Below the pieces are notes generated by a model, which worked only from the letters and a program-made list of their open reading frames with translations, was not told the origin of the DNA and did no database searches. The translations under genes were made by a program, and so were the position numbers. From Candidatus Magasanikiibacteriota bacterium (GTDB taxonomy: Bacteria; Patescibacteriota; Patescibacteriia; Magasanikbacterales; UBA922): a stretch of DNA of 64,000 bases. How positions within the stretch are numbered: position 1 is the first letter of the stretch; each line of letters begins with the position of its first letter. The stretch covers positions 26,604 to 90,603 of the forward strand of contig DOMK01000001.1 in assembly GCA_003510435.1 (NCBI GenBank). The letters run 5' to 3'. Positions 1-64,000 of this stretch are shown here, one piece after another.

Positions 1-972
1 GATATCCAAGTTACCCAAGAAAAACTTGATTCATTGCAATTGGAAATTGAAACTTTGCAATTATCAATCGAGGATAAAGAAAAGGTGATGAATAAACAAA
101 AATTAATTTTAGCCGAGTTAATCCAAGATATTCATTATAATGACAATAAAAATTATTTAGAAATTGCTGCTAGTTATGATAATTTTTCTGATTTTTATAA
201 TCAATTGCAATATGTCCAAACTATAGATCAAGAATTGGGTAAGAGTGTCAAGACTCTACGTGGAATTAAAGAAGAATTGCAAGATAAAAAAACTCAAACT
301 GAAGAGCGTAAAAAATCTTATGATGATTTGAAAAAAGAATTGGAAGGTAAAAAAGCTGATTATAAAGATCAAGTTAATTATAAAGCCACCTTATTGACCC
401 AAACTCAATCATCTGAAGCTAAATATCAGACATTACTCGCTAGTTTAAAAGCTCAATATCAACAAATAGAAAATGAGGTTTCCTCTATCGAACAGGAAGT
501 GAGAAGAAAATTAGAAGCTGCTAATAAATTGGATAATATTCCAGGTGATTCAACTCAATTATCTTGGCCAACACAGAGTCGGTATTTGACAGCTCGTTTT
601 CATGATCCAGATTATCCCTATCGTCATGTTTTTGAACACACAGGAATTGATATTAGAGCCGGACACGGGACAGCTCTAAAAGCGGTGGCTTCTGGTTATG
701 TAGCGCGCGCTAAACATTGTTCACTCTCAAGTTGTTATAGTTATGTTATGTTGGTCCACTCTAGTGGAATTGCCACTGTTTATGGCCACATGAGTGGTAT
801 TACAGTCTCAGAAGATCAATTTGTGACAAGAGGTGATGTAATTGGCTATTCTGGTGGTACACCTGGTACGGTTGGAGCTGGTCCGTTTGTCACTGGTCCA
901 CATCTTCATTTTGAAGTAAGAAAAGATGGTATCCCTGTTAATCCGTTGAATTATTTGGTTCAAGATTGGTAG
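1..972 (+). CDS. M23 family metallopeptidase (LytM-like) with long N-terminal coiled-coil; 5' end runs off the window
   Basis: Reading frame open from position 1 (the Met at 34 is internal). Charged coiled-coil N-terminal half, then an M23 peptidase-like C-terminal region (GIDIRAGHGTALKAVASGYV ... GPHLHFEVRKDG). Confidence 0.75.
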   Translation, partial: DIQVTQEKLDSLQLEIETLQLSIEDKEKVMNKQKLILAELIQDIHYNDNKNYLEIAASYDNFSDFYNQLQYVQTIDQELGKSVKTLRGIKEELQDKKTQTEERKKSYDDLKKELEGKKADYKDQVNYKATLLTQTQSSEAKYQTLLASLKAQYQQIENEVSSIEQEVRRKLEAANKLDNIPGDSTQLSWPTQSRYLTARFHDPDYPYRHVFEHTGIDIRAGHGTALKAVASGYVARAKHCSLSSCYSYVMLVHSSGIATVYGHMSGITVSEDQFVTRGDVIGYSGGTPGTVGAGPFVTGPHLHFEVRKDGIPVNPLNYLVQDW

Positions 973-1020
973 AAAAACACGAGACATAAAACACATATCA
1001 CATAACACGAGACAATTTAT

Positions 1021-1389
1021 ATGGCGAAAAATGACTACCATCAAAAATTGAGAGGATTGATTGTGGAGTACATCGTTTTAGGTTATAAGTCTTTGAAAAA
1101 ATTTCCTGATGACGAAAAGTATGGAATGATTTCACAATGTAAAAGAGCTCTGGTTTCAATCCTTTTAAATTATTTAGAAGGATTTGCTAGAACAAAGAAA
1201 AAAGTAATGGTAAATTTTTATGAAATTTCCTATGGCTCATTACAAGAAACTATAGGAATTTTTTATTTAGCAATATTTTTAGAATTTATTTCAAAAGAAG
1301 AATATAAAAAGTTGTTCGATATAAAAGAGGAAATAGCTAGAATGTTGTGGTCAACAACAAAAGGTGTAAAACAGGAAGATAGAGAATAA
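1021..1389 (+). CDS. four-helix-bundle protein (23S rRNA intervening-sequence protein family)
   Basis: 122 aa; helical; the LVSILLNYLEGFAR ... SYGSLQETIGIFYLA pattern is typical of the IVS-encoded four-helix-bundle family. Flanked by inverted repeats (see repeat feature and finding). Confidence 0.65.
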   Translation: MAKNDYHQKLRGLIVEYIVLGYKSLKKFPDDEKYGMISQCKRALVSILLNYLEGFARTKKKVMVNFYEISYGSLQETIGIFYLAIFLEFISKEEYKKLFDIKEEIARMLWSTTKGVKQEDRE

Positions 1390-1394
1390 AAACC

Positions 1395-1454
1395 ATTTGC
1401 CTTGTGTTGTGTGGTTTGTGGATTGTGTTATGTGATGTGTCGCACAATATTTTA
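1395..1454. repeat. inverted-repeat arm (TGTGTTATGTGATGTGTCG) complementary to ACACATATCACATAACACG at ~995-1020; the two arms bracket the four-helix-bundle ORF
   Basis: Read directly: the upstream arm cacatatcacataacacg is the reverse complement of the downstream arm tgtgttatgtgatgtg(tcg). Confidence 0.5.
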
Positions 1455-1503
1455 GTAGGGGAGAGGGAGCATGAAGAAGAGTAGGGGTGTTATTATAAAT
1501 TTA

Positions 1504-1540
1504 AAAAAGAGTTGGTTTCGTGCCAAACTCTTTTATTTTT
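1504..1540 (+). terminator. rho-independent terminator (AGAGTTGG-loop-CCAAACTCT + T-run)
   Basis: aaaaagagttggtttcgtgccaaactcttttattttt: perfect 9-bp stem followed by a T-tract, downstream of the plus-strand genes. Confidence 0.6.
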
Positions 1541-1805
1541 AAATTATTTTGAATTACTAATTACTAATTCACCTAATTTCTAATAAAAATTAAAATAAAA
1601 TTTTTAAATTAGTATTTTCTACATGCTGGAACGGTGAGAGTGTGATAAATGTATTAAATAGCATTAGTTATAAGCTTTTTTGGCTTAACTTAGTGATATG
1701 TTCATACCTGGGTTCTGAAAAGCCCTAGTATGTAGTGTCGTATAAGATATATTGTGCGACGCCAGTACTATCTTGAGCTAAGGAGAAAAAGCTATTCTCC
1801 CCTGC

Positions 1806-2822
1806 CTATTGCCAATAAACTTTTCCCAAATAACGAAGATCAATATATTGTAAATTATTTCTTTTTACTTTATTTTTTAAAGTAAATTGTAGTTCTTCAA
1901 ATTGTTTATCAATTTCTTTATCAAGTTTCACTTTTATGTTCCAACCCTCTCTGGTTTTGATTACCCCGTCGCCTAGGTCATTTTCTAGGACTACATAGCC
2001 AAATGGTATGTCAGTTTTCTTGGTTAATAAATTGAACCAATTTATAATCCCAGCCACATTAACTTCATCCAAAACCCGGTCATTCAAATTTGTATCTTTA
2101 TTTCTAATATCATAAACAATTGGATAGTCTCCCATTTCATTCACTATATTTCTAACTGATGGTATATGGGCTAATTTTATTATTTCAGTTTTTGTAATAG
2201 TTTCTCCAGTTTCATTGGTTGAAGTCGTTGTTTTGGTTTGTGTTTGCCATTCGTCATCCCCGACTTTGCGAAGAATTTCTACAATGTGGCCGTCAGTACC
2301 AATGTAACTGTAATTTTTTCCATTATCATATATTAGAGTGGAAATTTTTTCTTCAATATTAATATTTAAAACATTAGGAAAAGTCTTACTAATCACAATT
2401 GACTCAATAGGAAATTTTTCTTTTAAAATATCTCTAACCTCATCTAGGTCAACTATAAAATAATTTTGTCCAGGTAGAATAAATAATCGTTTGTAATTAA
2501 TTACACCTAGTGTGGCATTTTTTATTTCTGTTTCAGAAATTCTTTGCAAGCCTGTGATATTTATAGTTTTTATATAAAAGAAATGACTGAAGACACTAAT
2601 AATTATCATGGATAAAACAGCTATTCCCAAAATTGATAATTCAATAATCTTTTTCCAATCCTTCTCCCCTTGTTCTTGCCAAAATGGATTTCTTTTTCTT
2701 TTATGCCAGTCAAAGTCTCGATGAACAGTATTTTTTGATGAAGAAAAAATAAAATCAGAAGCGATCTTCAATCCCCGACCCCATTTGCGTTTGTGTTTGT
2801 GAATATTGAAATTATTGTACAC
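1806..2822 (-). CDS. ftsQ: cell-division protein FtsQ/DivIB-like (N-terminal TM + POTRA domain)
   Basis: Single TM (ILGIAVLSMIIISVF), then a POTRA-like block IKTINITGLQRISETEIKNA ... YFIVDLDEVRDILKEKFPIESIVISKTFPNVLNINIEEK. Confidence 0.55.
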   Translation of the reverse strand: MYNNFNIHKHKRKWGRGLKIASDFIFSSSKNTVHRDFDWHKRKRNPFWQEQGEKDWKKIIELSILGIAVLSMIIISVFSHFFYIKTINITGLQRISETEIKNATLGVINYKRLFILPGQNYFIVDLDEVRDILKEKFPIESIVISKTFPNVLNINIEEKISTLIYDNGKNYSYIGTDGHIVEILRKVGDDEWQTQTKTTTSTNETGETITKTEIIKLAHIPSVRNIVNEMGDYPIVYDIRNKDTNLNDRVLDEVNVAGIINWFNLLTKKTDIPFGYVVLENDLGDGVIKTREGWNIKVKLDKEIDKQFEELQFTLKNKVKRNNLQYIDLRYLGKVYWQ

Positions 2823-2833
2823 AAAAAAATATT

Positions 2834-3847
2834 TTATAATTCAGAATAAATTTTATTTATTTTTTCTATTATTGTTTTATCAACATCAAACCAGCCTTGT
2901 TTTAGACATTTAGCTTTGCATCTATAAGCTCTTTCGCCAGGTATAAGTATTTCTTGGTATTTTGCCATTTTTTTAGAATTTTTCAATTCTTTAATTAAGG
3001 CAGTATTTTCTCGTTTAAACTTATTAAGATTAACAAATTTACTTGGGTCAATGGCCAAATATAAAGCCCCACGGTATTTCCATTTTCCGTCTTTACTATT
3101 ATTTTTTAATCCAAAACCAGAATTTACTAGTGGCCCAGTTAAAATTTCAAATAATATTCCCAAAGCAAAGCCTTTGTAACCACCAAAAGGCAAAGCAGCA
3201 AAGGCATCATCTGGATTAAGGGTTACTTCCCCCTTTTTATTAATGAAAGCGTCGTTTGGTAATTTTTTATTTAGTAATTTTGCTAATTGTATTTCTCTAT
3301 AGGCTCTCACAGATGTGGCCATATCAGCTACAATTGGCAAGCCAGTCGTAGGGACAGCAAAACCAATAGGATCAGTACTAATAATTGGATCAATTCCTCC
3401 GTACGGAGCTACGAGTGGTCCTCCGCCATTGTGAAAAATAAGAGCGATTAAATCATGTTTAGCCAAAGCCTCAGCTTGACTACCCGGACGAAGAATTGCT
3501 CTGGTGTTGTAAGTGCCAACCATGGCAATGCCAAATTTTTTAGCTTTTTTTATTAAAATTTTTCTAGCCATTTCTGCCACCAATTGCCCAGCCTGTCCTT
3601 GGCCATCGATCAAAGTAAAAACTGCATCATCTTTTGTGATTTTAATTTTTTCGGTTTTAGAACTTTCTAATATTCTTTCGATATCATAAACTCCATTTAC
3701 AAAAGCGCTTAGGCCGTGGCTTTTTTTGTTTAGCAACTCCCCTTCTAGATAATCAGAAAAAATAATTTTAGTAGCTTTGCTTGATACGCCACTTTTTATT
3801 AAAATTTGTTCGCATTTTTTTCTAATTTCATTTATTTTTACCCGCAT
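2834..3847 (-). CDS. Ldh_2 family (malate/L-lactate/sulfolactate dehydrogenase-like) oxidoreductase
   Basis: 337 aa; GQGQAGQLVAEMA ... ILRPGSQAEA ... HNGGGPLVAPYGGIDPIISTDPIGFAVP ... GGYKGFALGILFEIL matches the Ldh_2 architecture. Confidence 0.6.
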   Translation of the reverse strand: MRVKINEIRKKCEQILIKSGVSSKATKIIFSDYLEGELLNKKSHGLSAFVNGVYDIERILESSKTEKIKITKDDAVFTLIDGQGQAGQLVAEMARKILIKKAKKFGIAMVGTYNTRAILRPGSQAEALAKHDLIALIFHNGGGPLVAPYGGIDPIISTDPIGFAVPTTGLPIVADMATSVRAYREIQLAKLLNKKLPNDAFINKKGEVTLNPDDAFAALPFGGYKGFALGILFEILTGPLVNSGFGLKNNSKDGKWKYRGALYLAIDPSKFVNLNKFKRENTALIKELKNSKKMAKYQEILIPGERAYRCKAKCLKQGWFDVDKTIIEKINKIYSEL

Positions 3848-3865
3848 ATTTTTAAAGTTTTTATG

Positions 3866-4297
3866 TTAAGTAATTTTACTTAAATCACCATAAACAACTA
3901 TTGGTTTTACAGCTTTAATTTCTGATTCACAATATGGTATATCTGGTATTGGATTTAGCATAAAAATTTTTTGGTTTAAAACATGAGCAAATCCTATCTC
4001 CATTAAAGTGTTGGCGCCAACATAATTTTTAATCCCGTTTTTATCTAAGTTTAAAACCAATACAGCATCAGCTCCTTGCATCATGTTCCAAAATTCACGA
4101 ATTGCATCAAGATTGTATTTTTGATAGAGTTTAATTTCTTCTATTTCCTCAGCTGATTTGTTGATCATTGTTTTGTGAAAATTTGTTAAAAAAGCTTCAT
4201 GACCTAGTTCAGAAAGTTTATCACGATACTCTACCATTTTATCAGTAAATTGCATGGAGCCTATTATCCCTATTTTCATATCAAATATAATTATCAA
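3866..4297 (-). CDS. nucleoside 2-deoxyribosyltransferase-like small protein
   Basis: 143 aa; the IGIIGS ... GANTLMEIGFAHVLNQKIFML pattern resembles the Rossmann-like deoxyribosyltransferase fold. Weak call. Confidence 0.4.
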   Translation of the reverse strand: MIIIFDMKIGIIGSMQFTDKMVEYRDKLSELGHEAFLTNFHKTMINKSAEEIEEIKLYQKYNLDAIREFWNMMQGADAVLVLNLDKNGIKNYVGANTLMEIGFAHVLNQKIFMLNPIPDIPYCESEIKAVKPIVVYGDLSKIT

Positions 4298-5343
4298 AAT
4301 CCTCTCTTAATTTTTCTAAATGATTCAACTAACCAATTTACCCAATACTTTTTTGTAATTGGTAAATCTTGACAATGCAATAAATCTTTTTGATAACCAC
4401 CAAAGCCCTTTTTAAAATGAGTAATACCAGCAAATGGATGATTTTTTGGTGAGTTTTCTGGGGCAATTCCCCAAAAATTATAATATTTTATATTTCTTTT
4501 CCTGGCTTCTTTAATTGCTTCCCATTGCAATAAATATGAGCTTGGTAAGCGTTTATCAAGCCCCAGCGAAGCTCCATGGCGATAAGCCGCCATATTGCCG
4601 TAAAACATGACTATAGCAGAAGAATCTAATCTACCATCTGGTAAGTAAGCATTAAGAACTAAAGCTTCATTGTTTGATGAAAAAACAGAAAATTCATTGG
4701 TAATATATTTTTTGGAAAAACGATGAAAATTATGACGCTTTGCTGTCTCGTCATGAAGTTTATTAAAATTTTCCAGGTCAACCACTTGGTTTTTAATTTC
4801 AATGGTTACATTTTCTTTTTCACAGCGGTGAATTAGATTGCGGTGATTTTTGTTCATGTCAGCTAAGAGTTGATCTTCAGTCTTGTCTAATTCCAAAAGC
4901 CAAGTAGTTTCGGCCAAGACGTGCATTGGGGCTGGTCTAAAGCCTAATTTTTTAAATAGATTTTTATTATCCTCTGTCTCATCTAAAAATGGACTGATTC
5001 TAATAAAATCATATTTATTTTTTTGCGCAAAAGTTTTTAAATAATTAACAAAAATATCTAAAAATTTGTTTATCTCCCCAACTGGGCCATAAGGTAGATA
5101 AAGAAAATTACCTCTTTTGGCATGGGTACTAATAACTAATGAGCCACCAATTAATTTATTATCTTCATAAACACCAAAAATCCAGGATTGTTCAGACATT
5201 GATTCATAAAATTTTCCATAATGAAAAGATTGAACAAATAATGCCATGCCCCGCACCGAGTTTTGCTCTGGTGTTGGGGTATTCACTTGTGATAAAACAA
5301 AATTTTCCCAGTCACTTTTATTCTCAATGATCTTGACTTCCAT
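4294..5343 (-). CDS. FemAB-family peptidoglycan interpeptide aminoacyltransferase-like protein
   Basis: 349 aa; duplicated GNAT-like halves (GSLVISTHAKRGNFLYLPYGPV ... NAYLPDGRLDSSAIVMFYGNMAAYRHGASL), typical of FemXAB/lipid II aminoacyltransferases. Confidence 0.6.
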   Translation of the reverse strand: MEVKIIENKSDWENFVLSQVNTPTPEQNSVRGMALFVQSFHYGKFYESMSEQSWIFGVYEDNKLIGGSLVISTHAKRGNFLYLPYGPVGEINKFLDIFVNYLKTFAQKNKYDFIRISPFLDETEDNKNLFKKLGFRPAPMHVLAETTWLLELDKTEDQLLADMNKNHRNLIHRCEKENVTIEIKNQVVDLENFNKLHDETAKRHNFHRFSKKYITNEFSVFSSNNEALVLNAYLPDGRLDSSAIVMFYGNMAAYRHGASLGLDKRLPSSYLLQWEAIKEARKRNIKYYNFWGIAPENSPKNHPFAGITHFKKGFGGYQKDLLHCQDLPITKKYWVNWLVESFRKIKRGF

Positions 5344-5346
5344 AGT

Positions 5347-6585
5347 TTAGTATTGGTTTACTAAATTAATTATTCTTTCCGCATCTGTATTTGTAATATT
5401 TTTATCTGTGGGTAGATTGATAGACATAGCGGAAAGTTGTTCAGCTTTTGGACAATCCCCTGCTTTGTAGCCAGATTTGGTAATGTTAATATCAGCCGGC
5501 GCAATAGGACAAGAATACCAATCGCCCAAAATTATATTTTGATTTTTAGCTAACCTTCTCAATTTATGGGGATTTTCGACTAAAATTGTATAACGCAGCC
5601 AAACAGATTCATTAGTCCAGTCTGGTTTAGTAATTTTTGGATTATTAATTTTATCATTGTAAAGTTTGGCAATCTGTTGTCTGTGATTATTAAATTCAGA
5701 AATTTTTTCAGTTTGATTTAATAAAATTTTAGCCAGAGCATTAGGTAAGAGTGAAGGATAAAATAAAACTTGTTTGCCAATTTTTTCTTGCTTATAAATT
5801 ATCTTATTTGTCAGATTTAGTTTTTTTGCTATAGCCAATATCCACTTCCCTACTCCAATACTATACAATTTTTTACCAATAAAAAATATTGGATAATGGC
5901 ATAGATGTTGTTTTATTTTTAATAATCTAGAGTGTGGTAATCGTGTTTGATATTCTTTTATTTTACTAGCAGTTTTATCATCATTTGTAATCAATCCCCC
6001 GCCTCGGACACATGAAATGATTTTGTCGCTCCCAAAACTAAAAATTCCTATATCTCCAAAAGTGCCAAGTAATTTATTATTAAATTTTCCACCAAGAGAA
6101 TGGGCACAATCCTCAATAATTTTTAGATTATTTTCTTTGGCAATATTTAATAACTTTTCTAGATTGGCCGGTTTTCCAAAAGTGTGTTGAATAATTAAAA
6201 CTTTTGCCTTGTTAGTAATTTTTTTTTGCAAATCATTTGCATCCATATTGAAATCACTATCTATGTCTACATAAATTGGTTTAGCCCCTGTCCAAACAAC
6301 CGCATTACTTACTACCATACAAGTGTAGGCTTGAACTAAGACTTCATCATCTGGTTTTATATTTAATGATTTTAAAGCGTAAAATAAAGCTGTCCGACCA
6401 CTATCAAAAGCAAAAGCATATTTAGTAGAAAAATAATTTTTTAGCCAAGTTTCTATTTTTTCCGCACTGTCCCCTTTTTTCCAACTCCAGGGTTTAAACA
6501 AAAGACCGCAAGCGGTTTTTACATCTTGGTTGGTTAGATTGGGCGCAAAGCCAGTAAAAATAAATTTTTTAAATATGGAACTCAC
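5347..6585 (-). CDS. DegT/DnrJ/EryC1/StrS-family PLP-dependent sugar aminotransferase
   Basis: AFDSGRTALFYALKSL ... VLVQAYTCMVVSNAV ... IIEDCAHSLGGKF ... FSFGSDKIIS (PLP-binding lysine motif). Confidence 0.75.
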   Translation of the reverse strand: MSSIFKKFIFTGFAPNLTNQDVKTACGLLFKPWSWKKGDSAEKIETWLKNYFSTKYAFAFDSGRTALFYALKSLNIKPDDEVLVQAYTCMVVSNAVVWTGAKPIYVDIDSDFNMDANDLQKKITNKAKVLIIQHTFGKPANLEKLLNIAKENNLKIIEDCAHSLGGKFNNKLLGTFGDIGIFSFGSDKIISCVRGGGLITNDDKTASKIKEYQTRLPHSRLLKIKQHLCHYPIFFIGKKLYSIGVGKWILAIAKKLNLTNKIIYKQEKIGKQVLFYPSLLPNALAKILLNQTEKISEFNNHRQQIAKLYNDKINNPKITKPDWTNESVWLRYTILVENPHKLRRLAKNQNIILGDWYSCPIAPADINITKSGYKAGDCPKAEQLSAMSINLPTDKNITNTDAERIINLVNQY

Positions 6586-6590
6586 AAAAT

Positions 6591-8198
6591 TTAGATTAAT
6601 TTGGAATTATCCCTAATTTCTTTCATAACTAATTCTGGAATGCGGTTTTCTAATAAAACTACTGAACCACTATTTTTAATATTTTTTATATAAGTTAGTA
6701 ATTTTACCGGTTCAAAAATTTCTTTAATTTCTAAACGATATTTTTGACTTAGAGACCCTTCAGTGAGAGGTTTGACAAAATCAGGCGTAATTATAACTAG
6801 CTCATCGGTACTATAAGAGATTTCTCCGCCAATTTTTTCGTGGATTTCATTACTTTTTTCTCCCAATTCTAACATGCCTCGAGTAATTACAATTCTCTTA
6901 CGTTCATTTTCAAAATTAGTAATATAATCTAAAGCCGCTTTAAAACCTTCGGGATTGGAATTATAGCTGTCATCAATAATATCACAATTGCCATATTTGA
7001 AAATATGAATAGTTTGCGGTAGATTTTTTATAACACCTTTAATCTCTTCCTCTGTCATTCCTAAATAACGAGCTACTAATGTGCATGGTAGAACATTCAT
7101 GGTATTGTGACTACCACGTAAGTTTGAGTCTATTTGAATTTCTACATTTTGACAAATCACGACGACTTTACCACCTTCAGTATTTTTTTCTATACTCTTT
7201 ACCAAGATAGTTGGTTTATGTTCTTCTTCTGTACCAAAGGTCATTACTTGACAATTTAATTCATTTAAAAATTCCCGACAATATGAATTGTCGCTATTAG
7301 TAATAGCTAAGCCATCTTTTGGTAGAGACCTGAATAATTCATATTTGGCCTTTTGGGTTTTTTTAATATTACCAAATAGCGCTATGTGCTGTTCATTGAT
7401 GGCAGTCAAGATACCAATTTTTGGTTTTACCATATCGCAAATCAATTTTATTTCTCCTTCGGCATAAGCACCCATTTCTACTATAAAAATATCTGTATTA
7501 GAAAAATTAGTTTTTAAAATAAATTTGGCTATGCCAATTTCGGTATTAACATGTTTAGGCGTACTTATAACATTAAATTTACTTTTTAAAATATGATCCA
7601 AAAAGATTTTTACTGTCGTTTTGCCATAACTGCCAGTAATACCGATTATTTTTAAATTTTTATATTGGCTAATTTTTTTTCTAGCGCGATTAATTAATAT
7701 TTTTTTTATTAAATCAGTCATTAGATTAAAAGCATAAACTATTAAACCTAAAATAAAAATTCTTGTCATCATTAATATTAATAAAGCATCCCAATCGTGT
7801 GATTTAAATAATAAACTTACTTCTAGTAAGATTGGGATTGAGATTAATAATAAAGATTTTAGAGTAATAGCTGGCTTAATAAATTTTTTTCTTTTAAATA
7901 TTTTATGTATATCATGGATGAAATTAATAGCCAAGATAGCCAAGATAACTATTTTTTGGATCTCAATGTTCAAAGGTAGAAATAAGGCGACCATTATTAA
8001 AAAGGCCCGATGGACAATGTTAAATTGAAAAGTAAAATGTTTACCTTGCTCAGTACTCAAAAAATCACGAAATCTATCCCAGCGATATTCTTTAAGTTGG
8101 AAAAAATACACAAAATAGCTATAATCCGAGATAGCTGAAAAAATCCAGAGAATAAAAATTATAGTATTAATATCAGAAAACATATTATTAATTAACAA
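6591..8198 (-). CDS. murF: UDP-MurNAc-tripeptide--D-Ala-D-Ala ligase (MurF) with ~170-aa N-terminal polytopic membrane extension
   Basis: Mur ligase P-loop IIGITGSYGKTTVK and ATP-grasp-like body (FIVEMGAYAEGEI ... ILTAINEQHIALFG). N-terminal 170 aa are hydrophobic helices. Confidence 0.75.
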   Translation of the reverse strand: MLINNMFSDINTIIFILWIFSAISDYSYFVYFFQLKEYRWDRFRDFLSTEQGKHFTFQFNIVHRAFLIMVALFLPLNIEIQKIVILAILAINFIHDIHKIFKRKKFIKPAITLKSLLLISIPILLEVSLLFKSHDWDALLILMMTRIFILGLIVYAFNLMTDLIKKILINRARKKISQYKNLKIIGITGSYGKTTVKIFLDHILKSKFNVISTPKHVNTEIGIAKFILKTNFSNTDIFIVEMGAYAEGEIKLICDMVKPKIGILTAINEQHIALFGNIKKTQKAKYELFRSLPKDGLAITNSDNSYCREFLNELNCQVMTFGTEEEHKPTILVKSIEKNTEGGKVVVICQNVEIQIDSNLRGSHNTMNVLPCTLVARYLGMTEEEIKGVIKNLPQTIHIFKYGNCDIIDDSYNSNPEGFKAALDYITNFENERKRIVITRGMLELGEKSNEIHEKIGGEISYSTDELVIITPDFVKPLTEGSLSQKYRLEIKEIFEPVKLLTYIKNIKNSGSVVLLENRIPELVMKEIRDNSKLI

Positions 8199-9012
8199 AA
8201 TTTTTAATTATTTCTAATAATTTTTCTTTTGTCTGTAAGTGTAGTCCGTGTCTAGCATTTTTAATTATTTCTAATTTTGAATTCTTGATTAGTTTGTTCA
8301 ATTTATAAGCATCAGACACTGGCAAATAACCATCCATGGTACCCCAGACAATTAAAGTCGGTACTGTAATTTTATTAGCCTCTTCTCCTCTATCTTGACG
8401 GATAATGTTTTTAAAAATTTCCCGTTTGATTCCAGATGTGTCGTGATAATCTTTGGCACCAATGGCTTTATGAAAAATATCTTCGGCCCAGAGAGAGCCT
8501 TTTTCTATCCACGGAATTTTAAAAATTAATTTACCAAATTTTGCGCCCGCGTTAAAAATTACACGTCTGAAAGTTTTCTTTGGTCGAAACACAGCCGGCG
8601 CAGTTAAAATTAATTTATCAATCATATCTGGATATTTACTAGCAAAAACTGTGGCGACTTGACCGCCGAAACTGTGACCGAGTAATACCACGTCATTCTG
8701 AGCGGAGCGGAGCGGAGTCGAAGAATCCCCTTGTTTGTACACAAAAAAATGGGATCCTTCGACTTCACTGCGGCTCACAAGCTCACCTTCGTTTCGCTCA
8801 GGATGAAGTAGTGATTCGATTTTATTTTTTACAAATTCAACATAATCCTCTACTCCCCAGACTTTATCTGGACATGGTTCATCACCAAAGCAAGGTAATT
8901 CAATAATTTGAATATCAAAATCATTACTGGCTAATTCAGCAAATTCGTTCCAAGTCGCTTTGTTTCCTCCCCAACCGGGAAGGATGATTAATTTTGATTT
9001 TAAATTATTCAT
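8188..9012 (-). CDS. alpha/beta-fold hydrolase carrying an in-frame palindromic-element insertion
   Basis: Nucleophile elbow LLGHSFGG. The 40-aa stretch LHPERNEGELVSRSEVEGSHFFVYKQGDSSTPLRSAQNDV is encoded by the repeat at 8692-8816. Confidence 0.65.
   Translation of the reverse strand: MNNLKSKLIILPGWGGNKATWNEFAELASNDFDIQIIELPCFGDEPCPDKVWGVEDYVEFVKNKIESLLHPERNEGELVSRSEVEGSHFFVYKQGDSSTPLRSAQNDVVLLGHSFGGQVATVFASKYPDMIDKLILTAPAVFRPKKTFRRVIFNAGAKFGKLIFKIPWIEKGSLWAEDIFHKAIGAKDYHDTSGIKREIFKNIIRQDRGEEANKITVPTLIVWGTMDGYLPVSDAYKLNKLIKNSKLEIIKNARHGLHLQTKEKLLEIIKNFVN
8692..8816. repeat. family-A palindromic element (GTCATYCTGAGCGGAGCGGAGCGGAGTCGAAG...CGCTCAGGATGA), inserted in frame
   Basis: Terminal inverted repeats gtcattctgagcg/cgctcaggatga and inner gtcgaagaatcccc/gggatccttcgac. 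Near-identical left half at 44340-44432. Confidence 0.7.
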
Positions 9013-9824
9013 TTTATAGAATTAATTTTTATAGAATTTTTTAATATGATAGATTTTAACTGACTGTAGATAATTAAATAAATTGTTGCTGCTCCAAACG
9101 ATAATAATGTCCCCCAGTATATTCCATATAAAGGATAGGCTATTGAAATTAATAAAGAATAAATAATGAGAGAAAACATCCCAATTGGTACATTTTTAAT
9201 AATTGTGTGAACATGTTCTTTTGAATATGTAAAATGAACAATTAAAATAAGTGGAAAAAGTGTAGTTGGAAATGCAGAAAATAAGCCGGCCCAGGTTGAA
9301 CCAACAAATTTTGGGATACTTGTAATAAAAAGTATAATCAAAGCTGAAAAGAAGGCACGCATAAAAAGTATTTTAAAATCTAATTTTACTTTATTTTCGA
9401 TTATGATGTTTTTGATATTTTTAAATAAATATATATATAGGAACGCAAAAACTATAGGAATAAGGATGGCGATGAATTTGTTTAATTGAATAAAGTGTAA
9501 TACATAAATAACCAAGAAATATCCTAAAATAGAAAATAACGACGATAACAATATACTGTATTTGTTAAAATATTTAGAAGAAACATAATAAAAATATACG
9601 AATGATAATGACGCTGTCATTCCTATCATATTAAAAATTGCGCTATCGGACGCGAATTGTGGACCTAATTCTAATCCAAAGAAAAAAAGTGTTATAGCAG
9701 ATCCTGTTGGATACCCAGATAAGATACCCGCAACTCTCGGACTTACATACTCAGCTAAAAGCGATAATCCTACCACAATAGAAATAGCAACGGTTAATTT
9801 AATTATAAACAACATTTCAAACAT
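9009..9824 (-). CDS. polytopic integral membrane protein, unknown function
   Basis: 271 aa, ~8 hydrophobic helices, no recognisable motif. Confidence 0.5.
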   Translation of the reverse strand: MFEMLFIIKLTVAISIVVGLSLLAEYVSPRVAGILSGYPTGSAITLFFFGLELGPQFASDSAIFNMIGMTASLSFVYFYYVSSKYFNKYSILLSSLFSILGYFLVIYVLHFIQLNKFIAILIPIVFAFLYIYLFKNIKNIIIENKVKLDFKILFMRAFFSALIILFITSIPKFVGSTWAGLFSAFPTTLFPLILIVHFTYSKEHVHTIIKNVPIGMFSLIIYSLLISIAYPLYGIYWGTLLSFGAATIYLIIYSQLKSIILKNSIKINSIK

Positions 9825-9858
9825 ATATTACTAAAATTTTGTAATAATTGTAAACAAT

Positions 9859-10377
9859 TTATTTATTAAATAGAGAAATAAATTTACCTTCATACAACAA
9901 TTTAGCCACTTCATCTGGTTGGAAATTTTTTCCATTCATGCAAACGCTTATACTTGGTTCCATATCCTGGACTTTTGCAATAGAATAACCGAGATTAAAA
10001 GGTGCGTCAGATGGAGTAAAACCGACTAATGGTATCATGGATCCCGTAAAAATAATTGTTTGATCTTTTCTTTTTAGATGTTTGTTTAAGTATCTAGCAG
10101 TGTCGGGCATTGTATAAGTTCCATGAGTAATAATTATTTTTTTGTAAGGACTTTTTTCAATGGTGTTTAGTATTTTTTTGAGATCTGCTTTGGTAAGATG
10201 TCGACTATCTTTCATACAGATTTCTGTGTATTCTGTCTTTTCATAAAGTTTTAAACTTTTAATAAAATCTGGCACCACTGAAGACCTATTAGTTATAGCC
10301 GTATCCTTTGTACCATCATAATGTGAATCAATTGTCCCCCCCGTAAGTATTATGTGAATTGTATTTTTATTGGGCAT
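9859..10377 (-). CDS. L-asparaginase/GatD-like N-terminal domain protein (truncated architecture)
   Basis: ILTGGTIDS (threonine-nucleophile motif) and ITHGTYTM (HGTDTM-like) in a 172-aa protein. Confidence 0.5.
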   Translation of the reverse strand: MPNKNTIHIILTGGTIDSHYDGTKDTAITNRSSVVPDFIKSLKLYEKTEYTEICMKDSRHLTKADLKKILNTIEKSPYKKIIITHGTYTMPDTARYLNKHLKRKDQTIIFTGSMIPLVGFTPSDAPFNLGYSIAKVQDMEPSISVCMNGKNFQPDEVAKLLYEGKFISLFNK

Positions 10378-10383
10378 ATATTT

Positions 10384-11613
10384 TTATTTTAAGATTTTTT
10401 TATTTAAAAACTTCTGTAAAACCTCTGGCACCAAAACACTACCATCAGCTTGTTGAAATTGTTCTAAAATAGCTGGAATAAGACGACTAGTAGCTAAACC
10501 AGAAGCATTTAAAGTATGAACAAATTTATTACCGTTTTCAGTTTTATAGCGAATATTGCCACGACGAGCTTGATAATCTAGTGCGTTGGAAGCACTACTA
10601 ACTTCTTTATAAATTTCCATGCTTGGAATCCAAACTTCTACATCCATAGTTTTGGCCATCGCAGACGAAGCATCACCAGCAGCCAAGAGTGAGGTTTGAT
10701 AGTGCAAACCCAAACCCTCAACTAATTTTTCGACTGCGCCGACCATTTCAGCAAACGCTTCCCAGGATTTATCTTCAGTTGTAAATTGGAACATTTCAAT
10801 TTTATTAAACTGATGTCCACGCACCATTCCCCTTTCTTCTTTTCTATAGCTACCGGCTTCTCTTCTAAAACAAGTGGAATAAGCATAATATTTTATGGGC
10901 AAATCTTCGCCAGATAAAATTTCATCGCGATGATAATTACCCAGCATCATTTCTGAAGTCGCGTTTAGACAATTGCCGTCTTGAGTCCAATACAAATCAT
11001 CTCTAAATTTTGGTAAGTGCCCAGAAACATAGGCAGAATCTTCGTTTAATAAATACGGTGGAATAATAAAAGTATAGCCATTATTACGGTGGAATTCTAT
11101 AAAATAATTTAATAAAGCCCATTCTAATAAAGCGCCATCACCTTTGTAAATCCAAAAACCAGCTCCAGACATTTTGGCGGCACGTTCATAATCAATTAAT
11201 CCCAAAGAAGTGACTAGTTCCACATGATCTTTTGGAACAAAATCAAATTTTGGTTTGGCTCCAAAAGTTTTTACTACTTTATTATTTTCTTTACCACCAG
11301 CTGGTACATCATCAGCCGGAATATTTGGTAAAGCTGATAATTTTTCTTTTAAATTATCTTCTACTATTTTTAATTCATCATCAAATTTTTTAATCTCATC
11401 GCCCAAAGCTTTCATTTTGGTAATTTCTTCTGGACTAGGTTTACCCTTACTGCCTTTGTTTCTTTCAGCTTTTAATTCATCAACTTTGGTAATTATATTT
11501 TTTCTTTCATCGTCTATTTTTATAATTGTTTCCAAATTAACACTTTCCATTCTTTTGAGAAGTGCTTGTCTAACTTCGTTTGTTTTTTCTCTGATTAAAT
11601 TTATGTCTAACAT
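10384..11613 (-). CDS. serS: seryl-tRNA synthetase
   Basis: N-terminal coiled-coil arm, class II motifs (FRREAGSYRKEERGMVRGHQFNKIEMFQF, TLNASGLATSR). Confidence 0.9.
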   Translation of the reverse strand: MLDINLIREKTNEVRQALLKRMESVNLETIIKIDDERKNIITKVDELKAERNKGSKGKPSPEEITKMKALGDEIKKFDDELKIVEDNLKEKLSALPNIPADDVPAGGKENNKVVKTFGAKPKFDFVPKDHVELVTSLGLIDYERAAKMSGAGFWIYKGDGALLEWALLNYFIEFHRNNGYTFIIPPYLLNEDSAYVSGHLPKFRDDLYWTQDGNCLNATSEMMLGNYHRDEILSGEDLPIKYYAYSTCFRREAGSYRKEERGMVRGHQFNKIEMFQFTTEDKSWEAFAEMVGAVEKLVEGLGLHYQTSLLAAGDASSAMAKTMDVEVWIPSMEIYKEVSSASNALDYQARRGNIRYKTENGNKFVHTLNASGLATSRLIPAILEQFQQADGSVLVPEVLQKFLNKKILK

Positions 11614-11656
11614 ATTTTTAGGTTTTAGTGATTAGGTTTTAGGTTATAATTATTTT

Positions 11657-11974
11657 CTAGTAAAGTTCTATTAAAACAGTTGTTGTAATTCTTTCTATGT
11701 CTGCAATTAATTCATTACTAAATTTTTTGTTGTTAGATGTCTGATGTTCTGTTTCTTTTTGTGCCCTAGCAATTAGTTCGCTAATTTCATTATCAAATTT
11801 TCCTTTTAATAAATTTGCTGAAGCCGTACTTAAAACTAATAACTTGGCAGAAATAGAATCTACAGCTTTTGTTCCAGAAGAAATCAATTCTGTTTTTAGA
11901 TTTTTTATTACCATGTCTTTTATTTGTTCTGGGGTTGGGCGTTGTGCTTCCACCCCTCTTTGAATTCTATTCAT
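11657..11974 (-). CDS. hypothetical protein
   Basis: 105-aa ORF in operon-like spacing; no motif recognised. Confidence 0.35.
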   Translation of the reverse strand: MNRIQRGVEAQRPTPEQIKDMVIKNLKTELISSGTKAVDSISAKLLVLSTASANLLKGKFDNEISELIARAQKETEHQTSNNKKFSNELIADIERITTTVLIELY

Positions 11975-12431
11975 AACTTTTTGCTTGATAAGATATTGGA
12001 AATAATTCTTGTGAATCGGTTTTGATTATTTTAGAAACATTTTCATTAGCTAATAATAAATTTATTTTTTTGTTTTTACCAGAATAATTTTCTGCCTCAC
12101 TTAAAATTTGTCTACACAATCCACAGGGCGAGATTACTTCATTTTCCATTTTACCATCATAAAAACCAACAATGGCAATTATTTTATAATTATAATTTTT
12201 GTCAAAAATAGCTTTGTCCAATGCCATGCGTTCAGCACAGGTGGAATTACTGACATTGGTACGGCGAATACTGGTGCCTTGATAAATTTTTCCATCTACA
12301 CATAGTAATGCTGCACCAACATGCCTCGTGCCTTTTTTATTCCAATATTGATTACCTGCTCCCCTAGCCTGTTCAAGCAAATTTTTTTCTTGTTCACTAA
12401 GTTTGTTGTATGAAATTTTTTTCATACTCAA
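11967..12431 (-). CDS. cdd: cytidine deaminase
   Basis: Zinc ligands CAERMA and PCGLCRQ in a 154-aa protein. Confidence 0.7.
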   Translation of the reverse strand: MSMKKISYNKLSEQEKNLLEQARGAGNQYWNKKGTRHVGAALLCVDGKIYQGTSIRRTNVSNSTCAERMALDKAIFDKNYNYKIIAIVGFYDGKMENEVISPCGLCRQILSEAENYSGKNKKINLLLANENVSKIIKTDSQELFPISYQAKSYE

Positions 12432-12432
12432 A

Positions 12433-13458
12433 TTATAAATTATTTTCTTGAATAGTTTCTAATAATTCTGGCATCATTTGATCTAGCCATTCATTATCTC
12501 CGGGCAAAAAGTCATATTTGTTGTGAGTAGTAGGATCAATCCACTTGGCATCCAGGACTTCGTTATTATTAATATTTAGTTTGCCACCAATTATTTTACA
12601 TATTATTGGCACAAGATAGACTTGATAACTAAAATTTGGAAACTTATGATTTTTGACTGCAATTTTTTGTAATTGTTTAATAATTTTTACTTTGTAGCCG
12701 ACTTCTTCTTTGGCTTCTTTTATAACCGTGCTTTCTACTGATTCGCCAAAATCACAAATGCCTCCTGGTACTTCCCACTTTTTGTGCGATTCTTTACGAT
12801 GGGGATCATTGCGAAGAGTAATTAATAATTTTTTGTCTTGAATTATCAAAGCACATGGTACAACAATATGCTTCGCGCCAAATTGATTTTGTAAATAATA
12901 TTTAATTTTTTGTAAAGCTTTACCACGATGGGAACAAGAATTTTTTTCTTGCATATCCATTTGCGCATAGGTTTTCTTTTTGGCATTGACATAAAAAATT
13001 GGATCATAAGCAAAACCATCTTTACCTGTTTCTTTTTCAGTGATTTTTCCTTCGGTTAGTCCACTAGCCAGATACACATCTTGATTGCTAGGATTATAAA
13101 GTGAACAAACAATGGCAAAAGTAGCAGTGCGATTTTTCTTTCCTTTCATTTTTTCCAAAATAATATTTCTTCTTTCAACATCATTTTTTCCAATGCGAGC
13201 GGAATATACACCCGGATAATTTTTTAAGGACTTAACAAAAATTCCCGAATCTTCACTTAGAGTAATCAGACCTGTTTTTTCACCATAATAATTAGCTTTG
13301 AGCATAGCATTTTGTTCTAGAGTAGTGCCATTTTCTTCTGGTTCTAGAATATTTTTATCCAAGTCTTTTAAACTTAAAAATTCAAATGGTAAATCACCAA
13401 GGAATTTTTTGATTTCTTTAAATTTTCCTTTATTGGTTGTGGCGATGAGAACTTTCAT
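12433..13458 (-). CDS. fusion protein: RdgB/Ham1 non-canonical NTP pyrophosphatase (N-terminal) + Nudix hydrolase (C-terminal)
   Basis: N-terminal KVLIATTNKGKFKEIKKFLG ... FAYDPIF (Ham1). C-terminal Nudix box GGICDFGESVESTVIKEAKEEVGY. Confidence 0.7.
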   Translation of the reverse strand: MKVLIATTNKGKFKEIKKFLGDLPFEFLSLKDLDKNILEPEENGTTLEQNAMLKANYYGEKTGLITLSEDSGIFVKSLKNYPGVYSARIGKNDVERRNIILEKMKGKKNRTATFAIVCSLYNPSNQDVYLASGLTEGKITEKETGKDGFAYDPIFYVNAKKKTYAQMDMQEKNSCSHRGKALQKIKYYLQNQFGAKHIVVPCALIIQDKKLLITLRNDPHRKESHKKWEVPGGICDFGESVESTVIKEAKEEVGYKVKIIKQLQKIAVKNHKFPNFSYQVYLVPIICKIIGGKLNINNNEVLDAKWIDPTTHNKYDFLPGDNEWLDQMMPELLETIQENNL

Positions 13459-13550
13459 ACACGGAAATAAGGAATTAAAGGATTATACGGATTTTTTATT
13501 ATCATATTTTTTCCGTGTGATCCTTTATCTCCGTATCTCAGTGTTATACC
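13458..13550. repeat. family-D hairpin element (ACACGGAAATAAGGA...GGATTATACGG...TCCGTGTGATCCTTTATCTCCGT)
   Basis: Internal inverted repeats. Paralogous copies at 13952-13990, 14394-14440 and 32293-32338. Confidence 0.5.
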
Positions 13551-13951
13551 AACCGTTCAATATATTTTCTAATTTTATTAGTCTTCAATTCCCCTTCTCT
13601 GTATGGGGTTAATTTTACTATTCGTGTGTTTAATCCAAATTTTGTTATAGCATTTTCTAGTTCATCAACATAAATTTTTTGATCATAACCAAGGGCAATT
13701 ACATCAGGTTTTTGATCCTGAATAACTTTATAAACATCAGTTTCATCACCTAACACTACCTCATCAATCAAATCAATATGTGTTAAAAATTCTAGACGTT
13801 CTTGTTCACTATGTAGAGATCCATATTCTTTTATTCTTTCTACATTAATATCGCGCGCTACGACAGCAATTAATTTGTCACCATATTCTCTAGCTTCCTT
13901 AAACATATGGATGTGACCACCATGGATAATATCAAATGTGCCAAAGATCAT
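13544..13951 (-). CDS. cytidylyltransferase-family nucleotidyltransferase (TagD/RfaE-domain-II-like)
   Basis: FGTFDIIHGGHIHMFKEAREYGDKLIAVVARD. Start moved to the Met of MIFGTFD because the upstream 20 codons are repeat-encoded. Confidence 0.55.
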   Translation of the reverse strand: MIFGTFDIIHGGHIHMFKEAREYGDKLIAVVARDINVERIKEYGSLHSEQERLEFLTHIDLIDEVVLGDETDVYKVIQDQKPDVIALGYDQKIYVDELENAITKFGLNTRIVKLTPYREGELKTNKIRKYIERLV

Positions 13952-13988
13952 AACACGGAGATGAGGAGAAGACGGATTATACGGAACA

Positions 13989-14393
13989 TTATTTTTTTTC
14001 ATATCGGTCATATTCTCTATAGTTTACAATTCTTTTTATTTCTAATTTTGGATTACCAAAGTTTATTAATAAACCAACTTCCAGCTTACTTGCCTTGAGA
14101 TATGAAACTGTTTGAGTCTGAAAGATTTTTGGTAATTCACCACTAACAGCTTTTAATTCTATTATTATTTTATTATTTACTAACAAGTCTACTCTAAAAG
14201 TTCCTATTAATTTATTTTTGTAATACACGTCATATTCAAATTCAGATTCTATATCAAATTTATTTTCTATTAAATCATTTATCATGGCTTGATGATAAAT
14301 ATACTCTTTAAAACCAGGCCCAAGTGTTTTGTGTATTTCTATCGCTATACCTATAATTTTTTGTGTTAGTTCCCACTCCTTTTTTATTATCAT
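13989..14393 (-). CDS. GxxExxY-family protein (family typically encoded inside rRNA intervening sequences)
   Basis: LGPGFKEYIYHQAM = G-x-x-E-x-x-Y signature; 134 aa. Bracketed by family-D inverted repeats. Confidence 0.65.
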   Translation of the reverse strand: MIIKKEWELTQKIIGIAIEIHKTLGPGFKEYIYHQAMINDLIENKFDIESEFEYDVYYKNKLIGTFRVDLLVNNKIIIELKAVSGELPKIFQTQTVSYLKASKLEVGLLINFGNPKLEIKRIVNYREYDRYEKK

Positions 14394-14440
14394 ATTTTTT
14401 CCGTGTAATTCTTTATTTCCGTGTCTCAGTGTTTATACCA
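14394..14440. repeat. family-D repeat arm (TTTTTTCCGTGTAATTCTTTATTTCCGTGTCTCAGTGTT)
   Basis: Inverted copy of ACACGGAGATGAGGAGAAGACGGATTATACGG at 13955-13988. Near-identical to 13498-13550. Confidence 0.5.
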
Positions 14441-16538
14441 AACCAATTTGTGGAGCAATTTTTTTTAATGCCTCAATAGCTAGTTGTAAAAATTCGTCCA
14501 AGCTCAAGCCAAGTTTTTCACATTCCATTATTATATCCCGATTACAGCCAGCGGCAAACTTTTTATCTTTAAATTTTTTCTTTAATGAGCTTAGTTCTAG
14601 ACTAGCAATTTTGTCTGGACGCATGCGAGCAGCTGCATAGACTAAACCGGTGGTGGTCTCAGCACAGGCCAAAGCATGTTCAATCATTTTAGTTCTAGTT
14701 TTATCTTGCAAATTTGCACAATTAAAACCATAGCCGTGAGAAACAACGACATTTATAAAATCATCAGCAAATCCAGCTTCCTTTAAAAGTTCTGGGGCTT
14801 TTGTCAAATGCTGAGTGGTATCGTTTTCTGTCAATTCCCAATCAATATCATGTAAAAGACCAAGCATTCCCCATGTTTCAACATCCTGACCTAGTTTTTC
14901 AGCAAGCTTTTTCATGATTGCTTCTGATTCTTGGTAATGGTTTAGATTGGCTTCTTTATTATTATATTTTTGTACTAATTGCCAGGCTTCTCCCCGATTC
15001 ATTGGTAGGGGTGATAAGCCTCCATCATTTTTTTGATTAGTGATATTAATCATTGGTTGATTGTTCTGTTCAACTGGTTTCATTAGCGGAAATAGCGTCA
15101 CTTCTCGTAAAGTGTGGGAACCAGTAATGAGCGCAGCAAAACGATCAATCCCAATGCCAGTGCCTGTGGCTGGAGGCATGCCATGTTCTAGAGCCTCGAC
15201 ATAGTCCCAATCGTTATTCATGGCCTCTTCATCACCTTCATCTTTATTTTTTACTTGTTCTTCAAATCTGGCTCGTTGATCAACTGGGTCATTTAATTCA
15301 GTATATGAATTGCTCAATTCAAAACCGTTAACAATTAGTTGAAACATCTCAGTATAGCGTGGATCTTCGGCTTTTTTTGCTAATGGTTTTAATTCAATTG
15401 GATAATTTAAAACAAAAGTTGGTTGAATTAATTTTGGTCGGGTTGATTGTTTATATAATTCGTCAATCAATTTACCACGTTCAGTAATATCTTCTGGATC
15501 ATAGCCCTTAGTTTTCATTTCTTTGGCTAGTGTTTCTACGTCAGTAAAATTATTAATATCAATACCAGAATGTTCCAAAACTGCATCATGAAAAGAAATT
15601 CGTTTGTATGGTCCGGCAAAATTAATTTTTTGATTATCAACTTCAACTTCCAATTTACCCACTGATTTTTCTACCACAAATGGAATTAATTCTTCATGCA
15701 TTTTCATATTATCTTCATAATCAGCATAAGCCCAATAATATTCTATCATGGTAAATTCTGGATTATGTTGGTGATCAACGCCTTCATTTCTAAAAGCCCG
15801 ACCCATTTCAAAGGTGCGTTCAAATCCTCCAACTAATAATCTTTTTTGCCATAGCTCGCCCATGCAAATACGCAAATGAACGGGTAAATTATAAGCATTG
15901 AGATGGGTGTCAAAAGTTTTGGCCATAGCGCCAGAAGCAATTGTTTCTAAGACTGGAGTTTCTACCTCAACAAAATCTTTGCTAAACATAAACTCGCGCA
16001 TATAACGCAAAATTCGTCCGCGAGCAAGAATTTTCTCTTTTTCTTCTGGATTAACAAGAAAATCAATATATCTTTTGCGATAGCGAGCTTCTTCATCTTG
16101 TAGACCATGAAATTTGTCTGGTAAAGGTAAGAGTGATTTGGCGAGCAATGTCCATTTTTTAACCAAAACAGATGGTTCACCTTTGTGAGTGGTAAATTTT
16201 TCGCCCTCTACAGAAATAATATCGCCAATATCAATTTTTTTGATAAATAATTTGTAATCAGTTTCATCAATTTCTCCTTGTTTAAAAGCGACTTGCATTT
16301 GGCCAGAATTGTCTTGCAAATGACAAAAAGTCAGTTTGCCCATGTCTCGTTTTGTCATGATTCTGCCAGCTGAAGCAATAGATTCACTTTCATTTTTTGT
16401 CAGAGCTTGTTTTAGGGTGTGCTCGCGTTTTACTCTGGCTGGATATGGGTTTATACCAACTTCTCTTAGTTCTTCTAGTTTTTTTAGACGAATGGCACGT
16501 TCGTCATTTATGTTTAATTCTGGAGAAATACTATCCAT
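14433..16538 (-). CDS. lysS: lysyl-tRNA synthetase (class II) fused to a ~210-aa C-terminal HD-superfamily phosphohydrolase-like domain
   Basis: LysS body through GIGIDRFAALITGSHTLREVTLFP. Then an extension with H...LLHDIDWE...VSHGYG...D (HD-domain metal-ligand pattern). Confidence 0.85.
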   Translation of the reverse strand: MDSISPELNINDERAIRLKKLEELREVGINPYPARVKREHTLKQALTKNESESIASAGRIMTKRDMGKLTFCHLQDNSGQMQVAFKQGEIDETDYKLFIKKIDIGDIISVEGEKFTTHKGEPSVLVKKWTLLAKSLLPLPDKFHGLQDEEARYRKRYIDFLVNPEEKEKILARGRILRYMREFMFSKDFVEVETPVLETIASGAMAKTFDTHLNAYNLPVHLRICMGELWQKRLLVGGFERTFEMGRAFRNEGVDHQHNPEFTMIEYYWAYADYEDNMKMHEELIPFVVEKSVGKLEVEVDNQKINFAGPYKRISFHDAVLEHSGIDINNFTDVETLAKEMKTKGYDPEDITERGKLIDELYKQSTRPKLIQPTFVLNYPIELKPLAKKAEDPRYTEMFQLIVNGFELSNSYTELNDPVDQRARFEEQVKNKDEGDEEAMNNDWDYVEALEHGMPPATGTGIGIDRFAALITGSHTLREVTLFPLMKPVEQNNQPMINITNQKNDGGLSPLPMNRGEAWQLVQKYNNKEANLNHYQESEAIMKKLAEKLGQDVETWGMLGLLHDIDWELTENDTTQHLTKAPELLKEAGFADDFINVVVSHGYGFNCANLQDKTRTKMIEHALACAETTTGLVYAAARMRPDKIASLELSSLKKKFKDKKFAAGCNRDIIMECEKLGLSLDEFLQLAIEALKKIAPQIGLV

Positions 16539-16612
16539 ATATATAAAAAATTGGCTAATAAAATTAGACTTAATTATGTAATTATTTTATCATAAAATAT
16601 ATTTAAATACAA

Positions 16613-16636
16613 ATACCCCCAGATCTGGGGGTATTT
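16613..16636 (-). terminator. intrinsic terminator hairpin (TACCCCCAGATCTGGGGGTA) downstream of greA
   Basis: Perfect GC-rich palindrome flanked by A/T runs on both sides. Confidence 0.55.
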
Positions 16637-16651
16637 TGCTATTTTTAGCAA

Positions 16652-17122
16652 TTATTTTACATGTAAAATCTTGAATTCTTGTACCCCTGACGGCAATTGG
16701 ACTTCAACCTTGTCACCCTTCTTCTTACTCATAAAAGCGGCTCCTAATGGAGATTCATTGGAAATTTTACCGGTTGATGGGTCAGCTTCTTGGGCACCAA
16801 CAATTATATATTCTTTTTCTCCTCGATCGCCCTTTACTAATACAGTAGAACCAATGTTTACTATACCGTCAGTTTGGTTGTCTTCATCTACAATTTTAAA
16901 ATTGTCCAAAATGTATTGGATTTGTTTTACTCGACTTTGTGCCCAAGCCATATCTTCACGAGCTTGGTGATATTCAGCGTTTTCTGACAAATCACCCATT
17001 TGTCTGGCATCATCAATTCTTTTGGCTAAACCAGGGATTTTTTCTTCTCTTAGTTCTTTTAGCTCGATTTCTAATGATTTTAATTTATCCTGGCTCATGT
17101 ATTGCGTAATTTCATCTGTCAT
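16652..17122 (-). CDS. greA: transcription elongation factor GreA
   Basis: N-terminal coiled-coil (DLSENAEYHQAREDMAWAQSRVKQIQ) plus C-terminal FKBP-like domain. Confidence 0.9.
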   Translation of the reverse strand: MTDEITQYMSQDKLKSLEIELKELREEKIPGLAKRIDDARQMGDLSENAEYHQAREDMAWAQSRVKQIQYILDNFKIVDEDNQTDGIVNIGSTVLVKGDRGEKEYIIVGAQEADPSTGKISNESPLGAAFMSKKKGDKVEVQLPSGVQEFKILHVK

Positions 17123-17155
17123 AATTAGTTGTTTACTATATAAAATCTTTAAAGT

Positions 17156-17180
17156 AATAAAAACCGCTTTTTTGCGGACT
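17156..17180 (-). terminator. terminator hairpin CCGCAAAAAAGCGG + T-run after the mre/mrdA operon
   Basis: aaaaaccgcttttttgcgg read on the minus strand gives a stem followed by TTTTT. Confidence 0.45.
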
Positions 17181-17244
17181 GTACAATAGTATTATAACAG
17201 AGTTCAAACATGAGTCAAGTTATTATCCACACTTGTCATAAAAA

Positions 17245-17327
17245 TACAATATACACGTAACAAAATACAAGTGAGTCCTGCAAATATGGTTTAATTTAAA
17301 AAATTGTATCTTGTTACGTGTATATTG
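17245..17327. repeat. long hairpin: 16-17-bp perfect inverted repeat CAATATACACGTAACAA / TTGTTACGTGTATATTG around a ~45-nt loop
   Basis: Read directly; resembles the empty stems of the IVS-like cassettes. Confidence 0.55.
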
Positions 17328-17335
17328 TGTATTGT

Positions 17336-19330
17336 CTATTGTTTCGTGTATTTCCACCACCAACGATAAAATTCATGAGCGATTGGAACGGAAATTGAAC
17401 TTCCTTCCCCACCCTCTTCCACCATGATAGTTATAACAATTTCTGGATTATCAAATGGGGCAAAGGAAGTAAACCAAGCGTGATTTTCTTTATTAGAACT
17501 CCATTGGGCTGTACCAGTTTTTCCCGCAGTAGTAAAAGGTAAAAGAGCTAAACGTCGACATGAACCATAGATAACACAGTCACGCATACCAAGTCTAACT
17601 ATACTAATATTTTTTTCATCTATAAAATTTTTATTGATTATTTCTGGAGAAATAGTTTGTTCTTCTTTTGTGATCGGATCAACAATAGATTTTACTATCT
17701 GGGGTTTGTAAATCGTACCGCCATTAGCAATGGTAGCAGTCATTTCGGCAATTTGTAGTGGTGTCACAAGTGTGTCTCCTTGACCAATTGATAAGTTGTA
17801 AGTATCTCCAACATACCATCTTTCTTTTTTGGTGGTTTCTTTCCATTCTTTTGAGGGTAAAAATCCAGCCTGTTCTCCTGGTAAATCTATACCCAATTTG
17901 GTAGCAAAATTAAATTTACGCAAATAATCAGTAATTTTACTAACACCTAGACCAACAAAGTCATTATAACCTCCAGCAATATAATAATAAAAAGTATTGA
18001 CTGACCAAGCTAGAGATTTTCTCACATCAGTTACGCCATGACCGCCAGCTTGCCAATCAGGAAAAAACCAAGTACCAATCTGTAGACCGCCAGTACTCAA
18101 AAAGCTTGTACTTTGATTAATAATCTTTTCTTGCAAGGCGGCCGCAGCAATTGCCGGTTTAATTGTTGAACCAGAGGGGTAGGTGCCACCAATTGCCCGA
18201 TTAAATAATGGGTTATTAATATCTTCGGTGTATTTTTTATAATTAGTATTGGTAATTCCGCCAGAAAAATCATTATTATCAAATGAGGGCAAACTGACCA
18301 ATGCTAATATTTCCCCAGTGTTAGGATTCATTACAATACCGCTAGCTCTTTGTTTTTTGGCAACATCTAGGTTTTGTTGAATAATTTTTTCTAAATTATT
18401 TTGAATATTGGCATCAATCGCTAATTTGATATGAAATCCTGGTTTGGGTGGTTCTTCGGCAATAATGGACTGTTCTTTACCAGTAGCATTTACTTCTATA
18501 CGCTTTTTTCCATAAGTACCCCGCATAAAATTTTCATAACTTTTTTCTATACCAGTTTTTCCTATACTATCTGATGGCAAATAACCAGATTTATATAATT
18601 CGTCTAATTCTGGTTTATTTAATTTTCCAATATAACCTAAAACATGGGCAAATGAATTGGCAGTGGTGGTAACACTGTTATCTTTTTCTACCAGAGGTAA
18701 ATAAAGTCTTTTGCTACTACGTTGGATTTGAATTCCTGGTAGTTCATTAGACTCAATTAAAATTGATAAAGCTTTTTCGTAATCTATATCTTCTTTTATA
18801 ATAATAGATTCATAGCTGTAAGAACCATATTCATCCAAAATTTTATTAATTTCATTTTTATCAACATCTAGTAGTTTGGATAATTTATCTATCAAATCAT
18901 TTTTTTGGGTTTTTTCTTTAGGTAGGTCTTGCGGTACTAAGGCTAAAGAAAAATTTGGAATATTTTTTGTTAATTGAATATTATTTCGATCATAAATTAA
19001 ACCTCGTTCAGCCACAATGGGAATTATTCTTTCACGATTGTTTTCGGCCGATAGTTTGTAGGTATCAGCCTTAATAATTTGTAGGTAAATTAGACGAGTT
19101 GTGATTAGAGAAAAAGATAATATTAAAAATATGAAAAAATAAAAGTTTTTTTTCGAGGTAAAACTGGTATTAGTGTACCGACCAATTTGTGGGGTTGAAA
19201 CTTGTTTGTCTGTTTTATTTTCAAAATATAAAGATTCTTCTGTCCAAGATTTTCGATACCTACCATCAAGTGAACCACTGTCTATTTCAGGAGAATTAAT
19301 TTCAAAAAAGTTTTTATTGTCATTAATCAT
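17336..19330 (-). CDS. mrdA: penicillin-binding protein 2 / peptidoglycan D,D-transpeptidase MrdA
   Basis: TM anchor, dimerisation domain, transpeptidase motifs (STIKP, SWN-like, KTGTA). Start placed at the ATG of MINDNKNFFE; the longer track ORF overlaps mreD. Confidence 0.85.
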   Translation of the reverse strand: MINDNKNFFEINSPEIDSGSLDGRYRKSWTEESLYFENKTDKQVSTPQIGRYTNTSFTSKKNFYFFIFLILSFSLITTRLIYLQIIKADTYKLSAENNRERIIPIVAERGLIYDRNNIQLTKNIPNFSLALVPQDLPKEKTQKNDLIDKLSKLLDVDKNEINKILDEYGSYSYESIIIKEDIDYEKALSILIESNELPGIQIQRSSKRLYLPLVEKDNSVTTTANSFAHVLGYIGKLNKPELDELYKSGYLPSDSIGKTGIEKSYENFMRGTYGKKRIEVNATGKEQSIIAEEPPKPGFHIKLAIDANIQNNLEKIIQQNLDVAKKQRASGIVMNPNTGEILALVSLPSFDNNDFSGGITNTNYKKYTEDINNPLFNRAIGGTYPSGSTIKPAIAAAALQEKIINQSTSFLSTGGLQIGTWFFPDWQAGGHGVTDVRKSLAWSVNTFYYYIAGGYNDFVGLGVSKITDYLRKFNFATKLGIDLPGEQAGFLPSKEWKETTKKERWYVGDTYNLSIGQGDTLVTPLQIAEMTATIANGGTIYKPQIVKSIVDPITKEEQTISPEIINKNFIDEKNISIVRLGMRDCVIYGSCRRLALLPFTTAGKTGTAQWSSNKENHAWFTSFAPFDNPEIVITIMVEEGGEGSSISVPIAHEFYRWWWKYTKQ

Positions 19331-19869
19331 ATTTTGAATAAACCAGATTCTATAATGGTGGTATTGAAACGACGAGATAATTTGGAAATGATAAAGTATA
19401 TAATGGCTAAGACTGATAGAGTAAATATAAATTCCCAAAAAAATGTAATAAAAATAGACTGCCAAGGTATATTAATAATTAAAGAGAAAGATTTGGCTAA
19501 AATTAATAATAACATGTAGAATAGACGATAAAAAAATAAGGCAAAAAATCCAATGGCAACAGTTGAAAGTAGAGAACGGTTGGTAAAAATTTCTTGGTAT
19601 AACCAATAGGTAAACAAAACACTGATGGTACTAGAAAAAAGGATAATACCAAATGGTGTAGTAGAAAAAAGTTCTAAAAGTAGATGTGAAAAAAAAGTAA
19701 ACCAAATAATTGTTCCTGAATTTTTCCAAAGAATAAAAATTATAATCACAATAAATAAGATATTTATTTTGTTAAAAGGATAAGGTAACAAATAAGATAA
19801 TCCAATATTAAAAATTGTTAATACCATTATAATAAGGCCGATACCAAAAAACTTTAAAAATTTTGCCAT
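19327..19869 (-). CDS. mreD: rod-shape-determining protein MreD-like small polytopic membrane protein
   Basis: 180 aa, 5-6 TM helices, sits between mreC and mrdA in the conserved order. Confidence 0.5.
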   Translation of the reverse strand: MAKFLKFFGIGLIIMVLTIFNIGLSYLLPYPFNKINILFIVIIIFILWKNSGTIIWFTFFSHLLLELFSTTPFGIILFSSTISVLFTYWLYQEIFTNRSLLSTVAIGFFALFFYRLFYMLLLILAKSFSLIINIPWQSIFITFFWEFIFTLSVLAIIYFIISKLSRRFNTTIIESGLFKI

Positions 19870-19870
19870 A

Positions 19871-20671
19871 TTATTTTTTCAATTTTATAATGGATACCAA
19901 AAATATTTTATTCAAATCACCAGAAGTTTTTAATATGGCTTTTTGAAAAGGTTGGTAAGCTTCTTTTTCAACCGCTTCGACTGTACCAATCAATAATCCT
20001 TTGGGAATGGTGACCTCTAAACCAGAAGTGACGATTATATCACCTACACTTACCTCTTCGTTTTGGGGAATATAATTCATTTTTACACTGATACCATAAC
20101 CACCCTCTACCAAACCAATACTTTTGTCTCGATTTAAAACTGTAGTGGCAACTTTACTTTGATTATCATTAATCAATCTAGCTGTGGCCGTATGTTCCTC
20201 TACTTTTATAATTTTACCAACCAAAATGCCTTCACCAATGATGACGGGAAAATCTTTTTCTATGCCATCACTTGATCCCCGATTTAAAATAATCGAGCTA
20301 CCAACTGGATCAATATTTTTTCCAATTACTTCTGCGCCAATAAAATTATAGTTATTTTTTTTAGAAAAATTTAATTGATTTCTTAATTCAGTATTTTCTT
20401 GTTCTAATAAATTATTATTAATAGCACTTGATTGACAACTCAAAAATTCTGATTTTATATTTTTATAAGCATTTTCCAGATCATTAACAGAAGAAAATTC
20501 CTCAGTCTCCCCATTGATTTTTAGGTTAGTTTTGTATATCAGTTTTGAACCTGGCGTCATGATTGCGCGAAAAAAATTTTCGATTGGATTTAACCAACCG
20601 ATATAATGGAAACTACTTATTATTATAATGACAAGAGAAACACTAAAAAATGTTTTTAATTTATTATTCAT
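19871..20671 (-). CDS. mreC: rod-shape-determining protein MreC
   Basis: N-terminal TM, coiled-coil (LEQENTELRNQL), then beta-rich domain (VIGKNIDPVGSSIILNRGSSDGIEKDFPVI ... GLLIGTV). Confidence 0.65.
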   Translation of the reverse strand: MNNKLKTFFSVSLVIIIISSFHYIGWLNPIENFFRAIMTPGSKLIYKTNLKINGETEEFSSVNDLENAYKNIKSEFLSCQSSAINNNLLEQENTELRNQLNFSKKNNYNFIGAEVIGKNIDPVGSSIILNRGSSDGIEKDFPVIIGEGILVGKIIKVEEHTATARLINDNQSKVATTVLNRDKSIGLVEGGYGISVKMNYIPQNEEVSVGDIIVTSGLEVTIPKGLLIGTVEAVEKEAYQPFQKAILKTSGDLNKIFLVSIIKLKK

Positions 20672-20726
20672 AAAAAATAAAGAACCGTCGTGGCATACTC
20701 ATAAGATATTACGGCGAGCTAAGGAT

Positions 20727-21776
20727 TTATTTTTTTGATTTTCTAGCAGATGGTAGAGCCACTTCTTTTAGAAGCGCTTCGTCTTCTAATAAAATACCAG
20801 TGCCTCTAACGACCGATGTAAGTGGATCATCTGCAATTCGTACAGGGATATCTGTGGCCTGTGAAATAACTCTATCTATACCTTTTAAAAGGGCTCCGCC
20901 ACCAGTTAAAAGCAGGCCTCTTTCGTGGATATCACCCGTTAATTCTGGTGGAGTTACTTCCAAAGTTGTTTTTACCAAATCAACAATTATATTAACCGAT
21001 CGAGCCAAAGCTTCTCTGATGTGTTCATCTGTCACCATCACTTCTCTTGGCAAACCACTCATCACATCTCGACCACGCATGGGAAATTGAATACTTTCTT
21101 CAGTGCTAATGGCCGTCCCAATTTTTATTTTTATTTGTTCAGCATGACTCTCACCAATAAACAAATTAAAAACTTCTTTGGCATATTGCATGATATTGCG
21201 GTTCATTTCATCACCAGCGACTGGAGTGGAGCGCCAATTGACTACACCGTTCAAAGAAATAACCGCTACTTCTGTAGTACCACCACCAATATCAACAATC
21301 ATATTGCCAATTGGATCTTGAATCGGCATATGTGAACCAATGGCCGCTGCCATTGGTTCTTGGACAATATAGACTTCTTTGGCGCCAGCCGAAATTGTGG
21401 CATCTTCTACGGCTTTGATTTCTACTTCTGTCACTTCTAGAGGTACACAGATTATTACTTTTGGTCTAGAAACCAGGGCAAATTTGTCATCATTTATTTT
21501 ATCAATAAAATATTTTAACATTTTTTCTGTTACTTCATAATCAGAAATAATACCATGATTTAATGGTCTAGTAATTTCGATATGTGGTGGAGTTTTTCCT
21601 AACATATACTTGGCTTCATTACCTACAGCCAAGATTTGTTCGGTTCTAGTATTTACTGCTACTACAGTTGGTTCATTGATAACAATGCCTTTTTCTTTTA
21701 TAAAAACTAAAGTATTGGCCGTACCAAGATCAATTCCAATTTCCGTATTAAATTTTTTGAAAAGATTTTTAAACAT
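20727..21776 (-). CDS. mreB: rod-shape-determining actin homologue MreB
   Basis: IGIDLGTANTLVF ... NEPTVVAV ... DIGGGTTEVAVIS. Start placed at MFKNLFKKF; the track ORF has a 20-codon hydrophobic extension. Confidence 0.9.
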   Translation of the reverse strand: MFKNLFKKFNTEIGIDLGTANTLVFIKEKGIVINEPTVVAVNTRTEQILAVGNEAKYMLGKTPPHIEITRPLNHGIISDYEVTEKMLKYFIDKINDDKFALVSRPKVIICVPLEVTEVEIKAVEDATISAGAKEVYIVQEPMAAAIGSHMPIQDPIGNMIVDIGGGTTEVAVISLNGVVNWRSTPVAGDEMNRNIMQYAKEVFNLFIGESHAEQIKIKIGTAISTEESIQFPMRGRDVMSGLPREVMVTDEHIREALARSVNIIVDLVKTTLEVTPPELTGDIHERGLLLTGGGALLKGIDRVISQATDIPVRIADDPLTSVVRGTGILLEDEALLKEVALPSARKSKK

Positions 21777-21878
21777 AATATATACAACATACAATATACA
21801 TGGAATAATATACAAAAAATATATATCAAAATACAAATTGTATTTTGATCCATGTATATTGAATTTTAATTTTTATAT

Positions 21879-23543
21879 TTATACAATTTTCTCCATTTTA
21901 ACTTCCCCACTTTTTCTATCCTTTACTTCCACACTCCCCTGTTCCAAAGTTTTTGGACTAACAATATATCGAGTAGGAATGCCAATCAAATCACTGTCAG
22001 CAAATTTTTCCCCAGCGCGAAGATCCCGATCGTCATATAAAACTTCTTTACCTTCACTAATTAATTTATTATATAATTCATCAGCTTTTTTTATTCCTTC
22101 TTCATCTTTGCAGAGTGAGATCAAATGAATTTGATAAGGCGCCACTGTCTCTGGCCAAATAATGCCTTTGTCATCATAAAATTTTTCAACAATCGTGGCG
22201 AGAGTCCGATCAACCCCAATTCCATAACAACCCATATAATATGGTTTTTCTTTGCCATCCTTATCTGTAAAATTGGCCTTCATACGACTACTATAGTGTT
22301 CACCGAGCTGAAAAATATTTCCTACTTCAATGCCTCGTCCTTCTTTTAAGACACTACCATTTTCGCTTTCGAATCCGTCCTGAGCCATAACAATATCACC
22401 TTCTTTGTGGGGAGTAAAATCTCTACCAATATTAATATTTAATAAATCACCATATTTTTTATTTGCTCCACCATAGGCATTTTTTATGGTTCTTAATGAA
22501 TCATCAGCTACAATAAAAACTTTTTTATCAATATTAACTGGTGAAATAAAGCCTGGTTCACTACCAATAGCGCGAACCTCATCTTCAGTAGCCATACGAA
22601 GTTCATTGGCTTCGCTCAAATGCTTTAATTTTATTTCATTCACATCCAAATCACCACGAATAATGGCTAAAATATATTTGCCTTTGTCATCAACAAAAAG
22701 TACATCTTTAATTTGTTGCCATAGTGGTAAATGGTGATACTCAACTCCGTCTTCCATTGAATTACCACGCTTGGCTTCAACTTCTTGCAAATCTTTTTCT
22801 TCCTCGTCAATATTTTTATTAATTTTTTTAAATTTGGCTACGTCTTCGTGAGCAGCATAGGTTCCATCTTCAGAAATCAGGAAACGACTTTCACCAGAAT
22901 CACATTCTACTACAAATTCATGACTGTATTCACCACCAATATAGCCATTATCGGCTTCTACTACCACGGTTTTTAAACCCATACGTTCAAATATCTTGGT
23001 ATAGGTATGCCACATTTTTTCATATTCAATTTTAAAATCTTCTTCATCAGCATGAAAAGAATAAGCATCCTTCATAAGGAATTCGCGAACTCTAAGTAAA
23101 CCACCGCGGACTCTCATTTCATCTCTAAATTTTTGAGAAAATTGATAGATGTTAAAAGGTAAATCTTTGTAACTCATGTTGTACTTTCGTACTAGATCAA
23201 CCATCATTTCTTCGGCTGTACCACCGAGAGCAAAACTACTACCATTTCTATCTTTTATAGTCATAAGTTCAAAACCAGCTGATTCTGTTCGACTGGTTTC
23301 TTTCCATAATTCTAATGGGTGTAAAACAGGGGTAATAATTTGCAAGGCACCAGCTTTGTTCATTTCTTCTTCAATAATTTTTATTACCCTATCTCTTACG
23401 CGTATTCCTAAGGGTAAAAAATAATATCGACCAGCAGTTGATTCTCTGATAAATCCAGCTTGATATAAATATTTATGACTGATCATTTTAATATCAGACG
23501 AAATCTCTTTTACTGTTTTTGTAAATAATTTTGATTGGCGCAT
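21879..23543 (-). CDS. proS: prolyl-tRNA synthetase
   Basis: Class II motifs and ProRS body; C-terminal anticodon-binding/zinc-type region (YMGCYGIGVDRTLA). Confidence 0.85.
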   Translation of the reverse strand: MRQSKLFTKTVKEISSDIKMISHKYLYQAGFIRESTAGRYYFLPLGIRVRDRVIKIIEEEMNKAGALQIITPVLHPLELWKETSRTESAGFELMTIKDRNGSSFALGGTAEEMMVDLVRKYNMSYKDLPFNIYQFSQKFRDEMRVRGGLLRVREFLMKDAYSFHADEEDFKIEYEKMWHTYTKIFERMGLKTVVVEADNGYIGGEYSHEFVVECDSGESRFLISEDGTYAAHEDVAKFKKINKNIDEEEKDLQEVEAKRGNSMEDGVEYHHLPLWQQIKDVLFVDDKGKYILAIIRGDLDVNEIKLKHLSEANELRMATEDEVRAIGSEPGFISPVNIDKKVFIVADDSLRTIKNAYGGANKKYGDLLNINIGRDFTPHKEGDIVMAQDGFESENGSVLKEGRGIEVGNIFQLGEHYSSRMKANFTDKDGKEKPYYMGCYGIGVDRTLATIVEKFYDDKGIIWPETVAPYQIHLISLCKDEEGIKKADELYNKLISEGKEVLYDDRDLRAGEKFADSDLIGIPTRYIVSPKTLEQGSVEVKDRKSGEVKMEKIV

Positions 23544-23607
23544 AGATTCATGACACTGATGACGCGGATTTTATGCGGATGACGCAGATCACGCGGATTG
23601 TTTAAAT

Positions 23608-24015
23608 TTAAGTATTGAAACGGGGTTGATTATTATGATTATTTTTTGTACTCCAAACAAAAGCTAGATATAAAACTAAAGCACCTAGTAAAAGTAAAGC
23701 ATTCCACCAGCGTAAATAATTTATACCTTGTAGATAAAGTAAAACTATAATTAATCCAGAAAAAAATATAGAATCTCTAAAGCTTTTTTGGACATAGCGA
23801 AACATTGGTAATTGTTCTTTGGAAAATAGTTTTCTAATGATAAAGGCAAAAATTGAAATAGTACCAAGCAAGGCCAAAAATAAACTAATATAAAAAAAAC
23901 TAAACCCTAGTCCAGTATCTTGAGATGGATCAATATTAATAACTACTATCCACCAGGCTGCCCAACACAAGATAGAACCTAAGATCATTACTGTAAAATA
24001 TTGTTTGAGAGTCAT
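23608..24015 (-). CDS. small membrane protein, unknown function
   Basis: 135 aa, 4 predicted TM helices. Confidence 0.4.
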   Translation of the reverse strand: MTLKQYFTVMILGSILCWAAWWIVVINIDPSQDTGLGFSFFYISLFLALLGTISIFAFIIRKLFSKEQLPMFRYVQKSFRDSIFFSGLIIVLLYLQGINYLRWWNALLLLGALVLYLAFVWSTKNNHNNQPRFNT

Positions 24016-24090
24016 ATTTGACTAATAAAATAGCCCTATTAAAGGCCATTCTATTGTATTATATTTAACAAAATTTATCAATACCCCATT

Positions 24091-24345
24091 TTAAAGCAAA
24101 TACCTTATTCTATCCACCTCGTTTTTGCCTAATTTTAGATTAATTTTTTTAACAATTTCTTCCTGATTTTCCCGAACTTGTTGGGCAATTTCAGAGTTAT
24201 TACAAGAAACAGTCAAAGTGCGGTTTTTCAAAAATAAAGGATTGACCGCATCAGTGGCAAATATTTTTTCACAAATTTCCTTGGCAAATTCAATCACCTT
24301 GGTATCATTAGCGGTTTTTTTGTTGTTATTGGGATAGTTAGTCAT
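24091..24345 (-). CDS. DUF721 (DciA-like) domain protein
   Basis: 84 aa; LTVSCNNSEIAQQVRENQEEIVKKINLKLG ... VDRIRY resembles the DUF721 pattern. Weak call. Confidence 0.4.
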   Translation of the reverse strand: MTNYPNNNKKTANDTKVIEFAKEICEKIFATDAVNPLFLKNRTLTVSCNNSEIAQQVRENQEEIVKKINLKLGKNEVDRIRYLL

Positions 24346-24348
24346 AGT

Positions 24349-24855
24349 TTATATTCTATATAACCTTATTTTACCACAGACTGTCTCAGGTTGCCAATTG
24401 GGGAAGCTAAAGCCATAGGAAATGACTCTGGCTCCAGGCTTCATTTCCTTCAATATTTTAGCCTTTAATTTTTCCATTTTTGACTGAATAAAATACAACA
24501 TGATTACATCAGTTTGATTTAAATTGGTTTTCCACAAATCTTCTCTTAGAATTGTAATATTTTTAATTTTACTTAATTTTATTTTACTCCACCAATATAG
24601 AATTGGATTTATTTCAATGCCAATGCATTTTTTACATTTAGGTGAAGCAATTTTCAAAAAACGACCGTCACCTGATCCTAAGTCCATCAAAATATCATCT
24701 GTTTTTAAATCAGCTAGTTCCAGCATTTCTTTTACGTGTTTGTTTGTTGTTGGAACAAAAGGAGCGCCAATAAACATTGTATAAGCAAAATAAAAAAAAT
24801 ATATTATCAATAACAGATAAATAATTAATATAGATATTAAAAAATAAATAAGCAT
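24349..24855 (-). CDS. class I SAM-dependent methyltransferase with N-terminal TM helix
   Basis: Motif I LMDLGSGDGRFLKIA and motif II IGIEINP. Confidence 0.6.
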   Translation of the reverse strand: MLIYFLISILIIYLLLIIYFFYFAYTMFIGAPFVPTTNKHVKEMLELADLKTDDILMDLGSGDGRFLKIASPKCKKCIGIEINPILYWWSKIKLSKIKNITILREDLWKTNLNQTDVIMLYFIQSKMEKLKAKILKEMKPGARVISYGFSFPNWQPETVCGKIRLYRI

Positions 24856-24867
24856 ATTAAATTAAGT

Positions 24868-24922
24868 GTTTAGGAATTAGGACTAGAGGCTGGATTTCTC
24901 GCATCTTACTCCCTAATTCCAA
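24868..24922. repeat. family-C REP-like palindrome (GGAATTAGGACTAGAGGC...GCATCTTACTCCCTAATTCC)
   Basis: Hairpin-forming; paralogs at 38104-38160, 42343-42404 and 48845-48910, always just past a gene 3' end. Confidence 0.55.
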
Positions 24923-24930
24923 TTACTATT

Positions 24931-27900
24931 TCACAATTGTCTAAATTCACAAATTTCCTTAAAATCACAATACTGACAAACATGTTTGTTTGGTGTGGCT
25001 GTAAAATCATTGGATTTAATTTGAGTAATTGTCTTAAGAATTTTTTCTTGTAATTTTTCTAGATCTTTAGCTTCACCAATAAAGGACGTTTTTATATTAT
25101 CATTGACATAATAAAAAGTTAGCTGGCCCACGGGACCAATGTTTCTATATTCAGGTAGAGTCTGAGTCGCGATTTGATAAATCAAAAGTTGTTGTTTGTC
25201 CTCGGTTGTTAAAGTTTCTTTGGACTTGCCAGTTTTGTAATCAATAATTTCTAAACTACCATCCGCTACTTTGTCTATTCTGTCAATTCTACCATGTACA
25301 ATGTAGTTACCTACTTTAACCTTGAACCACCCTTCCAATGATACAGGTACAGTCCACTTGCCATCTTCTGAAGAATAAAATATTTTCAAAATTTCTTTGC
25401 CTTTGGCATAGTATTTTTCCCTTTGTTCACGACTATTGTACCAGTCAGAAGCCCAATTTTTTTCATACATTTCCAATAATTCTTTTTCACTCGGAACTAT
25501 TATCTCCCCAGTATCTGATTTTTTTGTTTCTACTGGTAGACCAAACAAAGACGCTTGCTTGACACTATTTAATTCTTGAATTTTATTATAAAAATCCTGC
25601 AAAGTATTGTGAATGGTATTTCCAAAGCTAAAACTGGCACTGCCTTTCATGGGGATTTTTAAAACATGCGCTAGTTTGTATTGATAAGGACAACGTTCGT
25701 AGGAGCTGATTTGGGAGAAAGAGAACTTGTTGGGTGTTTCGTAAATTAACTCCTCGCCTACTAGAGGAAGTTTAGGAGAAGTCATTTTTAAATCCAAAAT
25801 TTGTTTTTTATCCAGACCCCCTCCAACTCCCCCTGATAGGGGGAGGGCATCAGACAGTTCTGCTAAAAATCTACTAATTTTCTTTTTTCTTGTTCCACCA
25901 TAATCTTCGGCACTGGTTAAAAATAGTTTTTCTTTTGCTCTTGTACAGGCAACATAAAATAAGCGTCGCTCTTCGGAATAATGAAAATCATCACTAGGTA
26001 AATTATCCTTGACTAGCTCATCGGGCAATTCCAAATTACCGCCTTTTTTTCTGGTAGGAAATCTTTCTTCAACTAAATTTACTACAAAAACATATTTATA
26101 TTCCAAACCTTTTGCCCCATGGACTGTAATAATATTAACTGAATCTGGTGTATCTTCTGGCTGGTAAATTTTTCCACCGTCACCGGATTCAATAATATTA
26201 TTAAAATGTTCTACAAATTCTAAGACTTTGCAATCGGGTGTAATTTGTTCAAAAGTTTTAATTAAATCAAAAAGTTGTCTAAGGTAATTTATTTGCCGAA
26301 TAATTTCTCTGTCGCCATTGGTTTCGCCATGAGTCAAGTAAGTTAAATATCCACTATTTTCTAAAAAATTGTATAAAACAGCGGTTGGTCTTTCATATCG
26401 CGCCTGCTTCATACCACTGTGAATAGTTTCTAAAATTTTACTAGCAATTTTTTGTCCGCTAGCAGAAATGTCAAATTCCACTCCTCGTTTTAAAATTTCG
26501 TAATAACTAATAGATTTCTGTTTGGCTCTAGCGGTAATTTTTTGCATGTCATTTTCATCCATTGCCCAGGCTGGCATACGTAAAAGTCGATACATGGCTC
26601 GGTCATCATAAACATGGGTAAGTAATTGAAAAAAAGCTAGGCAATTTAATACAATAGCCTGTCTATAAAGGCCAGATGAGGCCAAATACTCATATGGAAT
26701 ATTAGTCTGCTCTAAAGCGTGAATAAAGGGCTCTACGTGCGAGTTAGCCCTGACTAAAATGGCAAAATCATCCCATGATATTGATTTCACTGATTGTAAT
26801 TTGATTTCACTGATTTTTTTGATTACTTCCTGAACTTCATCATCTAAAGTTTGACAATGTATGTGTTCAATTTCAGTTTTGATGGTATTTTTAGCAATTA
26901 GTTTCTTATCAATTTTTAATTTTACTTCAAGGCGATCAGGATTATTATTTTGAATACTTTTATAACTTAGATCTAAAATTTCTTGACCAGAACGATAATT
27001 TTCATTCAAAACAATTTCTTTGGCATTTTTAAAATCTTCTTTAAAATGCATAATGACTGAAACGTTTGATCCACGGAAACTATAAATACTTTGGTCATCA
27101 TCCCCTACTACTGTTAGTTGACAATTCTGAGGCAAAGCCGAAGAATCCCGCTGTTTATCGCTTGAACCACAGGATCCTTCATCACTTCGTTCTTCAGGAT
27201 TAGCTAATAATTTTATTAATTGATATTGTGCCCAATTTACATCTTGAAATTCATCTACCAAAATATAGGTGAATCTGTCTTGCAAAGTTTTTAAAATATT
27301 TGGTCGATCTTTTAATAATTTGACAGTATAAAAAATCAAATCCCCAAAATCTAAATAACCATTATCCAAAAGTAATTGATTATAAGTATGATAAGCATTG
27401 GCGAGCTCTGTTTGACGATTTTTATCTTGGATATTAACTTCGTCTTTATCCATTTTTACATTTTCCACATATTCCAAATATTCAGTGGTAGAAACTAATT
27501 CATCTTTGGCTTTGGAAAAATGATTCAAAAGCGAATGAATCATAGACATGGGACTACCAAGCGGACGGTAATAATCTAGATTGAAATCGTACAAATGTTT
27601 TTTTACCAAGAGCCAAGCATCAGTGTCAGTAAGAAGTTTGAAACGTGATGGCAAACCAATTTCCAAACCATATTCCTCAAGAATTTTTTGACAAAAAGCA
27701 TGAAAAGTAGAGATTTGTAAATCTGTGTATCCAATATCCAAAATTTCATCCACTCTTTCTACCATTTCGCCAGCGGCTTTTTCTGTAAAAGTTAAGGCCA
27801 AAATATTTTCTGGCTTGGCTAATTTTTGATCAACCAAATAAGCAATCTTTTGGGTGATTACTGTGGTTTTGCCTGTACCTGCTCCGGCCACGATTAAAAG

Positions 27901-27960
27901 TGGACCAGTGGTATATTCTATGGCTTGTTTTTGTTGATTGTTTAGATTATATTCAGACAT
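24931..27960 (-). CDS. UvrD/PcrA-type SF1 helicase fused to a C-terminal RecB/Cas4-like PD-(D/E)xK nuclease with Cys cluster (AddA-like)
   Basis: Walker A AGAGTGKTTV, helicase motifs, C-terminal GRIDRIDKVADGSLEIIDYKTGKS + CPYQY ... CQYCDFKEIC. Two in-frame repeat insertions (27135-27200; 25816-25850). Confidence 0.8.
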   Translation of the reverse strand: MSEYNLNNQQKQAIEYTTGPLLIVAGAGTGKTTVITQKIAYLVDQKLAKPENILALTFTEKAAGEMVERVDEILDIGYTDLQISTFHAFCQKILEEYGLEIGLPSRFKLLTDTDAWLLVKKHLYDFNLDYYRPLGSPMSMIHSLLNHFSKAKDELVSTTEYLEYVENVKMDKDEVNIQDKNRQTELANAYHTYNQLLLDNGYLDFGDLIFYTVKLLKDRPNILKTLQDRFTYILVDEFQDVNWAQYQLIKLLANPEERSDEGSCGSSDKQRDSSALPQNCQLTVVGDDDQSIYSFRGSNVSVIMHFKEDFKNAKEIVLNENYRSGQEILDLSYKSIQNNNPDRLEVKLKIDKKLIAKNTIKTEIEHIHCQTLDDEVQEVIKKISEIKLQSVKSISWDDFAILVRANSHVEPFIHALEQTNIPYEYLASSGLYRQAIVLNCLAFFQLLTHVYDDRAMYRLLRMPAWAMDENDMQKITARAKQKSISYYEILKRGVEFDISASGQKIASKILETIHSGMKQARYERPTAVLYNFLENSGYLTYLTHGETNGDREIIRQINYLRQLFDLIKTFEQITPDCKVLEFVEHFNNIIESGDGGKIYQPEDTPDSVNIITVHGAKGLEYKYVFVVNLVEERFPTRKKGGNLELPDELVKDNLPSDDFHYSEERRLFYVACTRAKEKLFLTSAEDYGGTRKKKISRFLAELSDALPLSGGVGGGLDKKQILDLKMTSPKLPLVGEELIYETPNKFSFSQISSYERCPYQYKLAHVLKIPMKGSASFSFGNTIHNTLQDFYNKIQELNSVKQASLFGLPVETKKSDTGEIIVPSEKELLEMYEKNWASDWYNSREQREKYYAKGKEILKIFYSSEDGKWTVPVSLEGWFKVKVGNYIVHGRIDRIDKVADGSLEIIDYKTGKSKETLTTEDKQQLLIYQIATQTLPEYRNIGPVGQLTFYYVNDNIKTSFIGEAKDLEKLQEKILKTITQIKSNDFTATPNKHVCQYCDFKEICEFRQL

Positions 27961-27992
27961 ATTTATTTATATTTTAGCACAATTTTTGAGAC

Positions 27993-28021
27993 TTGACAAA
28001 GGTGGTAGTATATGATATTTT
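27993..28021 (+). promoter_or_regulatory. sigma70-type promoter TTGACA-N17-TGaTATTTT (extended -10) reading into the GC-rich island
   Basis: ttgaca at 27993-27998, 17-nt spacer, TG at 28013-14, tatttt at 28016-28021. Confidence 0.45.
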
Positions 28022-28029
28022 ATACAGTT

Positions 28030-28260
28030 CAGTATTATAGGCGAGAGGTCTGTAAGTTTTTGCTTATAGGCCCTTCTCCTAATCGTCGGGAGAGGCGTGC
28101 AAGAGCACGTATAAGTCAGCTGAATGCCGGGGTGTCGGCATGGAAAAACATCCCAAGAGGGGTGGCTGACAGGGATTGTACCCAGACGATAGTCCAAGAG
28201 GACTAGGGCATTGTACTAGTCGTTTAGTCAACGACTGGTGTCTCCAAGCGGAGATATACA
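28030..28260 (+). other. GC-rich ~230-nt leader with multiple predicted stem-loops (possible cis-regulatory RNA or ncRNA) upstream of the island ORF
   Basis: Local hairpins such as cccttctcctaatcgtcgggagagg, gccggggtgtcggc, agtcaacgact; composition jumps from very AT-rich to GC-rich exactly here. Confidence 0.3.
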
Positions 28261-29196
28261 ATGAATTCCACGACTAAACTGCGGAGAATGACGATGAAGC
28301 GTTGCTTGTCAGAGCAGTTCAACATCCTGATGGATGAATTGGCCTCCATTGGTATGGCTGGCCTCTTCTGCCTCATCATCGGGATGGCCAAGAGCAAGTC
28401 GCAATTGGCCAGGTTCCACAACGAACTCAAGCCCAACCAGCGTCTCGTGCGTGGAGATTATATCATGCTCGAGGACTGGTGGGAGGCCTCGTATGAAAAG
28501 GCCAGAGGAGAACTCACTGAAGTGGCTAGAGAGAAGTTGCAAGAAGTGATTCTTCTCTCCTATCGCAACGAGCACAGTGCTGCGAATCTGAGCCACTACT
28601 ACGAACGGAAAATTAACGAGGAACGTTGGAGTAGAGAACATCCGAAAACCCCGCTTGCAACTTCTAGCGTCAACCTCGTGCTCTCTTGCCCCGAACGTGA
28701 CGGGCATGGCTACCACCACTTTCGCGCGTTCATGTTTAATGTAGAATTTGAAGTCAGTTGTACTTTTCTGGATAGCACACTACTAGTTCATATGTGCATC
28801 AAGAGAAATAAACTGACCGAAAATCTCGTACACAGGATTCTGACGTCCAAGCTGGTTAATGCCAGTTTCGGACATACAGGAGTGTATGTAAATAGTGGTG
28901 ATGAGCTGACCTTCAGGTTCGATCTCGGGGCTGATATAGGTAGGCGCTTGAAGGAGATGATCTCGGCATTTGATAAATCCGAGGGCGCTCACCGACGTGC
29001 TGACGTAGTGGCCATGGACACTTTTGCACATGAGGTTGGAAGAAACCTCATTGACGTCTGTGACCTTGAGCTGGATGGGCTCTACGCTGTAGTGCTGTTT
29101 GTCGCAGATGACCCACGTTGTCTGCAGTCAACGGTATTCGAGGATGGCGCACCGCACGCCAGGCATCGGGTCTGGTGCCATCGCACCAACGCCTAA
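28261..29196 (+). CDS. hypothetical protein (311 aa) encoded on a compositionally foreign GC-rich island; no recognisable domain
   Basis: Long ORF with GC-rich codon usage unlike all neighbours. Lies between a consensus promoter and two intrinsic terminators. Opposite-strand ORFs here look like GC-composition artefacts. Confidence 0.55.
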   Translation: MNSTTKLRRMTMKRCLSEQFNILMDELASIGMAGLFCLIIGMAKSKSQLARFHNELKPNQRLVRGDYIMLEDWWEASYEKARGELTEVAREKLQEVILLSYRNEHSAANLSHYYERKINEERWSREHPKTPLATSSVNLVLSCPERDGHGYHHFRAFMFNVEFEVSCTFLDSTLLVHMCIKRNKLTENLVHRILTSKLVNASFGHTGVYVNSGDELTFRFDLGADIGRRLKEMISAFDKSEGAHRRADVVAMDTFAHEVGRNLIDVCDLELDGLYAVVLFVADDPRCLQSTVFEDGAPHARHRVWCHRTNA

Positions 29197-29235
29197 GACC
29201 ACAGAAGACTTTACAACTCGGAGGATGTGAAGTGA

Positions 29236-29306
29236 CACGGGCGACCTATGACACCCCACAGGTCGCCCGTTCAAAAAAACAGATATTGTTAAATGTCTGT
29301 TTTTTA
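29236..29306 (+). terminator. tandem intrinsic terminators (ACGGGCGACC...GGTCGCCCGT then AAAAAAACAGA...TCTGTTTTTT)
   Basis: Two perfect hairpins, the second followed by a T-run, immediately 3' of the island ORF. Confidence 0.65.
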
Positions 29307-29328
29307 ATATTACATTTTATTATAAATT

Positions 29329-29751
29329 TTATTTCAAAGTAATAATATAAGCTCCACCAGCAATCATGGCTGCACCCATTACACTGCGCCAAGTGAGGCC
29401 CTCACCCAAAAACAAAGCCGCGAGAATAATAACAAAAATTATACTAAGACGGTCAATGGCGACCACTTTTCCAGCCATACCATATTTAAGCGCAAAAAAA
29501 TAAAATAACCAGGATAGTGCGCCGGCAATACCAGATAAAGTAATTAATAACCAATCTTTACCATTTAAAGAATGAAAATTAAAACCATTAAACTTTTTTA
29601 AAGTTAGAGCGACCAGAAATAGAAAAATTGCCATGATAATTGAGCGAATCGTAGTTGCCAGTGTAGAATCAATTGTCTTGAGACCAAGTTTGCCAAAGAT
29701 TGCTACGGCTGCGGCAAAGATGGCAGATAAAAATGCATATAATAACCACAT
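29329..29751 (-). CDS. small 4-TM EamA/DMT-superfamily half-transporter-like protein
   Basis: 140 aa, four hydrophobic helices with an EamA-like pattern (AIFGKLGLK ... IIFVIILAALFLGE). Confidence 0.5.
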   Translation of the reverse strand: MWLLYAFLSAIFAAAVAIFGKLGLKTIDSTLATTIRSIIMAIFLFLVALTLKKFNGFNFHSLNGKDWLLITLSGIAGALSWLFYFFALKYGMAGKVVAIDRLSIIFVIILAALFLGEGLTWRSVMGAAMIAGGAYIITLK

Positions 29752-29866
29752 AAAGCATTGATTTAAACTGATTTAAACTGAATATATATTAACATTAATC
29801 AGATAAAAAGAAAACAGGCTTGTACAGAGCTCTGCTTTCTTTTGTGAGAGTGAAAAAATGTGTTAG

Positions 29867-29926
29867 TTAGTTACAACCGCAACCACCGCCACAACCTCCA
29901 CCGTCAGTTAAATTTTTATTCTTCAT
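29867..29926 (-). CDS. 19-aa Gly/Cys-rich peptide MKNKNLTDGGGCGGGCGCN (short paralog of the two downstream Cys-rich peptides)
   Basis: Found by hand translation; shares the C-terminal G-C-G-C-N motif with peptide 3. Preceded by a consensus promoter and AAGGAGGA. Confidence 0.35.
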   Translation of the reverse strand: MKNKNLTDGGGCGGGCGCN

Positions 29927-29962
29927 GTTTTGTATGCTTAAGAATTAATCCTCCTTATTTAT

Positions 29963-29992
29963 ATAATACATATTTAGTATGATATGTGTCAA
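29963..29992 (-). promoter_or_regulatory. sigma70-type promoter TTGACA-N18-TATTAT upstream of peptide 1
   Basis: Minus-strand read: cTTGACAcatatcatactaaatatgTATTATataaataAGGAGGAtt...ATG. Confidence 0.5.
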
Positions 29993-30047
29993 GGGGTGGA
30001 TAACTAGGGATAAAAAAACCAGCCTTTTCAGACTGATTTTTTTGATT

Positions 30048-30194
30048 TTATTCTTCGCTATCTTCTCCAAGTTTTTCGCCGTCCACTTCTTCTTCACTTT
30101 CACTTTCATAACATTCACAACAATCTCCACAACCACCACACTTGGGGCAAAGCTCGTCCTCGCTAAAGGGCATATCACATTTACGACATTCCAT
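30048..30194 (-). CDS. 48-aa acidic cysteine-rich peptide MECRKCDMPFSEDELCPKCGGCGDCCECYESESEEEVDGEKLGEDSEE (metallothionein-like)
   Basis: Hand-translated; 9 Cys in CxxC/CC/CxC arrangements, then a poly-acidic tail. Below the ORF-track size cutoff. Confidence 0.5.
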   Translation of the reverse strand: MECRKCDMPFSEDELCPKCGGCGDCCECYESESEEEVDGEKLGEDSEE

Positions 30195-30259
30195 ACTTAT
30201 AATTAATTAGATAGGGTGTCACGCTAGGGACGTGACAGGATATACAATTAAAATTTAAT

Positions 30260-30409
30260 TATTGGCAATTGCAACCACAACCACCATCACCACAACAAGA
30301 TTCTTCTTTCCCTTCTTCTTTACATTCGCAACAAGCTTTACAGCTAGTTTCTTCATCACAGCAAGTGTTTTCTTCGTTTAATTCTACTTCACATTTTGCA
30401 CAATTCATA
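30260..30409 (-). CDS. 49-aa acidic cysteine-rich peptide MNCAKCEVELNEENTCCDEETSCKACCECKEEGKEESCCGDGGCGCNCQ (metallothionein-like)
   Basis: Hand-translated; 14 Cys. The C-terminal GCGCNC is reminiscent of the bacterial SmtA C-terminus (GC..GCNC). Own perfect promoter. Confidence 0.55.
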
Positions 30410-30437
30410 TTTTTTTAGATTAATAATTATAGATTAT

Positions 30438-30466
30438 ATTATACATTTTTTATGTGGATTTGTCAA
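30438..30466 (-). promoter_or_regulatory. consensus sigma70 promoter TTGACA-N17-TATAAT upstream of peptide 3
   Basis: Minus-strand read: TTGACAaatccacataaaaaatgTATAATataatctataattattaatctaaaaaaatATG. Confidence 0.55.
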
Positions 30467-30470
30467 TCAA

Positions 30471-31775
30471 CTATATTCCCTCTCCTAACTCGCTTGGTTC
30501 AACTCTTGTTTGTTTGAAAATTTCTTTTTCAAATAGAATTATTCCTAATACACTGACCAAAACAATAGCCAAAAGAACAGAAGCTGATAAACTTTCTGTA
30601 AAAACATTATTAAAAATAGCAATGGCTAAAAATGCTAAGCCAATCTCCCCTCTTATGGTGGTGGCTCGAGCAATCAATATGCCTTCTCTTTTATTTTTAT
30701 AAAAGAAACGAATAAAACATTTACCAACAAAAGCCAAGATAACAAATATAAGAGCGTAGAGCCAAGTATGATAATTCAATAAAGATTCTCTACCCAACAT
30801 TGTTCCAAGACTAACCAAAAATCCACCCACAAAAATATGCATGTAGCCTTCAATTTTTGTCCAAACTTCGCTTTTTATTTTATGATCCATTTTGGATAGT
30901 ATTAAGCCAATACCAAATGCTCCCAAAATTGGTTCTAGACCAATCGCGGAAGTCAAGGCACAAGCCAAAATTAAAGCGCCAAAAAAGAAACGAGTATAAG
31001 ATCCTGTGCTAGTTGTCACATAATGTTGGTCAAGATATTTTGCAGCTTTGTCTATAAAATTGAATGACCACATAATAAAAGCAACAAATAAGAACCCAAT
31101 AACTGATAATGCTATTAAGAAAATATCACCAAATTCCGCACCACCATATAAAAATTTTCCTAAAATTGTCAAAAGCAACATTCCAATAATATTACTCATC
31201 AGGGCTATACTTAAAATTTTATCACCAACTTCGGTATGGAGTTTGTTGCCAGCTTTGAGAGCGGAAACTGAAAGCCCGAGCGATGTGGCCGTAAAAATAC
31301 CACCAAGAAAAACTGCTGGTAGCCAATTGAGATGTAATAAATAATAGCCAACTAAAGAAAATAAAGCCAATTGAACTAATGTGGCAGACACAGTGGATAA
31401 TATGTTAGAACCAAAATTCTTTTTTAGAATTGATAAATCAAAATATAATCCAGCTTCAAATAATATAAAAAATATACCAGCTAAGCGGACAATCTCTACT
31501 CCTTGAGCATAGGGATCAATCGCGCCAAACAAGGCTGGACCAATAATTATTCCTAAAAATATTTTACCAGCCATTGGTGCAACATTGAAGACCTTGGCTA
31601 GACGAGCACCAAAAGAGGCAAAAATTGCTAAGAATGAAATATCTAGTAGAATTGGTAAAATACTACTGATTTCGTAGTTATCATTTGCCAATAAAACTGG
31701 TCTTAGATAATACAAAATAAAAATTGCAATGGCTGATTCTATAATTACCAAGAATAAAGTTTTAAATTTATTCAT
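30471..31775 (-). CDS. monovalent cation:proton antiporter (CPA/Na+-H+ exchanger family)
   Basis: 434 aa, 11-13 TM helices, Na_H_Exchanger-like repeats (GIIIGPALFG ... LILSKMDHK). Confidence 0.7.
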   Translation of the reverse strand: MNKFKTLFLVIIESAIAIFILYYLRPVLLANDNYEISSILPILLDISFLAIFASFGARLAKVFNVAPMAGKIFLGIIIGPALFGAIDPYAQGVEIVRLAGIFFILFEAGLYFDLSILKKNFGSNILSTVSATLVQLALFSLVGYYLLHLNWLPAVFLGGIFTATSLGLSVSALKAGNKLHTEVGDKILSIALMSNIIGMLLLTILGKFLYGGAEFGDIFLIALSVIGFLFVAFIMWSFNFIDKAAKYLDQHYVTTSTGSYTRFFFGALILACALTSAIGLEPILGAFGIGLILSKMDHKIKSEVWTKIEGYMHIFVGGFLVSLGTMLGRESLLNYHTWLYALIFVILAFVGKCFIRFFYKNKREGILIARATTIRGEIGLAFLAIAIFNNVFTESLSASVLLAIVLVSVLGIILFEKEIFKQTRVEPSELGEGI

Positions 31776-32257
31776 AAAGTTGATTAATAAATTATAAATT
31801 AAGATGATGGTATTATACTATAATTAACTCAAAAGAAACAATATTCGTGGGGATAAAAAAACACTCACCAATCTCCTTGAACTAATTCCATAATATAGAA
31901 TCAATTCAAGTGCGGTGAGTGTTTTTTACACTACCCCAACCCACCATCCCACTGGATAGCGGGGTTGGCAGCTCTTCCACAACTAATGATGGTTCCGGTC
32001 TAGACGACCGGGTAGACCAACGTGTGGTCGGGGAAGAACACTTTCTTTTGTACCATCCCCTCCGACATCTCCACCCAACCTGTGGCGTTGAACTGATGAT
32101 GACCTTCTTGGGTCAACAACAGTTTCTCATAAATTGTTCCATCTGGGTGTTCACCCTGACGAAACTTGCCGTTGATAGGCAATTGACCAAAGCTCATATC
32201 CATGAATAAACCATACGGTAGTTTGAGTAATATATTTTATATTAATTTTAAATTTTG

Positions 32258-32292
32258 TCAATAAAAAAACACATACTAATTAGTATGTGTTT
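32258..32292 (-). terminator. atp-operon intrinsic terminator (AAACACATACTAATTAGTATGTGTTT + T-run)
   Basis: Perfect 11-bp stem. The minus-strand read is followed by TTTTTTT. Confidence 0.55.
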
Positions 32293-32338
32293 GGAATTTC
32301 CGTGTAATCTTATAATTCCGTATCTCCGTGTTTTATTT
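32293..32338. repeat. family-D repeat fragment (TTCCGTGTAATCTTATAATTCCGTATCTCCGTGTTTT)
   Basis: Matches the 13498-13550 / 14394-14440 consensus. Confidence 0.45.
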
Positions 32339-32761
32339 AACATTCTTATACTTCTTTGCTACCCTCACCCGATTCATTTCCCTATCAATTACCGCTTGCA
32401 GACGAGCAAAGTTAACATCTTCGCCAGTTTTGGCCTTGGTCATTTCTTCTTCGGCTCGAACTCTGGCTTGTTCAGCGCGATCAATATCAATCGTATCCGC
32501 TCTTTCCACGTTATCAGCCAAAATAATTAATTCGTTATTACCTTTTATTTCTAAGAAACCACCAGAGACTGCAAAAGGATGTTCACCTTCTTTATCAACA
32601 ATTTTTAATTCTCCAGCTTTAAGAACAGACACAAGTGGAATGTGATTTGGTAAAACTGTTATTTCACCAGACATAGTTGGAATAGAAACTTGAAAAATTT
32701 CATTTTCATAAACAACTTTTTCTGGTGTGGCAATTTTGAATTTTAATATATTCGTGTTCAT
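32333..32761 (-). CDS. atpC: F-type ATP synthase epsilon subunit
   Basis: KIATPEKVVYENEIFQVSIPTMSGEITVLPNHIPLVSVLKAGEL. Confidence 0.85.
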   Translation of the reverse strand: MNTNILKFKIATPEKVVYENEIFQVSIPTMSGEITVLPNHIPLVSVLKAGELKIVDKEGEHPFAVSGGFLEIKGNNELIILADNVERADTIDIDRAEQARVRAEEEMTKAKTGEDVNFARLQAVIDREMNRVRVAKKYKNVK

Positions 32762-32762
32762 A

Positions 32763-32868
32763 ATCTCGAGCGAAGCGAGAGATCCCTTTTCATTGGGTTT
32801 AACTTCGCTATATTTTAAGTATTGTTTAATGTTTTGGAAAGGGATTCCTCACCCTTCGGGATTCGGAA
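32763..32868. repeat. family-B palindromic element (~105 bp; CTCGAGCGAAGCGAGAGATCCCTTTT...AAAGGGATTCCTCACCCTTCGGGATTCGGA) between atpD and atpC
   Basis: Near-identical copy at 37411-37520; diverged copy at 45721-45835. Confidence 0.65.
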
Positions 32869-34254
<1,386 letters not shown>

Positions 34255-34264
34255 TTATTTTAAT

Positions 34265-34360
34265 TTGTGATTATTGTTTGTTAATCATTTTTTTCACATA
34301 TCACATAGCACGTATCACATATCAATTTATTTGTTGTGTGGTATGTGTTGTGTGGTACGT
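34265..34360. repeat. ORF-less inverted repeat of the CACATATCACATA / TGTGTGGTATGTG type (empty IVS-like stem) between atpG and atpD
   Basis: tcacatatcacatagcacgtatcacatatca ... tgtgtggtatgtgttgtgtggtacgtga; arms are reverse-complementary. Confidence 0.5.
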
Positions 34361-34362
34361 GA

Positions 34363-35331
34363 TTATTCAAGTGCCGCCGCACCACCAGCAATTTCGGCAA
34401 TTTCTTGGGTAATGCCAGCTTGGCGAGCTTTGTTATAAGTTAAATTTAATTCATCAATCATATCTTCGGCTGAATCAGAAGCATTTCTCATGGCCATCAT
34501 CCGAGCACTATGTTCACTGGCCGATGATTCCAAAGCGGCTTGAAATATTTGCGTCTCAACTAGTCTTGGTAAAATTGTTTTTAAAACATCAGTCGTGTTT
34601 GGTTCAAAAATGTATGTGTCAGTAATCAAAGTTTGATTTTGTTTTTGTTCGTCAGTCTTTAAGTCTTCATTGTCTGTGCCTAGATTATTCATCATTTTTT
34701 CCAAATCAAGTTCAGAAATTGGCAAAACTTGTCTCAACTTTGCAGTTTGGACAATAGCTGATTTGTAATCAGTATAAGCAACAACGACTTTGTCATATTT
34801 TTTAGCTTCGTATTCCCCGACTATCATTTTGGCAATTGGTAAAATATCATTTAGATTTGGGGTATCAGAGATATCACTATAAGATGCAATTAAATTATAA
34901 CCATTTTTCTTGGCAAAATCTGCACCTTTTTTTCCAATACCAACCACATCAATTTCAATATTCTCGCCAGCCTCAATATTATCTTTTCCTACCATGTGTT
35001 GACTAATATTTTTTGGATCTTTCAGTTGTTCAGCCGTCTTTCTAATAATATTAGCATTAAAACTTCCACATAAACCACGATTGGATGTTACCAAAACTAC
35101 AAGTAATTTTTTTACTGGCCGAATTTCTAACAAAGGCAAATTGACTTCTTGCACTTTTGACAAGTTCACCAAAAGATCCCAAGCCATTTTGGCATAGGTA
35201 CGAGTATTAACAGCTGCTTCAGTTGCTTTTCTCATTTTGGCAGCCGCGACCATTTCCATGGCTTTAGTAATCTTCTTAGTATTACCCACGGATTTGATAC
35301 GTCGTTTAATTGCTTTGGTGTTTACGGCCAT
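34363..35331 (-). CDS. atpG: F-type ATP synthase gamma subunit
   Basis: N-terminal IKRRIKSVGNTKKITKAMEMVAAAKMRKA and C-terminal LTYNKARQAGITQEIAEI. Confidence 0.85.
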   Translation of the reverse strand: MAVNTKAIKRRIKSVGNTKKITKAMEMVAAAKMRKATEAAVNTRTYAKMAWDLLVNLSKVQEVNLPLLEIRPVKKLLVVLVTSNRGLCGSFNANIIRKTAEQLKDPKNISQHMVGKDNIEAGENIEIDVVGIGKKGADFAKKNGYNLIASYSDISDTPNLNDILPIAKMIVGEYEAKKYDKVVVAYTDYKSAIVQTAKLRQVLPISELDLEKMMNNLGTDNEDLKTDEQKQNQTLITDTYIFEPNTTDVLKTILPRLVETQIFQAALESSASEHSARMMAMRNASDSAEDMIDELNLTYNKARQAGITQEIAEIAGGAAALE

Positions 35332-35433
35332 AAAAGGCTTACGAAGCCGACAAGGCTGACTAGGCTCGCAAGGCTTTTGTAAGCCTTGTTAGCTTTGTGA
35401 ACATTGTAAGCTCTAAGTATATTAGTTTATTAA

Positions 35434-36960
35434 TTATTTACTAAATTCTTGACAGGCTGATTTAAGTTCAGCTTCTACAGTCTCGTCCCAATCACCTTTA
35501 GCTAACTTGTTTAACAAAGCTCGTTTTGATTTATTCATAAATTCAATCATTTTCTTTTCTGCGTCGGCAATTTCTTTGACAGCAAATTTATCAAAATAAC
35601 CATTGGATACAGCATAGATAACCGCGATTTGTTCCTCTACAGCCATTGGACTATATTGTGGTTGTTTTAATAATTCTGTCATGCGTTGACCCAGATCAAT
35701 TTGTTTTTTTGTATCAGCATCTAAGTCACTAGCAAATTGAGCAAAAGCTTCTAATTCACGGAATTGGGCCATGGCCAGTTTAATTTTACCAGCCACTTTT
35801 TTCATGGCTTTTAATTGGGCTGCTCCACCGACACGAGATACAGATATACCAATATTTAAAGCCGGTCTAATACCTTTGTAAAATAAATCGGTTTCTAGGA
35901 AAATTTGTCCATCAGTAATAGAAATTACATTGGTTGGAATATATGCAGTTACGTCCCCTGCTTGAGTTTCTATAATTGGTAGAGCCGTAATAGAACCACC
36001 ACCATTTTCTTTGCTTAGTTTGCAAGCGCGTTCCAAAAGACGTGAATGTAAATAAAATACATCGCCAGGATAGGCTTCACGTCCTGGTGGACGGCGGAGT
36101 AACAAAGAAATTTCACGATAAGCCCAAGCTTGTTTGGTCAAATCATCATAAACAACTAAAACATCTTCACCTTTATCAGCAAAATATTCAGCCATGGCTA
36201 CGCCAGCATATGGAGCAATAAATGACATAGAGGCAGGATCAGAAGCACCAGCTACGACCACAGTCGTATACTCCATTGCCCCAGTTTCTTTTAACTTGGC
36301 GACGATACGAGCAACTTTGGATTCTTTTTGACCAACCGCTACATATACGCATTTCATGTTTTGACCTTTTTGGTTGATAATAGTGTCAATCGCAATGGCA
36401 GTCTTACCAGTTTGTCTGTCGCCGATAATAAGTTCACGTTGACCACGGCCAATTGGAATCATTGCATCAATGGCTTTGATACCAGTCTGCACTGGTTGAT
36501 GAACTGGGTGACGTTTCATAACACCAGGAGCAATTTTTTCTACTGGATAAAATTCTTTAGTATTGATTTCACCCTTGCCATCAATCTCTTGACCCAGAGC
36601 ATTCACGACTCTACCAACCATTTGTTCACCAACAGGCACAGACAAAATTCTACCAGTACGTTTAACTGTGTCTCCTTCTTTAATGGCTTTATAATCACCC
36701 AAAATCATGGCACCAACAGTCTCTTCTTCCAAGTTTAGAGCCACACCAAAAACCCCACCAGTAAATTCCAACATCTCCTGGTATTGACATTTGGTTAGAC
36801 CAGACATGCGAGCAATACCATCACCGACTTGAATAACAGTACCAACTTCTTCAGTTTGGACTGTCTTTTCAAAGTCAGCAATGTGCTTTTTTAATTCTTC
36901 AACGATTGCGTTTGTGGACATATATTTTATATTATGATTATTTATAATATTTGTTATCAC
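35434..36960 (-). CDS. atpA: F-type ATP synthase alpha subunit
   Basis: P-loop [13 protein letters not shown] and the conserved alpha body. Confidence 0.95.
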
Positions 36961-37008
36961 CTATCATTTATTTTACAGAATTATTAATGATAAGTGATAA
37001 ATGATAAC

Positions 37009-37401
37009 CTAATTTAGTGAATTTTTAAGTAATTTTAGTTGTGTTTTTAAACTTCCATCCAAAATTTTATCTTCAGTTTTGACTGACACACCACCAAGTA
37101 AATTTGTATCAATAGTTTCAATCGCTTCTACTTGATTACCAAAAATTGATTTAATTTTTTCTAAAGTATTTTTATCTAATTTTCTAGCTGACTTAACTTC
37201 TATCTCTATTACCCCAGCCTGTTTTTTGGCGTATTTTTCAAATTCTTTAATAATATTGTCAGATTGTTTTAATTTTTGATTAGCAACTAAAATAGTGACA
37301 AACTTTTTTAAAGCATTGTTTAATTTTTCGCCTTTAAGTTCTTTTGTGCTATCATACAAGGCTTCGGCGTATTGTTTGTTGCTAATTTTTTTCTTTGACA
37401 T
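37009..37401 (-). CDS. atpH: F-type ATP synthase delta (OSCP) subunit
   Basis: Helical N-domain and C-terminal LLGGVSVKTEDKILDGSLKTQL. Start moved to MSKKKIS because upstream codons are repeat-derived. Confidence 0.7.
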   Translation of the reverse strand: MSKKKISNKQYAEALYDSTKELKGEKLNNALKKFVTILVANQKLKQSDNIIKEFEKYAKKQAGVIEIEVKSARKLDKNTLEKIKSIFGNQVEAIETIDTNLLGGVSVKTEDKILDGSLKTQLKLLKNSLN

Positions 37402-37410
37402 AATCTCGAG

Positions 37411-37520
37411 CCAAAGCGAGAGATCCCTTTTCATTGGGTTTAACTTCGCTTTATTTTAAATATTGTTTAATGTGTTGGAAAGGGATTCCTCTCCGTCAGC
37501 TGACGGATCGGAATGAACGA
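37411..37520. repeat. family-B palindromic element between atpF and atpH; supplies the last codons of atpF
   Basis: taatctcgagccaaagcgagagatcccttttcattgggtttaacttcgctttattttaaatattgtttaatgtgttggaaagggattcctc... Confidence 0.65.
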
Positions 37521-38083
37521 AGAGTTTCCTCAATCAAAGCCACATCTTTCTTATCATCCAATTTTTCATTCATTATTTTTTCTACTGCAGCGATAATAAG
37601 ATTAACAGTTTCTTTCTTAATTTCAGACATCATATTTTCTTTTTCTGTTTGGATATTGCGTTTGGCCTGATCAATTAACATTTCAATTTCTTTTTTAGCT
37701 TTTTCTTTCATGTCAACTGATAATTTTTCTGCTTCAGTGTGTGATTTTTCAATAATTTTATTCGCTTCCACCTTAGCTTCATCCAATTTTTCTTGAAACT
37801 TAACTTCGCTCATTTGCAAATTGGTTTCAACAGCCTTAGCATTATCAATACTGTCGTCAATCAATTTTTTGCGTTCTTCCATGGTCTTGGTCAATGGTTT
37901 TAAAATCAAAAACCAAACGATTCCGGCTACGATAGCAAAGTTTAATAATTGAAAACCAAATAATTGAGCATTGATACCGAGTGAAGCAGCAACACCTTCA
38001 TCACCAGCTGGTTGGGTAGTGTGTTCAGCTGTGGCCACAATTGGTTCTTCTGATGTTGCGTAAACATTTTCTATTAAAAACAT
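37496..38083 (-). CDS. atpF: F-type ATP synthase subunit b
   Basis: Single N-terminal TM (FAIVAGIVWFLIL) followed by a long charged helix. Confidence 0.7.
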   Translation of the reverse strand: MFLIENVYATSEEPIVATAEHTTQPAGDEGVAASLGINAQLFGFQLLNFAIVAGIVWFLILKPLTKTMEERKKLIDDSIDNAKAVETNLQMSEVKFQEKLDEAKVEANKIIEKSHTEAEKLSVDMKEKAKKEIEMLIDQAKRNIQTEKENMMSEIKKETVNLIIAAVEKIMNEKLDDKKDVALIEETLRSFRSVS

Positions 38084-38103
38084 ATTGTATATTTATAAGA
38101 GTA

Positions 38104-38160
38104 ATAGGGAGTTAGGGCTGGAGGCGGGTAAATATTTTTTCACATCTAGTCCTAATTCCC
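38104..38160. repeat. family-C REP-like palindrome (ATAGGGAGTTAGGGCTGGAGGCG...CATCTAGTCCTAATTCCC)
   Basis: See 24868-24922. Confidence 0.55.
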
Positions 38161-38221
38161 AACTACTATTTATTTTAAATAATCTTATTCATCCGGATCA
38201 AAATTGACCCGGAAAGTAAAA

Positions 38222-38488
<267 letters not shown>

Positions 38489-38607
38489 TTACCTCGCGGA
38501 ATGATAGCAATTAATTAATAATAAAATTCAATATACATGCCTGCCTGCCGGTAGGCAGGGATCAAAATATAAATTGTATCGTGTTATGTGTATGTTGAAT
38601 TTTGTTA

Positions 38608-39417
38608 TTAATGTTCCTCTGCTCCATGTGGAGCGCTAGTGGCTACTGTCAAATATACAATTGTTAACATGGAAAATACCGCCGCTTGAATCAAGCCGAC
38701 TAATAATTCTAATAACATAAATGGTGTCGGTACCAAAGCTGCTACCAAAGCAGAAATTACAGAAATTAAAACTTCACCAGCAAAAATATTTCCAAATAAC
38801 CGAAGGGATAAAGAAACCACTTTAGCAATTTCAGACATGATCTCAATTAAACCAACTGCAAATTCAATCAAGGCAGTAAAAACAGCAATCGCGCCATCAG
38901 CAATGCCATGTTTAAACTGAGCAAAACTTTTAATAAAATTTTTAATTTGAAAAAATTTACCTAAATGAGTAAAGACTCCAATCGCAATAAAAGCATAAAC
39001 ATGAGAACCAATCACTGAGACTAAAGCCATAGCTAAAGTAAGATTCAAATCAGTATTAGCTGGACGCAAGAGCATATTATGACCAACAGTAATACTACCC
39101 GTACCTGGCAAAAGACCTAGCCAATTGGATAATAAGACGAAAAAGAAAATAGAACCGACAATTGGTAAAAATTTGACAGTTTTTTTTCTGTTACCTGTGA
39201 CACCGTCGAAATAACCGAGAACAGCTTCCAAAAAATATTCACACCAATTTTGTAATTTTCCTGGACGAAGTCTAATGGCTCGTTTGAGAACAATACCCAA
39301 TACCAAAAAAATAATAATGGCAATCCAAGCATTAATCATGGTATTAGTAATGTTTATATTACCAATATGAAAAACAACTTCTGGAGCTAAGGGTGGAATG
39401 TGAATTTCACTGGACAT
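38608..39417 (-). CDS. atpB: F-type ATP synthase subunit a
   Basis: 5-6 TM helices; conserved arginine helix region LSLRLFGNIFAGEV. Confidence 0.85.
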   Translation of the reverse strand: MSSEIHIPPLAPEVVFHIGNINITNTMINAWIAIIIFLVLGIVLKRAIRLRPGKLQNWCEYFLEAVLGYFDGVTGNRKKTVKFLPIVGSIFFFVLLSNWLGLLPGTGSITVGHNMLLRPANTDLNLTLAMALVSVIGSHVYAFIAIGVFTHLGKFFQIKNFIKSFAQFKHGIADGAIAVFTALIEFAVGLIEIMSEIAKVVSLSLRLFGNIFAGEVLISVISALVAALVPTPFMLLELLVGLIQAAVFSMLTIVYLTVATSAPHGAEEH

Positions 39418-39516
39418 AAATTCTTTTTTGTCACCCTGAATTTATTTCAGGGTCTTTTATATATTTTATTATCTTTTTTGAGAAAGATGCTGAAATAAAT
39501 TCAGCATGACAGTGTT

Positions 39517-39777
39517 CTATTTTTCTTCGTCTATTTTTTTATATTCATCTCCGTACTGCTTGGCTTTTTTGTAAATCATTTTACCAGATAAAACAGCCGC
39601 AATGATGAAAGCAATTACTGTAAACCAAGGGGCATAACCATATTTTCCTTCTAACCACTGACCAATTAAAACAAAAACTACAACTGGTACAGCGATGGTT
39701 GCGCCAAAATCACCAATAATCCTTAGTCCCATTAACATATATTTTCTGTCTTTAGGATTTTCTGGTAATAAGGCCAT
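39517..39777 (-). CDS. AtpZ/AtpI-like small membrane protein at the head of the atp operon
   Basis: 86 aa, two TM helices, LMGLRIIGDFGATIAVPVVV typical of the ATPase_gene1 family. Confidence 0.5.
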   Translation of the reverse strand: MALLPENPKDRKYMLMGLRIIGDFGATIAVPVVVFVLIGQWLEGKYGYAPWFTVIAFIIAAVLSGKMIYKKAKQYGDEYKKIDEEK

Positions 39778-39824
39778 ATTATAAAGGAAAAGACGTCTCT
39801 TTATGAAACGCCCATATTTTACAC

Positions 39825-39853
39825 TTTTTCCAAACTTAAGTCAACTATTTTTT
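39825..39853 (-). promoter_or_regulatory. sigma70-type promoter TTGACT-N17-TAAAAT for the atp operon
   Basis: Minus-strand read: tagTTGACTtaagtttggaaaaagtgTAAAATatggg, ~45 nt upstream of atpZ. Confidence 0.5.
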
Positions 39854-39890
39854 TATATATTGGTTGTGGACATTTTTTTAACTAAAATAA

Positions 39891-40475
39891 CTATAATTTA
39901 GTCATTTTTCCTCTTATCTCTCTTTCCTCTTTTTTTTCGACCCTTACTTTACAATCAACTGTTTTAAATTCTTTACTATTATTAAATCTGAACAACCCTC
40001 TTAAAGTTTCACCATTTAATACATGTAGTGGCCATTCCTTGTCTGCCCCTAAAAAATTACCCGCCTCTAAAATTTCTTTTAGTTCTTCTCTTTTTACCCA
40101 TTTCCATCCTTCTAATTTTTCTTTTTCTTTTTCTGAAACAGTTGGTTCACCAATAAATTTTTTGGTTCTATATAAGTAGATAATGAATTCTTTTTCTGGT
40201 TCTTCTAAAAAACTAACTTTTAGACTCCCAGCTAATTCAAGATCTTTTTCATCAACAACTAATGAGGTTTCTTCATACACCTCCCTAACAGCGCTTTTTT
40301 TAATTGCTTCTGACATGGCTGGAATTTTACCCTTTCCTTCTCCGTCTGATGATTCTTCTACTTTTCCGCCCGGTCCATTGTATTTACCAGCTCCAATACC
40401 TTTTAATTTTTTACTTAAAAGAACCTCACCACTATCATTTTCTATAAAAACAACATTCATGAATTTGTATGGCAT
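39891..40475 (-). CDS. Nudix hydrolase (MutT-like) with a Gly/Lys-rich insertion inside the Nudix box
   Basis: GPGGKVEE-[SSDGEGKGKIPAMSE]-AIKKSAVREVYEETSLVV. Confidence 0.65.
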   Translation of the reverse strand: MPYKFMNVVFIENDSGEVLLSKKLKGIGAGKYNGPGGKVEESSDGEGKGKIPAMSEAIKKSAVREVYEETSLVVDEKDLELAGSLKVSFLEEPEKEFIIYLYRTKKFIGEPTVSEKEKEKLEGWKWVKREELKEILEAGNFLGADKEWPLHVLNGETLRGLFRFNNSKEFKTVDCKVRVEKKEEREIRGKMTKL

Positions 40476-40477
40476 AC

Positions 40478-41359
40478 TTATTTTATATTAGTAAATAAGT
40501 TTTTGGCATTGTTTACACTCAGTTCCATAATTTCTTCTACAGATTTTTGTTTTATTTCTGCCATTTTTTTAGCCACTTCTTCTACCATCCAGGGTTCACA
40601 TCTTTTACCTCTATAAGCCTGTGGGGATAAATATGGTGCATCAGTTTCAATTAAAAATCTATCTAGGGGTATATTTTTTGCTACTTCTAATAAATCTATA
40701 GTTGGTTGTGGGTTTGTTTTGCGAGCAGGAAAAGTTAATACACCGGTAAAGCCGAGGTATAAACCAAGATCAATAAATTGTTGGGCATTTTCCCAGTTTG
40801 AGGAATAACAATGTACTACGCCAGTGATCGGTGATCCCTGATCACTGGTCACTAATTTTAAATATTCAAGAAGTTCATTATATGCATCCCGACAATGGAA
40901 TACAACGGGAAGATTGTGTTTTTTAGCAAACTTTATTTGTTTACCCAAAATATCTTTTTGCTTGTCTAAAATCTTGTCAGAATTTTGTCCCTCAGGCACA
41001 TGATAAAGTTCCAAACCACACTCCCCGACTCCAATTACCTTTTTACTTTTGGCCAGTTCGTCATAATAAGTTTCATCAAAATCTTCATCGCGAGAAATAA
41101 AATTAGATTCTTCTTCGTCTACTTCGGTTGCATGCAAGTGAATGGGGTGCAAACCAATGGTAGCATAAATATTGTCATACTGCTCTGCCAATTCCATAGC
41201 TTTTTTTGAGGTATCCATCTGTGTACCGACCGCGTTCATTATTACATTCTTTTTAATACAACGAGAGATGACCTCATTACGGTCATCTTTGTAGCCTTGA
41301 AATTGAATATGACAGTGAGTGTCAATCAGAGTGCTCATAATTTTGTTATATTTGTTCAA
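40478..41359 (-). CDS. tatD: TatD-family metal-dependent deoxyribonuclease with an in-frame mini-palindrome insertion
   Basis: IDTHCHIQF ... GVGECGLE ... VVFHCRDA ... HCYS ... ETDAPYL. Extra LVTSDQGSPITGV encoded by the palindrome at 40821-40852. Confidence 0.8.
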   Translation of the reverse strand: MNKYNKIMSTLIDTHCHIQFQGYKDDRNEVISRCIKKNVIMNAVGTQMDTSKKAMELAEQYDNIYATIGLHPIHLHATEVDEEESNFISRDEDFDETYYDELAKSKKVIGVGECGLELYHVPEGQNSDKILDKQKDILGKQIKFAKKHNLPVVFHCRDAYNELLEYLKLVTSDQGSPITGVVHCYSSNWENAQQFIDLGLYLGFTGVLTFPARKTNPQPTIDLLEVAKNIPLDRFLIETDAPYLSPQAYRGKRCEPWMVEEVAKKMAEIKQKSVEEIMELSVNNAKNLFTNIK

Positions 41360-41479
41360 TCATTTCATTTCTACTAGCCTGCCAATCTAACACGGAAAGA
41401 CAGAAAAATATATTTAGTATAATAAATAAAATACCAATAATTATTGCAATTATAATAAGTGAATGATAATTTTTTTGAG

Positions 41480-41690
41480 TTTTATTCATAATAATCAACT
41501 TGACTAGCTTTACTTTTTAAAGCTTCTACTTTGTCTGAATAATTTTCAAAATATACTAATTTGTTTCTTTTGTATTTTTTAGACAAAGCATTATCATAAG
41601 TACCATCTTTATGTTGTTTACCTCTTTTTATTAAACTATCGGTATATCCCACTTATAAAACATTGTATATACTCGCCATAATATAAATAT
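41480..41690 (-). pseudogene. decayed GIY-YIG nuclease gene (paralog of 47930-48274), interrupted by an in-frame stop
   Basis: Minus-strand translation MASIYNVL*VGYTDSLIKRGKQHKDGTYDNALSKKYKRNKLVYFENYS... parallels YYVYIMASITKVLYVGYTDCLIKRGRQHKTGTYDNAFSKKYKTNKLVYFESYY. Confidence 0.55.
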
Positions 41691-41783
41691 AAGAAGTTCT
41701 ACTCCTTAATAATTTCATACAAAAGTTATGTATAAGAAAGACCCCTCCTCACTCTTTCAAGTTCGTTCGGGGTGGTGCAGTGA

Positions 41784-42335
41784 CTATATTGGTGTAGACG
41801 AAGTAATAACACCCTCAAGATTATCTATTGTATTTTGAATCATTTTTAAAGCATCGGGTAATAATGGCATAAGAATATCAGCCATACCAACAGCATATGG
41901 AGCGACAACGGAATCTTCTATATAATTCATAATAGTGGCTGATAAAGGAAAAATATCTATAAAATATAAAATTAAACCAATGGTAATAACACCTTCAAAA
42001 AATCCTAATATAAGCCCCAGGAAACGATTAATACCTTTTATAAATGGTAGATTAGTCAAGACACTGAGCATTTTATCTACAATCCAAAAACCAAAACCAA
42101 CCAAGCGATTGATAATAACAAAAGCAATAATAAACATTAAAACTTTTGGGCCATTGCCTTCCCAGCCAGTAATTCCCATTAACCAATTGGCCATTGGTTC
42201 ATAATAACGTGAGGCTAAATAGGCACCGAGCACTGTACCCAAGAGTGAACCAAAAGTATGAATTAAACCAAACCAAAAGCCAAACATGGCAAACCCACCA
42301 ATAATGATGAGAAGAATTACGTCAAATAATCCCAT
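41784..42335 (-). CDS. cvpA: CvpA-family membrane protein
   Basis: LFDVILLIIIGGFAMFGFWFGLIHTFGSLLGTVLGAYLASRYY. Confidence 0.6.
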   Translation of the reverse strand: MGLFDVILLIIIGGFAMFGFWFGLIHTFGSLLGTVLGAYLASRYYEPMANWLMGITGWEGNGPKVLMFIIAFVIINRLVGFGFWIVDKMLSVLTNLPFIKGINRFLGLILGFFEGVITIGLILYFIDIFPLSATIMNYIEDSVVAPYAVGMADILMPLLPDALKMIQNTIDNLEGVITSSTPI

Positions 42336-42342
42336 ATATTTT

Positions 42343-42404
42343 AGGAATTAGGAATAAGGGCTAGAAGCGGGTTTTCTCGCCTCTAGTCCCAATTCCCTAT
42401 TCCT
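42343..42404. repeat. family-C REP-like palindrome (AGGAATTAGGAATAAGGGCTAGAAGCG...CGCCTCTAGTCCCAATTCCCTATTCCT)
   Basis: See 24868-24922. Confidence 0.55.
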
Positions 42405-42407
42405 ATT

Positions 42408-43901
42408 TTATTTCTCCAGTCTAGGAAACAATATCTCACCTTTGTTTATTATACCACCTTCTCTCAATTTTCCCCAGTCGCGTGAAGTATCAGTCGTGCC
42501 TAATTGTTTTAAAATCTTTTCTGCGGTCTCAGGAATTATTGGTAATAAGGCAACAGCAATGTGACGTAAACATTCGGCCAGTTGATAAAGTAAACCAGAA
42601 ATGTCTTCACCTGCTTTGGCTTTTTCCCATGGTTTTTCATCAGTAATAATTTTATCAATTACCGAAACCATAACGTCGATAATTTTGATTGAAGCTTCAA
42701 AATTATAATCTTCTATTGATTTAGGATACCACCCTGGACTCCAGAATTGATTAAATTCCGTTTGTAAAATCCCGTTAAAAACTTTTGGAATTTTACCATT
42801 ACTATATTTCTCTAACATCGTCAAAATTCTACTCGTCAAATTCCCTATTCCATTTACCAAACGGGCTGTGTAAAAATCTTCAAATCTTTCAATAGAAAAA
42901 TCACCGTCTTCATAAGATGGTAAGCCACCAAGCAAAAAATAACGTGTAGCATCTGTGCCATATTTATCAACAATTTTGTATGGCTCAACTACATTACCAA
43001 GGCTCTTGCTCATTTTTTGTCCTTCAGATGTAATAAAACCATGAATAAAGATTTGTTTGGAAGTTGGTAAGCCGGCTGACAACAGCATGGCTTGCCACAT
43101 GGCAGATTGTTGACGTAAATTATCTTTACCAGCCACCTGATAACCTGGCCAAAAATTATTAAAATTATTTTCATCTTCTGGCCAACCTAATGTGGAAATA
43201 TAGTTTATAAGAGCATCAAACCAAACATACATCACATGATCTGGATCATTTGGTACAGGAATACCCCAAGGCATTTTGGCTTTTAATCTAGAAATACTAA
43301 AATCTTCTAGACCACGCTCTACAAAGTTTTTTATTTCTAATTGACGATGAGCAGGTACAACAAATTCTGGATTAGATTGATATAAATCTAAAAGCGATTC
43401 TTGATATTTAGAAAATCTAAAAAAATAATTTTCTTCTTCAATTAATTCAATATTTAAATTTGGATGCACTGGACATTTGTCATCTACCAGTTCTGAATCA
43501 GTTTTTTCCAATTCGCAACCTACACAATATTTTACTTTGTAATTCTTTTTGTAAATATCACCATTCTTTTCACAACGCAACCAAAATTCTTGAGTTGCTT
43601 TGATATGATGTGGGTCGGTGGTACGAATAAAATGAGTATAGCTCAAATTCAAGGCTTGTTTTAGAGCATCAAACTTGGCTGCGTACTCATCACAATATTT
43701 TTGTGGGTCAATACCAAGTTCTTCGGCTTTACGATAAATTTTTAGACCATGTTCATCTGTGCCGGTATTAAAAATTACTTCTTCACCAAGTAATTTATGA
43801 TAACGAGCGATCACATCGGCTTGAATAATTTCCAAAGCAAAACCAATATGCGGTTCGGCATTGACGTATGGTAGGGTGGTTGTTAAATAAAAGTTTTTCA
43901 T
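42408..43901 (-). CDS. metG: methionyl-tRNA synthetase
   Basis: HIGH-class motifs (PYVNAEPHIGF ... KMSKSLGN) and CxxC zinc knuckles (CVGC ... CPVH). Confidence 0.9.
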   Translation of the reverse strand: MKNFYLTTTLPYVNAEPHIGFALEIIQADVIARYHKLLGEEVIFNTGTDEHGLKIYRKAEELGIDPQKYCDEYAAKFDALKQALNLSYTHFIRTTDPHHIKATQEFWLRCEKNGDIYKKNYKVKYCVGCELEKTDSELVDDKCPVHPNLNIELIEEENYFFRFSKYQESLLDLYQSNPEFVVPAHRQLEIKNFVERGLEDFSISRLKAKMPWGIPVPNDPDHVMYVWFDALINYISTLGWPEDENNFNNFWPGYQVAGKDNLRQQSAMWQAMLLSAGLPTSKQIFIHGFITSEGQKMSKSLGNVVEPYKIVDKYGTDATRYFLLGGLPSYEDGDFSIERFEDFYTARLVNGIGNLTSRILTMLEKYSNGKIPKVFNGILQTEFNQFWSPGWYPKSIEDYNFEASIKIIDVMVSVIDKIITDEKPWEKAKAGEDISGLLYQLAECLRHIAVALLPIIPETAEKILKQLGTTDTSRDWGKLREGGIINKGEILFPRLEK

Positions 43902-43991
43902 AACATTGATTTCACAGATTAGAAATGATTACACTGATTAAATCTATAAATTTTTTAATAACCTTATTCGTATTATTCTGTTTACTGAATA

Positions 43992-44732
43992 CTACTTACT
44001 GATTACTATTACAAACTCCCCTTTTTCTGAAATATTCATCGCCAATATTTCTTTAATTGTCCCGCGATAAATTGTTTCAAATTTTTTAGTTAATTCACGA
44101 CACACACACATTTGTCTGTCTTCTTCTAAAACTTCAGCCAATTCTCCTAAACATTTTTTTATTCTGTGATTTGATTCATAAAATGCGACTGTGTATTCTG
44201 CCTTCGCCACATCAGCAAAAAAAGTTTTACGACCTTTTTTGTGTGGCGGAAAACCCATGAATACAAATTTGTCGGTTGGAAAGCCTGAAATACTTAAAGC
44301 CGTTATTACTGCACTTGGTCCTGGAATTGGCTCTACTGTGTCATCCTGAGCGGAGCGGAGCGGAGTCGAAGGATCCCCTTCTTCAACAGGGGGATATTTC
44401 GACTTCGCCCTCCGGGCTTCGCTCAATATGACGTTTATGAGTTGGTTTCCTGGATCTGATATACCTGGCGTACCAGCATCAGTTACTAATGCCAAATTTT
44501 TACCTTGTTCCAACAATTCCTTGATCTCACGAACTTTCTTTTCTTCACTATGTTGATGATAAGAAATAGTTTTGGTTTTAATCTCAAAATGATTCAACAA
44601 ATTTAGTGTTACTCTAGTATCTTCACACAAAATAAAATCCACACTTTTTAATATTTTAAGTGCACGTAAAGTGATGTCGCCTAGATTACCAATTGGCGTG
44701 GCGACTATGTATAATTTACCTGTATTTTCCAT
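43992..44732 (-). CDS. rsmI: 16S rRNA (cytidine1402-2'-O)-methyltransferase RsmI, carrying an in-frame family-A element
   Basis: LYIVATPIGNLGDITLRALKIL ... ILCEDTRVT. Inserted RRAKSKYPPVEEGDPSTPLRSAQDDTVEPIPGPS is encoded by the repeat. Confidence 0.85.
   Translation of the reverse strand: MENTGKLYIVATPIGNLGDITLRALKILKSVDFILCEDTRVTLNLLNHFEIKTKTISYHQHSEEKKVREIKELLEQGKNLALVTDAGTPGISDPGNQLINVILSEARRAKSKYPPVEEGDPSTPLRSAQDDTVEPIPGPSAVITALSISGFPTDKFVFMGFPPHKKGRKTFFADVAKAEYTVAFYESNHRIKKCLGELAEVLEEDRQMCVCRELTKKFETIYRGTIKEILAMNISEKGEFVIVISK
44340..44432. repeat. family-A palindromic element inside rsmI
   Basis: gtcatcctgagcggagcggagcggagtcgaaggatcccc...gggggatatttcgacttcgccctccgggcttcgctcaatatgac. 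Confidence 0.7.
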
Positions 44733-44801
44733 GGTTTAATTGTATCAAAAAAGCCCTCTTAAATCAAGGAGCTTTGAATAATTAAAAATATTGATATAGA
44801 A

Positions 44802-45185
44802 TTATATTAATGTTATGTCGCCTAAATAAATATCTTTAGATCTTGGTTTAATAGGAGATTCTGAAAAACAAAATTCAACTTTTACTCTAAATTGATTATT
44901 AGTTTTTGTGAATAATGGTACATCAGTTGTTAGACTGATTATTCCAGCCATTATCCCTCCGTTGCTTTGTATTAGTTGTTCTTTGGTGCCAACAAATTTA
45001 TCTGATGAATTAAGCAAATATGTTTTGAAGTCTTCTTTATCTTTAAAAAAAGCATTTCTAGATAAACTTCCTAAATACATAATGTATTCTCCATTTATCA
45101 TGTCGCGCATATTATCAGAGCTAGAACGCTCTGCATTTTCAATTAAGTCGGCTGGTAACCTGTCAATTTCTAGAAAATCAGACAT
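44802..45185 (-). CDS. hypothetical protein in the Fe-S cluster operon
   Basis: ORF in operon spacing. Start moved to MSDFLEID so it abuts rather than overlaps the ferredoxin gene. Confidence 0.4.
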   Translation of the reverse strand: MSDFLEIDRLPADLIENAERSSSDNMRDMINGEYIMYLGSLSRNAFFKDKEDFKTYLLNSSDKFVGTKEQLIQSNGGIMAGIISLTTDVPLFTKTNNQFRVKVEFCFSESPIKPRSKDIYLGDITLI

Positions 45186-45186
45186 A

Positions 45187-45372
45187 TTATTCTTCAATTT
45201 CAATGGCCCCAACTGGACAAGCACCAGCGGCATCTTTAATAGTTTGTTCGTCATCCCCTGGTGGAACGACTTCTACTGCTTTACCATCCTCATCCCATTT
45301 AAAACTGGCTTCAGCCAAGACAATACATGTACCACAGCTGATACATTTTTCTTTGTTTACTTTACACTTCAT
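45187..45372 (-). CDS. small 4Fe-4S ferredoxin
   Basis: 61 aa: CISCGTC ... CP (CxxCxxC...CP cluster motif). Confidence 0.75.
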   Translation of the reverse strand: MKCKVNKEKCISCGTCIVLAEASFKWDEDGKAVEVVPPGDDEQTIKDAAGACPVGAIEIEE

Positions 45373-45418
45373 ATTAAATGCTTAAAATGCCTGAAAGGCC
45401 AAAAAGGCTTGAGAGGCT

Positions 45419-45724
45419 TTATAATTTAGTAAGTTCATCAATGTTTAAATCTAGTTCTTTTGTATTTGCGTCAGAAAAATCAGTCGGATTCTCAATTTCT
45501 GTCATCACATTTTCTGGAGTAATATTATGAATAACTATATCATCTACTCGGATATTAGGTGATCTATGACAATGTCCAGTACAAGTACAAATATCTAAAC
45601 AGATTTTATCATTACATTCACCTTTTTGCAAACCAGTCTCCATTTCAATTTTGTGCAATATTGCATCCGAACCTTTGGCAGAACAAGTTATACCTTTGCA
45701 GATTTTTATTTGTTTCATAATCAT
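45419..45724 (-). CDS. thioredoxin-like [2Fe-2S] ferredoxin (NuoE-like fold)
   Basis: ICKGITCSAKGSDAI ... CLDICTCTGHC spacing. Start moved to an internal Met because the upstream 39 codons are encoded by repeat 45721-45835. Confidence 0.5.
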   Translation of the reverse strand: MIMKQIKICKGITCSAKGSDAILHKIEMETGLQKGECNDKICLDICTCTGHCHRSPNIRVDDIVIHNITPENVMTEIENPTDFSDANTKELDLNIDELTKL

Positions 45725-45835
45725 TCCGAGTGTAGCGAGGAATCCCTTTTCCTTGGGGTTAACATCGGTTTTATTTAATGCTTTTTTTAATGAATCAAAA
45801 AGGGATCCCTCACCCTTCGGGATTCGGGATGACGG
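45721..45835. repeat. family-B palindromic element (diverged copy)
   Basis: tcattccgagtgtagcgaggaatcccttttccttggggttaacatcgg...aaaagggatccctcacccttcgggattcgggatga. Confidence 0.6.
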
Positions 45836-45837
45836 TG

Positions 45838-46524
45838 TCAACCATAATACTTCTCCATATAAAATCTAATCAATTCTTCAATTTCTGGAATGGCTTCGGG
45901 ATCACCCACACCAACTTTTAATTTCTTTTGCACATCTTCCAAATTTTGCGCGCCTTCTAGTACCGCTTCTTCTATATCATGATCAGTAATATTTAGAACT
46001 TTATCAATAATTTTACTTCCAGCTGTCACAATTCTACCGTGTTGTCCAGTTTTACGAAAATAATCATTAACTGCGGCTTGTAAAGCTTTGTCACCCAAGA
46101 CTGAACAGTGTACTTTTCTATCTGGTAAGCCACCAAGCCGAGCTAAAATATCTTGTGGTTTTATTTTTAAAGCGTCTTCGAGTTTCATTCCACCCTTTTC
46201 AACGATCATTTCTGATAAAACCGAAGTGGAGGCAATGGCTGAACCACAACCAAAAGTGCGCCAGCGACAGTCCTTTATTTTTTCACTTTTTTCATCTACT
46301 AAAATCCACAGTACCATTTCATCACCACAAGCTGGCGAACCTACGCGTCCCATTCCATCATATTTAAACTTTTCTTCCTCGCCCTGTTTCATAAAATTTC
46401 GCGGATTAAAAAAATGATCCTTAACAATGTCAGAATACAACCAACCAGAACCATCATTACTGCGGATATCTACCGGTTTAGTTAAATTCTTAGTTTTGGT
46501 TACTTTTTTAATTATTTTTTTCAT
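45838..46524 (-). CDS. NifU/IscU-family Fe-S cluster assembly scaffold protein
   Basis: GSPACGDEMVLWI ... FGCGSAIASTS (three scaffold cysteines) plus a C-terminal extension. Confidence 0.75.
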   Translation of the reverse strand: MKKIIKKVTKTKNLTKPVDIRSNDGSGWLYSDIVKDHFFNPRNFMKQGEEEKFKYDGMGRVGSPACGDEMVLWILVDEKSEKIKDCRWRTFGCGSAIASTSVLSEMIVEKGGMKLEDALKIKPQDILARLGGLPDRKVHCSVLGDKALQAAVNDYFRKTGQHGRIVTAGSKIIDKVLNITDHDIEEAVLEGAQNLEDVQKKLKVGVGDPEAIPEIEELIRFYMEKYYG

Positions 46525-46616
46525 AGACTATTGGATACTAAATACGAAATTTACAAAAATACGAACTGAGGTGCAATAATTTTTGTAATTTTGTACTTTT
46601 TGTATTTCGTATCCTA

Positions 46617-47858
46617 TTATTTATACTTAGCATGTTTTTTATTTCCCATTTGTACAGGACTAATTTCCCTTAACTTTTCAACTATGCCCGGCAAATATTT
46701 CATGACATAATCAATATCAGCTTTGGTATTGCAATGCCCAAGAGTAAAACGCAAGCTACCATGAGCATATTCATAAGGTAAACCAAGCGCAGTGAGAACA
46801 TGTGATGGTTCTAGTGAGGTAGAAGTACAAGCTGAACCAGTGGAACAGCAAATGCCATAAGCATCTAAATATAATAACATAGCTTCACCTTCTACATCCA
46901 TAAAAGTGACATTCAAATTATTTGGCAGACGTGAGTTTTCATTTCCCAAAGAGGCGCCGTTCAATTTTATTTTATCAATTTTTTTACTAATTTGGTCGTA
47001 AAAATAATCACGCAATTCAACTAAACGCATGTTTTCATCTTGTCTATTTTCCTGAGCCAATTCTAACGCTTTGGTAAAGCCGACAATTCCAGCTAGATTC
47101 TCTGTACCACTGCGTAAATTCATTTCCTGACCACCACCATAGATAAGTGGCACGATATTCACTCCACGTCGCTTGTAGAGCATTCCTACGCCTTTGGGGC
47201 CATATATTTTGCTAGCATTGAGTGTCAATAGATCCACATGGAGCTTTTCCACGTCCAATTCTAAAACTCCGCCAGCTTGGCAAGCATCTGTATGAAAAAA
47301 TGGATATATAGAATTATTTTCTTTGCGATATTTTAAAATTTCTCTTCCAATATCAGCGATTGGTTCTACCGTACCAATTTCATTATTGGCATACATAATA
47401 GAAATCAAAATTGTGTCAGGACGAATCTCAGCTCGAACTTTTTTTGGTGAAATAAAACCCCGTGAATCTGGTTCTAAATATGTCACAACAAAACTTTCTT
47501 TTTCTAAGTGTTCAATTGGATTTAAAACCGCATGATGTTCAATCTTCGTGGTAATAATATGTTTACCAAAATTTGCGTGTTTTCTAGTCACACCGAATAT
47601 TGCCAAATTATCTGACTCACTACCACCACCAGTAAAAATAATATTGTCTGGTAAAGCATGAATAATCTCTGCGACTTTTCTGTGACAATCATTCAGTTCG
47701 CCATTGGCAACCCGACCTGCTTCATAAAGACTACTCGGGTTACCAAAAATCTTACCATAATATGGCTTCATGACTTTTTCTACTCGTTCATCAACGTAAG
47801 TCGTAGCCGCGTGGTCTAGATAAACAAATTTTTTGGTTTTTGGTTTTGGGGGGAACAT
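46617..47858 (-). CDS. cysteine desulfurase (NifS/IscS/SufS-type class V aminotransferase)
   Basis: YLDHAATT ... TGGGSESDNLAI ... SASKIYGPKGVG ... SSTGSACTS. Start moved to MFPPKPK; the track ORF's extra 48 codons are repeat-derived and overlap the GIY-YIG gene. Confidence 0.85.
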   Translation of the reverse strand: MFPPKPKTKKFVYLDHAATTYVDERVEKVMKPYYGKIFGNPSSLYEAGRVANGELNDCHRKVAEIIHALPDNIIFTGGGSESDNLAIFGVTRKHANFGKHIITTKIEHHAVLNPIEHLEKESFVVTYLEPDSRGFISPKKVRAEIRPDTILISIMYANNEIGTVEPIADIGREILKYRKENNSIYPFFHTDACQAGGVLELDVEKLHVDLLTLNASKIYGPKGVGMLYKRRGVNIVPLIYGGGQEMNLRSGTENLAGIVGFTKALELAQENRQDENMRLVELRDYFYDQISKKIDKIKLNGASLGNENSRLPNNLNVTFMDVEGEAMLLYLDAYGICCSTGSACTSTSLEPSHVLTALGLPYEYAHGSLRFTLGHCNTKADIDYVMKYLPGIVEKLREISPVQMGNKKHAKYK

Positions 47859-47929
47859 AGTATAAATTAATCTCGAACGAAAAACAGAAAGCGAAGCGAA
47901 CTGTTTTGAGGAGAGATCTTTCTTACCTC

Positions 47930-48274
47930 TTAATTCTCTACGCGAGTAAAACCCTGCATAATATAAAAATTTTTCTTTACTTGTAAATATAAATCTATCC
48001 AATCTGGATTATCTTTTTCAATTAATTTGATCTTCTTCTCTTTTCTATATTTTTTAATTTGACTTTCTCTTTTTAGAGATTCTTCTTTTGTATAATAACT
48101 TTCAAAATAGACTAACTTATTAGTTTTATATTTTTTAGAAAAAGCATTATCGTATGTACCTGTTTTGTGTTGTCTACCTCTTTTTATAAGACAATCTGTA
48201 TAACCTACATACAATACTTTCGTTATACTTGCCATTATATAGACGTAGTAATTTCTCCTCCTTAAATTGTTCAT
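47930..48274 (-). CDS. stand-alone GIY-YIG nuclease-domain protein (UPF0213-like)
   Basis: YYVYIMASITKVLYVGYTDCLIKRGRQHKTG ... YFESYYTKEESLKRESQIKKY = GIY-YIG core. Confidence 0.7.
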   Translation of the reverse strand: MNNLRRRNYYVYIMASITKVLYVGYTDCLIKRGRQHKTGTYDNAFSKKYKTNKLVYFESYYTKEESLKRESQIKKYRKEKKIKLIEKDNPDWIDLYLQVKKNFYIMQGFTRVEN

Positions 48275-48327
48275 AGTGAGATTAGTTTTAAGAAAGATCT
48301 CTCGTCGCCCTTCGGGCTCACTCGAGA

Positions 48328-48729
48328 TTAATTTATCACTTCACTCAACTTCAATTCACCTAAATACTTAACTAATTTTTCATTAACCATTTTAAAAACT
48401 TTTTGAGAGTCACATTTTCCTTCTTTGGTGCAATGACAGCCTTTTTTTAGACAATTGGTGACAGCATACTCCCCTTCCAGTGCTTCGACAATATTTTTGA
48501 TAGTTAGATTTTTAAATTCATTATTTAGTTGATATCCACCCTGTGCGCCCTTTACTGATTTTACAATCTTGGCTTCACGAAGTTTTTTGGCAATTCTTTG
48601 TAAAAATAAAAAAGATATTTTTGAATCTTTTGAAAAATTTCGTAGACTTAATAATTCCCCACTCTTTGATTTTGTTAGAGCAGAGATGAGTTGGATACCA
48701 TAGTCTACTTCTTTGGTGAATTGCAACAT
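48328..48729 (-). CDS. Rrf2-family transcriptional regulator (IscR/SufR-like)
   Basis: wHTH DYGIQLISALTKSKSGELLSLRNFSKDSKISFLFLQRIAKKLREAKIVKSVKGAQGGYQL plus CxxxxxxC...C cluster ligands. Confidence 0.75.
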   Translation of the reverse strand: MLQFTKEVDYGIQLISALTKSKSGELLSLRNFSKDSKISFLFLQRIAKKLREAKIVKSVKGAQGGYQLNNEFKNLTIKNIVEALEGEYAVTNCLKKGCHCTKEGKCDSQKVFKMVNEKLVKYLGELKLSEVIN

Positions 48730-48804
48730 ACGTTGAAGTTAAAAGTAAAAAGTTTCCGCCAGAGGACGGATCAGTCTTTGGCTGAAAAAGTATAAAGTAC
48801 TAAA

Positions 48805-48832
48805 ATTATACCACTCTAGTATGATATGTCAA
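48805..48832 (-). promoter_or_regulatory. consensus sigma70 promoter TTGACA-N16-TATAAT for the Fe-S operon
   Basis: Minus-strand read: ctcTTGACAtatcatactagagtggTATAATttt. Confidence 0.55.
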
Positions 48833-48844
48833 GAGAAAATAAAA

Positions 48845-48910
48845 AGGAGTTAGGAATTGGGTATAGAGGCGAGAAAAATTATCCCGCATCTAGTCCTTAC
48901 TCCTAACTCC
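48845..48910. repeat. family-C REP-like palindrome
   Basis: ggagttaggaattgggtatagaggcg...cgcatctagtccttactcctaactcc. Confidence 0.55.
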
Positions 48911-48926
48911 TTCTAATAATAAGGAT

Positions 48927-49535
48927 CTATAGAGGAAGCGTTAAATTAATATTATTAATCACTTCGCCACTAGCATTCATAGGTATTACAGGCGGATCAA
49001 AATTCACAGGAAATGGTGTAAGGTCCCCAGTTAAAGTATTATAGTATAGCATCTTATTTTTTCGACCATATTCATACAATTCCATCGTCACTTTCACATC
49101 TTGTTCACAATATTTTTTTATCTCATCAATTTTTCCTTCTTCCCACCATTTTTGGGCTTGGAGACCATCGGCGCTTTTTTCCATTTGCAAAGTGGCTTTG
49201 ACTAGATCATTCAATTTGAAACGAGAGCCAGTAGATTCTCTAACAACTTTTAAAAGATCTAGATGAGGAAATTTCATCAAATCACCCGCATAATATTTAT
49301 CCAAAATTGGCAAATCAAAATGTTCGCTATTATAGCCAATAATCCGTTCAGCTTTTTCTAAAATTGGCCAAAGCTGACCAAGCTCACTTTCCAAAAATGA
49401 TTGATACTTATTTGTTTCATATTCATAAATAGAAACAACTGTCACTTTCAGATTATCAAAATCTCGGATATCACCAATGGTTTCTATGTCTAACACAACT
49501 TCTTTGGACATAATTTTATAATTTAACGATGCCAA
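48927..49535 (-). CDS. DEDD-family 3'-5' exonuclease (RNase H-like fold)
   Basis: Exo I VLDIETIG, Exo II IGYNSEHFDLPIL, Exo III YCEQDVKVTMELY. Confidence 0.6.
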   Translation of the reverse strand: MASLNYKIMSKEVVLDIETIGDIRDFDNLKVTVVSIYEYETNKYQSFLESELGQLWPILEKAERIIGYNSEHFDLPILDKYYAGDLMKFPHLDLLKVVRESTGSRFKLNDLVKATLQMEKSADGLQAQKWWEEGKIDEIKKYCEQDVKVTMELYEYGRKNKMLYYNTLTGDLTPFPVNFDPPVIPMNASGEVINNINLTLPL

Positions 49536-49621
49536 TATACGAATGGTACTAATTATACTAATAAATTATTATTAGTTGTGATTAGTATTATTGGTATGAA
49601 TTAGTATATTAGTATCGCAAT

Positions 49622-49975
49622 TTAAGCGACTTTTTTAAAATTAACTTTAAATACTGGTTCATAATCTTTTCCATCTTCATCTTTTATTGCAATACTCTCG
49701 CCTTTCATAAGTTGAGTAATAGCAATATCAGTAATTAATTCAGTGTCAGATTCAATATCAATTTTTAAATCCTCTAACTTAGTAAATTCCGAACCAAAAT
49801 CTCTCCGTACGGCTTCTTCAATTTCCTTTTTCTTGGCGCGCAAAGTTTTTAATTCATCAACCAAATCAGTGTAAGAAGAAGAATTTTTTAAAGCTTCTTT
49901 ATAAGAGGCTTTTATATCTTTTTGTTTTTTCTTGGCCTCTTGCAGGCGGTTAAAAATGGCTTGTAGATCTTGCAT
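49622..49975 (-). CDS. hypothetical coiled-coil protein
   Basis: 117 aa, charged helical N-half; no motif. Confidence 0.35.
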   Translation of the reverse strand: MQDLQAIFNRLQEAKKKQKDIKASYKEALKNSSSYTDLVDELKTLRAKKKEIEEAVRRDFGSEFTKLEDLKIDIESDTELITDIAITQLMKGESIAIKDEDGKDYEPVFKVNFKKVA

Positions 49976-50071
49976 AAAATTTCACAATAAATACATCTTA
50001 TTAATCTTATTAATCTTTGCCCATAAGTACTTAGCAAAGATTTATATGATTTATATGATTTTAAATAAAGA

Positions 50072-50584
50072 TTATAAATATTCTTGACACGCTTTGAAAT
50101 AGTTTTTCAAATATGGATGCTCAGATAAAATTTCTCTGGACCATTTATACTCGACTGATTGTTCATCCAATTTCACATCTTCACTATTTTCAATTTTCAT
50201 GAGAATGGCTGTGCCAAGATAATGAACATTTTCTACAGAAAAAGGATAAAAATGTCTGTCTTCATTACTCCATTCGGCTGTGGAAAAAATTTCTTCAAAA
50301 TATTGAGGTGAAACATAAACTATTTTTCCTTTTATTCCTGTTTCTTTTTCTAAAACTGCCTTTGCACCCTGTTCAATAGTTTCACCATTAAATATTCTTC
50401 CACCTGGCACCCACCACTCGTCTTTGGCTGGATTATTTTTTCTTTTTATCCAAAGGAACTCATTATTTTCATTTTTCAAAATAATGTTGACTGAAACCAT
50501 TGGATAATATTCGACTGTTTTGGCAAAAACTCCAAATGGAGCTTTTCTATCTTTAGGAATTTTCATAGGCCAGTATTTTAGCAC
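50072..50584 (-). CDS. Nudix hydrolase
   Basis: WWVPGGRIFNGETIEQGAKAVLEKETGI Nudix box. Confidence 0.65.
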   Translation of the reverse strand: MLKYWPMKIPKDRKAPFGVFAKTVEYYPMVSVNIILKNENNEFLWIKRKNNPAKDEWWVPGGRIFNGETIEQGAKAVLEKETGIKGKIVYVSPQYFEEIFSTAEWSNEDRHFYPFSVENVHYLGTAILMKIENSEDVKLDEQSVEYKWSREILSEHPYLKNYFKACQEYL

Positions 50585-50623
50585 AAAAAAACAAAACCGC
50601 CAAATGGCGGATTGTTTATTATT

Positions 50624-50878
50624 CTATTCTAACCAAGCGGGCATTTTTTTGATATAATTTTCCGCAGCAATTTGGGCTTCTTCCTCGGACAAACCAAGTT
50701 CACCCACAAAATAAAAATCTCGACTGCCAGAAATTATATCTTCTTTTGGCCAGAGTTCGCCAGTTTCATCACACACACAATACAGGCACAAATTCCATTT
50801 GGTATTATTTTTTCGAGCTCTATTATCTTTGTCTAAAGGTAAACCACAAGAATCACATTTTATTTCTTCCTGCATCAT
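50624..50878 (-). CDS. small zinc-ribbon protein
   Basis: 84 aa with CDSCG ... CLYCVC. Confidence 0.4.
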   Translation of the reverse strand: MMQEEIKCDSCGLPLDKDNRARKNNTKWNLCLYCVCDETGELWPKEDIISGSRDFYFVGELGLSEEEAQIAAENYIKKMPAWLE

Positions 50879-50908
50879 ATTTTTGCAAGTTAAATTTAAT
50901 ATAATTTA

Positions 50909-51619
50909 TTAGTCAGCAATATTAATTTTTGTTGAACCACTACCGCCTATCGTAGCATTCAACAAGGGTCCAGAACACTGAGCCACTTTTGTTATAATAG
51001 TTGACACCCTATCACCAGCTTGCCATTCTGTTAACAACTGAGTCAGTAGTGAATTTTGTGAAAAAATACACACAGCATCTTTTCCATTAAAATTATTTTG
51101 TACATCAGCATTACCACTTTTTTCAAATTCACTTATTTGAGCTTCTGACATACCTGAAGCAATTAAATCATCTTTAGCTTCTTTATTATAACTCACTGTT
51201 ACATTGTTTGTTTTCATGTACAATATACATTTTCCCTTTACTGTATCTTTTATCTCATAATAATCAGTAAAATTATAATTAACACCAAACATATCAAGTG
51301 TGTATGAAATATTTGCTTTTGCTGGCAAACATGTTTTTGATAATTCTACCAAACATAACAAATCATTGGAACAATTTTTTATTTCATTAGCTTTAATTAC
51401 TTCAACTTTTGGTAAACTTGTTTCTTTAGTTTCTAATTCATCTACTAATGTTTTATTTGGATCCAACTCCTTTTGGTCGGTGGTTTCTCTTTTTTGAGTT
51501 TCTGTTGTAGTCTTCTGTATTTCTGTCTTTATATTATTATCTTTTGTTTGGAAACTGCAACCAACTCCCAAAAACAAAAAAGATAACAAGCATATTGAGA
51601 TATATTTGAATGATTTCAT
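50909..51619 (-). CDS. lipoprotein, unknown function
   Basis: Signal peptide with lipobox (LLSFLFLGVGC). Confidence 0.55.
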   Translation of the reverse strand: MKSFKYISICLLSFLFLGVGCSFQTKDNNIKTEIQKTTTETQKRETTDQKELDPNKTLVDELETKETSLPKVEVIKANEIKNCSNDLLCLVELSKTCLPAKANISYTLDMFGVNYNFTDYYEIKDTVKGKCILYMKTNNVTVSYNKEAKDDLIASGMSEAQISEFEKSGNADVQNNFNGKDAVCIFSQNSLLTQLLTEWQAGDRVSTIITKVAQCSGPLLNATIGGSGSTKINIAD

Positions 51620-51724
51620 AACTTTTGTTTAATAATTAAATTTTAAATATAAAGCTATACACATATTGTACCACAATAAATAAAAAACTCCAGCCATAGC
51701 CAGAGTTTTTTAAAATACATGAAA

Positions 51725-51955
51725 TTACAACCCTAGAGCTTTATTAATTTTAGGTTTATCAAACCCAACAATAATTGTACCGTCAATATCAATCACTGGC
51801 ACCCCCATTTGGCCTGATTTTTTGATCATTTCTTGGGCTTTGTCTTGATCTTCACCCACATTATAATCCACAAACTCTACTTTATTATCTTTAAAATAAT
51901 CTTTGGCCATATGGCAGTATGGACAGCTGGGGGTAGAATAAACAGTTACGTTCAT
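51725..51955 (-). CDS. glutaredoxin/NrdH-like redoxin
   Basis: 76 aa, CPYC active site, thioredoxin fold. Confidence 0.85.
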   Translation of the reverse strand: MNVTVYSTPSCPYCHMAKDYFKDNKVEFVDYNVGEDQDKAQEMIKKSGQMGVPVIDIDGTIIVGFDKPKINKALGL

Positions 51956-52087
51956 ATTTTAATAAGTTAATTAAGTTAAACTAAATGAATAAGTACTTAC
52001 AATATAAGTTTATACTATTAAAAATTTAGTTCAATCTGTGGATAATTTATTATCAAAAATATTTATGTGTCAACGGTGGTTGGGTGG

Positions 52088-52852
52088 TCAAGTGATTTGT
52101 AACACTTCCATCACTACTTTTCTATAAGTACAATAATCACAGTCTTTGTTTGGATTGGGTAACTTATCACTTAATAAACATTTATGTGCTTCTATAATAG
52201 TTTTTTCTACCCATTCATCACTACCCTCATAAGGTATAAGTGTAATATCAAATTCGAGTTTACCGTCAAAAGCTTCTTTGTCAGTATCACCATTGCAATA
52301 CACAAAATAGCCAGTATTAGAGACTTTGTAGCCATTTTGGCGAAGTAGCCATTGATATACTTCCATTTGCCGTTTATAACCATCATGCCAGGTATTATTT
52401 AATTCGGTAATGGCTTCTTGTTTACTCGTAGCCTTATAATCCACCACAATATACTCATTATTAGAATTAATCCACAAGTCGTCAATGGCACCAGTAATTG
52501 TAATGCCAGTTTTTGGATGAACATATTGAATACCAGTAAAATTGTCGCGCCATTCATTTAATTTTTCATGAGGGGCAGGAATAGCATCAATACTATATTT
52601 TTCTTGGAGAGGATGTTGTTGATTTTTTGCACGATGAATATCAAATTCTTTTTTTAATAAAGTATCGACCGCTGAGTTTAGATTAAATGGAAAACCTGGT
52701 GGTCTTTTTACACCCAATTTATTATCAATATAAAAGCACCTGGGACACTCCACAAACAAATCAATTTTTGATCGGCTTAATTTCCAATTATTTTTTACCC
52801 CGGGAACAAAATTCCAGTTTTGTCCACGCGGGACTTTGTAATATTCTGACAT
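52088..52852 (-). CDS. stand-alone Cas4-like PD-(D/E)xK nuclease with 4-Cys cluster
   Basis: N-terminal ECPRC; GAIDDLWINSNNEYIVVDYKATSK (D ... EYxVVDYK); C-terminal CLLSDKLPNPNKDCDYC. Confidence 0.6.
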   Translation of the reverse strand: MSEYYKVPRGQNWNFVPGVKNNWKLSRSKIDLFVECPRCFYIDNKLGVKRPPGFPFNLNSAVDTLLKKEFDIHRAKNQQHPLQEKYSIDAIPAPHEKLNEWRDNFTGIQYVHPKTGITITGAIDDLWINSNNEYIVVDYKATSKQEAITELNNTWHDGYKRQMEVYQWLLRQNGYKVSNTGYFVYCNGDTDKEAFDGKLEFDITLIPYEGSDEWVEKTIIEAHKCLLSDKLPNPNKDCDYCTYRKVVMEVLQIT

Positions 52853-53168
52853 AATATTTTATTATAAATAAATTATTTGTAAGATTAATGAGCATTGTAT
52901 ATGATTTTAATCAGTAATAATATTATTTGCTAAAATCCGTTATAATCTGCTTAATGTGCCGTTTTGTATAATTTAACAGCAGATTTGAACAGATTACAGC
53001 AGATTAAAACGGAAAATAAATATAATACTTGTCTTTTTGTAAAATATAAAAGTATAAACAACACCAATATATCTTACAAATTATGTCTTAAAATGATATA
53101 TAAAACACAGATCAGTAAAAATTAGTTTAATCAGTTAAATCAGCGTTCTATCTAACTTTATAAGTACT

Positions 53169-53699
53169 TTATATATCCAAACCCTTAATCCTTTTTCTTT
53201 TCTCTTTATGATCAGGGATTGTTTTGGCAACTAGATCCCAAAATTTTTTACTATGATTCATCTGTTCTAGATGACAAAGCTCGTGCACTACCACATAATC
53301 AACCAGTTCTAATGGCAAAAAAAATAATTTATAATTAAAATTCAGATGTTTTTTTGTAGAACAACTCCCCCATCTGGTTTTTTGCCGACGAATCACTACA
53401 TGATTGTATTTAAAATTATAAAATTCATTATAATATTTTAATCTCTCGGTAATTAACTTTTTTGCTCTCGCCTGACAAGAATGAAAACTTGGCAATACTG
53501 GTTTGTCTTTTTTAATTTTACTTTTTGTCTTGGCTAATTGTTCAGTAATCCAGGCTTGTTTATTTTTAACAAAATCTTCTATAGTTTTTTTTGCTACCCA
53601 AGCTGGGCTAGTGACTACCACTTTTCCATCGGCATGAACTAAAATTTTTATAGAACGAGATCTTTTGAATTTTTTAAGTGTATACTCAAATTGGGACAT
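53169..53699 (-). CDS. YgjP/DUF45-family (M48-like) zinc metallohydrolase
   Basis: HELCHLEQMNHSKKFW (HExxH) near the C-terminus of a 176-aa protein. Confidence 0.7.
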   Translation of the reverse strand: MSQFEYTLKKFKRSRSIKILVHADGKVVVTSPAWVAKKTIEDFVKNKQAWITEQLAKTKSKIKKDKPVLPSFHSCQARAKKLITERLKYYNEFYNFKYNHVVIRRQKTRWGSCSTKKHLNFNYKLFFLPLELVDYVVVHELCHLEQMNHSKKFWDLVAKTIPDHKEKRKRIKGLDI

Positions 53700-53708
53700 A
53701 TTTTATTG

Positions 53709-53848
53709 TTCCTCCCCTATAAGGGGAGGCGGACACGAAGTGCCAGTGGGGTCGTTTGACTCTCCAAATTCTCACTTGTTATTCTGAATTAAAATGTTTT
53801 GTGACACGAATGACCCCCTCCTACCTCCCCCTCATAGGGGGAGAGCTA
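53709..53848. repeat. family-F palindromic element (CCTCCCCTATAAGGGGAGG ... CCTCCCCCTCATAGGGGGAG)
   Basis: Two G/C palindromes around an AT-rich core; the right end supplies the last codons of the downstream oxidoreductase gene. Related in-frame copy at 25816-25850. Confidence 0.55.
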
Positions 53849-55088
53849 ATGAATTTCCCGCTGTATACCCAGTACCCCAAGCGACGGTTAGATTATAACC
53901 CCCAGTAATACCATCAATATCCAAAATCTCTCCGGCAAAGTATAAATTATCTATTAATTTTGATTGCATAGTCTTCGGATCAATTTCTTTTAAATCAACC
54001 CCGCCACTCGTGACAATGGCTTGCTCAAATCCCATATCCCCCACCACTGTTAATTTTAAATCATGTAAAATTTCTAGTATTTTTTTTCTTTCTTCCTTGC
54101 TAATACTGTTAGCTAATTTTTCTGGATAAATATCGGCCAAGTCCAACATAATGCCAACAAATTTACTTGGTAGAAAATTATCCCAAATATTTTTAATAGT
54201 TTTTTTACCATTATCATGAAAGATTTTTTGTAAAAATAAATCTAATTGTTTTTCATTTTGTTTGGGTTTAAAATTTATTCTTAATTCTACATTGCCATTT
54301 TTTCTGGCAGTAATAACCTGCTTACTCAAATTCAAAATCATCGGACCACTAATACCAAAATGAGTAAATAAAATATCACCAATTTTTTTAGTAATTTTCT
54401 TATTATTTTGATAAAGACTGACTTCTATATCACTAAAACTTAAACCTTGTAAATCTTTTACAAAAGTTTCTTTTATTTTTAATGGTACAAGCGACGGAAT
54501 GGTTGGTGTAATCGTATGACCAAGATTTTTGGCAAATTTAAATCCATCACCAGTCGAGCCAGTACCAGGATAAGATAATCCCCCAGTAGCAATTAACAAA
54601 TTGGTTGTATTAAATAATTCTCCATTTTCAAGTTCAACGCCAGTAATATTAGTTTTGTCTTTAAAAATATTTTTTACTTGAGCTAAAGTTTTAATTTCTA
54701 CTTTATTATTTTTTAAATATTTTATTAGAGAATTAACAATCTCTTGGGACGAATCACTCCTAGGAAAAACCCGTCTATCATCTTCAATTTTTAATTTAAC
54801 ACCCAAATTTTCAAAGAAATTCATAATTTCCTGTGGAGGAAAATTGTTTAGAGCAGAAAATAAAAAAGCGCCATTATCACCATAGGCTTTGATTAGTTCT
54901 CTAATATTTGATTCATCGTGAGTCAGGTTGCAACGCGTATGTCCAGAAATCAAAATTTTTCTGCCTAATTCTTTATTTTTTTCCAATAACAAAACTTTGG
55001 CTCCGCGTTCACTGGCTATACCAGCCGCCACCATACCAGCTGCGCCACCACCGATGACGATTAGATCATATTGATTTTTCATACACAT
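53832..55088 (-). CDS. HI0933/BaiN-family NAD(FAD)-utilising dehydrogenase
   Basis: YDLIVIGGGAAGMVAAGIASERGAKVLLLEKN dinucleotide-binding motif; 418 aa. Confidence 0.75.
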   Translation of the reverse strand: MCMKNQYDLIVIGGGAAGMVAAGIASERGAKVLLLEKNKELGRKILISGHTRCNLTHDESNIRELIKAYGDNGAFLFSALNNFPPQEIMNFFENLGVKLKIEDDRRVFPRSDSSQEIVNSLIKYLKNNKVEIKTLAQVKNIFKDKTNITGVELENGELFNTTNLLIATGGLSYPGTGSTGDGFKFAKNLGHTITPTIPSLVPLKIKETFVKDLQGLSFSDIEVSLYQNNKKITKKIGDILFTHFGISGPMILNLSKQVITARKNGNVELRINFKPKQNEKQLDLFLQKIFHDNGKKTIKNIWDNFLPSKFVGIMLDLADIYPEKLANSISKEERKKILEILHDLKLTVVGDMGFEQAIVTSGGVDLKEIDPKTMQSKLIDNLYFAGEILDIDGITGGYNLTVAWGTGYTAGNSLALPL

Positions 55089-55107
55089 GTGTCATCCTGA
55101 ATAATAA

Positions 55108-55635
55108 TTATATATTCCTACTATCATACGCCCAATGCAGTAAAGCTTGACGTTGTTTTCTTCGACACGAAGTATCTCTTGGTCGACAATTTTTCTTTAT
55201 AGCGCCAACATGACGAGCAATCGCTTTCCAACGTTTAATTTGCCTGTCATCTTCACCAGGAATTCTCCGCCCTAAATAATACCGACAATACCACTGAAAC
55301 CAACCATGGGGATCATCTTTATAAATCCAACCTTTCTTTTGCCAAACAGATAATGGCTGACTAGCAGATACACCAAAATAATTTAATTCACCATGCTTTT
55401 CTTGATCTGGAGATAATTTTATAATCTTAAACCAAGATTTTGGCAAATCTTTGGGAATTAAACCTTTGGCACCAATAAAATAAGCTCCACCAAACACACC
55501 CAACTTTAACATTTCAGCTGGCGTTAGATTTGGCCTAAAATCAGGGTGAAATTTTTTCCCCGCTGACGTAATTATTTGATATTTATAATTCTTTTGAAAG
55601 TTGTCAGAATATACTACAGTCTTCATATTACTCAA
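55108..55635 (-). CDS. conserved hypothetical protein (aromatic-rich; GWFQWYCRYYLGRR motif)
   Basis: 175-aa ORF, no confident family assignment. Confidence 0.4.
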   Translation of the reverse strand: MSNMKTVVYSDNFQKNYKYQIITSAGKKFHPDFRPNLTPAEMLKLGVFGGAYFIGAKGLIPKDLPKSWFKIIKLSPDQEKHGELNYFGVSASQPLSVWQKKGWIYKDDPHGWFQWYCRYYLGRRIPGEDDRQIKRWKAIARHVGAIKKNCRPRDTSCRRKQRQALLHWAYDSRNI

Positions 55636-56629
55636 AAAATACTGGGATTTCTAAAGCATCATCATTTTGTGGCAAACCAGATGGATTATCTTTCTTTAAT
55701 ATTAAAGCACCACGATTGGAAACAGTTGTGTCAGCTGTGAAATTTAGTGTGGCTTTGAACGGTACAAATTCCGTTGTCATCCAACCTGCCCCGTCAGTAT
55801 CGTCGGGGTCAAGTTGAGCTTGAGCAACACCTTCGGCAATAATCAATCCGTCCCAATTGGTCAAAACTATTGGAAAACTTGCTTCGAAAAACCATGTTCC
55901 TCGCGCTTGACCAGTAATTTCTAATGGTGAAGAAATAAAAGAAGCTGGCTTTGGTGAAGTTAATTCAATTGTCTCTTTTTTATAATTTAATTCTTTTAAA
56001 ATTCCTTCTTCAAAAACAAAATACCTTTGTCTTTCTAATGTCGGTTCATCAGTCATAGCTTGTCCATCAGCATGATCTTTATAATTTACAATAATTATGC
56101 CTTGTCGAAACTCAATATCTTTTGGTAAAATTCTATCTCCCAAAAAAATCGCATTATAACCATAATAAGTGCTAGAAGCTTGTAAAGCAATGGAAACATA
56201 ATAAAATGTACCGCTTCCACCATCATTTTGAGTCAAAATAACTACAGCATCATCAAGATTATTATCATCCAAATCTCCTAATTCACTAGCAGAGAGTAAT
56301 TCTGTTATATTTTTACTTTTTTCTCCTGGCAATATTTCTTGTTCAAATTTATCTTCTACCATTTTGCCATCTACGAGAGTAATAATTTCATTTTCAATCG
56401 TATAAGTGGCATTTTTAACTCCGTCTAACATATTAAAACTGGGCTTTTCATTTTTTTGGGTCAAACAGATTTCATCGGGCATAGGTTCACTGGGGTGGCC
56501 ATGCTGTATCCACTGGCCATTTTCACACAACCAAGCATCTTCGTCTCCACCAACAAAAAATCTTAGACCAACTATAACTAATAAAAAAATTGCTATAATT
56601 GTTAGAAAAATATAAATTACTTTATTCAT
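55628..56629 (-). CDS. exported/membrane-anchored hypothetical protein
   Basis: N-terminal TM (IYIFLTIIAIFLLVIVGL), beta-rich remainder. Confidence 0.45.
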   Translation of the reverse strand: MNKVIYIFLTIIAIFLLVIVGLRFFVGGDEDAWLCENGQWIQHGHPSEPMPDEICLTQKNEKPSFNMLDGVKNATYTIENEIITLVDGKMVEDKFEQEILPGEKSKNITELLSASELGDLDDNNLDDAVVILTQNDGGSGTFYYVSIALQASSTYYGYNAIFLGDRILPKDIEFRQGIIIVNYKDHADGQAMTDEPTLERQRYFVFEEGILKELNYKKETIELTSPKPASFISSPLEITGQARGTWFFEASFPIVLTNWDGLIIAEGVAQAQLDPDDTDGAGWMTTEFVPFKATLNFTADTTVSNRGALILKKDNPSGLPQNDDALEIPVFFE

Positions 56630-56642
56630 AAAATTTTTTAGA

Positions 56643-57311
56643 CTAGTCCCAGCTCAAACGACTATCGCCTGTGATAGGAATAACTTCACCTAAAAATTTA
56701 GGCTTAGTATTAAATAAAATAGAAAAAAATGCTTTTATCCTGGCCAGTGATTCTCTAAATTCCAATCTGGCCTCACCTTTATAAATTTGTTTATCTGCGG
56801 AAAAACCTTTAGCATTCAAACCAAGATTTTTTGCCATATATAATGCCCGGGGTAAATGAAATCTCTGGGTCACAATTATCACAGATTCAACTTGAAAAAT
56901 ATCCCTAGCCCGATAAATACTATCATAAGTATCAAAACCAGCATGATCTAAAAAAATATCTTCGGCTAGCACACCATTATCAAGAAAATATTTTTTCATG
57001 GCATTGACCTCGTCATACTCTGTGGTACCATGGTCACCACTCACCAAAATCTTTTGTACTTTTTTATTTTGATATAGTTCCAAAGCAGTTTTTGCTCGGT
57101 CGCCTAGAATAGCACTGAGACTGCCATTGTTATTCACTTTAGCACCTAATACTAAAGCCGTTTGAAACTGCCCGACTTGGTCTATATCAATGGCATACTC
57201 ATCTTGAAAAGTGGAAGCGACAATATAATAATTTACACTTGCGTAAAACAAAAACAAAGCCACACACCCGATTAAAAAGAGAATAATTATTTTTGAAAGT
57301 TTTGTTAACAT
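56643..57311 (-). CDS. SanA/YdcF (DUF218) family protein
   Basis: ALVLGAKVNNNGSLSAILGDRAKTALELYQNKKVQKILVSGDHG. Start at the ATG of MLTKLSK; the track ORF begins at a GTG 17 codons upstream and overlaps the next gene. Confidence 0.7.
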   Translation of the reverse strand: MLTKLSKIIILFLIGCVALFLFYASVNYYIVASTFQDEYAIDIDQVGQFQTALVLGAKVNNNGSLSAILGDRAKTALELYQNKKVQKILVSGDHGTTEYDEVNAMKKYFLDNGVLAEDIFLDHAGFDTYDSIYRARDIFQVESVIIVTQRFHLPRALYMAKNLGLNAKGFSADKQIYKGEARLEFRESLARIKAFFSILFNTKPKFLGEVIPITGDSRLSWD

Positions 57312-57631
57312 AAATTTATTTTTTTTGTCTTTTTCTTTGATTTTCCTTTTTTCTCCCAACACGACCCTGTCTCTAGCTCTTTTTTAAATTCTACCATCCT
57401 CTTATCAAAATAATATTCAACATCATTTATTCCTAATCTTTTGGCAATAACAAATGTTCCAATAAGTAAGTTAGCTAAACGTTTACCAACTTCGTCTTTA
57501 TCTTTTTTCCAAGAAGCTATCCATAATTTAGTAATTGATTCTTGAATACCCAACAAATCATAGTCTTTACTAGGAGATGTTAGTAATTCTAATTTTTTAA
57601 CAATTTTGTAAGCTTCATTTAATGTGGTCAT
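57305..57631 (-). CDS. MazG-like nucleotide pyrophosphohydrolase-domain protein
   Basis: LGIQESITKLWIASWKKDKDEVGKRLANLLIGTFVIAKRLGI; start at MTTLNEAY. Confidence 0.45.
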   Translation of the reverse strand: MTTLNEAYKIVKKLELLTSPSKDYDLLGIQESITKLWIASWKKDKDEVGKRLANLLIGTFVIAKRLGINDVEYYFDKRMVEFKKELETGSCWEKKGKSKKKTKKINLC

Positions 57632-57701
57632 ATATATTAACTTATTAAAAATAAACAAGTTTATTATAACAAAAATCGCCAGGTTTGGCGATTTTATGAT
57701 G

Positions 57702-59498
57702 TTATTGCTTAGCTTCTTTTCTCGCATTCCTGATTCTATCATTATCAGTCAAAAGTTGCTTGCGCATTCTCACACTTTTTGGCGTAATTTCCAAATATTC
57801 ATCTTCAGCCATAATCTCCATACCACGCTCTAGAGTCAATTCTATTGGTGGAGTCAATTGAATGGCCATATCAGCGGTAGAAGCTCTCATATTGGTCAAA
57901 TGCTTGCCTTTAATAGGGTTTACAGTCATATCTTGGCCTTTGGCAGTATTGCCAATTACCTGGCCTTCATAGACCTCTACATTTGGTCCCACAAACAAAG
58001 TCCCACGATCTTGTAAATTGGCTAGAGAATAGGATAATACTTTACCAGTCTCGCCAGAAATCATAGAACCAACATCGCGCTTTTCAATTTCACCCACATA
58101 TGGTTTAAATCCAATCATTTCACTGCACAGAATGCCTTCACCCCGAGTATCAACAATGAATTCATTGCGATAACCCAGTAGACCACGAGTTGGAATTTCA
58201 TAAATCAAACGGGTATGATTTTGTTCTGGCTTCATGGCAATCATTTGACCTTTTCTTTTGGACATTTTTTCAATTACCACTCCGGCAGATTCCTGAGGTA
58301 TATCAATGGTCACTTCTTCAAATGGTTCACACTTTACCGCATCCACGTCTTTGATAATAACTTGAGGTTGGGAGACTTGAATTTCAAAACCTTCACGACG
58401 CATATTTTCCAAAAGAACGGCAATATGCAATTCGCCTCGGCCATTAACTTTGTAATATTCTACTGGCGTAAAATCAACTTTCAATCCCACATTGACTTCC
58501 AATTCTTTTTCTAGTCTTTCTTTTATTTGTCTACTTGTCACATACTTCCCTTCTTTACCGGCAAAGGGAGAATTATTAACTAAAAAATTTAGTGAGATAG
58601 TTGGTTCATCAATTTTAATGGCGGGCAAAAGCGCTTCATCTTTATTAGCACAAATGGTGTCCCCAATATAAATATCAGGGAGCCCAGCGATCATAACAAT
58701 ATCACCAGCCGTCGCTTCGGTCACTTCTTTTCTAGTAAGACCTTCAAACGTGATCAATTGGTTAATCTGTCCGGAAATAATTTCTCCGGTTTGTTTTTTT
58801 ATAAAAACTCTATCACCATTTTTCATTGTCCCTTTATATATTCGGCCAATACCCATACGACCAAGATAATTATCATAAGCCAAATTGAATGGTTGCATAG
58901 TGAAAGGCAGAGTGGTATCAGCTAAGACGGCTGGTACTTTGGCAAGAATTGTATCCAAGAGCGGAGACAAATTATCAGATTCATCTGTTAGATTAATTTT
59001 GGCAATCCCCTGCTTGGCAATCGCAAACACGGTCGCAAAATTTAATTGTTCATCGGTCGCACCAAGATCCATAAATAATTCCAAAACTTTGTCATGAGTC
59101 CATTCTGGTCTGGCCGCTGGTTTATCAATTTTATTAATCACCACAATTGGCTTTAAACCAAGTTCCAAAGATTTTTTCAAAACAAATTTTGTTTGTGGCA
59201 TTGGCCCCTCCTGAGCATCGACGACTAATAAAACTGAATCAATTGAGCGTAAAACCCGTTCGACTTCTGAACCAAAATCAGCATGGCCGGGAGTATCTAC
59301 GATATTGATTTTTGTCCCTTTATAAAATACTGAGGTATTTTTTGAATAAATAGTAATGCCCCGTTCCATTTCCAAAGCATTGGAATCCATACTAACACTA
59401 TCATCTGTCACCATACCAGTTTGACGCATCAAAGCATCGGTCAATTTGGTTTTGCCGTGGTCTACGTGAGCAATAATTGCAATATTTCTAACTTCCAC
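57702..59498 (-). CDS. typA: translational GTPase TypA/BipA
   Basis: [20 protein letters not shown] ... [14 protein letters not shown]; EF-G-like five-domain length. Confidence 0.9.
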
Positions 59499-59536
59499 AA
59501 ATTTTTAGTTAACTAGTAAATTTCTAGAATTGCCTA

Positions 59537-59565
59537 ATTATAGCGAAAAATTTGTAATATGTCAA
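59537..59565 (-). promoter_or_regulatory. consensus sigma70 promoter TTGACA-N17-TATAAT for typA
   Basis: Minus-strand read: cTTGACAtattacaaatttttcgcTATAATtagg. Confidence 0.55.
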
Positions 59566-59575
59566 GTTGTGAAAC

Positions 59576-59604
59576 AAAAACCGCCTGTTAAGACGGTTTT
59601 ATTA
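59576..59604 (-). terminator. intrinsic terminator (AACCGTCTTAACAGGCGGTT + T-run) after the upstream membrane-protein gene
   Basis: aaaaaccgcctgttaagacggtttt palindrome. Confidence 0.5.
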
Positions 59605-59635
59605 TATTTAGTCGGTTAAAAATAGATACTAAACT

Positions 59636-60658
59636 TTAAAATTTTGTAGGTACAGCTGGTGTATTTTTGTATAATTCTGGATCAATTGTTCTTTCAAAAC
59701 ACACTCTACCCTTATCATGGCTCCAGTTTTGTTGGTAATTATCATAAGGTGAATAATAAGTAGGTTCTCGATTCACCAAACTGTCAGTCAAATTTGAACC
59801 AGCAAAATTAGCGCACAAATTGAATGATAATGGACTAATTATATTATACTCATAAGCAATCTGAGTATTTGGGTCAGTTGGTACCATAAATCCAGAGATA
59901 TTGTCTTGTAAGTCTGCCAATTTTGTTGGCAAAGCATTTTTCTTGGTCCAGTAATCAACGACTTGACTTTGCATTACTTGCAAATCATTTAGCCTTTGGT
60001 CATCAAACCGACGATTGCGTTGTTCACTTGGGGTACCAACAATAAAAAATCCCAAGACCACACTACCTAAAACCAAAACTCCAGACACAATAGCCAAAAT
60101 TCTCAACACTTTAGTTTTTTGTTCTTCTCTTTTTAGATCCCATAGATAATAACCAAAAACCGCTCCGGCTACCACTAATACGACTAAAACTTTTAAGAAA
60201 AATCTAGTACTCAATTCTCCATTTAGAAAATTATAAACAAAAGTCATGAGGTCTATAATAATCGTAATGGCCGACACAAACAAAGTAAAGTAAGTGAGCC
60301 ACTTGCGTAATTTCAAATCTCGTTTGGCTGGAATGCTAATCAAATCTTTTTCCAAAAACCAAGTTGTCAATAGATAAGCGGGAAAAGCAATCAAAAGAAC
60401 CGATGATGACCAACGCACCCCATTGGCAATGTTCATAAAATAATAATCTAGCGAATCTGGAAATGAGGCATTGATATATTGGATGAACAAAGTGATAAAA
60501 CCAATCACACTAAGATAAAATGTGACAATATTGAAAAGATGTAAAAAAACATCCTTTGGTGTGCTTTTTATGTGATTTTCCATATTAAATAAATTAATAC
60601 TAATTAAATTTTTATTTGTATAGAACACAAATTTTACAAATTGGACAAATTTACTCAA
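59636..60658 (-). CDS. polytopic membrane protein with C-terminal extracytoplasmic domain, unknown function
   Basis: 340 aa; 5-6 TM helices then a soluble tail. Confidence 0.45.
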   Translation of the reverse strand: MSKFVQFVKFVFYTNKNLISINLFNMENHIKSTPKDVFLHLFNIVTFYLSVIGFITLFIQYINASFPDSLDYYFMNIANGVRWSSSVLLIAFPAYLLTTWFLEKDLISIPAKRDLKLRKWLTYFTLFVSAITIIIDLMTFVYNFLNGELSTRFFLKVLVVLVVAGAVFGYYLWDLKREEQKTKVLRILAIVSGVLVLGSVVLGFFIVGTPSEQRNRRFDDQRLNDLQVMQSQVVDYWTKKNALPTKLADLQDNISGFMVPTDPNTQIAYEYNIISPLSFNLCANFAGSNLTDSLVNREPTYYSPYDNYQQNWSHDKGRVCFERTIDPELYKNTPAVPTKF

Positions 60659-60898
60659 ATCTAACTAATATAATTTGTGAAGATTTGTGATAATTTAGGT
60701 AATTTGAGTTCTATTTGAACATGGTTATTATACCACAAAGTTAGACTTTTAAATATTTTGTCAATGGCGTTGATTTTTAAAAAAACAAAAACCATCCTAC
60801 TCCCACGCAAATCTAAAATAATTTTAAACTTACGCGGACGGATGGCTTTTGAGTGGGAAAAAGAGCTATTGGAGAAAAACCAACCGTCAGCGGGTGAA

Positions 60899-61348
60899 TC
60901 ACCAGGAGCCGTGATACCTGCTGTCCGACTCCTGGGACACCTTGATGACCTGTTGTCGACTGATGACGACGAGCTGGAACATGTGGTGGCAGTTCGGACA
61001 CCTGATCGGCCCCGTGGTCGCGTTCGATAGCAACGAGACCTTCCTGCCACAGTCCTCGTGGGGGCACTGGACGCTGGCTTGCCCCGCGTGGATCTGCATG
61101 TCAGGAAGAGCCTTGGGCTTGGGCGTCGTGTCGGTCTTCTTGGACGCGGACGACAACGACTGGCAGTTGGGGCACAGCCCGTTGTGCTTGGTCGTGAGAC
61201 CGTTGCACTGAGGGCAACGCTCCATCTGCCCATCCTTGGTGCCGACGGCGTTGCACCGCTGGCACCAGTACTGATCGCCATGGTGCGGGTGAGGCACCAT
61301 GTGGTGGGGCTTGGCCCCTTTACACCCTTTCCAGAGACCCTTCTTCAT
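60899..61348 (-). CDS. His-rich, multi-CxxC zinc-ribbon protein on a GC-rich island
   Basis: 149 aa with CQRC ... CPQC ... CPNC ... CPHEDC ... CPNC. GC-rich codon usage unlike neighbours. The other long frames across this island are composition artefacts. Confidence 0.5.
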   Translation of the reverse strand: MKKGLWKGCKGAKPHHMVPHPHHGDQYWCQRCNAVGTKDGQMERCPQCNGLTTKHNGLCPNCQSLSSASKKTDTTPKPKALPDMQIHAGQASVQCPHEDCGRKVSLLSNATTGPIRCPNCHHMFQLVVISRQQVIKVSQESDSRYHGSW

Positions 61349-61411
61349 CGAAACACCACTTGGTTGAATTCTCCAATAGAAATTTAATCATTTCTACTTA
61401 AAAATGTCAAT

Positions 61412-62572
61412 TTATTTTTTTATTATTTTATACACCCCTGCCTTTTTCCCAGAAATTAATACTGAGAAATTTTGTTCTAATATAAATTTATCAGTAAAGT
61501 CTTTTAATAAATCTAAAAATAATTCTCTCTGCCCCAACAATACAACCGCCACGCCACCTGGTTTTAAAACTCTAAAAAATGATTGAAGCATCTGGGTGTA
61601 AAATATATTTAATTCACTCTCGCTCTTTTTATTAAAAATCCCCCACGGTGGATCAGTCACAATTTTATCAATTGAATTATTAGCAATACTGGGCAAAACC
61701 AAAGCATCACCATTATATACTTCAATTTTCAAATTCATCCTTTGGACATTAGTTTGCAAATAATTAACTAGTTTTTTATCATTGTCCGTGGCAATCACGC
61801 GCGTATACTTATTTATTTTTACCCGCTCAATCGGAATCGCACCCGAGCCAACAAACGGATCCAAAAAAACATCAGTCTTATTCATGTCTGACAATTGACA
61901 CAAAATATTTGTCACTTCGGGACGGAGTTCACCTTGTTGAAGACTCTTGGCTGAATCATGGTTGTGAGTAATCCGCATACCAAAAAATCCCCTGCCTTCA
62001 CTCCGCAATAATATCCAAAATTCAATATCAGGTTTTTTTCGATTAGTTCTATATTTGGTAAAGTATTTTATTTTTTCTTCCAATTTTATTAAAAGCGTAT
62101 TGTCCACGGCTGACAATTGATTTTCTTTGGAAGTAATAATGCGAAAAGTTTTTTGTCTCACTGACAAAACCGGAATATTAAGCTTGGCATTATTCACCAA
62201 TTCATTAAGCATTAAATCTAAGGATAAATTTTTGTCAGAAAATTCTTTTATGAGAATAAAAGTATTATTTACAAACCGTAATTCTTTTACTTTGTTTACA
62301 TCTGTCGTAGTAGTATAAACAACTAACCCGTCCAAAAGTAAAACAATCTTGGTTTTATCCAGAGATTTAATTAGAAAATCTTTGACGGCATTTTCAAAAC
62401 CGCTTACAAATGTTGAATAATAGATGTACATAATAAGGAATAAGGAGAAAGGAATAAAAAAATATAATAAACTCTGTTTGTTCTGTTTGTTCTGTTTGTT
62501 CTGTTTGTTCTGTTTGTTCTGTTTGTTCTGTTTGTTCTGTTTGTTCTGTTTGTTCTGTTGTAAAATTAACAA
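61412..62572 (-). CDS. class I SAM-dependent RNA methyltransferase (DPPW amino-methyltransferase motif; THUMP-like N-terminal region) with (QNK)9 N-terminal repeat
   Basis: FLDPFVGSGAIPIE (motif I), IVTDPPWG (motif IV). True start may be the ATG at 62431 downstream of the repeat. Confidence 0.6.
   Translation of the reverse strand: MLILQQNKQNKQNKQNKQNKQNKQNKQNKQNKQSLLYFFIPFSLFLIMYIYYSTFVSGFENAVKDFLIKSLDKTKIVLLLDGLVVYTTTTDVNKVKELRFVNNTFILIKEFSDKNLSLDLMLNELVNNAKLNIPVLSVRQKTFRIITSKENQLSAVDNTLLIKLEEKIKYFTKYRTNRKKPDIEFWILLRSEGRGFFGMRITHNHDSAKSLQQGELRPEVTNILCQLSDMNKTDVFLDPFVGSGAIPIERVKINKYTRVIATDNDKKLVNYLQTNVQRMNLKIEVYNGDALVLPSIANNSIDKIVTDPPWGIFNKKSESELNIFYTQMLQSFFRVLKPGGVAVVLLGQRELFLDLLKDFTDKFILEQNFSVLISGKKAGVYKIIKK
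62474..62560. repeat. perfect tandem repeat (CTGTTTGTT)x~9.5
   Basis: Read directly. In frame it encodes QNKQNK... at the 5' end of the methyltransferase ORF. Confidence 0.9.
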
Positions 62573-62614
62573 CAGAAATAGCAGAATTGAGCGGAAAAAA
62601 ACAGAAAATAAAAT

Positions 62615-63220
62615 TTATAAATTATTTTCTTCTTTGTTATTTTTGCAAACAAAAGCTTTTCCATCATTAAACTTTTCCTTCCATTCTTCTGGATTGCCAT
62701 AATCAGCAAATTCACTGTACCAACCATGATGAAACTTTGGTTTATGAGCCGCTTTGATTGGACACCAATATCTCTCAGTTCGGCCAGCAATTTCTACCGC
62801 ATAAGCAAATAGACCACCAACATAGGTGCAATAAATGCAATGAATTTTTTGAATCCAATTGAGATAATCCAAAAACTGACGATCATAAACAATAAAATCT
62901 TTACGATTAACTTTTGGAATGTGAAAAAGAGGAAAGGCTACCATGTGATAAAGTGTTAGGAAAAAATCCAAAATAAAGGCCGGGATTATCATCATGTAAA
63001 TAAATGGCATGGACAATAAATGTCGAATATTTTGAGGAACAACATATTTCCAAGCCGGAATTTTGAAAGATTTATTTATTCGTTTAATTTCTTTTAAAAA
63101 CACGACTTTTCTACCAGAAAAATAAAAACCATACTTCTCAGCCAACTGATTATATTTATCTGACAACTGTTTGTTTAAAGAATTAATTTTCTCTATGATC
63201 TGTTTTATACTTTGGTTCAT
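62615..63220 (-). CDS. hypothetical membrane-associated protein
   Basis: 201 aa; two central hydrophobic helices; Cys/His-containing C-terminal part (HCIYCTY ... WCPIKAAHKPKFHHGW). Confidence 0.4.
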   Translation of the reverse strand: MNQSIKQIIEKINSLNKQLSDKYNQLAEKYGFYFSGRKVVFLKEIKRINKSFKIPAWKYVVPQNIRHLLSMPFIYMMIIPAFILDFFLTLYHMVAFPLFHIPKVNRKDFIVYDRQFLDYLNWIQKIHCIYCTYVGGLFAYAVEIAGRTERYWCPIKAAHKPKFHHGWYSEFADYGNPEEWKEKFNDGKAFVCKNNKEENNL

Positions 63221-63223
63221 AAA

Positions 63224-64000
63224 TTAGTTATTTTTAAGAAATGCAAAAAATATTGGTGGAATAATCAAAATTATTAAACCACTTAAAAGAAAAGCCGTAC
63301 CCACAGAAAACAAATCTGACCAATAACCGACAATTGGTATTGTAATAGCTACACCCAATTGATAAACCAGAGCATTTATAGAATTCATAGTCGCTCGTTT
63401 TCTAGATTCACATTCTTCATTCCACAGATGCCCTAATATTGGACTGCGCAAGCCAAAAAAGAAAGAGGAAGTGGAAAATAATATTAACATAGTTAAGCCT
63501 GTTGTCCAAGTAGCAAAAATCAATAGCAAGGCTAATAATATTACCGACATTATCACTGTCCGTTTATTGCCAAATCGCTCGGATATAGCATGTGAAAAAT
63601 AAAAACCCAGTGAAGACAGGGCAAACTCAGCCGCGGTAGCATAACCAAACCACAAAATAGGAATATTTTTAAATTGAAAAAATAATTGACTCAAAAAATG
63701 AGTACTCTCACCAAACGACCAAGCCACTATTCCACCCAGCAAAATAAACATCAGTTGTTTATTTTTTAAAACATCTTTAGCAGATTCTAACATGTGTCCA
63801 TTTAAAGTTGCATCAGCTTTTTTTTCGTACGGTGGTTCATCAATAAAAAATATAATAATTAAAGCGATTAGAAACGGAAAAATTGTATAAAATATTGGAG
63901 TGCGAAGTGAGATGGTAGCCAAATATCCTCCAATCACGGAACTGATAGCCGCCCCAGCTGGCCAAATCGCCATATAAATTCCACTAATTTTTTTATATAA
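63224..64000 (-). CDS. MFS-type transporter, C-terminal half (5' end beyond window)
   Basis: Six TM helices with MFS-like loops; ORF runs to the window edge. Confidence 0.5.
   Translation of the reverse strand, partial: LYKKISGIYMAIWPAGAAISSVIGGYLATISLRTPIFYTIFPFLIALIIIFFIDEPPYEKKADATLNGHMLESAKDVLKNKQLMFILLGGIVAWSFGESTHFLSQLFFQFKNIPILWFGYATAAEFALSSLGFYFSHAISERFGNKRTVIMSVILLALLLIFATWTTGLTMLILFSTSSFFFGLRSPILGHLWNEECESRKRATMNSINALVYQLGVAITIPIVGYWSDLFSVGTAFLLSGLIILIIPPIFFAFLKNN

What the first reader, a model, noticed from the sequence alone, without database searches (positions are those of the whole stretch)
14433..15065. Lysyl-tRNA synthetase with a C-terminal HD-phosphohydrolase-like domain
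About 210 extra residues follow the complete class II LysRS and carry an H...HD...H...D metal-ligand pattern. LysRS is the main cellular source of Ap4A, and HD-domain enzymes of the YqeK type hydrolyse Ap4A. A covalent synthetase-hydrolase pair could be a built-in control of alarmone output. This is inference from domain logic.
Basis: partly seen in the sequence, partly recalled or inferred. Interest (0 to 1): 0.55.

Follow-up and report, generated by a model that had tools for sequence, protein, structure and literature searches.

The report
Lysyl-tRNA synthetase fused to HD hydrolase
A groundwater candidate-phyla bacterium makes its lysyl-tRNA synthetase as one chain with an intact metal-dependent HD phosphohydrolase from an unstudied family whose genes sit next to, or are fused to, lysyl-tRNA synthetase genes of both structural classes in tiny bacteria, tiny archaea and some gut bacteria, so it is probably a dedicated partner enzyme, perhaps clearing the synthetase's nucleotide by-products such as Ap4A.

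Summary
Window 14433-16538 (-) is one 701-aa ORF. It holds a complete class II LysRS (res 1-489), a disordered 24-aa tether, and a 188-aa all-helical HD/HDIG domain. Both HD models score above their curated cut-offs.

The fusion is real. The identical protein occurs in three independent assemblies, and more than 40 other LysRS-HD fusions exist in CPR bacteria, a Lachnospiraceae MAG and cultured Atopobiaceae. The candidate metal ligands H534, H563-D564, H577, H601 and E627 are invariant. dN/dS against a free-standing homologue is about 0.08.

The new result is genomic coupling. In two independent samples, 14/28 and 32/48 loci carrying free-standing homologues have a LysRS gene just upstream. 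Usually it is class II, sometimes class I in the same acylphosphatase-LysRS-HD string.

I therefore read the domain as a catalytically competent di-metal phosphohydrolase dedicated to LysRS. Its most likely substrates are adenylylated LysRS by-products (Ap4A-type dinucleotides or lysyl-AMP; about 0.45). A tRNA(Lys)-directed role is the main rival. No description was found in the literature searched.

The parts
14433..16538 (-). Single 701-aa ORF encoding the LysRS-HD fusion protein, stop codon included.
   Evidence: ORF list. The identical protein is found in three independent assemblies. 27 full-length homologues share 44-77% identity.
16143..16370 (-). OB-fold anticodon-binding domain of class II LysRS (res 57-132).
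   Evidence: PF01336, E 6.5e-14. Modelled as beta-strands with pLDDT above 90.
15081..16097 (-). Class II (D/K/N) aminoacylation core (res 148-486). It carries motif 2 RNEG (250-253) and motif 3 G459/G461/R466.
   Evidence: PF00152, E 4.9e-77. NF001756 596 bits and TIGR00499 535 bits, both above cut-off. Invariant columns in alignment A3.
15000..15071 (-). Flexible tether (res 490-513, EQNNQPMINITNQKNDGGLSPLPM).
   Evidence: pLDDT is below 50 for residues 490-506 in the full-length model, and pTM is 0.65 against 0.88 for the domain alone. Length and sequence are unconserved among fusions. In L007 this position holds a stop codon, 4 nt and a start codon.
14436..14999 (-). HD/HDIG metal-dependent phosphohydrolase domain (res 514-701), all alpha-helical.
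14847..14852 (-). Codons of the His563-Asp564 catalytic dyad. The other candidate ligands are H534 (14937-14939), H577 (14808-14810), H601 (14736-14738) and E627 (14658-14660).
   Evidence: These residues are invariant in A1 (41 sequences) and A3 (27 fusions). The pattern parallels the dinuclear H..HD..H..H..D motif described in PMC8177086.
14568..14579 (-). Invariant basic motif K654-K655-x-K657 (KKKFKDKKF), a candidate phosphate-binding patch.
   Evidence: Invariant columns. This motif was one of the two peptide patterns that retrieved the family. Its role is inferred.

Best explanation
SHOWN. The gene encodes a bona fide class II lysyl-tRNA synthetase. Its C-terminus is tethered by a disordered linker of about 24 residues to an intact, purifying-selected HD domain. 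The domain belongs to an uncharacterised HDIG clade (141 clusters at 50% identity with E<=1e-30; 3,696 at E<=1e-3). That clade is genomically coupled to LysRS. It is fused to LysRS many times, with fusion and fission events interspersed on the domain tree. Otherwise it is often encoded directly downstream of lysS (class II), or of lysK (class I), in DPANN archaea and CPR bacteria.

INFERRED. Six invariant candidate ligands (H534, H563, D564, H577, H601, E627) would form a di-metal centre like those of YqeK, PgpH and HD-GYP enzymes. The domain would then work as a phosphohydrolase on an adenylylated product of the LysRS active site. The most likely substrates are Ap4A, Ap3A and other Ap4N dinucleotides that arise when ATP attacks enzyme-bound lysyl-AMP, or released lysyl-AMP itself. 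Tethering or co-translation would place the hydrolase where the by-product is made. The result would be built-in clean-up or alarmone limitation, analogous to YqeK fused to NadD. The module is accessory: close relatives lack it or carry a different domain (DUF2000) in the same slot.
For: Domain identity and integrity.

The fusion is real and recurrent. The identical protein appears in 3 assemblies. There are 27 full-length fusions in Magasanikbacteria, Moranbacteria and Parcubacteria. 16 of the best 150 family representatives are LysRS2-HD. Fusions also occur in Peregrinibacteria, Parcubacteria and cultured Parafannyhessea umbonata and in a Lachnospiraceae MAG, L077. At least 14 fused/free transitions are needed on a neighbour-joining tree.

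The split form exists: lysS stop, 4 nt, then the HD start codon in L007.

Gene linkage. 14 of 28 DPANN/CPR genome loci have a LysRS gene within two genes of the HD gene. 32 of 48 metagenome loci with at least 1.8 kb upstream have LysRS upstream on the same strand, and 21 of those are directly adjacent.

Small-molecule nucleotide chemistry is favoured by several points. The ligand pattern is dinuclear-type (PMC8177086). The only sequence hits among solved structures are YqeK Ap4A hydrolases. There is a PAS-GGDEF-HD fusion and a LysRS-HAD-HD fusion. The family is acidic, with median pI 5.5. Acylphosphatase is conserved in the same gene string.

Precedent: the NadD-YqeK fusion hydrolyses erroneous dinucleotide products of its partner adenylyltransferase (PMC9426524). 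From established knowledge, class II LysRS is a major Ap4A source (reviewed in PMC10148737).
Against: There is no biochemical evidence.

The domain is not a YqeK family member. No YqeK model is hit, and the residue equivalent to the catalytic Lys62 is Trp567.

The nearest named HMMs are RNA-linked or unknown: the HD domain fused to Trm56, RNase Y and TIGR00295.

GlyRS-beta's tRNA-binding HD domain ties for the top structural hit.

The HD gene also follows class I LysRS in L025, L034, L143 and L170, and lies two genes from it in L033. Class I LysRS needs tRNA to activate lysine and is not an established Ap4A producer (my knowledge, not tested here).

Other fusions are to ribosomal protein S3 and to FtsY.

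In about 55 Clostridia loci only one shows LysRS linkage.

A 96%-identical LysRS in a syntenic relative lacks the domain altogether, so it is dispensable.
Confidence: 0.45

Rival explanations
1. The HD domain acts on RNA, specifically tRNA(Lys) or the translation machinery. It could be an end-healing phosphoesterase (2',3'-cyclic phosphodiesterase or 3'-phosphatase, like the HD domain of bacterial CCA-adding enzymes) or an RNase Y-like nuclease that keeps tRNA(Lys) chargeable.
For: The domain is linked to both LysRS classes, whose obvious common factors are tRNA(Lys) and lysine. It is fused to ribosomal protein S3 inside the ribosomal operon (L009, L107) and to FtsY (L017, P0241, L097, L134, L150). 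The nearest NCBIfam neighbours are the Trm56-fused HD domain (40/41 members) and RNase Y (40/41). The GlyRS-beta HD domain, which contacts the acceptor arm, is a co-top fold hit (PMC8464048). There is a Barstar-HD fusion, and NYN or PIN genes are sometimes inserted nearby.
Against: The family is acidic, with median pI 5.5. None of the best 150 representatives carries a detected fusion partner other than LysRS that is an aaRS, a CCA-adding enzyme or an RNA ligase. Similarity to RNase Y and Trm56-HD is far below their cut-offs and limited to the HDIG core. The GGDEF and HAD fusions point to small nucleotides. Ribosomal-operon embedding is also typical of housekeeping nucleotide enzymes.
Confidence: 0.2
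2. The appended domain is one of several interchangeable quality-control modules on LysRS, alongside DUF2000 (PTH2-like) and B3_4. It would act on mis-acylated or aberrant lysyl-tRNA or misactivated adenylates, that is, editing in cis or in trans rather than Ap4A control.
For: In identical Magasanikbacteria synteny the slot after the LysRS core holds HD fused (window), HD separate (L007), DUF2000 fused (L091) or nothing (L092, L004). 15 LysRS-DUF2000 proteins are among the top 120 LysRS hits. DUF2000 matches PDB 2gax. From memory, its fold resembles peptidyl-tRNA hydrolase 2. In Nanoarchaeota L020, LysRS carries a PheRS-type B3_4 domain and is followed by the HD gene.
Against: HD enzymes are phosphoester/anhydride hydrolases, oxygenases or hydratases (PMC8177086). 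No aminoacyl-ester deacylase is known in the superfamily. L020 has both B3_4 and HD, so they are not simple alternatives. The DUF2000 function is itself unknown.
Confidence: 0.1
3. The domain is a general housekeeping nucleotide phosphohydrolase (for example a nucleotidase, dNTPase or NTP pyrophosphohydrolase) with no LysRS-specific chemistry. It would merely be co-expressed with highly expressed translation genes and occasionally fused by stop-codon loss in compact genomes.
For: There are many free-standing copies with unrelated neighbours, especially about 55 Clostridia loci with no conserved context. Fusion partners are heterogeneous: S3, FtsY, AMMECR1, a beta-propeller and Barstar. The domain has been lost from a near-identical relative.
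Against: Linkage is specific to LysRS among all aaRS and is far above chance: 14/28 and 32/48 loci against roughly 4 in 1,000 expected for any given gene lying within two genes (my rough estimate, assuming a genome of about 1,000 genes). It spans two domains of life and both LysRS classes within the same gene string, which looks like in situ displacement. Independent fusions occur in CPR, Clostridia and Actinobacteria.
Confidence: 0.12
4. The domain is a catalytically inert tRNA-binding appended domain, like the HD domain of the bacterial GlyRS beta subunit.
Confidence: 0.04

Closest known systems
YqeK (COG1713) HD-domain symmetrical Ap4A hydrolase, including NadD-YqeK fusions
   Different: No YqeK HMM is hit by any of 41 members. 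Sequence similarity is confined to the first 50 or so residues at E 0.02-0.04. YqeK's Lys62 of HDYAK (PMC11857287) is Trp in the invariant HDIDW here. The spacing of the later ligands differs (13/24/26 against 32/26/18) and the last ligand is Glu. The partner is LysRS, not NadD. The taxa are CPR, DPANN, Clostridia and Atopobiaceae. Activity is untested.
HD domain of the bacterial heterotetrameric GlyRS beta subunit
   Different: The GlyRS-beta domain lacks the catalytic His-Asp dyad and serves tRNA acceptor-arm binding or allostery (PMC8464048). It is internal to a separate subunit and universal in that enzyme type. Here the dyad and all other ligands are invariant. The domain is a C-terminal, flexibly tethered, dispensable add-on that also exists free-standing.
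HDIG-class relatives: TIGR00295 family, the HD domain fused to archaeal Trm56 (PRK12703), and the RNase Y HD domain
   Same: These are the closest named sequence models (41/41, 40/41 and 40/41 family members hit them; best E 1e-7 to 3e-6). They share the HDIG core.
   Different: Scores are about 20 bits against curated cut-offs of 172-454 bits. Only the H...HD...H core aligns. There is no KH domain, transmembrane segment or methyltransferase domain. None of these relatives is known to be linked to LysRS.
Other LysRS fusions and LysRS-associated nucleotide hydrolases (LysX = MprF-LysRS; HINT proteins acting on LysRS-made lysyl-AMP)
   Same: LysRS is used as a module in a bifunctional protein (the LysX model NF002821 aligns to the LysRS part). 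From my memory of the literature, a small nucleotide hydrolase consumes a LysRS-generated adenylate (this activity is mentioned in PMC3130732 and PMC5382946, found).
   Different: LysX fuses a lipid lysyl-transferase at the N-terminus. HINT is a HIT-fold enzyme, not an HD enzyme, and is not fused to LysRS.

Membership tests
Class II lysyl-tRNA synthetase (LysS; TIGR00499 / NF001756) | A full-length match to the curated LysRS models above cut-off. | tested here: met
   NF001756 596.4 bits (cut-off 468) and TIGR00499 534.9 bits (cut-off 427.6), covering residues 10-489.
Class II lysyl-tRNA synthetase (LysS; TIGR00499 / NF001756) | An N-terminal OB anticodon-binding domain plus a class II core with motif 2 (fRNEg) and motif 3 (GxGxGxxR). 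| tested here: met
   PF01336 covers 57-132 and PF00152 covers 148-486. R250-N251-E252-G253, G459, G461 and R466 are invariant in 27 fusions.
Class II lysyl-tRNA synthetase (LysS; TIGR00499 / NF001756) | Lysylation of tRNA(Lys). | not testable with these tools
   This needs an aminoacylation assay. No tRNA gene lies in the window.
HD superfamily (PF01966) / HDIG (TIGR00277) | An HMM match above the curated thresholds. | tested here: met
   PF01966 26.7 bits (gathering 22) and TIGR00277 39.3 bits (cut-off 27.6) on the 210-aa fragment. All 41 of 41 homologues hit HDIG.
HD superfamily (PF01966) / HDIG (TIGR00277) | Conserved H...HD...D metal ligands on an all-alpha fold. | tested here: met
YqeK / COG1713 Ap4A hydrolase | A match to the family's curated sequence model. 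| tested here: not met
   No YqeK equivalog model appears among the NCBIfam hits at E<=1 for any of 41 members. Only the NadD-YqeK fusion model PRK07152 is hit, in 5 of 41 members at E>=0.011. PDB YqeK chains match at E 0.02-0.08 over about 50 residues.
YqeK / COG1713 Ap4A hydrolase | The catalytic Lys three residues after the HD dyad (HDYAK; Lys62 in S. pyogenes YqeK, PMC11857287). | tested here: not met
   The motif here is the invariant HDIDW, so the equivalent position is Trp567.
YqeK / COG1713 Ap4A hydrolase | A six-ligand dinuclear motif H..HD..H..H..D (H21, H50, D51, H83, H109, D127 in BH1327; PMC8177086). | tested here: inconclusive
   An analogous invariant set exists (H534, H563, D564, H577, H601, E627). 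Its spacing is 29/1/13/24/26 against 29/1/32/26/18, and the last residue is Glu. Residue-by-residue structural equivalence could not be checked. The attempt to obtain full-length YqeK sequences failed.
YqeK / COG1713 Ap4A hydrolase | Clustering or fusion with nadD. | tested here: not met
   The partner is lysS or lysK. The downstream PF01467 nucleotidyltransferase (13544-14011) is RfaE-domain-II/TagD-like rather than NadD, and it is present whether or not the HD domain is.
YqeK / COG1713 Ap4A hydrolase | Symmetrical hydrolysis of Ap4A to 2 ADP. | not testable with these tools
   This needs an enzyme assay.
GlyRS beta-subunit type HD domain (non-catalytic tRNA-binding module) | A degenerate active site, with the His-Asp dyad replaced (Ser393-Lys394 in E. 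coli; PMC8464048). | tested here: not met
RNase Y | A full-length model match (N-terminal transmembrane segment, KH domain and HD domain). | tested here: not met
   TIGR03319 scores 20 bits against a cut-off of 454, over the HD core only.

The most novel reading that the evidence does not exclude
This HD clade is a dedicated partner enzyme of lysyl-tRNA synthetase of either class. It would form a conserved 'LysRS by-product disposal' module, often together with an acylphosphatase, across DPANN archaea, CPR bacteria and some Firmicutes and Actinobacteria. It would then be a third, previously unrecognised family of Ap4A / lysyl-adenylate hydrolases beside ApaH and YqeK. It would also be the first such candidate for archaea and CPR, and the first aaRS with a built-in hydrolase that destroys its own alarmone output.
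Probability: 0.35. Interest if true: 0.75.

Novelty: new variant of a known kind. Interest (0 to 1): 0.6.

Why it matters
Four points follow if the reading is right.

1. It would assign a testable function to an uncharacterised HD family with thousands of members, including members in cultured gut and oral bacteria.

2. It would identify how ultra-small CPR and DPANN cells might dispose of Ap4A-type dinucleotides or reactive lysyl-adenylate. Whether these lineages lack the known Ap4A hydrolases was not tested here.

3. It would add a new class of appended catalytic domain to aminoacyl-tRNA synthetases: a hydrolase aimed at the synthetase's side products rather than at mischarged tRNA.

4. The coupling to both LysRS classes, in the same gene string, is an unusually clean comparative-genomics handle on what the two unrelated LysRS types have in common beyond charging tRNA.

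Parafannyhessea umbonata carries the fusion and is cultivable, so the hypothesis can be tested genetically.

Tried and rejected
- **Artefact (frameshift or misassembly).** Rejected. The identical ORF occurs in 3 independent assemblies, and dozens of diverged full-length fusions exist.
- **YqeK membership.** Rejected (the Lys-to-Trp difference).
- **Sequence search of solved structures.** Only marginal N-terminal YqeK hits came back.
- **Last large protein search.** I spent it on a 63-aa YqeK fragment to build a YqeK profile. It returned only truncated or frameshifted fragments of at most 106 aa, so no profile-profile alignment of the C-terminal ligands was possible.
- **Defence-system involvement.** There were no PADLOC hits for the HD domain or its neighbours.
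- **RNA features.** There were no Rfam hits at gathering score and no tRNA genes in the whole window.
- **Internal translation start.** A GGAGG lies 16 nt before Met515, but that Met is not conserved (it aligns to Ile8 of the free L007 protein). I did not treat it as a separate start.
- **Intervening genes.** Genes between lysS and the HD gene in some loci are PIN modules, GNAT, PHP, NYN and VTT. I read these as insertions into an ancestral adjacency, not as conserved partners.
- **Literature.** Searches for LysRS-HD fusions, COG2316, DUF2000 and class I LysRS with Ap4A found nothing relevant. Minazzato et al. 2020 was not held.
Full report
**What is in the sequence.** Window 14433..16538 on the minus strand is one uninterrupted 701-aa ORF. 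Residues 10-489 are a complete class II lysyl-tRNA synthetase. NF001756 scores 596 bits against a cut-off of 468, and TIGR00499 scores 535 against 428. The OB anticodon-binding domain lies at 57-132 and the D/K/N catalytic core at 148-486. Motif 2 (RNEG, 250-253) and motif 3 (G459, G461, R466) are invariant among relatives. The finding's coordinates, 14433-15065, correspond to residues 492-701 plus the stop codon. This fragment scores above the curated thresholds of both Pfam HD (26.7 bits against 22) and NCBIfam HDIG (39.3 against 27.6).

**The fusion is real and under selection.**
- The identical 701-aa protein is encoded on contigs from three independent samples: Logan SRR6487867, JGI 3300009031 and Logan SRR2177986.
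- The best full-length relatives are annotated Candidatus Magasanikbacteria (CPR/Patescibacteria). The gene order is mreC-mreD-PBP2-greA-lysS...serS, and the samples are groundwater metagenomes.
- Twenty-seven other proteins of 691-723 aa align end to end at 44-77% identity.
- Across them, H534, E537, H563, D564, D566, W567, H577, H601, G604, R615, E627, T628, T630, G631, K654, K655, K657, F661, R667 and E672 are invariant. The linker varies freely in length and sequence.
- Against the 82%-identical free-standing homologue in L007, dN/dS is about 0.08, with dS near saturation.
- AlphaFold models give an all-helical HD domain (pLDDT 91.4, pTM 0.88). In the full-length model both halves are well folded, residues 490-506 have pLDDT below 50, and overall pTM is 0.65. 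This indicates a flexible tether rather than a fixed interface in the monomer.

**Which HD family.** The 210-residue fragment has thousands of homologues. Nearly all are free-standing proteins of 181-200 aa, and the closest (58-82% identity) come from DPANN archaea and CPR bacteria. An exhaustive profile search finds 3,696 clusters (at 50% identity) with E<=1e-3 and 141 with E<=1e-30. GTDB genomes place further members at 38-48% identity in Lachnospiraceae, Oscillospiraceae, Christensenellaceae and other Clostridia, including cultured strains.

No curated family below the generic HDIG level claims this clade.
- All 41 sampled members hit HDIG.
- They weakly hit TIGR00295 (41/41), the HD domain fused to archaeal Trm56 (40/41) and RNase Y (40/41). 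All of these scores lie far below the family cut-offs.
- No YqeK equivalog model appears at E<=1.
- Against solved structures, only YqeK-type chains are detectable by sequence (2ogi at E 0.022, 8jja at E 0.042). The match is restricted to the first 50 or so residues around H...HD.

The invariant residues give an H...HD...H...H...E pattern. The H-to-HD spacing (29 residues) is the same as in YqeK, but the later spacing differs and the terminal residue is Glu. By the criteria in PMC8177086 this suggests a di-metal site. YqeK's catalytically important Lys62 in HDYAK (PMC11857287) is replaced here by an invariant Trp in HDIDW. I conclude the domain is a catalytically competent HD phosphohydrolase of an uncharacterised clade. 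It is not a YqeK family member. It is also not a degenerate tRNA-binding HD domain of the GlyRS-beta kind, which has lost the His-Asp dyad (PMC8464048).

**Evolutionary behaviour of the fusion.** Within one conserved Magasanikbacteria gene order, the position immediately after the LysRS core is variable.
- HD fused: the window.
- HD as a separate gene: L007, where lysS ends with TAA and the HD start codon follows 4 nt later.
- A different appended domain, DUF2000: L091, and 15 of the top 120 LysRS hits.
- Nothing: L092, and L004, whose LysRS is 96% identical to the window's.

The module is therefore accessory and is gained or lost quickly.

Beyond this clade, 16 of the best 150 family representatives are LysRS2-HD fusions or fragments of them. 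Named examples come from Parcubacteria, Peregrinibacteria and cultured Parafannyhessea umbonata (Atopobiaceae; WP_078687421.1, 752 aa). All are annotated simply as lysine--tRNA ligase. A Lachnospiraceae MAG has its own 715-aa fusion (L077). On a neighbour-joining tree of 274 HD domains, at least 14 changes between fused and free states are needed.

**Gene-neighbourhood result, the main new evidence.**
- Among 28 DPANN/CPR loci from GTDB genomes with a free-standing HD gene, a class II lysS lies immediately upstream in 7, often overlapping the HD start. It lies one gene away in 3 and two genes downstream in 1.
- A class I lysK (PF01921) lies immediately upstream with a 4-nt overlap in 2 Woesearchaeota, and two genes upstream in a Patescibacterium. 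The total is 14 of 28.
- In an independent metagenome sample, 32 of 48 loci with at least 1.8 kb of upstream sequence have LysRS upstream on the same strand (31 class II, 1 class I), and 21 are directly adjacent. Two more short contigs show class I lysK directly upstream.
- Intervening genes, where present, are PIN modules, GNAT, PHP, NYN or VTT, which I read as insertions.
- An acylphosphatase gene recurs two to four genes upstream. The string acylphosphatase-LysRS-HD exists with either class II (L021, L020, L016, L011) or class I LysRS (L034, L025). This looks like in situ non-orthologous displacement that preserved the arrangement.
- In about 55 Clostridia loci the context is not conserved, apart from L077.

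**Other fusion partners of this HD clade.**
- Ribosomal protein S3 inside the ribosomal operon (L009, a continuous 418-aa ORF that the gene caller truncated; probably also L107).
- FtsY (L017 and P0241; adjacency in L097, L134 and L150).
- PAS-GGDEF, AMMECR1, a beta-propeller and Barstar.
- A tripartite LysRS-HAD-HD protein.

**Interpretation.** The shown facts are an intact di-metal-type HD hydrolase, tethered or co-encoded with LysRS far more often than chance allows, across two domains of life and both LysRS classes. The substrate is inferred.

I favour an adenylylated product of the LysRS active site, meaning Ap4A-type dinucleotides or released lysyl-AMP. The reasons are as follows.
- The linkage is specific to LysRS among all synthetases, and class II LysRS is the classic Ap4A source (PMC10148737).
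- The closest solved relatives by sequence are Ap4A hydrolases.
- Family members are fused to a dinucleotide cyclase (GGDEF) and to a HAD phosphatase.
- The family is acidic, with median pI 5.5.
- A second anhydride hydrolase, acylphosphatase, travels with the pair.
- NadD-YqeK is a worked precedent of an adenylyltransferase fused to an HD diphosphatase that removes its erroneous dinucleotide products (PMC9426524).

Against this reading stand several points.
- The domain fails the YqeK membership tests.
- It is adjacent to class I LysRS, which activates lysine only with tRNA bound and is not an established Ap4A producer (my knowledge).
- It is fused to S3 and FtsY.
- Its nearest named HMMs are RNA-related.

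These keep a tRNA(Lys)- or translation-directed role alive. The alternation with DUF2000 and the co-occurrence with B3_4 suggest a broader 'LysRS quality-control add-on' theme. An inert tRNA-binding role is unlikely given the invariant ligands.

**Comparison with the known, and novelty.**
- Functionally, the nearest analogue is YqeK, especially NadD-YqeK.
- Architecturally, the nearest is the HD domain of GlyRS beta.
- By sequence, the nearest are the TIGR00295, Trm56-HD and RNase Y HDIG cores.
- The domain is a member of none of these families.

The fusion proteins are already in public databases, including RefSeq and UniProt entries from a cultured actinobacterium. They are labelled only as lysine--tRNA ligase. 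Searches of the available literature found no description of a LysRS-HD fusion or of this HD clade's linkage to LysRS. I classify it as a new variant of a known kind: an aminoacyl-tRNA synthetase with an appended, apparently active HD phosphohydrolase.

**Verdict.** Its interpretation is partly supported. The synthetase-hydrolase logic is strengthened by comparative genomics, the YqeK assignment is not supported, and Ap4A hydrolysis remains a hypothesis (about 0.45 when lysyl-AMP is included). Interest is 0.6.

Noticed in passing
L091 4001-5947 (also P0147, P0162, P0167, P0171, P0174, P0181, P0192, P0197, P0201, P0204, P0205, P0220, P0223, P0232, P0235): Sister Magasanikbacteria carry a different C-terminal add-on on LysRS in the same syntenic slot: DUF2000 (PF09391), giving proteins of about 635-670 aa. 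The domain matches PDB 2gax (Atu0240). Its function is unknown.
   Followed up: partly
L020 2792-4999: A Nanoarchaeota class II LysRS (735 aa) carries a C-terminal PheRS-type B3_4 domain (PF03483, E 6e-23). The free-standing HD gene follows it directly.
   Followed up: partly
L009 4452-5708 (Woesearchaeota B3_Woes); probably also L107 1264-2496: Ribosomal protein S3 (KH_2 plus S3_C) runs into the same HD domain as one 418-aa ORF inside the L22-S3-L29 ribosomal operon. The public gene call starts internally (235 aa) and misses the S3 part.
   Followed up: partly
L017 4671-6506; P0241; adjacency in L097, L134 and L150: In Woesearchaeota the HD domain is fused upstream of the SRP receptor FtsY (SRP54_N plus the SRP54 GTPase). 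In several metagenome contigs the HD gene lies about 120 nt upstream of ftsY.
   Followed up: partly
L011, L016, L020, L021, L025, L029, L034 and about 24 metagenome loci (e.g. L105, L147, L161, L166): An acylphosphatase gene (about 91 aa) recurs two to four genes upstream of the HD gene, just before lysS or lysK. This forms a conserved acylphosphatase-LysRS-HD string in DPANN archaea.
   Followed up: partly
P0270, P0304, P0387, P0377, P0305: The same HD clade has other fusion partners: PAS-PAS-GGDEF-HD (656 aa), LysRS-HAD-HD (918 aa), AMMECR1-HD, Barstar-HD and beta-propeller-HD.
   Followed up: no
window 12433-13458 (-): A RdgB/HAM1 non-canonical NTP pyrophosphatase is fused to a MutT-like NUDIX domain (341 aa). 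The fusion is conserved in the same position in relatives (L004, L091, L092). It is a second nucleotide-sanitising fusion in this small gene cluster.
   Followed up: partly
window 13989-14393 (-): A GxxExxY / PDDEXK_3 protein gene (TIGR04256, E 2.5e-38) sits between lysS-HD and the PF01467 nucleotidyltransferase gene, overlapping the latter by 23 nt. It is present in L004 but absent from L007, L091 and L092, so it looks like a recent insertion.
   Followed up: partly
window 28261-29196 (+): A locally GC-rich segment (0.44 against about 0.32 for the window) holds a 311-aa plus-strand ORF among minus-strand genes. It has no Rfam hit and no PADLOC hit. It may be foreign DNA.
   Followed up: partly
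window 1-64000: There is no tRNA gene and no Rfam family match at gathering score anywhere in the 64 kb. GC skew is negative almost throughout, and nearly all genes examined lie on the minus strand.
   Followed up: no
L105 3341-3999, L144 3347-3983, L151 2591-3216: PIN-domain genes, each with a small upstream ORF that may form a toxin-antitoxin pair, are inserted between lysS and the HD gene in several DPANN contigs.
   Followed up: no

What the first reader, a model, noticed from the sequence alone, without database searches (positions are those of the whole stretch)
27993..29306. GC-rich 1.3-kb plus-strand island: consensus promoter, structured leader, unknown 311-aa ORF, double terminator
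Composition switches abruptly from the AT-rich background to GC-rich at ~28035 and back at ~29310. The unit is the only plus-strand gene in ~60 kb of minus-strand genes. It has an extended -10 promoter, a ~230-nt GC-rich hairpin-rich leader (riboswitch/attenuator/ncRNA-like), and two intrinsic terminators. The protein shows no motif I can place; it has no RT, TnpB, integrase or polymerase signatures. It is a self-contained, probably horizontally acquired expression module. The donor could be a high-GC organism such as a host or partner of an episymbiont. Function is unknown: a toxin, an anti-defence factor or a host-interaction factor are all possible.
Basis: partly seen in the sequence, partly recalled or inferred. 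Interest (0 to 1): 0.8.

Follow-up and report, generated by a model that had tools for sequence, protein, structure and literature searches.

The report
New structured RNA plus orphan protein module
The GC-rich island is a real, self-contained gene cassette found only in ultra-small CPR bacteria, in which a previously undescribed, elaborately folded ~240-nt leader RNA always precedes a previously undescribed 300-aa protein; its function is unknown, but the RNA's four matching hairpin loops suggest it is the protein's own binding partner.

Summary
Observation confirmed. Window 28035-29272 is ~50% GC against a 33% background and has foreign codon usage. Three independent assemblies are 100% identical across both junctions, so it is not an assembly artefact.

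The interpretation needs revising in three ways.
- The 311-aa ORF is not an orphan. An exhaustive HMMER search found 53 distant relatives (21-38% identity). None hits Pfam, NCBIfam, PADLOC or PDB. A confident AlphaFold model (pLDDT 85.7) has no structural neighbour.
- The 'hairpin-rich leader' is a conserved structured RNA absent from Rfam 15. It lies upstream of every family member for which upstream DNA was retrieved (13 distinct loci; named hosts are all Patescibacteria) and was not found without the protein. It has nine helices and a pseudoknot. In a hand-registered alignment, 39 of 53 pair columns show two-sided compensatory changes (0/1000 shuffles).
- The proposed ATG at 28261 lies inside RNA helix P6. 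The real start is 28294, giving 300 aa.

Four hairpins carry the same loop within a locus but different loops between loci (AAGA, AGGA, CGGA, ACGA, UGG...; 0/20000 permutations).

A sister genome with a 90%-identical helicase holds different genes in the same slot.

Best guess, inferred only: the protein binds its own leader's loops, as an autoregulatory or antitoxin-like partner.

The parts
27993..28021 (+). Near-consensus sigma-70 promoter: -35 TTGACA (27993-27998), 17-nt spacer, TG extension (28013-28014), -10 TATTTT (28016-28021). Predicted transcription start ~28028.
   Evidence: 10/12 match, TG present. A TTGACA lies 281-320 nt upstream of the start codon in each of the five homologous loci with upstream DNA in that comparison (sequences).
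28038..28269 (+). Conserved structured leader RNA, a new family absent from Rfam 15. It has helices P1 to P7 and a pseudoknot; the elements are listed below.
   Evidence: z = -7.4. No Rfam match. The same architecture arises from unconstrained folding in 11 loci. Covariation is shown. The full-length leader is found only next to the protein gene.
28038..28081 (+). P1 long hairpin. Its 3' strand contains the conserved pyrimidine block CUUCUCC (28073-28079).
   Evidence: The block is invariant or near-invariant in all leaders.
28082..28087 (+). P2 5' strand AUCGUC. It pairs with GACGAU at 28185-28190, a long-range helix that closes domain 1.
   Evidence: The central pair covaries (A-U in 6, G-C in 4, G-U in 1).
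28089..28095 (+). GGAGAGG purine block in the junction. It is complementary to CUUCUCC (28073-28079), giving an alternative helix that excludes both P1 and P2.
   Evidence: RNAalifold predicts this helix. One column covaries perfectly (C-G in 3, U-A in 8).
28096..28109 (+). P3 hairpin CGUGC-AAGA-GCACG (iso-loop hairpin 1).
   Evidence: 5 of 5 columns show two-sided compensatory changes.
28115..28170 (+). P4 helix (GUCAGC 28115-28120 / GCUGAC 28165-28170). It encloses the variable hairpin P4a (28123-28140) and P4b CAUCCC-AAGA-GGGGUG (28149-28164, iso-loop hairpin 2).
   Evidence: P4 has 6/6 covarying columns and P4b has 5/6.
28181..28183 (+). Pseudoknot 5' strand CCC. It pairs with GGG at 28206-28208 and crosses P2.
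   Evidence: C-run and G-run lengths covary across loci (2, 3, 4, and up to 6 bp with flanking A-U, U-A and G-C pairs). 98% of cells are canonical against 79.5% in shuffles, 0/1000.
28185..28190 (+). P2 3' strand GACGAU.
28191..28204 (+). P5 hairpin AGUCC-AAGA-GGACU (iso-loop hairpin 3).
   Evidence: 4/4 columns covary and 100% of cells are canonical.
28206..28208 (+). Pseudoknot 3' strand GGG, part of the near-invariant GGG(G)CRU block.
28209..28263 (+). P6 helix (CAUUGUA 28209-28215 / UACAAUG 28257-28263). It encloses P6a (28216-28238) and P7 UGUCUCC-AAGC-GGAGAUA (28239-28256, iso-loop hairpin 4).
28283..28296 (+). Ribosome-binding site GGAG (28283-28286) and the true start codon ATG (28294-28296).
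   Evidence: The closest homologue starts at the aligned position (P0003 M1 aligns with window M12). In L004 the ORF starts after the conserved UAUACAAUGAAUUC block. The SD-ATG spacing is 7 nt.
28294..29196 (+). Gene for a 300-aa protein of a new family: an N-terminal six-helix domain followed by a C-terminal alpha/beta domain. Conserved motifs are LHxxLPxNxRLLRxD, LExFW, YY, S-CPER-G-HGxxHF and LTEELTH.
   Evidence: 53 homologues and alignment A1. No Pfam, PADLOC, PHROG, NCBIfam or PDB sequence hit. AF2 pLDDT 85.7. No structural neighbour.
29234..29272 (+). GC-rich 3' hairpin with no U-tract. Possibly an mRNA-stabilising or processing hairpin.
29274..29305 (.). Bidirectional intrinsic terminator (A-run, 14-bp stem, U-run) shared with the convergent EamA gene (29329-29751, minus strand).
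27952..29804 (.). Variable cassette slot. This segment (the module plus EamA) has no counterpart in a sister genome that is syntenic on both sides. There the slot holds GNAT and DUF4238 genes.

Best explanation
This is a self-contained RNA-protein module, so far found only in Patescibacteria (CPR).

Layout:
- A near-consensus promoter drives one transcript.
- The first ~240 nt of the transcript fold into a conserved, pseudoknotted RNA of a new family.
- The rest encodes a 300-aa protein of a new family and fold.
- A hairpin and a terminator follow.

Shown:
- The RNA and the protein are each conserved.
- They were always found together.
- The RNA structure is maintained by compensatory evolution.
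- Its four peripheral hairpins carry the same loop within a locus but different loops between loci.
- The module is compositionally foreign and occupies a variable genomic slot.

Inferred mechanism:
- The four matching loops are recognition sites for the protein encoded on the same transcript, probably acting as an oligomer.
- Each lineage's loops would then co-evolve with its own protein.
- Binding would either repress the protein's own translation or mRNA stability (autoregulatory operator), or hold the protein inactive (a type III-like RNA antitoxin or decoy).
- The conserved alternative pairing of CUUCUYC with GRAGARG, which excludes helices P1 and P2, could be the conformational switch.

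My confidence that this is a genuine conserved RNA-protein module is ~0.9. My confidence in the protein-binds-its-own-loops mechanism is ~0.45.
For: RNA is real and conserved:
- Leader z = -7.4. The homologous leader in L001 gives z = -4.7.
- Unconstrained folds of both domains give the same architecture in nearly all of 11 loci.
- On a sequence-only MAFFT alignment, 78% of cells pair against 41-48% when partners are slid. 33 of 51 pairs show two-sided changes, and 0/500 shuffles reach this.
- RNAalifold finds compensatory changes in 29 of 39 predicted pairs.
- In the hand-registered alignment, 94.9% of cells are canonical and 39 of 53 columns show double changes, 0/1000 shuffles.

RNA-protein linkage:
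- Every family member with upstream DNA retrieved has the leader.
- Of 126 probe hits in the genome, metagenome and viral collections, only those encoding the protein carry the full RNA.

Iso-loops:
- 34 of 66 within-locus loop pairs are identical against 7.4 expected, 0/20000 permutations. The result holds for 7 non-redundant loci.

Protein is real:
- 53 homologues, conserved motifs and a confident AF2 model.

Not a classical riboswitch:
- There is no terminator between the RNA and the ORF.
- The RBS is not consistently sequestered; P(unpaired) is 0.38-0.72.

Accessory and exchangeable:
- Foreign codon usage.
- Gene GC is 0.51-0.53 against flanks of 0.34-0.48 in five of six loci.
- Genomic neighbourhoods differ between loci.
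- The slot is variable relative to the sister genome.
- One locus lies beside a complete type III restriction-modification system.
Against: - No direct evidence shows that the protein binds RNA. It has no recognisable RNA-binding, nuclease or toxin domain, and no structural neighbour.
- Matching loops could instead be recognised by a host factor, or could serve RNA tertiary packing.
- The loops are embedded in a complex fold with long-range helices and a pseudoknot. This is more elaborate than known protein operators or type III antitoxins.
- Defence context is seen at only one locus; the others are flanked by housekeeping genes.
- Only 11-13 distinct leaders were available, and several are related, so shuffle statistics overstate independence.
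- The hand-registered alignment is fitted to the structure.
Confidence: 0.5

Rival explanations
1. The leader is a riboswitch or other ligand-sensing cis-regulator. The pseudoknotted junction would bind a small molecule or ion and control expression of a downstream gene of unknown function. The protein would not touch the RNA.
For: - It is located in the 5' UTR.
- Conserved single-stranded junction blocks (CUUCUYC, UCRUC, GRAGARG, CCCC, GGGGCRU) surround multi-helix junctions and a pseudoknot.
- A conserved, covarying alternative pairing (CUUCUYC with GRAGARG) is mutually exclusive with P1 and P2, as in riboswitch switching helices.
Against: - There is no intrinsic terminator or anti-terminator in the leader.
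- There is no conserved sequestration of the RBS.
- The RNA is associated with one protein family only, and that family has no metabolic or transport annotation.
- The distribution is rare and sporadic.
- Concerted change of four peripheral loops between lineages has no obvious role in small-molecule sensing.
Confidence: 0.15
2. The RNA is processed from the transcript and works with the protein as a stable ribonucleoprotein acting in trans, for example as a scaffold, a guide or a decoy for a cellular or phage target. Under this reading it is not a regulator of its own gene.
For: - RNA and protein are strictly co-inherited.
- The RNA blocks are more conserved than the protein, which is only 21-38% identical.
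- The promoter is strong and conserved.
- The module is accessory and exchangeable.
- The structured core ends 25-45 nt before the RBS, so it could be separated from the mRNA.
Against: - No processing signal, internal terminator or second promoter was found.
- No variable 'guide-like' segment stands out. The variable parts are hairpin stems and loops of 3-4 nt, too short to specify a target.
- No nuclease or other effector domain is recognisable.
Confidence: 0.2
3. It is a canonical type III toxin-antitoxin or abortive-infection system of the ToxIN, CptIN or TenpIN kind.
For: - The gene order matches: promoter, structured RNA, protein, terminator.
- It is a standalone two-part module with foreign composition.
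- One relative lies beside a type III R-M system.
- RNA elements specific to each lineage recall cognate ToxI-ToxN specificity as described in PMC3401426 and PMC5086642.
Against: - There are no tandem repeats in the leader.
- No ToxN, CptN or TenpN match appears in Pfam or PADLOC.
- No Kid/MazF-like structural hit was found.
- There is no terminator between the RNA and the ORF.
- The RNA is a single large fold, not a string of separable units.
Confidence: 0.07
4. It is an assembly chimera, or an ordinary recently transferred gene from a high-GC host whose GC-rich leader merely happens to form hairpins.
For: There is an abrupt GC shift at both ends and foreign codon usage.
Against: - Three independent assemblies are 100% identical across both junctions.
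- The leader is conserved with covariation in 11-13 loci.
- All named hosts of relatives are CPR, with no high-GC donor.
Confidence: 0.02

Closest known systems
Type III toxin-antitoxin systems (ToxIN, CptIN, TenpIN)
   Same: - One promoter drives a structured, pseudoknot-containing RNA followed by a protein gene.
- It is a compact standalone accessory module.
- The RNA carries several equivalent recognition elements whose sequence is lineage-specific.
   Different: - The RNA is one ~240-nt integrated fold with long-range helices, not tandem 34-45-nt repeats.
- There is no internal terminator.
- The protein shows no similarity to ToxN, CptN or TenpN in sequence or fold.
- Toxicity is untested.
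Autoregulatory mRNA leaders bound by their own gene product (E. coli thrS operator with two anticodon-arm mimics; ribosomal-protein leaders such as rpsO and L20 with pseudoknots). This comparison rests on my own knowledge.
   Same: - A structured 5' leader belongs to the gene whose product is proposed to bind it.
- Repeated identical hairpin loops could match an oligomeric protein.
- A pseudoknot is present.
   Different: - It is much larger and more elaborate.
- The RBS is not obviously part of the conserved structure.
- The protein is not a known RNA-binding protein.
- The module is accessory and sporadically distributed, not housekeeping.
Riboswitches and other GC-rich intergenic structured RNAs found in AT-rich genomes (Breaker-lab GC-IGR surveys: PMC11109978, PMC6429828, PMC8723152)
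   Same: - It is detected as a long GC-rich non-coding stretch in an AT-rich genome.
- It has multi-helix junctions, a pseudoknot, conserved junction nucleotides and a possible switching helix.
   Different: - It matches no Rfam 15 family.
- It has no recognisable expression platform.
- It is linked to a single orphan protein family.
- Its peripheral loops change in concert between lineages.
- CPR genomes are not mentioned in the one survey I searched for them (PMC11109978).

Membership tests
Type III toxin-antitoxin (ToxIN/CptIN/TenpIN) | RNA antitoxin made of tandem direct repeats (~34-45 nt units) | tested here: not met
   Tandem Repeats Finder found nothing in 27980-29320 at minimum score 30. 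The hairpin stems differ in sequence; only the loops match.
Type III toxin-antitoxin (ToxIN/CptIN/TenpIN) | Toxin is a ToxN/CptN/TenpN-family endoribonuclease (Kid/MazF-like fold) | tested here: not met
Type III toxin-antitoxin (ToxIN/CptIN/TenpIN) | RNA gene immediately upstream of the protein gene under one promoter | tested here: met
   There is a single consensus promoter at 27993-28021 with the RNA directly 5' of the ORF. The same layout holds in all loci with upstream DNA retrieved.
Type III toxin-antitoxin (ToxIN/CptIN/TenpIN) | Rho-independent terminator between RNA and toxin gene | tested here: not met
   No terminator-like site was found on the plus strand between 28022 and 28294, and no hairpin in the leader is followed by a U-tract.
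Type III toxin-antitoxin (ToxIN/CptIN/TenpIN) | Protein is toxic and is neutralised by direct binding of the RNA | not testable with these tools
   This needs expression and binding experiments.
Riboswitch | Conserved structured aptamer in a 5' UTR supported by covariation | tested here: met
Riboswitch | Expression platform: a terminator/anti-terminator or a helix that sequesters the RBS | tested here: inconclusive
   There is no terminator. RBS P(unpaired) is 0.38-0.72 with no conserved sequestering helix. A conserved alternative pairing does exist, but it does not involve the RBS.
Riboswitch | Association with genes of a coherent metabolic or transport function | tested here: not met
   It was found only upstream of one unannotated protein family.
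Riboswitch | Specific binding of a small ligand | not testable with these tools
   This needs in-line probing or ITC.
Any Rfam 15 RNA family | Covariance-model score at or above the family's gathering threshold | tested here: not met
   There are 0 hits in the whole window at gathering thresholds. With E up to 10 on 27900-29400, only noise appears (best E 0.7, on the other strand).
Any Pfam / NCBIfam / PADLOC / PHROG protein family, or PDB homologue | Significant profile or sequence match | tested here: not met
   The family profile finds 0 PDB sequences even at E <= 10.
Insertion sequence or integrative mobile element | Transposase or integrase, terminal inverted repeats or target-site duplication, multiple copies | tested here: not met
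   No such domains were found. No repeats flank the island among the window-wide repeats reported. There is a single copy in the window. The slot content differs from the sister genome, but not as a clean insertion.
Autoregulatory protein-binding leader | The gene product binds its own leader and represses expression | not testable with these tools
   This is inferred only from strict co-occurrence and concerted loop variation.

The most novel reading that the evidence does not exclude
The module is a previously unrecognised class of RNA-protein system specific to CPR bacteria. A large pseudoknotted RNA displays four identical, lineage-specific 'address' loops that assemble or restrain an oligomer of a protein with a new fold. 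It would function as a new type of RNA-antitoxin or abortive-infection (or other conflict) system that is exchanged horizontally between these episymbionts.
Probability: 0.3. Interest if true: 0.85.

Novelty: categorically new. Interest (0 to 1): 0.78.

Why it matters
Two things here have no described counterpart.
- The RNA is a ~240-nt structured family with a covariation-supported pseudoknot that Rfam 15 does not contain.
- The protein belongs to a ~270-320-aa family with a confidently predicted fold. That fold matches nothing in the PDB or in predicted viral structures.

In the data I could reach, the two always occur together, and only in CPR/Patescibacteria. That phylum's regulatory and conflict biology is almost unexplored.

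The concerted change of four hairpin loops between lineages is an unusual signature. It suggests a testable RNA-protein recognition code: swap the loops and specificity should swap too.

If the module proves to be a defence or toxin-antitoxin system, it would extend RNA-antitoxin biology beyond tandem-repeat antitoxins. If it proves to be a regulator, it would be a new large cis-acting RNA class. In both cases the finding gives an orphan RNA and an orphan protein each a defined partner, with concrete experiments to run.

Tried and rejected
RNA family searches:
- Rfam at gathering thresholds on the whole window, and at E <= 10 on the island, found nothing.
- tRNA/tmRNA scan found none in 64 kb.

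Protein annotation:
- Pfam, PADLOC, PHROGs and NCBIfam on the protein, and Pfam on all 50 family members, gave nothing meaningful.
- A PDB sequence-profile search gave 0 hits.
- Single-sequence AlphaFold was useless (pLDDT 42.7). The alignment-based model was good.

Finding relatives:
- The word-indexed homologue search found only the protein itself, and later one relative. The exhaustive HMMER search was needed.
- The search for related loci with family alignments failed because no stretch was conserved enough, or found no viral relatives.
- The degenerate leader probe gave 126 hits, of which about 117 were chance matches once filtered by HMM and nhmmer.

RNA alignment:
- MAFFT alone mis-registers P3, P4 and P5.
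- Automatic hairpin parsing also needed manual correction.

Ideas tested and dropped:
- Empty-site test: no clean empty site. The sister genome has a different cassette in the slot.
- Mobile element: rejected, with no repeats and no recombinase.
- Chimeric assembly: rejected.
- HEPN-like Rx4-6H motif in 'ERDGHGYHH': considered but rejected, because the motif sits in a beta-rich region and not in an all-alpha HEPN fold. This is inference only.
- Loops as CsrA-type GGA sites or Shine-Dalgarno mimics: this fits some loci (AGGA, CGGA) but not the window's AAGA or the ACGA and UGG loci. It was not pursued.

Literature:
- Searches found no prior description.
Full report
**1. The observation**

The window is an AT-rich (about 33% GC) stretch of a Candidatus Magasanikbacteria (Patescibacteria/CPR) genome. 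The island protein is identical to NCBI 'hypothetical protein DEB09_00300' on a 171,568-bp contig.

- GC rises to 0.48-0.56 between about 28000 and 29300 and then drops back.
- The ORF has GC3 = 0.58 against 0.24-0.30 in its neighbours. Synonymous codon choice is almost inverted: TTA is 0% against 42%, and CTC+CTG is 70% against 7%.
- The GC1 > GC2 pattern and the lack of stops (6 in this frame against 24-31 in the other plus frames) are those of a real coding sequence.
- The promoter is TTGACA-17-TATTTT with a TG extension.
- The ORF is the only plus-strand ORF that does not overlap another gene between 1806 and 63973.
- The 3' end folds (z = -7.4) into a GC-rich hairpin without a U-tract (29234-29272). 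It is followed by an A-run/stem/U-run bidirectional terminator (29274-29305) shared with the convergent EamA gene.

The description is therefore accurate, apart from the first 'terminator' and the start codon (section 3).

**2. The protein is not an orphan**

- The word-indexed search of 5.8 billion proteins found only the protein itself.
- The exhaustive HMMER scan of 1.84 billion cluster representatives found 53 relatives with E <= 1e-3, 13 of them with E <= 1e-10. Most are 260-320 aa and 21-38% identical.
- The alignment shows conserved motifs: LHxxLPxNxRLLRxD, LExFW, an invariant Tyr in YY, S-CPER-G-HGxxHF and LTEELTH.
- No member matches a Pfam family convincingly, and the profile finds no PDB sequence. 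PADLOC, PHROGs and NCBIfam are also empty.
- With the family alignment, AlphaFold2 gives a confident model (pLDDT 85.7, pTM 0.83). It has an N-terminal six-helix domain and a C-terminal alpha/beta domain.

**3. The leader is a conserved structured RNA**

I retrieved contigs for family members. The layout was the same wherever upstream DNA was present.
- A TTGACA promoter lies 281-320 nt before the start codon.
- It is followed by a leader with shared sequence blocks: CUUCUYC-NNN-UCRUC-N-GRAGARG, CCCC and GGGGCRU.

A degenerate probe built from these blocks hit every known leader except the L008 type (L008/L009), which lacks the 3-nt spacer, and had zero chance expectation in the window.
- Scanning the genome, metagenome and viral collections gave 126 stretches.
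- Only those that also encode the protein carry the full RNA. These include Patescibacteria 'Modern_marine' and Candidatus Kerfeldbacteria.
- None was viral.
- Rfam 15 has no match.

Folded without constraints, the two halves of the leader adopt the same architecture in almost all of 11 loci.
- Domain 1: P2 closes a junction with hairpin P3 and helix P4. P4 in turn carries P4a and P4b.
- Domain 2: P5, then P6 enclosing P6a and P7.

The covariation support is as follows.
- On the purely sequence-based MAFFT alignment, 78% of cells pair against 41-48% with slid partners. 33 of 51 pairs show two-sided changes against 21.7 in shuffles. No shuffle of 500 reaches any measure.
- RNAalifold independently finds compensatory changes in 29 of 39 predicted pairs.
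- After hand registration, 94.9% of cells in 53 columns are canonical and 39 columns show two-sided changes, 0/1000 shuffles.
- A CCC(C)/GGG(G) pairing that crosses P2 (a pseudoknot) is supported because the run lengths co-vary (2, 3 or 4). In two loci it extends through A-U, U-A and C-G pairs to 5-6 bp.
- The conserved CUUCUYC block is complementary to the 5' strand of P1 and also to the GRAGARG junction block. Its C/U position tracks G/A perfectly (3 C-G, 8 U-A). These two pairings are mutually exclusive, and the second would also prevent P2. That is the signature of a conformational switch.

The window's 'UAUACAAUGAAUUC', which contains the ATG at 28261, is the 3' strand of P6. In L004 the same block is non-coding. 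The closest homologue's Met1 aligns with window Met12. GGAG lies 7 nt before ATG 28294. The protein is therefore 300 aa (28294-29196).

**4. The unusual feature**

Hairpins P3, P4b, P5 and P7 are almost always closed by C-G. They carry the same loop within a locus and different loops between loci:

| Locus | Loops |
|---|---|
| window, L004 | AAGA x3 + AAGC |
| L138 | AAGA x4 |
| L139 | AGGA x4 |
| L008 | CGGA x3 + AGGA |
| L007 | UGG x3 + AAGA |
| L010, L100, L130 | (A/C)CGA mostly (one CGU in L130) |
| L031 | CCA / UCA |
| L140 | UUGG |

The stems differ, so this is not repeat homogenisation. Identical loop pairs within loci number 34 of 66 against 7.4 expected, 0/20000 permutations. The result holds for seven non-redundant loci. 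The simplest reading is a common partner that co-evolves with the loops. The one candidate that always travels with the RNA is the encoded protein.

**5. Genomic status**

- Neighbourhoods differ in every locus. One locus lies beside a complete type III R-M system.
- The gene is 0.51-0.53 GC in five loci whose flanks are 0.34-0.48.
- A sister genome with a 90%-identical helicase is syntenic on both sides. Homology breaks exactly at 27951 and resumes at 29805. In between it carries GNAT and DUF4238 genes where the window has this module plus EamA.
- This is a variable cassette slot, not a clean insertion site.
- JGI, ENA and Logan assemblies are 100% identical over 27500-29900, so the junctions are real.

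**6. Mechanism**

Shown:
- It is a conserved RNA-protein pair on one transcript.
- The RNA fold is under selection.
- The loops vary in concert.
- The module is accessory.

Inferred:
- The protein, probably as an oligomer, binds the four loops of its own leader.
- The RNA thereby limits the protein, either by autoregulation or by neutralisation in the manner of a type III antitoxin.

Points against a classical riboswitch:
- There is no terminator in the leader.
- The RBS is not consistently sequestered.
- The RNA is linked to a single orphan family.

Points against a canonical type III TA:
- There are no tandem repeats.
- There is no ToxN-like protein.
- There is no internal terminator.

A trans-acting RNP remains possible. 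I put the module claim at ~0.9 and the specific binding mechanism at ~0.45.

**7. Comparison and novelty**

The closest known systems are:
- type III toxin-antitoxin modules (PMC3401426, PMC5086642, PMC8860590);
- protein-bound autoregulatory leaders;
- GC-rich intergenic structured RNAs of AT-rich genomes (PMC11109978, PMC6429828).

It fails defining features of the first. It cannot be placed in any Rfam or Pfam family. No description was found in the searchable literature. I rate both components as new, and the combination as far from any described system. The caveat is that the functional class is unproven.

Noticed in passing
window 60840-61350 (minus strand): A second, even more GC-rich island (57% GC in a 400-nt bin). 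It carries a 149-aa ORF (60899-61348) with GC3 = 0.85, sub-threshold zinc-ribbon Pfam matches, and its own TTGACA-like promoter near 61408. An overlapping 206-aa ORF in another frame is probably spurious. It looks like another compositionally foreign single-gene cassette, from a much higher-GC source than the target island.
   Followed up: partly
window 31930-32215 (minus strand): A third GC-rich patch (~50% GC) with a 67-aa ORF (32000-32203). It has no Pfam match, and a TTGACA sits just upstream near 32255. Synteny with the sister genome L141 ends at 31860, immediately before this patch, so this may be another variable slot.
   Followed up: partly
L001 4600-5310 (Patescibacteria contig JAHJGH010000055.1): The 1.2-kb gene-free gap upstream of the homologous module contains three further short units. 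Each has a TTGACA or TTGATC promoter, an RNA of roughly 85-125 nt and a hairpin+U-tract terminator. These are candidate small RNA genes clustered next to the module.
   Followed up: no
L141 5558-7003 (sister Magasanikbacteria genome, GCA_049287025.1): The slot that holds the module plus EamA in the window holds a GNAT acetyltransferase (160 aa) and a DUF4238 protein (256 aa, 27% GC) in the sister genome. The GNAT has only a weak PADLOC hit (PDC-M11A, E 4e-6). It could be another accessory or conflict cassette.
   Followed up: partly
window 62464-62568: A perfect 9-nt tandem repeat (TCTGTTTGT, ~11 copies) lies inside the minus-strand ORF 61412-62572. It would encode a 3-residue peptide repeat.
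   Followed up: no
window 32773-32853, 37414-37494, 45733-45813: An 81-nt sequence is repeated three times. Two copies are 95% identical and the third is 64% identical. They lie at or near gene boundaries on the minus strand. This may be a repeated gene terminus or a small dispersed element.
   Followed up: no
window 1-64000: There are no tRNA or tmRNA genes and no Rfam family at gathering threshold anywhere in 64 kb.
   Followed up: yes
L139 340-360 (Logan ERR1019577 contig): In this homologous locus the annotated start codon lies inside the 3' strand of helix P6, and the AGGAG of the P7 loop sits 7 nt upstream of it. Either the annotated start is wrong (the protein has a ~20-aa N-terminal extension relative to the family), or in this lineage the RNA structure directly occludes translation initiation.
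   Followed up: no
L004 1-5468 and 6985-7476 (groundwater contig): The homologous module sits between a complete type III restriction-modification system with a KAP-NTPase gene on one side and a short methyltransferase-like fragment (mad2-like PADLOC hit) on the other. This is a defence-island context, seen at only this locus.
   Followed up: partly

What the first reader, a model, noticed from the sequence alone, without database searches (positions are those of the whole stretch)
29867..30466. Three tandem genes for tiny acidic Cys-rich peptides, two with their own consensus sigma70 promoters: candidate novel metallothionein-like family
Hand translation of the minus strand gives MKNKNLTDGGGCGGGCGCN (19 aa), MECRKCDMPFSEDELCPKCGGCGDCCECYESESEEEVDGEKLGEDSEE (48 aa) and MNCAKCEVELNEENTCCDEETSCKACCECKEEGKEESCCGDGGCGCNCQ (49 aa). 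They share CGGCG and a C-terminal GCGCN(C) that recalls the C-terminus of bacterial SmtA-type metallothionein. Their strongly acidic composition is unlike known metallothioneins. Peptide 3 has a perfect TTGACA-N17-TATAAT promoter and peptide 1 has TTGACA-N18-TATTAT plus AAGGAGGA. A palindrome (TGTCACG..CGTGACA) separates peptides 3 and 2. The array lies between a cation:proton antiporter and a small EamA-type exporter, next to the GC-rich island. This suggests a metal-buffering or metal-handling locus, or alternatively RiPP-like precursors lacking a nearby maturase. None are in the ORF track (below size cutoff).
Basis: partly seen in the sequence, partly recalled or inferred. Interest (0 to 1): 0.75.

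Follow-up and report, generated by a model that had tools for sequence, protein, structure and literature searches.

The report
Conserved cysteine-rich microprotein genes in Magasanikbacteria
Three tiny cysteine-rich genes in this uncultivated groundwater bacterium are real and kept by selection in its relatives; two belong to a previously undescribed family of small acidic proteins that probably bind metals, and the third is a separate 9-19 codon gene whose role is unknown.

Summary
The window comes from a Candidatus Magasanikbacteria (CPR) genome.

Peptides 3 (type A) and 2 (type B) are real protein-coding genes:
- Homologues sit in the same syntenic slot (ATPase operon, CPA2 antiporter, [A][B][c], UvrD-like helicase) in about 25 related loci.
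- Only the annotated frame is free of stops in all homologues.
- dN/dS is 0.08-0.27.
- All 22 type B sequences fit C-x2-C-x9-C-x2-C-x2-C-x2-C-C-x-C-[YF] followed by an acidic tail.
- Type A has 10-13 Cys (26%), almost no aromatic residues, and CC, CxC and CxxC motifs.
- A and B are paralogues (hhalign probability 92%, E 8e-7).

Neither type matches Pfam, NCBIfam, PHROGs, PADLOC or any solved structure. Weak hits are all zinc-ribbon modules. The 64-kb window holds no RiPP maturase.

Peptide 1 is not a homologue. It is a separate single-gene unit: a TTATCCACA box, a promoter, a 9-19 codon Gly/Cys ORF and a terminator, conserved in 7 loci.

Best reading: a new, lineage-restricted family of metal-thiolate-binding microproteins. 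Type A is metallothionein-like; type B resembles a two-site zinc finger. Metal binding is inferred, not shown.

The parts
30438..30466 (-). Promoter of the A-B operon, TTGACA-17-TATAAT, with the -10 box about 29 nt upstream of the ATG
   Evidence: 12/12 match. In 9 of 20 related loci the first peptide gene has a >=10/12 promoter match, against 4% of background windows. Where the match is that strong the -10 usually lies 28-34 nt from the ATG.
30259..30408 (-). Type A gene (peptide 3): 49 aa, 13 Cys, metallothionein-like acidic microprotein
   Evidence: 17 homologues were found, plus one more in L057. Only this frame is stop-free. dN/dS is 0.13-0.27. Indels relative to L008 are in frame.
30217..30237 (-). 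Intercistronic hairpin TGTCACG-TCCCTAG-CGTGACA between A and B, with no T-run after it
   Evidence: It is conserved in L008 with a C-to-T change that keeps a G-U pair. It is absent in other lineages, where A and B lie 0-26 nt apart.
30048..30194 (-). Type B gene (peptide 2): 48 aa, 8 invariant Cys, disordered acidic tail
   Evidence: 22 of 22 homologues fit C-x2-C-x9-C-x2-C-x2-C-x2-C-C-x-C-[YF]. All 6 substitutions in the first 32 codons relative to L008 are synonymous. dN/dS is 0.08-0.20. AF2 pLDDT is about 83 for residues 1-30 and about 50 for the tail.
30012..30035 (-). Terminator of the A-B operon: CAGTCT-GAAA-AGGCTG followed by G and T7
   Evidence: Read. In L008 the stem changes to CAGCTT/AAGCTG, which keeps the pairing. 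The consensus scan missed it because the stem contains a G-T pair and only 3 G-C pairs.
29995..30003 (-). TTATCCACC box (8/9 match to the DnaA-box consensus TTATCCACA), abutting the -35 of the peptide 1 promoter
   Evidence: The same box (TTATCCACA, or TTGTCCACA in L053) lies 1-8 nt upstream of the -35 in all 7 loci that carry the unit.
29963..29992 (-). Promoter of the c unit (peptide 1), TTGACA-18-TATTAT
   Evidence: 11/12. The stretch TTGAC-N-ATATCATAC...TATTAT is conserved at the DNA level in L008, L012, L017 and L053, with a related promoter in L056.
29867..29926 (-). c-type micro-ORF (peptide 1): 19 codons, MKNKNLTDGGGCGGGCGCN
   Evidence: Counterparts of 9-17 codons, all ending in a Gly/Cys tail, occur in 6 other loci. 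Gly and Cys codons vary at the third position only.
29805..29843 (-). Terminator hairpin of the c unit: 12-15 bp stem, 7-nt loop CUGUACA, then a T-run
   Evidence: Six loci fold at -14 to -19 kcal/mol, with a conserved loop CU[GAC][UC]A[ACU]A and covarying stems. A seventh example is in L056.

Best explanation
The locus holds two transcription units.

Unit 1 is a bicistronic operon (promoter 30466..30438, type A gene, type B gene, terminator 30035..30012). It encodes two paralogous subfamilies of a family of small (41-59 aa), strongly acidic, cysteine-rich cytoplasmic proteins found so far only in Magasanikbacteria. Both begin with a zinc-ribbon-like pair of knuckles (C-x2-C, a 9-residue hairpin, then C-C or C-x2-C) that runs straight into a C-x2-C-C-x-C cluster.
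- Type B stops at exactly 8 Cys, enough for two tetrathiolate sites, and carries a disordered Asp/Glu tail.
- Type A adds a Gly/Cys tail (such as CCGDGGCGCN), reaching 10-13 Cys with almost no aromatic residues, which is the composition of a metallothionein.

The most likely mechanism is that the thiolates coordinate metal ions (Zn2+ most likely; Fe or Cu+ not excluded). Type A would act as a higher-capacity buffer or store. Type B would be a folded two-site metal protein whose acidic tail contacts a partner.

Unit 2 (peptide 1) is unrelated by descent. It is a single-gene unit made of a TTATCCACA (DnaA-box-like) operator, a strong promoter, a 9-19 codon ORF ending in a Gly/Cys tail, and an intrinsic terminator. 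It most likely yields a translated Gly/Cys micropeptide and may be controlled by a protein that binds the TTATCCACA box.

Shown: gene reality, purifying selection, paralogy, operon anatomy, lineage restriction, and absence from known families.
Inferred: metal binding, which metal, and the physiological role.
For: Conservation and synteny: type A and/or B occur in the same slot in about 25 loci from Magasanikbacteria-like genomes.

Coding signal: there are zero stops in the annotated frame, against 8-107 summed stops in each of the other five frames. dN/dS is 0.08-0.27 with dS near saturation. The 6 substitutions in the first 32 codons of type B relative to L008 are all synonymous, and the type A indels are 3 and 9 nt.

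Cysteine pattern: the 8 Cys of type B are invariant in 22 of 22 sequences. Type A averages 26.4% Cys and 0.12 aromatic residues per protein.

Paralogy: hhalign of A3 against A4 gives probability 91.6% and E 8e-7 over 34 columns.

Fold: AF2 gives pLDDT about 83 for the Cys domain of type B and a disordered tail. All weak sequence and fold matches are Zn-binding modules: zinc ribbons, RanBP2 ZnF, Nop10, FYVE/PHD/RBR fingers and rubredoxin.

Expression signals: a consensus promoter in the window and strong matches in 9 of 20 loci, against 4% of background windows. The terminators keep their pairing through substitutions.

c unit: 7 loci share the box, promoter, micro-ORF and hairpin.
Against: - No metal-binding experiment exists, and no metal transporter, metal sensor or chaperone lies next to the genes.
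- The strongly acidic composition is atypical for metallothioneins.
- Type A folds with low confidence (pLDDT 57), and type B has no significant structural neighbour. The fold assignment therefore rests on motifs.
- The conserved synteny may reflect only the closeness of the genomes, so it does not indicate a function.
- No transcriptome or proteome data were available, so expression is inferred from promoter and terminator signals and from selection.
- For the c unit, an sRNA function cannot be excluded.
Confidence: 0.6

Rival explanations
1. Types A and B are structural zinc-finger microproteins that act as adaptors or regulators rather than metal buffers. The metal only folds the domain. 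The conserved surface (VELNEEN in A; AVLLEDEV in B) and the acidic tail bind a partner protein or mimic nucleic acid. This is how the haloarchaeal one-domain zinc-finger micro-proteins and Brz are thought to work.
For: Non-Cys residues are conserved in the hairpin between the knuckles, which is unusual for metallothioneins. Type B has a conserved aromatic residue after the last Cys and exactly 8 Cys in all 22 sequences. AF2 gives a fairly confident compact domain plus a disordered acidic tail. Small zinc-finger proteins with regulatory phenotypes are documented in archaea (PMC6562870, PMC2253796; found).
Against: Type A has the composition of a metallothionein (26% Cys, no aromatics, variable Cys-rich tail). 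That is more thiolate than a structural site needs. No partner gene co-varies with the pair, and genomes can carry A alone or B alone.
Confidence: 0.25
2. They are small iron or iron-sulfur redox proteins (rubredoxin-, desulforedoxin- or ferredoxin-like electron carriers). This would fit their small size, acidity and position beside bioenergetic operons.
For: Like ferredoxins and rubredoxins (general knowledge), they are about 50 aa and very acidic. The type A N-terminus has a C-x2-C...C-C arrangement that recalls desulforedoxin (from memory, not tested). Type B has C-x2-C-x2-C-x2-C. Weak sub-threshold PDB hits include 4Fe-4S proteins and rubredoxin. The genes follow the ATPase operon, and in L008 they follow a complex-I-like or hydrogenase-like operon.
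Against: There is no Pfam hit to Fer4, rubredoxin or desulforedoxin families even at E<=10. The Cys spacing does not fit CxxCxxCxxxCP. 8 Cys within 26 residues is too compact for a 2x[4Fe-4S] ferredoxin fold. The association with redox complexes is not conserved.
Confidence: 0.1
3. They are precursors of ribosomally made, post-translationally modified peptides (RiPPs) whose maturase lies elsewhere in the genome.
For: Gly/Cys-rich tails (GGCGCN, GGGCC) resemble the cores of azole-containing peptides such as microcin B17 (from memory). The tiny c peptides could be read as a short leader plus a core.
Against: The conserved Cys pattern starts at residue 3, so there is no leader. Selection acts on the whole N-terminal domain. 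No radical SAM, YcaO, LanB/C/M or DUF692 protein is found in the 64-kb window or in the annotated flanks of relatives. The c peptides are only 9-19 aa in total.
Confidence: 0.04
4. Peptide 1 only: the micro-ORF is a Cys/Gly-sensing leader peptide that controls read-through of its terminator into the downstream gene, or the unit is a non-coding sRNA and the ORF is incidental.
For: Polycysteine short ORFs act as cysteine-responsive attenuators in mycobacteria (bioRxiv 10.1101/834739). A terminator follows the ORF within 35-60 nt. The hairpin loop is conserved and the stem covaries. The ORF can be as short as 9 codons.
Against: The downstream gene differs among loci: EamA (window and L053), GNAT, UvrD-like helicase, ABC transporter, a convergent HU-like gene. 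In L008 and L012 the downstream gene has its own extended -10 promoter. No antiterminator pairing was evident on inspection. Gly and Cys codons vary at third positions while the amino acids are kept, which points to selection on the peptide.
Confidence: 0.15
5. The mini-ORFs are chance open frames in an intergenic region, or the real gene is the overlapping 77-aa frame (29945..30178).
For: The ORFs are short, the composition is low in complexity, and BLASTP finds no alignment between peptides 2 and 3.
Against: The frames are conserved across about 25 loci with low dN/dS. The 77-aa frame has stops in L008 and most other relatives. A database entry in that alternative frame (P0139) is a frameshifted copy of type B.
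Confidence: 0.01

Closest known systems
Bacterial metallothioneins (SmtA/BmtA family, Pfam PF02069; also MymT and Pseudomonas PmtA)
   Same: Type A is about 45 aa with 26% Cys arranged as CC, CxC and CxxC, has almost no aromatic residues, and ends in a G-C-x-C-N motif reminiscent of the SmtA C-terminus (GCNCHG, recalled from memory).
   Different: No detectable sequence relationship. There are no conserved His ligands. Type A is strongly acidic rather than neutral or basic. It has a conserved zinc-ribbon-like N-terminal hairpin with conserved non-Cys residues. It is paired with an 8-Cys paralogue.
One-domain zinc-finger micro-proteins of haloarchaea (C(P)XCG type, e.g. HVO_2753, Brz)
   Same: Under 60 aa, acidic, built around CxxC/CPxCG knuckles; stand-alone genes that are often missed in annotation (PMC6562870, PMC2253796).
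   Different: Those carry 4 Cys (or 2 x 4 in two separate fingers). Here 8-13 Cys are packed into a contiguous cluster with CC-x-C. The lineage is a different domain of life, and no homology was detected.
FmdB-family zinc-ribbon proteins (TIGR02605, CxxC_CxxC_SSSS)
   Same: An N-terminal CxxC...CxxC ribbon starting at the initiator Met, followed by a low-complexity tail that in some members is Gly/Cys-rich. This family description is recalled from memory.
   Different: The spacing between knuckles is 9 residues here rather than 17. There is no NCBIfam hit at E<=1. The extra CC-x-C cluster is absent from FmdB.
Polycysteine leader short ORFs of mycobacteria (cysteine-responsive attenuators)
   Same: The c-type micro-ORF is very short and ends in Cys codons (bioRxiv 10.1101/834739).
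   Different: The c unit has its own terminator and a variable downstream gene, has a 5' UTR of about 30 nt, is not linked to cysteine metabolism genes, and carries a conserved TTATCCACA box.

Membership tests
Prokaryotic metallothionein SmtA/BmtA (Pfam PF02069 Metallothio_Pro) | Match to the family profile | tested here: not met
   No Pfam hit at E<=1 for the window peptides, or at E<=10 for 12 type A and 14 type B members. No metallothionein chain appears in the PDB profile search at E<=10.
Prokaryotic metallothionein SmtA/BmtA (Pfam PF02069 Metallothio_Pro) | Conserved His ligands alongside Cys in a Zn4Cys9His2 cluster | tested here: not met
   Type A has 0-2 His and none is conserved. Type B has 0-1 His.
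Metallothionein in the operational sense (small, Cys-rich, metal-thiolate clusters) | Low molecular weight, Cys content around 25-30% in CC/CxC/CxxC motifs, few or no aromatic residues | tested here: met
   Type A: 42-52 aa, mean 26.4% Cys, mean 0.12 aromatic residues. Type B meets this only in part: 16% Cys, 1-4 aromatic residues, and a conserved Y/F.
Metallothionein in the operational sense (small, Cys-rich, metal-thiolate clusters) | High stoichiometric metal content bound through thiolates | not testable with these tools
   Needs purified protein and ICP-MS, native MS or spectroscopy.
Zinc ribbon (e.g. Pfam Zn_ribbon_9 PF02591, DZR_2 PF18912) | Two CxxC knuckles flanking a beta-hairpin | tested here: met
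   C-x2-C-x9-C-x2-C is invariant in type B (22 of 22). The AF2 model shows short beta bridges at the knuckles with pLDDT about 83.
Zinc ribbon (e.g. Pfam Zn_ribbon_9 PF02591, DZR_2 PF18912) | Profile match above the curated threshold | tested here: not met
   Only sub-threshold hits: Zn_ribbon_9 best E 0.0054 in 2 of 14 members, DZR_2 E 0.0082 in 1 of 14, zf_UBZ E 0.15 in 7 of 14. None for type A.
FmdB family (TIGR02605) | Two CxxC motifs 17 residues apart, starting at the N-terminus, with a profile match | tested here: not met
   The spacing is 9 residues, and there is no NCBIfam hit at E<=1.
RiPP precursor peptide | Leader peptide preceding the modified core | tested here: not met
   The conserved Cys pattern begins at residue 3 in both types.
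RiPP precursor peptide | Maturase (radical SAM, YcaO, Lan, MNIO) encoded nearby | tested here: not met
   None among the Pfam-annotated genes of the 64-kb window or of the relatives' loci. The rest of the genome could not be examined.
Polycysteine leader-ORF attenuator (peptide 1 only) | Short ORF with consecutive Cys codons | tested here: met
   CC or CCC ends the ORF in L017, L053 and L054, and C-x-C or C-x2-C ends it in the window, L008 and L056. L012 carries its CC internally and ends GGGCG.
Polycysteine leader-ORF attenuator (peptide 1 only) | Sits in an operon with, and upstream of, a fixed set of regulated (cysteine-related) genes | tested here: not met
   The downstream gene varies: EamA, GNAT, UvrD-like, ABC transporter, or a convergent gene. 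A terminator and separate promoters intervene.
Rubredoxin / desulforedoxin / ferredoxin | Profile match or canonical Cys spacing (CxxCG...CPxCG about 29 residues apart; CxxCxxCxxxCP) | tested here: not met
   No Pfam hit at E<=10. The spacing differs.

The most novel reading that the evidence does not exclude
A, B and c together form a gene-encoded thiol and metal buffering system peculiar to Magasanikbacteria. It would be a functional stand-in for low-molecular-weight thiols or classical metallothioneins in an organism with a minimal metabolism. Its smallest member, a 9-19 residue Gly/Cys peptide, would be transcribed under DnaA control through the invariant TTATCCACA box, which would couple thiol and metal homeostasis to the replication state.
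Probability: 0.07. Interest if true: 0.8.

Novelty: new variant of a known kind. Interest (0 to 1): 0.45.

Why it matters
CPR (Patescibacteria) genomes are small, and a large share of their genes have no known function. Very short genes are the least examined part of them.

This locus provides a clean, comparatively validated example: two paralogous cysteine-rich microprotein subfamilies and one ultra-short ORF that current databases list only as unnamed hypothetical proteins or do not list at all. If the proteins bind metal as their composition suggests, they would add a new bacterial family to the very short list of prokaryotic metallothionein-like proteins. They would also give a handle on metal or redox handling in an uncultivated lineage. 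At under 50 aa the peptides can be made synthetically, so the prediction is cheap to test.

The c unit, a DnaA-box-like operator in front of a 9-19 codon gene, is a compact and testable candidate for a DnaA-regulated micro-gene.

Tried and rejected
- Exact-sequence look-ups returned only 100% identical DNA from the same strain in several metagenomes, so they carried no comparative information.
- The word-indexed homologue search with peptide 3 alone found only itself.
- The exhaustive HMMER search with the 2-sequence profile found only 4 proteins at E<=0.001, because the query is so short.
- BLASTP between peptides 2 and 3 found nothing. Only the profile-profile comparison showed the paralogy.
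- The first profiles (12 type A and 9 type B sequences) were too diverse for back-translated pattern scans. A narrower 6-sequence type A profile worked.
- The viral-contig scan with the type A profile found no relative. A 43-aa type B sequence from a related locus was too short for that tool.
- Rfam found nothing at gathering thresholds in the whole window.
- PHROGs and PADLOC gave no hits for the peptides or for the 311-aa ORF of the GC-rich island.
- I tested whether the TTATCCACA box is shared by the A-B promoter, which would point to one regulon. It is not: 4 of 23 loci reach 8/9 or better, against 7.5% of background windows. The box is also not enriched in the window, so there is no sign of an origin of replication.
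- I rejected a LysW-type carrier-protein reading for type B, because the C-terminal residues are not conserved.
- I considered a functional link to the CPA2 antiporter. The pair persists in L057/L058, where CPA2 is absent and a V/A-type ATPase replaces the F-type, so the link may be plain synteny.
Full report
**1. The observation**

- 30408..30259, 49 aa, 13 Cys.
- 30194..30048, 48 aa, 8 Cys.
- 29926..29867, 19 aa, 4 Cys.

The promoter scan returns TTGACA-17-TATAAT at 30466..30438 (12/12) and TTGACA-18-TATTAT at 29992..29963 (11/12). The palindrome TGTCACG-N7-CGTGACA lies at 30237..30217. The flanking genes are a CPA2-type Na_H_Exchanger protein (30471..31775) and a 140-aa EamA protein (29329..29751). 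The GC-rich island at 28-29.3 kb has 49% GC against about 33% elsewhere. No other ORF in the window has 8 or more Cys.

Two details need correcting. The literal motif CGGCG is present only in peptide 2. AAGGAGGA lies 23 nt upstream of the peptide 1 ATG, in a genome where only 3 of 57 gene starts have any Shine-Dalgarno-like sequence.

**2. Source organism**

The antiporter is 100% identical to a protein annotated in a Candidatus Magasanikbacteria MAG. Eight metagenome contigs carry the peptide 3 gene with 100% identical DNA. They are the same strain and carry no comparative information.

**3. Conservation in relatives**

The closest different genome is L008 (GCA_049287025.1; antiporter 89% identical). 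It has all three ORFs in the same order directly after the antiporter.

I fetched 40 genome loci through an antiporter profile, 6 metagenome loci through a type A profile, and 5 more loci (L057-L061) through exact look-ups of three type B database proteins. Scanning these for Cys-rich small ORFs gave:
- 17 type A (peptide 3-like) sequences, plus one more read in L057.
- 22 type B (peptide 2-like) sequences in total, once the 15 significant database proteins from a type B profile search are pooled in.

They occur where the block atpD-atpC-CPA2-[A][B][c]-(EamA)-UvrD-like helicase is present, which is the Magasanikbacteria-type arrangement. They are absent beside the CPA2 genes of other Patescibacteria lineages. 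Genomes may carry A and B, A alone or B alone. In L057/L058 a V/A-type ATPase replaces the F-type and CPA2 is missing, yet A and B are still there, before an ABC transporter and the UvrD-like gene.

**4. Are they coding?**

- Over the gene spans of all homologues the annotated frame has no stops. The other five frames have 8-107 (type A) and 3-57 (type B) stops in total.
- Between the window and L008, the first 32 codons of type B differ by 6 substitutions, all synonymous. Type A differs by in-frame indels of 3 and 9 nt.
- Nei-Gojobori dN/dS is 0.08-0.27 where dS is not saturated.

Both are therefore protein-coding genes under purifying selection.

**5. Anatomy of the proteins**

All 22 type B sequences fit C-x2-C-x9-C-x2-C-x2-C-x2-C-C-x-C-[YF]. 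Each has exactly 8 Cys, a conserved E-[DG]-E before the third Cys, and a variable Asp/Glu-rich tail (33% acidic residues overall).

Type A has C-x2-C, a conserved hairpin (V-E-[LI]-[NT]-[ED]-E-[NT]), C-C, (C)C-x2-C-C-x-C, and a variable tail with 3-5 more Cys that often ends G-C-G-C-N. It has 10-13 Cys (mean 26.4%), 0.12 aromatic residues per protein and 0-2 unconserved His.

A profile-profile comparison shows the two types are homologous over their first 34 columns (probability 91.6%, E 8e-7). They are paralogous subfamilies.

AlphaFold2 with a 14-sequence alignment gives pLDDT about 83 for residues 1-30 of type B and about 50 for the tail. Type A, with only 3 admissible sequences, gives pLDDT 57.

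**6. Comparison with known families**

- Pfam: nothing at E<=1 for the window peptides, and nothing at E<=10 for any of 12 type A members. Type B has only sub-threshold zinc-ribbon families: Zn_ribbon_9, DZR_2, zf_UBZ, L32p and HypA.
- NCBIfam, PHROGs and PADLOC: nothing.
- Profiles against all PDB sequences: nothing significant. The weak hits are zinc knuckles and LIM domains, and no metallothionein chain is listed.
- Literature: full-text searches found no description of this family. One preprint notes in passing that the C-terminal motif of Drosophila MtnF resembles a 'Candidatus Magasanikbacteria' protein. It gives no accession (10.1101/2020.06.25.172213), so I cannot say whether that is this family.

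**7. Transcription units**

Types A and B share one promoter and one terminator. In the window they are 64 nt apart, with a conserved hairpin between them that lacks a T-run. In other lineages they are 0-26 nt apart. Relatives have a strong promoter match (>=10/12) upstream of the first gene in 9 of 20 loci, against 4% of random windows, usually with the -10 box 28-34 nt from the ATG. The terminator after B keeps its pairing through substitutions in L008.

**8. Peptide 1 is a different element**

In seven loci (window, L008, L012, L017, L053, L054, L056) there is a unit with these parts:
- TTATCCACA (TTATCCACC in the window, TTGTCCACA in L053) 1-8 nt upstream of the -35.
- A strongly conserved promoter, TTGAC(A/T)-ATATCATAC...TATTAT. 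The promoter is less clear in L054.
- A 5' UTR of about 25-30 nt.
- An ORF of 9-19 codons: MKNKNLTDGGGCGGGCGCN, MGNKRINSKLDGGACGC, MLRTKHTCSCCGGGCG, MKEKCNRGGGCC, MNNTNLHCGGGCC, MTKTMQGGGCCC, MAGGGCGAC.
- A 12-15 bp hairpin with loop CU[GAC][UC]A[ACU]A and a covarying stem, followed in most loci by a T-run.

Gly and Cys codons vary at third positions while the residues are kept, which favours translation. The downstream gene varies among loci (EamA in the window and L053, GNAT, UvrD-like, ABC transporter, a convergent HU-like gene), and in L008 and L012 it has its own extended -10 promoter. A leader-peptide attenuator of a fixed operon is therefore unlikely.

The TTATCCACA box matches the DnaA-box consensus (established knowledge). 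It is not enriched in the window and is not a regular feature of the A-B promoter.

**9. What it most likely is**

Shown: the genes are real, selected, paralogous, lineage-restricted and outside known families.

Inferred: the invariant cysteines are metal ligands. Three things support this.
- The N-terminal C-x2-C-hairpin-C-x2-C is the signature of zinc ribbons.
- Every weak sequence or fold match is a metal module.
- Type A has the composition that defines metallothioneins.

I rate gene reality at about 0.95, metal binding at about 0.7, and a buffering or storage role (rather than a structural-zinc adaptor role) at about 0.35-0.4.

Rivals:
- A zinc-finger adaptor or regulator, by analogy with haloarchaeal micro-proteins (PMC6562870).
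- A small Fe or Fe-S redox protein.
- A RiPP precursor. This is unlikely: there is no leader, and no maturase among the Pfam-annotated genes of the whole window.
- Chance ORFs, which refute.

**10. Context does not indicate a metal locus**

CPA2 proteins move monovalent cations. EamA is a drug/metabolite transporter family and is one of several alternative inserts at this position. The window's Fe-S assembly genes (Rrf2, cysteine desulfurase, NifU, 2Fe-2S ferredoxin; 45.4-48.7 kb) are 15 kb away. The conserved position after the ATPase operon may be inherited synteny only.

**11. Verdict**

This is a new family of a known kind (small Cys-rich, probably metal-binding proteins) plus an unrelated, unexplained micro-gene. 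Interest is moderate: the genes are solidly real and previously undescribed, and cheap experiments could test the prediction, but function remains inferred and the kind of protein is familiar.

Noticed in passing
window 29995-30003 (minus); L012 8216, L017 3514, L053 5703, L054 about 7540, L056 about 893: A TTATCCACA box, which matches the DnaA-box consensus, abuts the -35 of the peptide 1 (c unit) promoter in all 7 loci that carry the unit. It is not a regular feature of the A-B promoter and is not enriched in the window, so it looks like a single operator rather than an origin of replication.
   Followed up: partly
window 28000-29300 (ORF 28261-29196, plus strand): A GC-rich island (49% GC against about 33%) holds a 311-aa ORF on the opposite strand with no Pfam, NCBIfam, PHROGs or PADLOC match. 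The slot between the c terminator and the UvrD-like gene is variable among relatives: EamA, GNAT plus DUF4238, ABC transporter, CmpB-like. It behaves as an insertion hotspot.
   Followed up: partly
window, all gene starts; e.g. 27961-27985 upstream of the UvrD-like gene: Only 3 of 57 gene starts have a Shine-Dalgarno-like sequence. Upstream regions are A/T-rich. Some genes have an extended -10 (TGCTAAAAT) only about 10 nt before the ATG, which suggests very short leaders.
   Followed up: partly
L057/L058 1-3737: In one lineage a V/A-type ATPase (ATP-synt_ab_Xtn, ATP-synt_D) occupies the position of the F-type ATPase and there is no CPA2 gene, yet the A-B pair and the downstream UvrD-like gene are retained. 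This looks like displacement of the ATPase operon in place.
   Followed up: no
L022 3500-6889: The contig is a mirror image around about position 5195 (atpD-atpC-CPA2-B | B-CPA2-atpC-atpD) with identical type B copies on both strands. This is most likely an assembly artefact rather than a real inverted duplication.
   Followed up: no
L054 5935-7464: A 509-aa protein with many repeated Cys-containing modules (C-x-G-x-C type) and an N-terminal hydrophobic segment lies between the type A gene and the c unit of that locus.
   Followed up: no
window 45419-48729: An Fe-S cluster assembly gene set lies 15 kb from the peptides: an Rrf2-family regulator, a class V aminotransferase (cysteine desulfurase-like), a NifU-like scaffold and a thioredoxin-like 2Fe-2S ferredoxin.
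   Followed up: no
L054 2601-3020; L059 1331-1750; L061 3147-3572: A Pro_CA_2 (carbonic-anhydrase-like) gene sits next to the CPA2 antiporter in L059 and L061 but is absent from the window. The 139-aa ORF at the corresponding position in L054 was not scanned against Pfam; I take it for the same family from its size, position and sequence only.
   Followed up: no
protein P0139: A database entry begins like type B (MFCPYCDAVLLEDEIC) and then runs into the +1 frame (SNVKVVLIVV...). It is a frameshifted copy or a sequencing error, and it shows how the rival frame can be mis-called.
   Followed up: no
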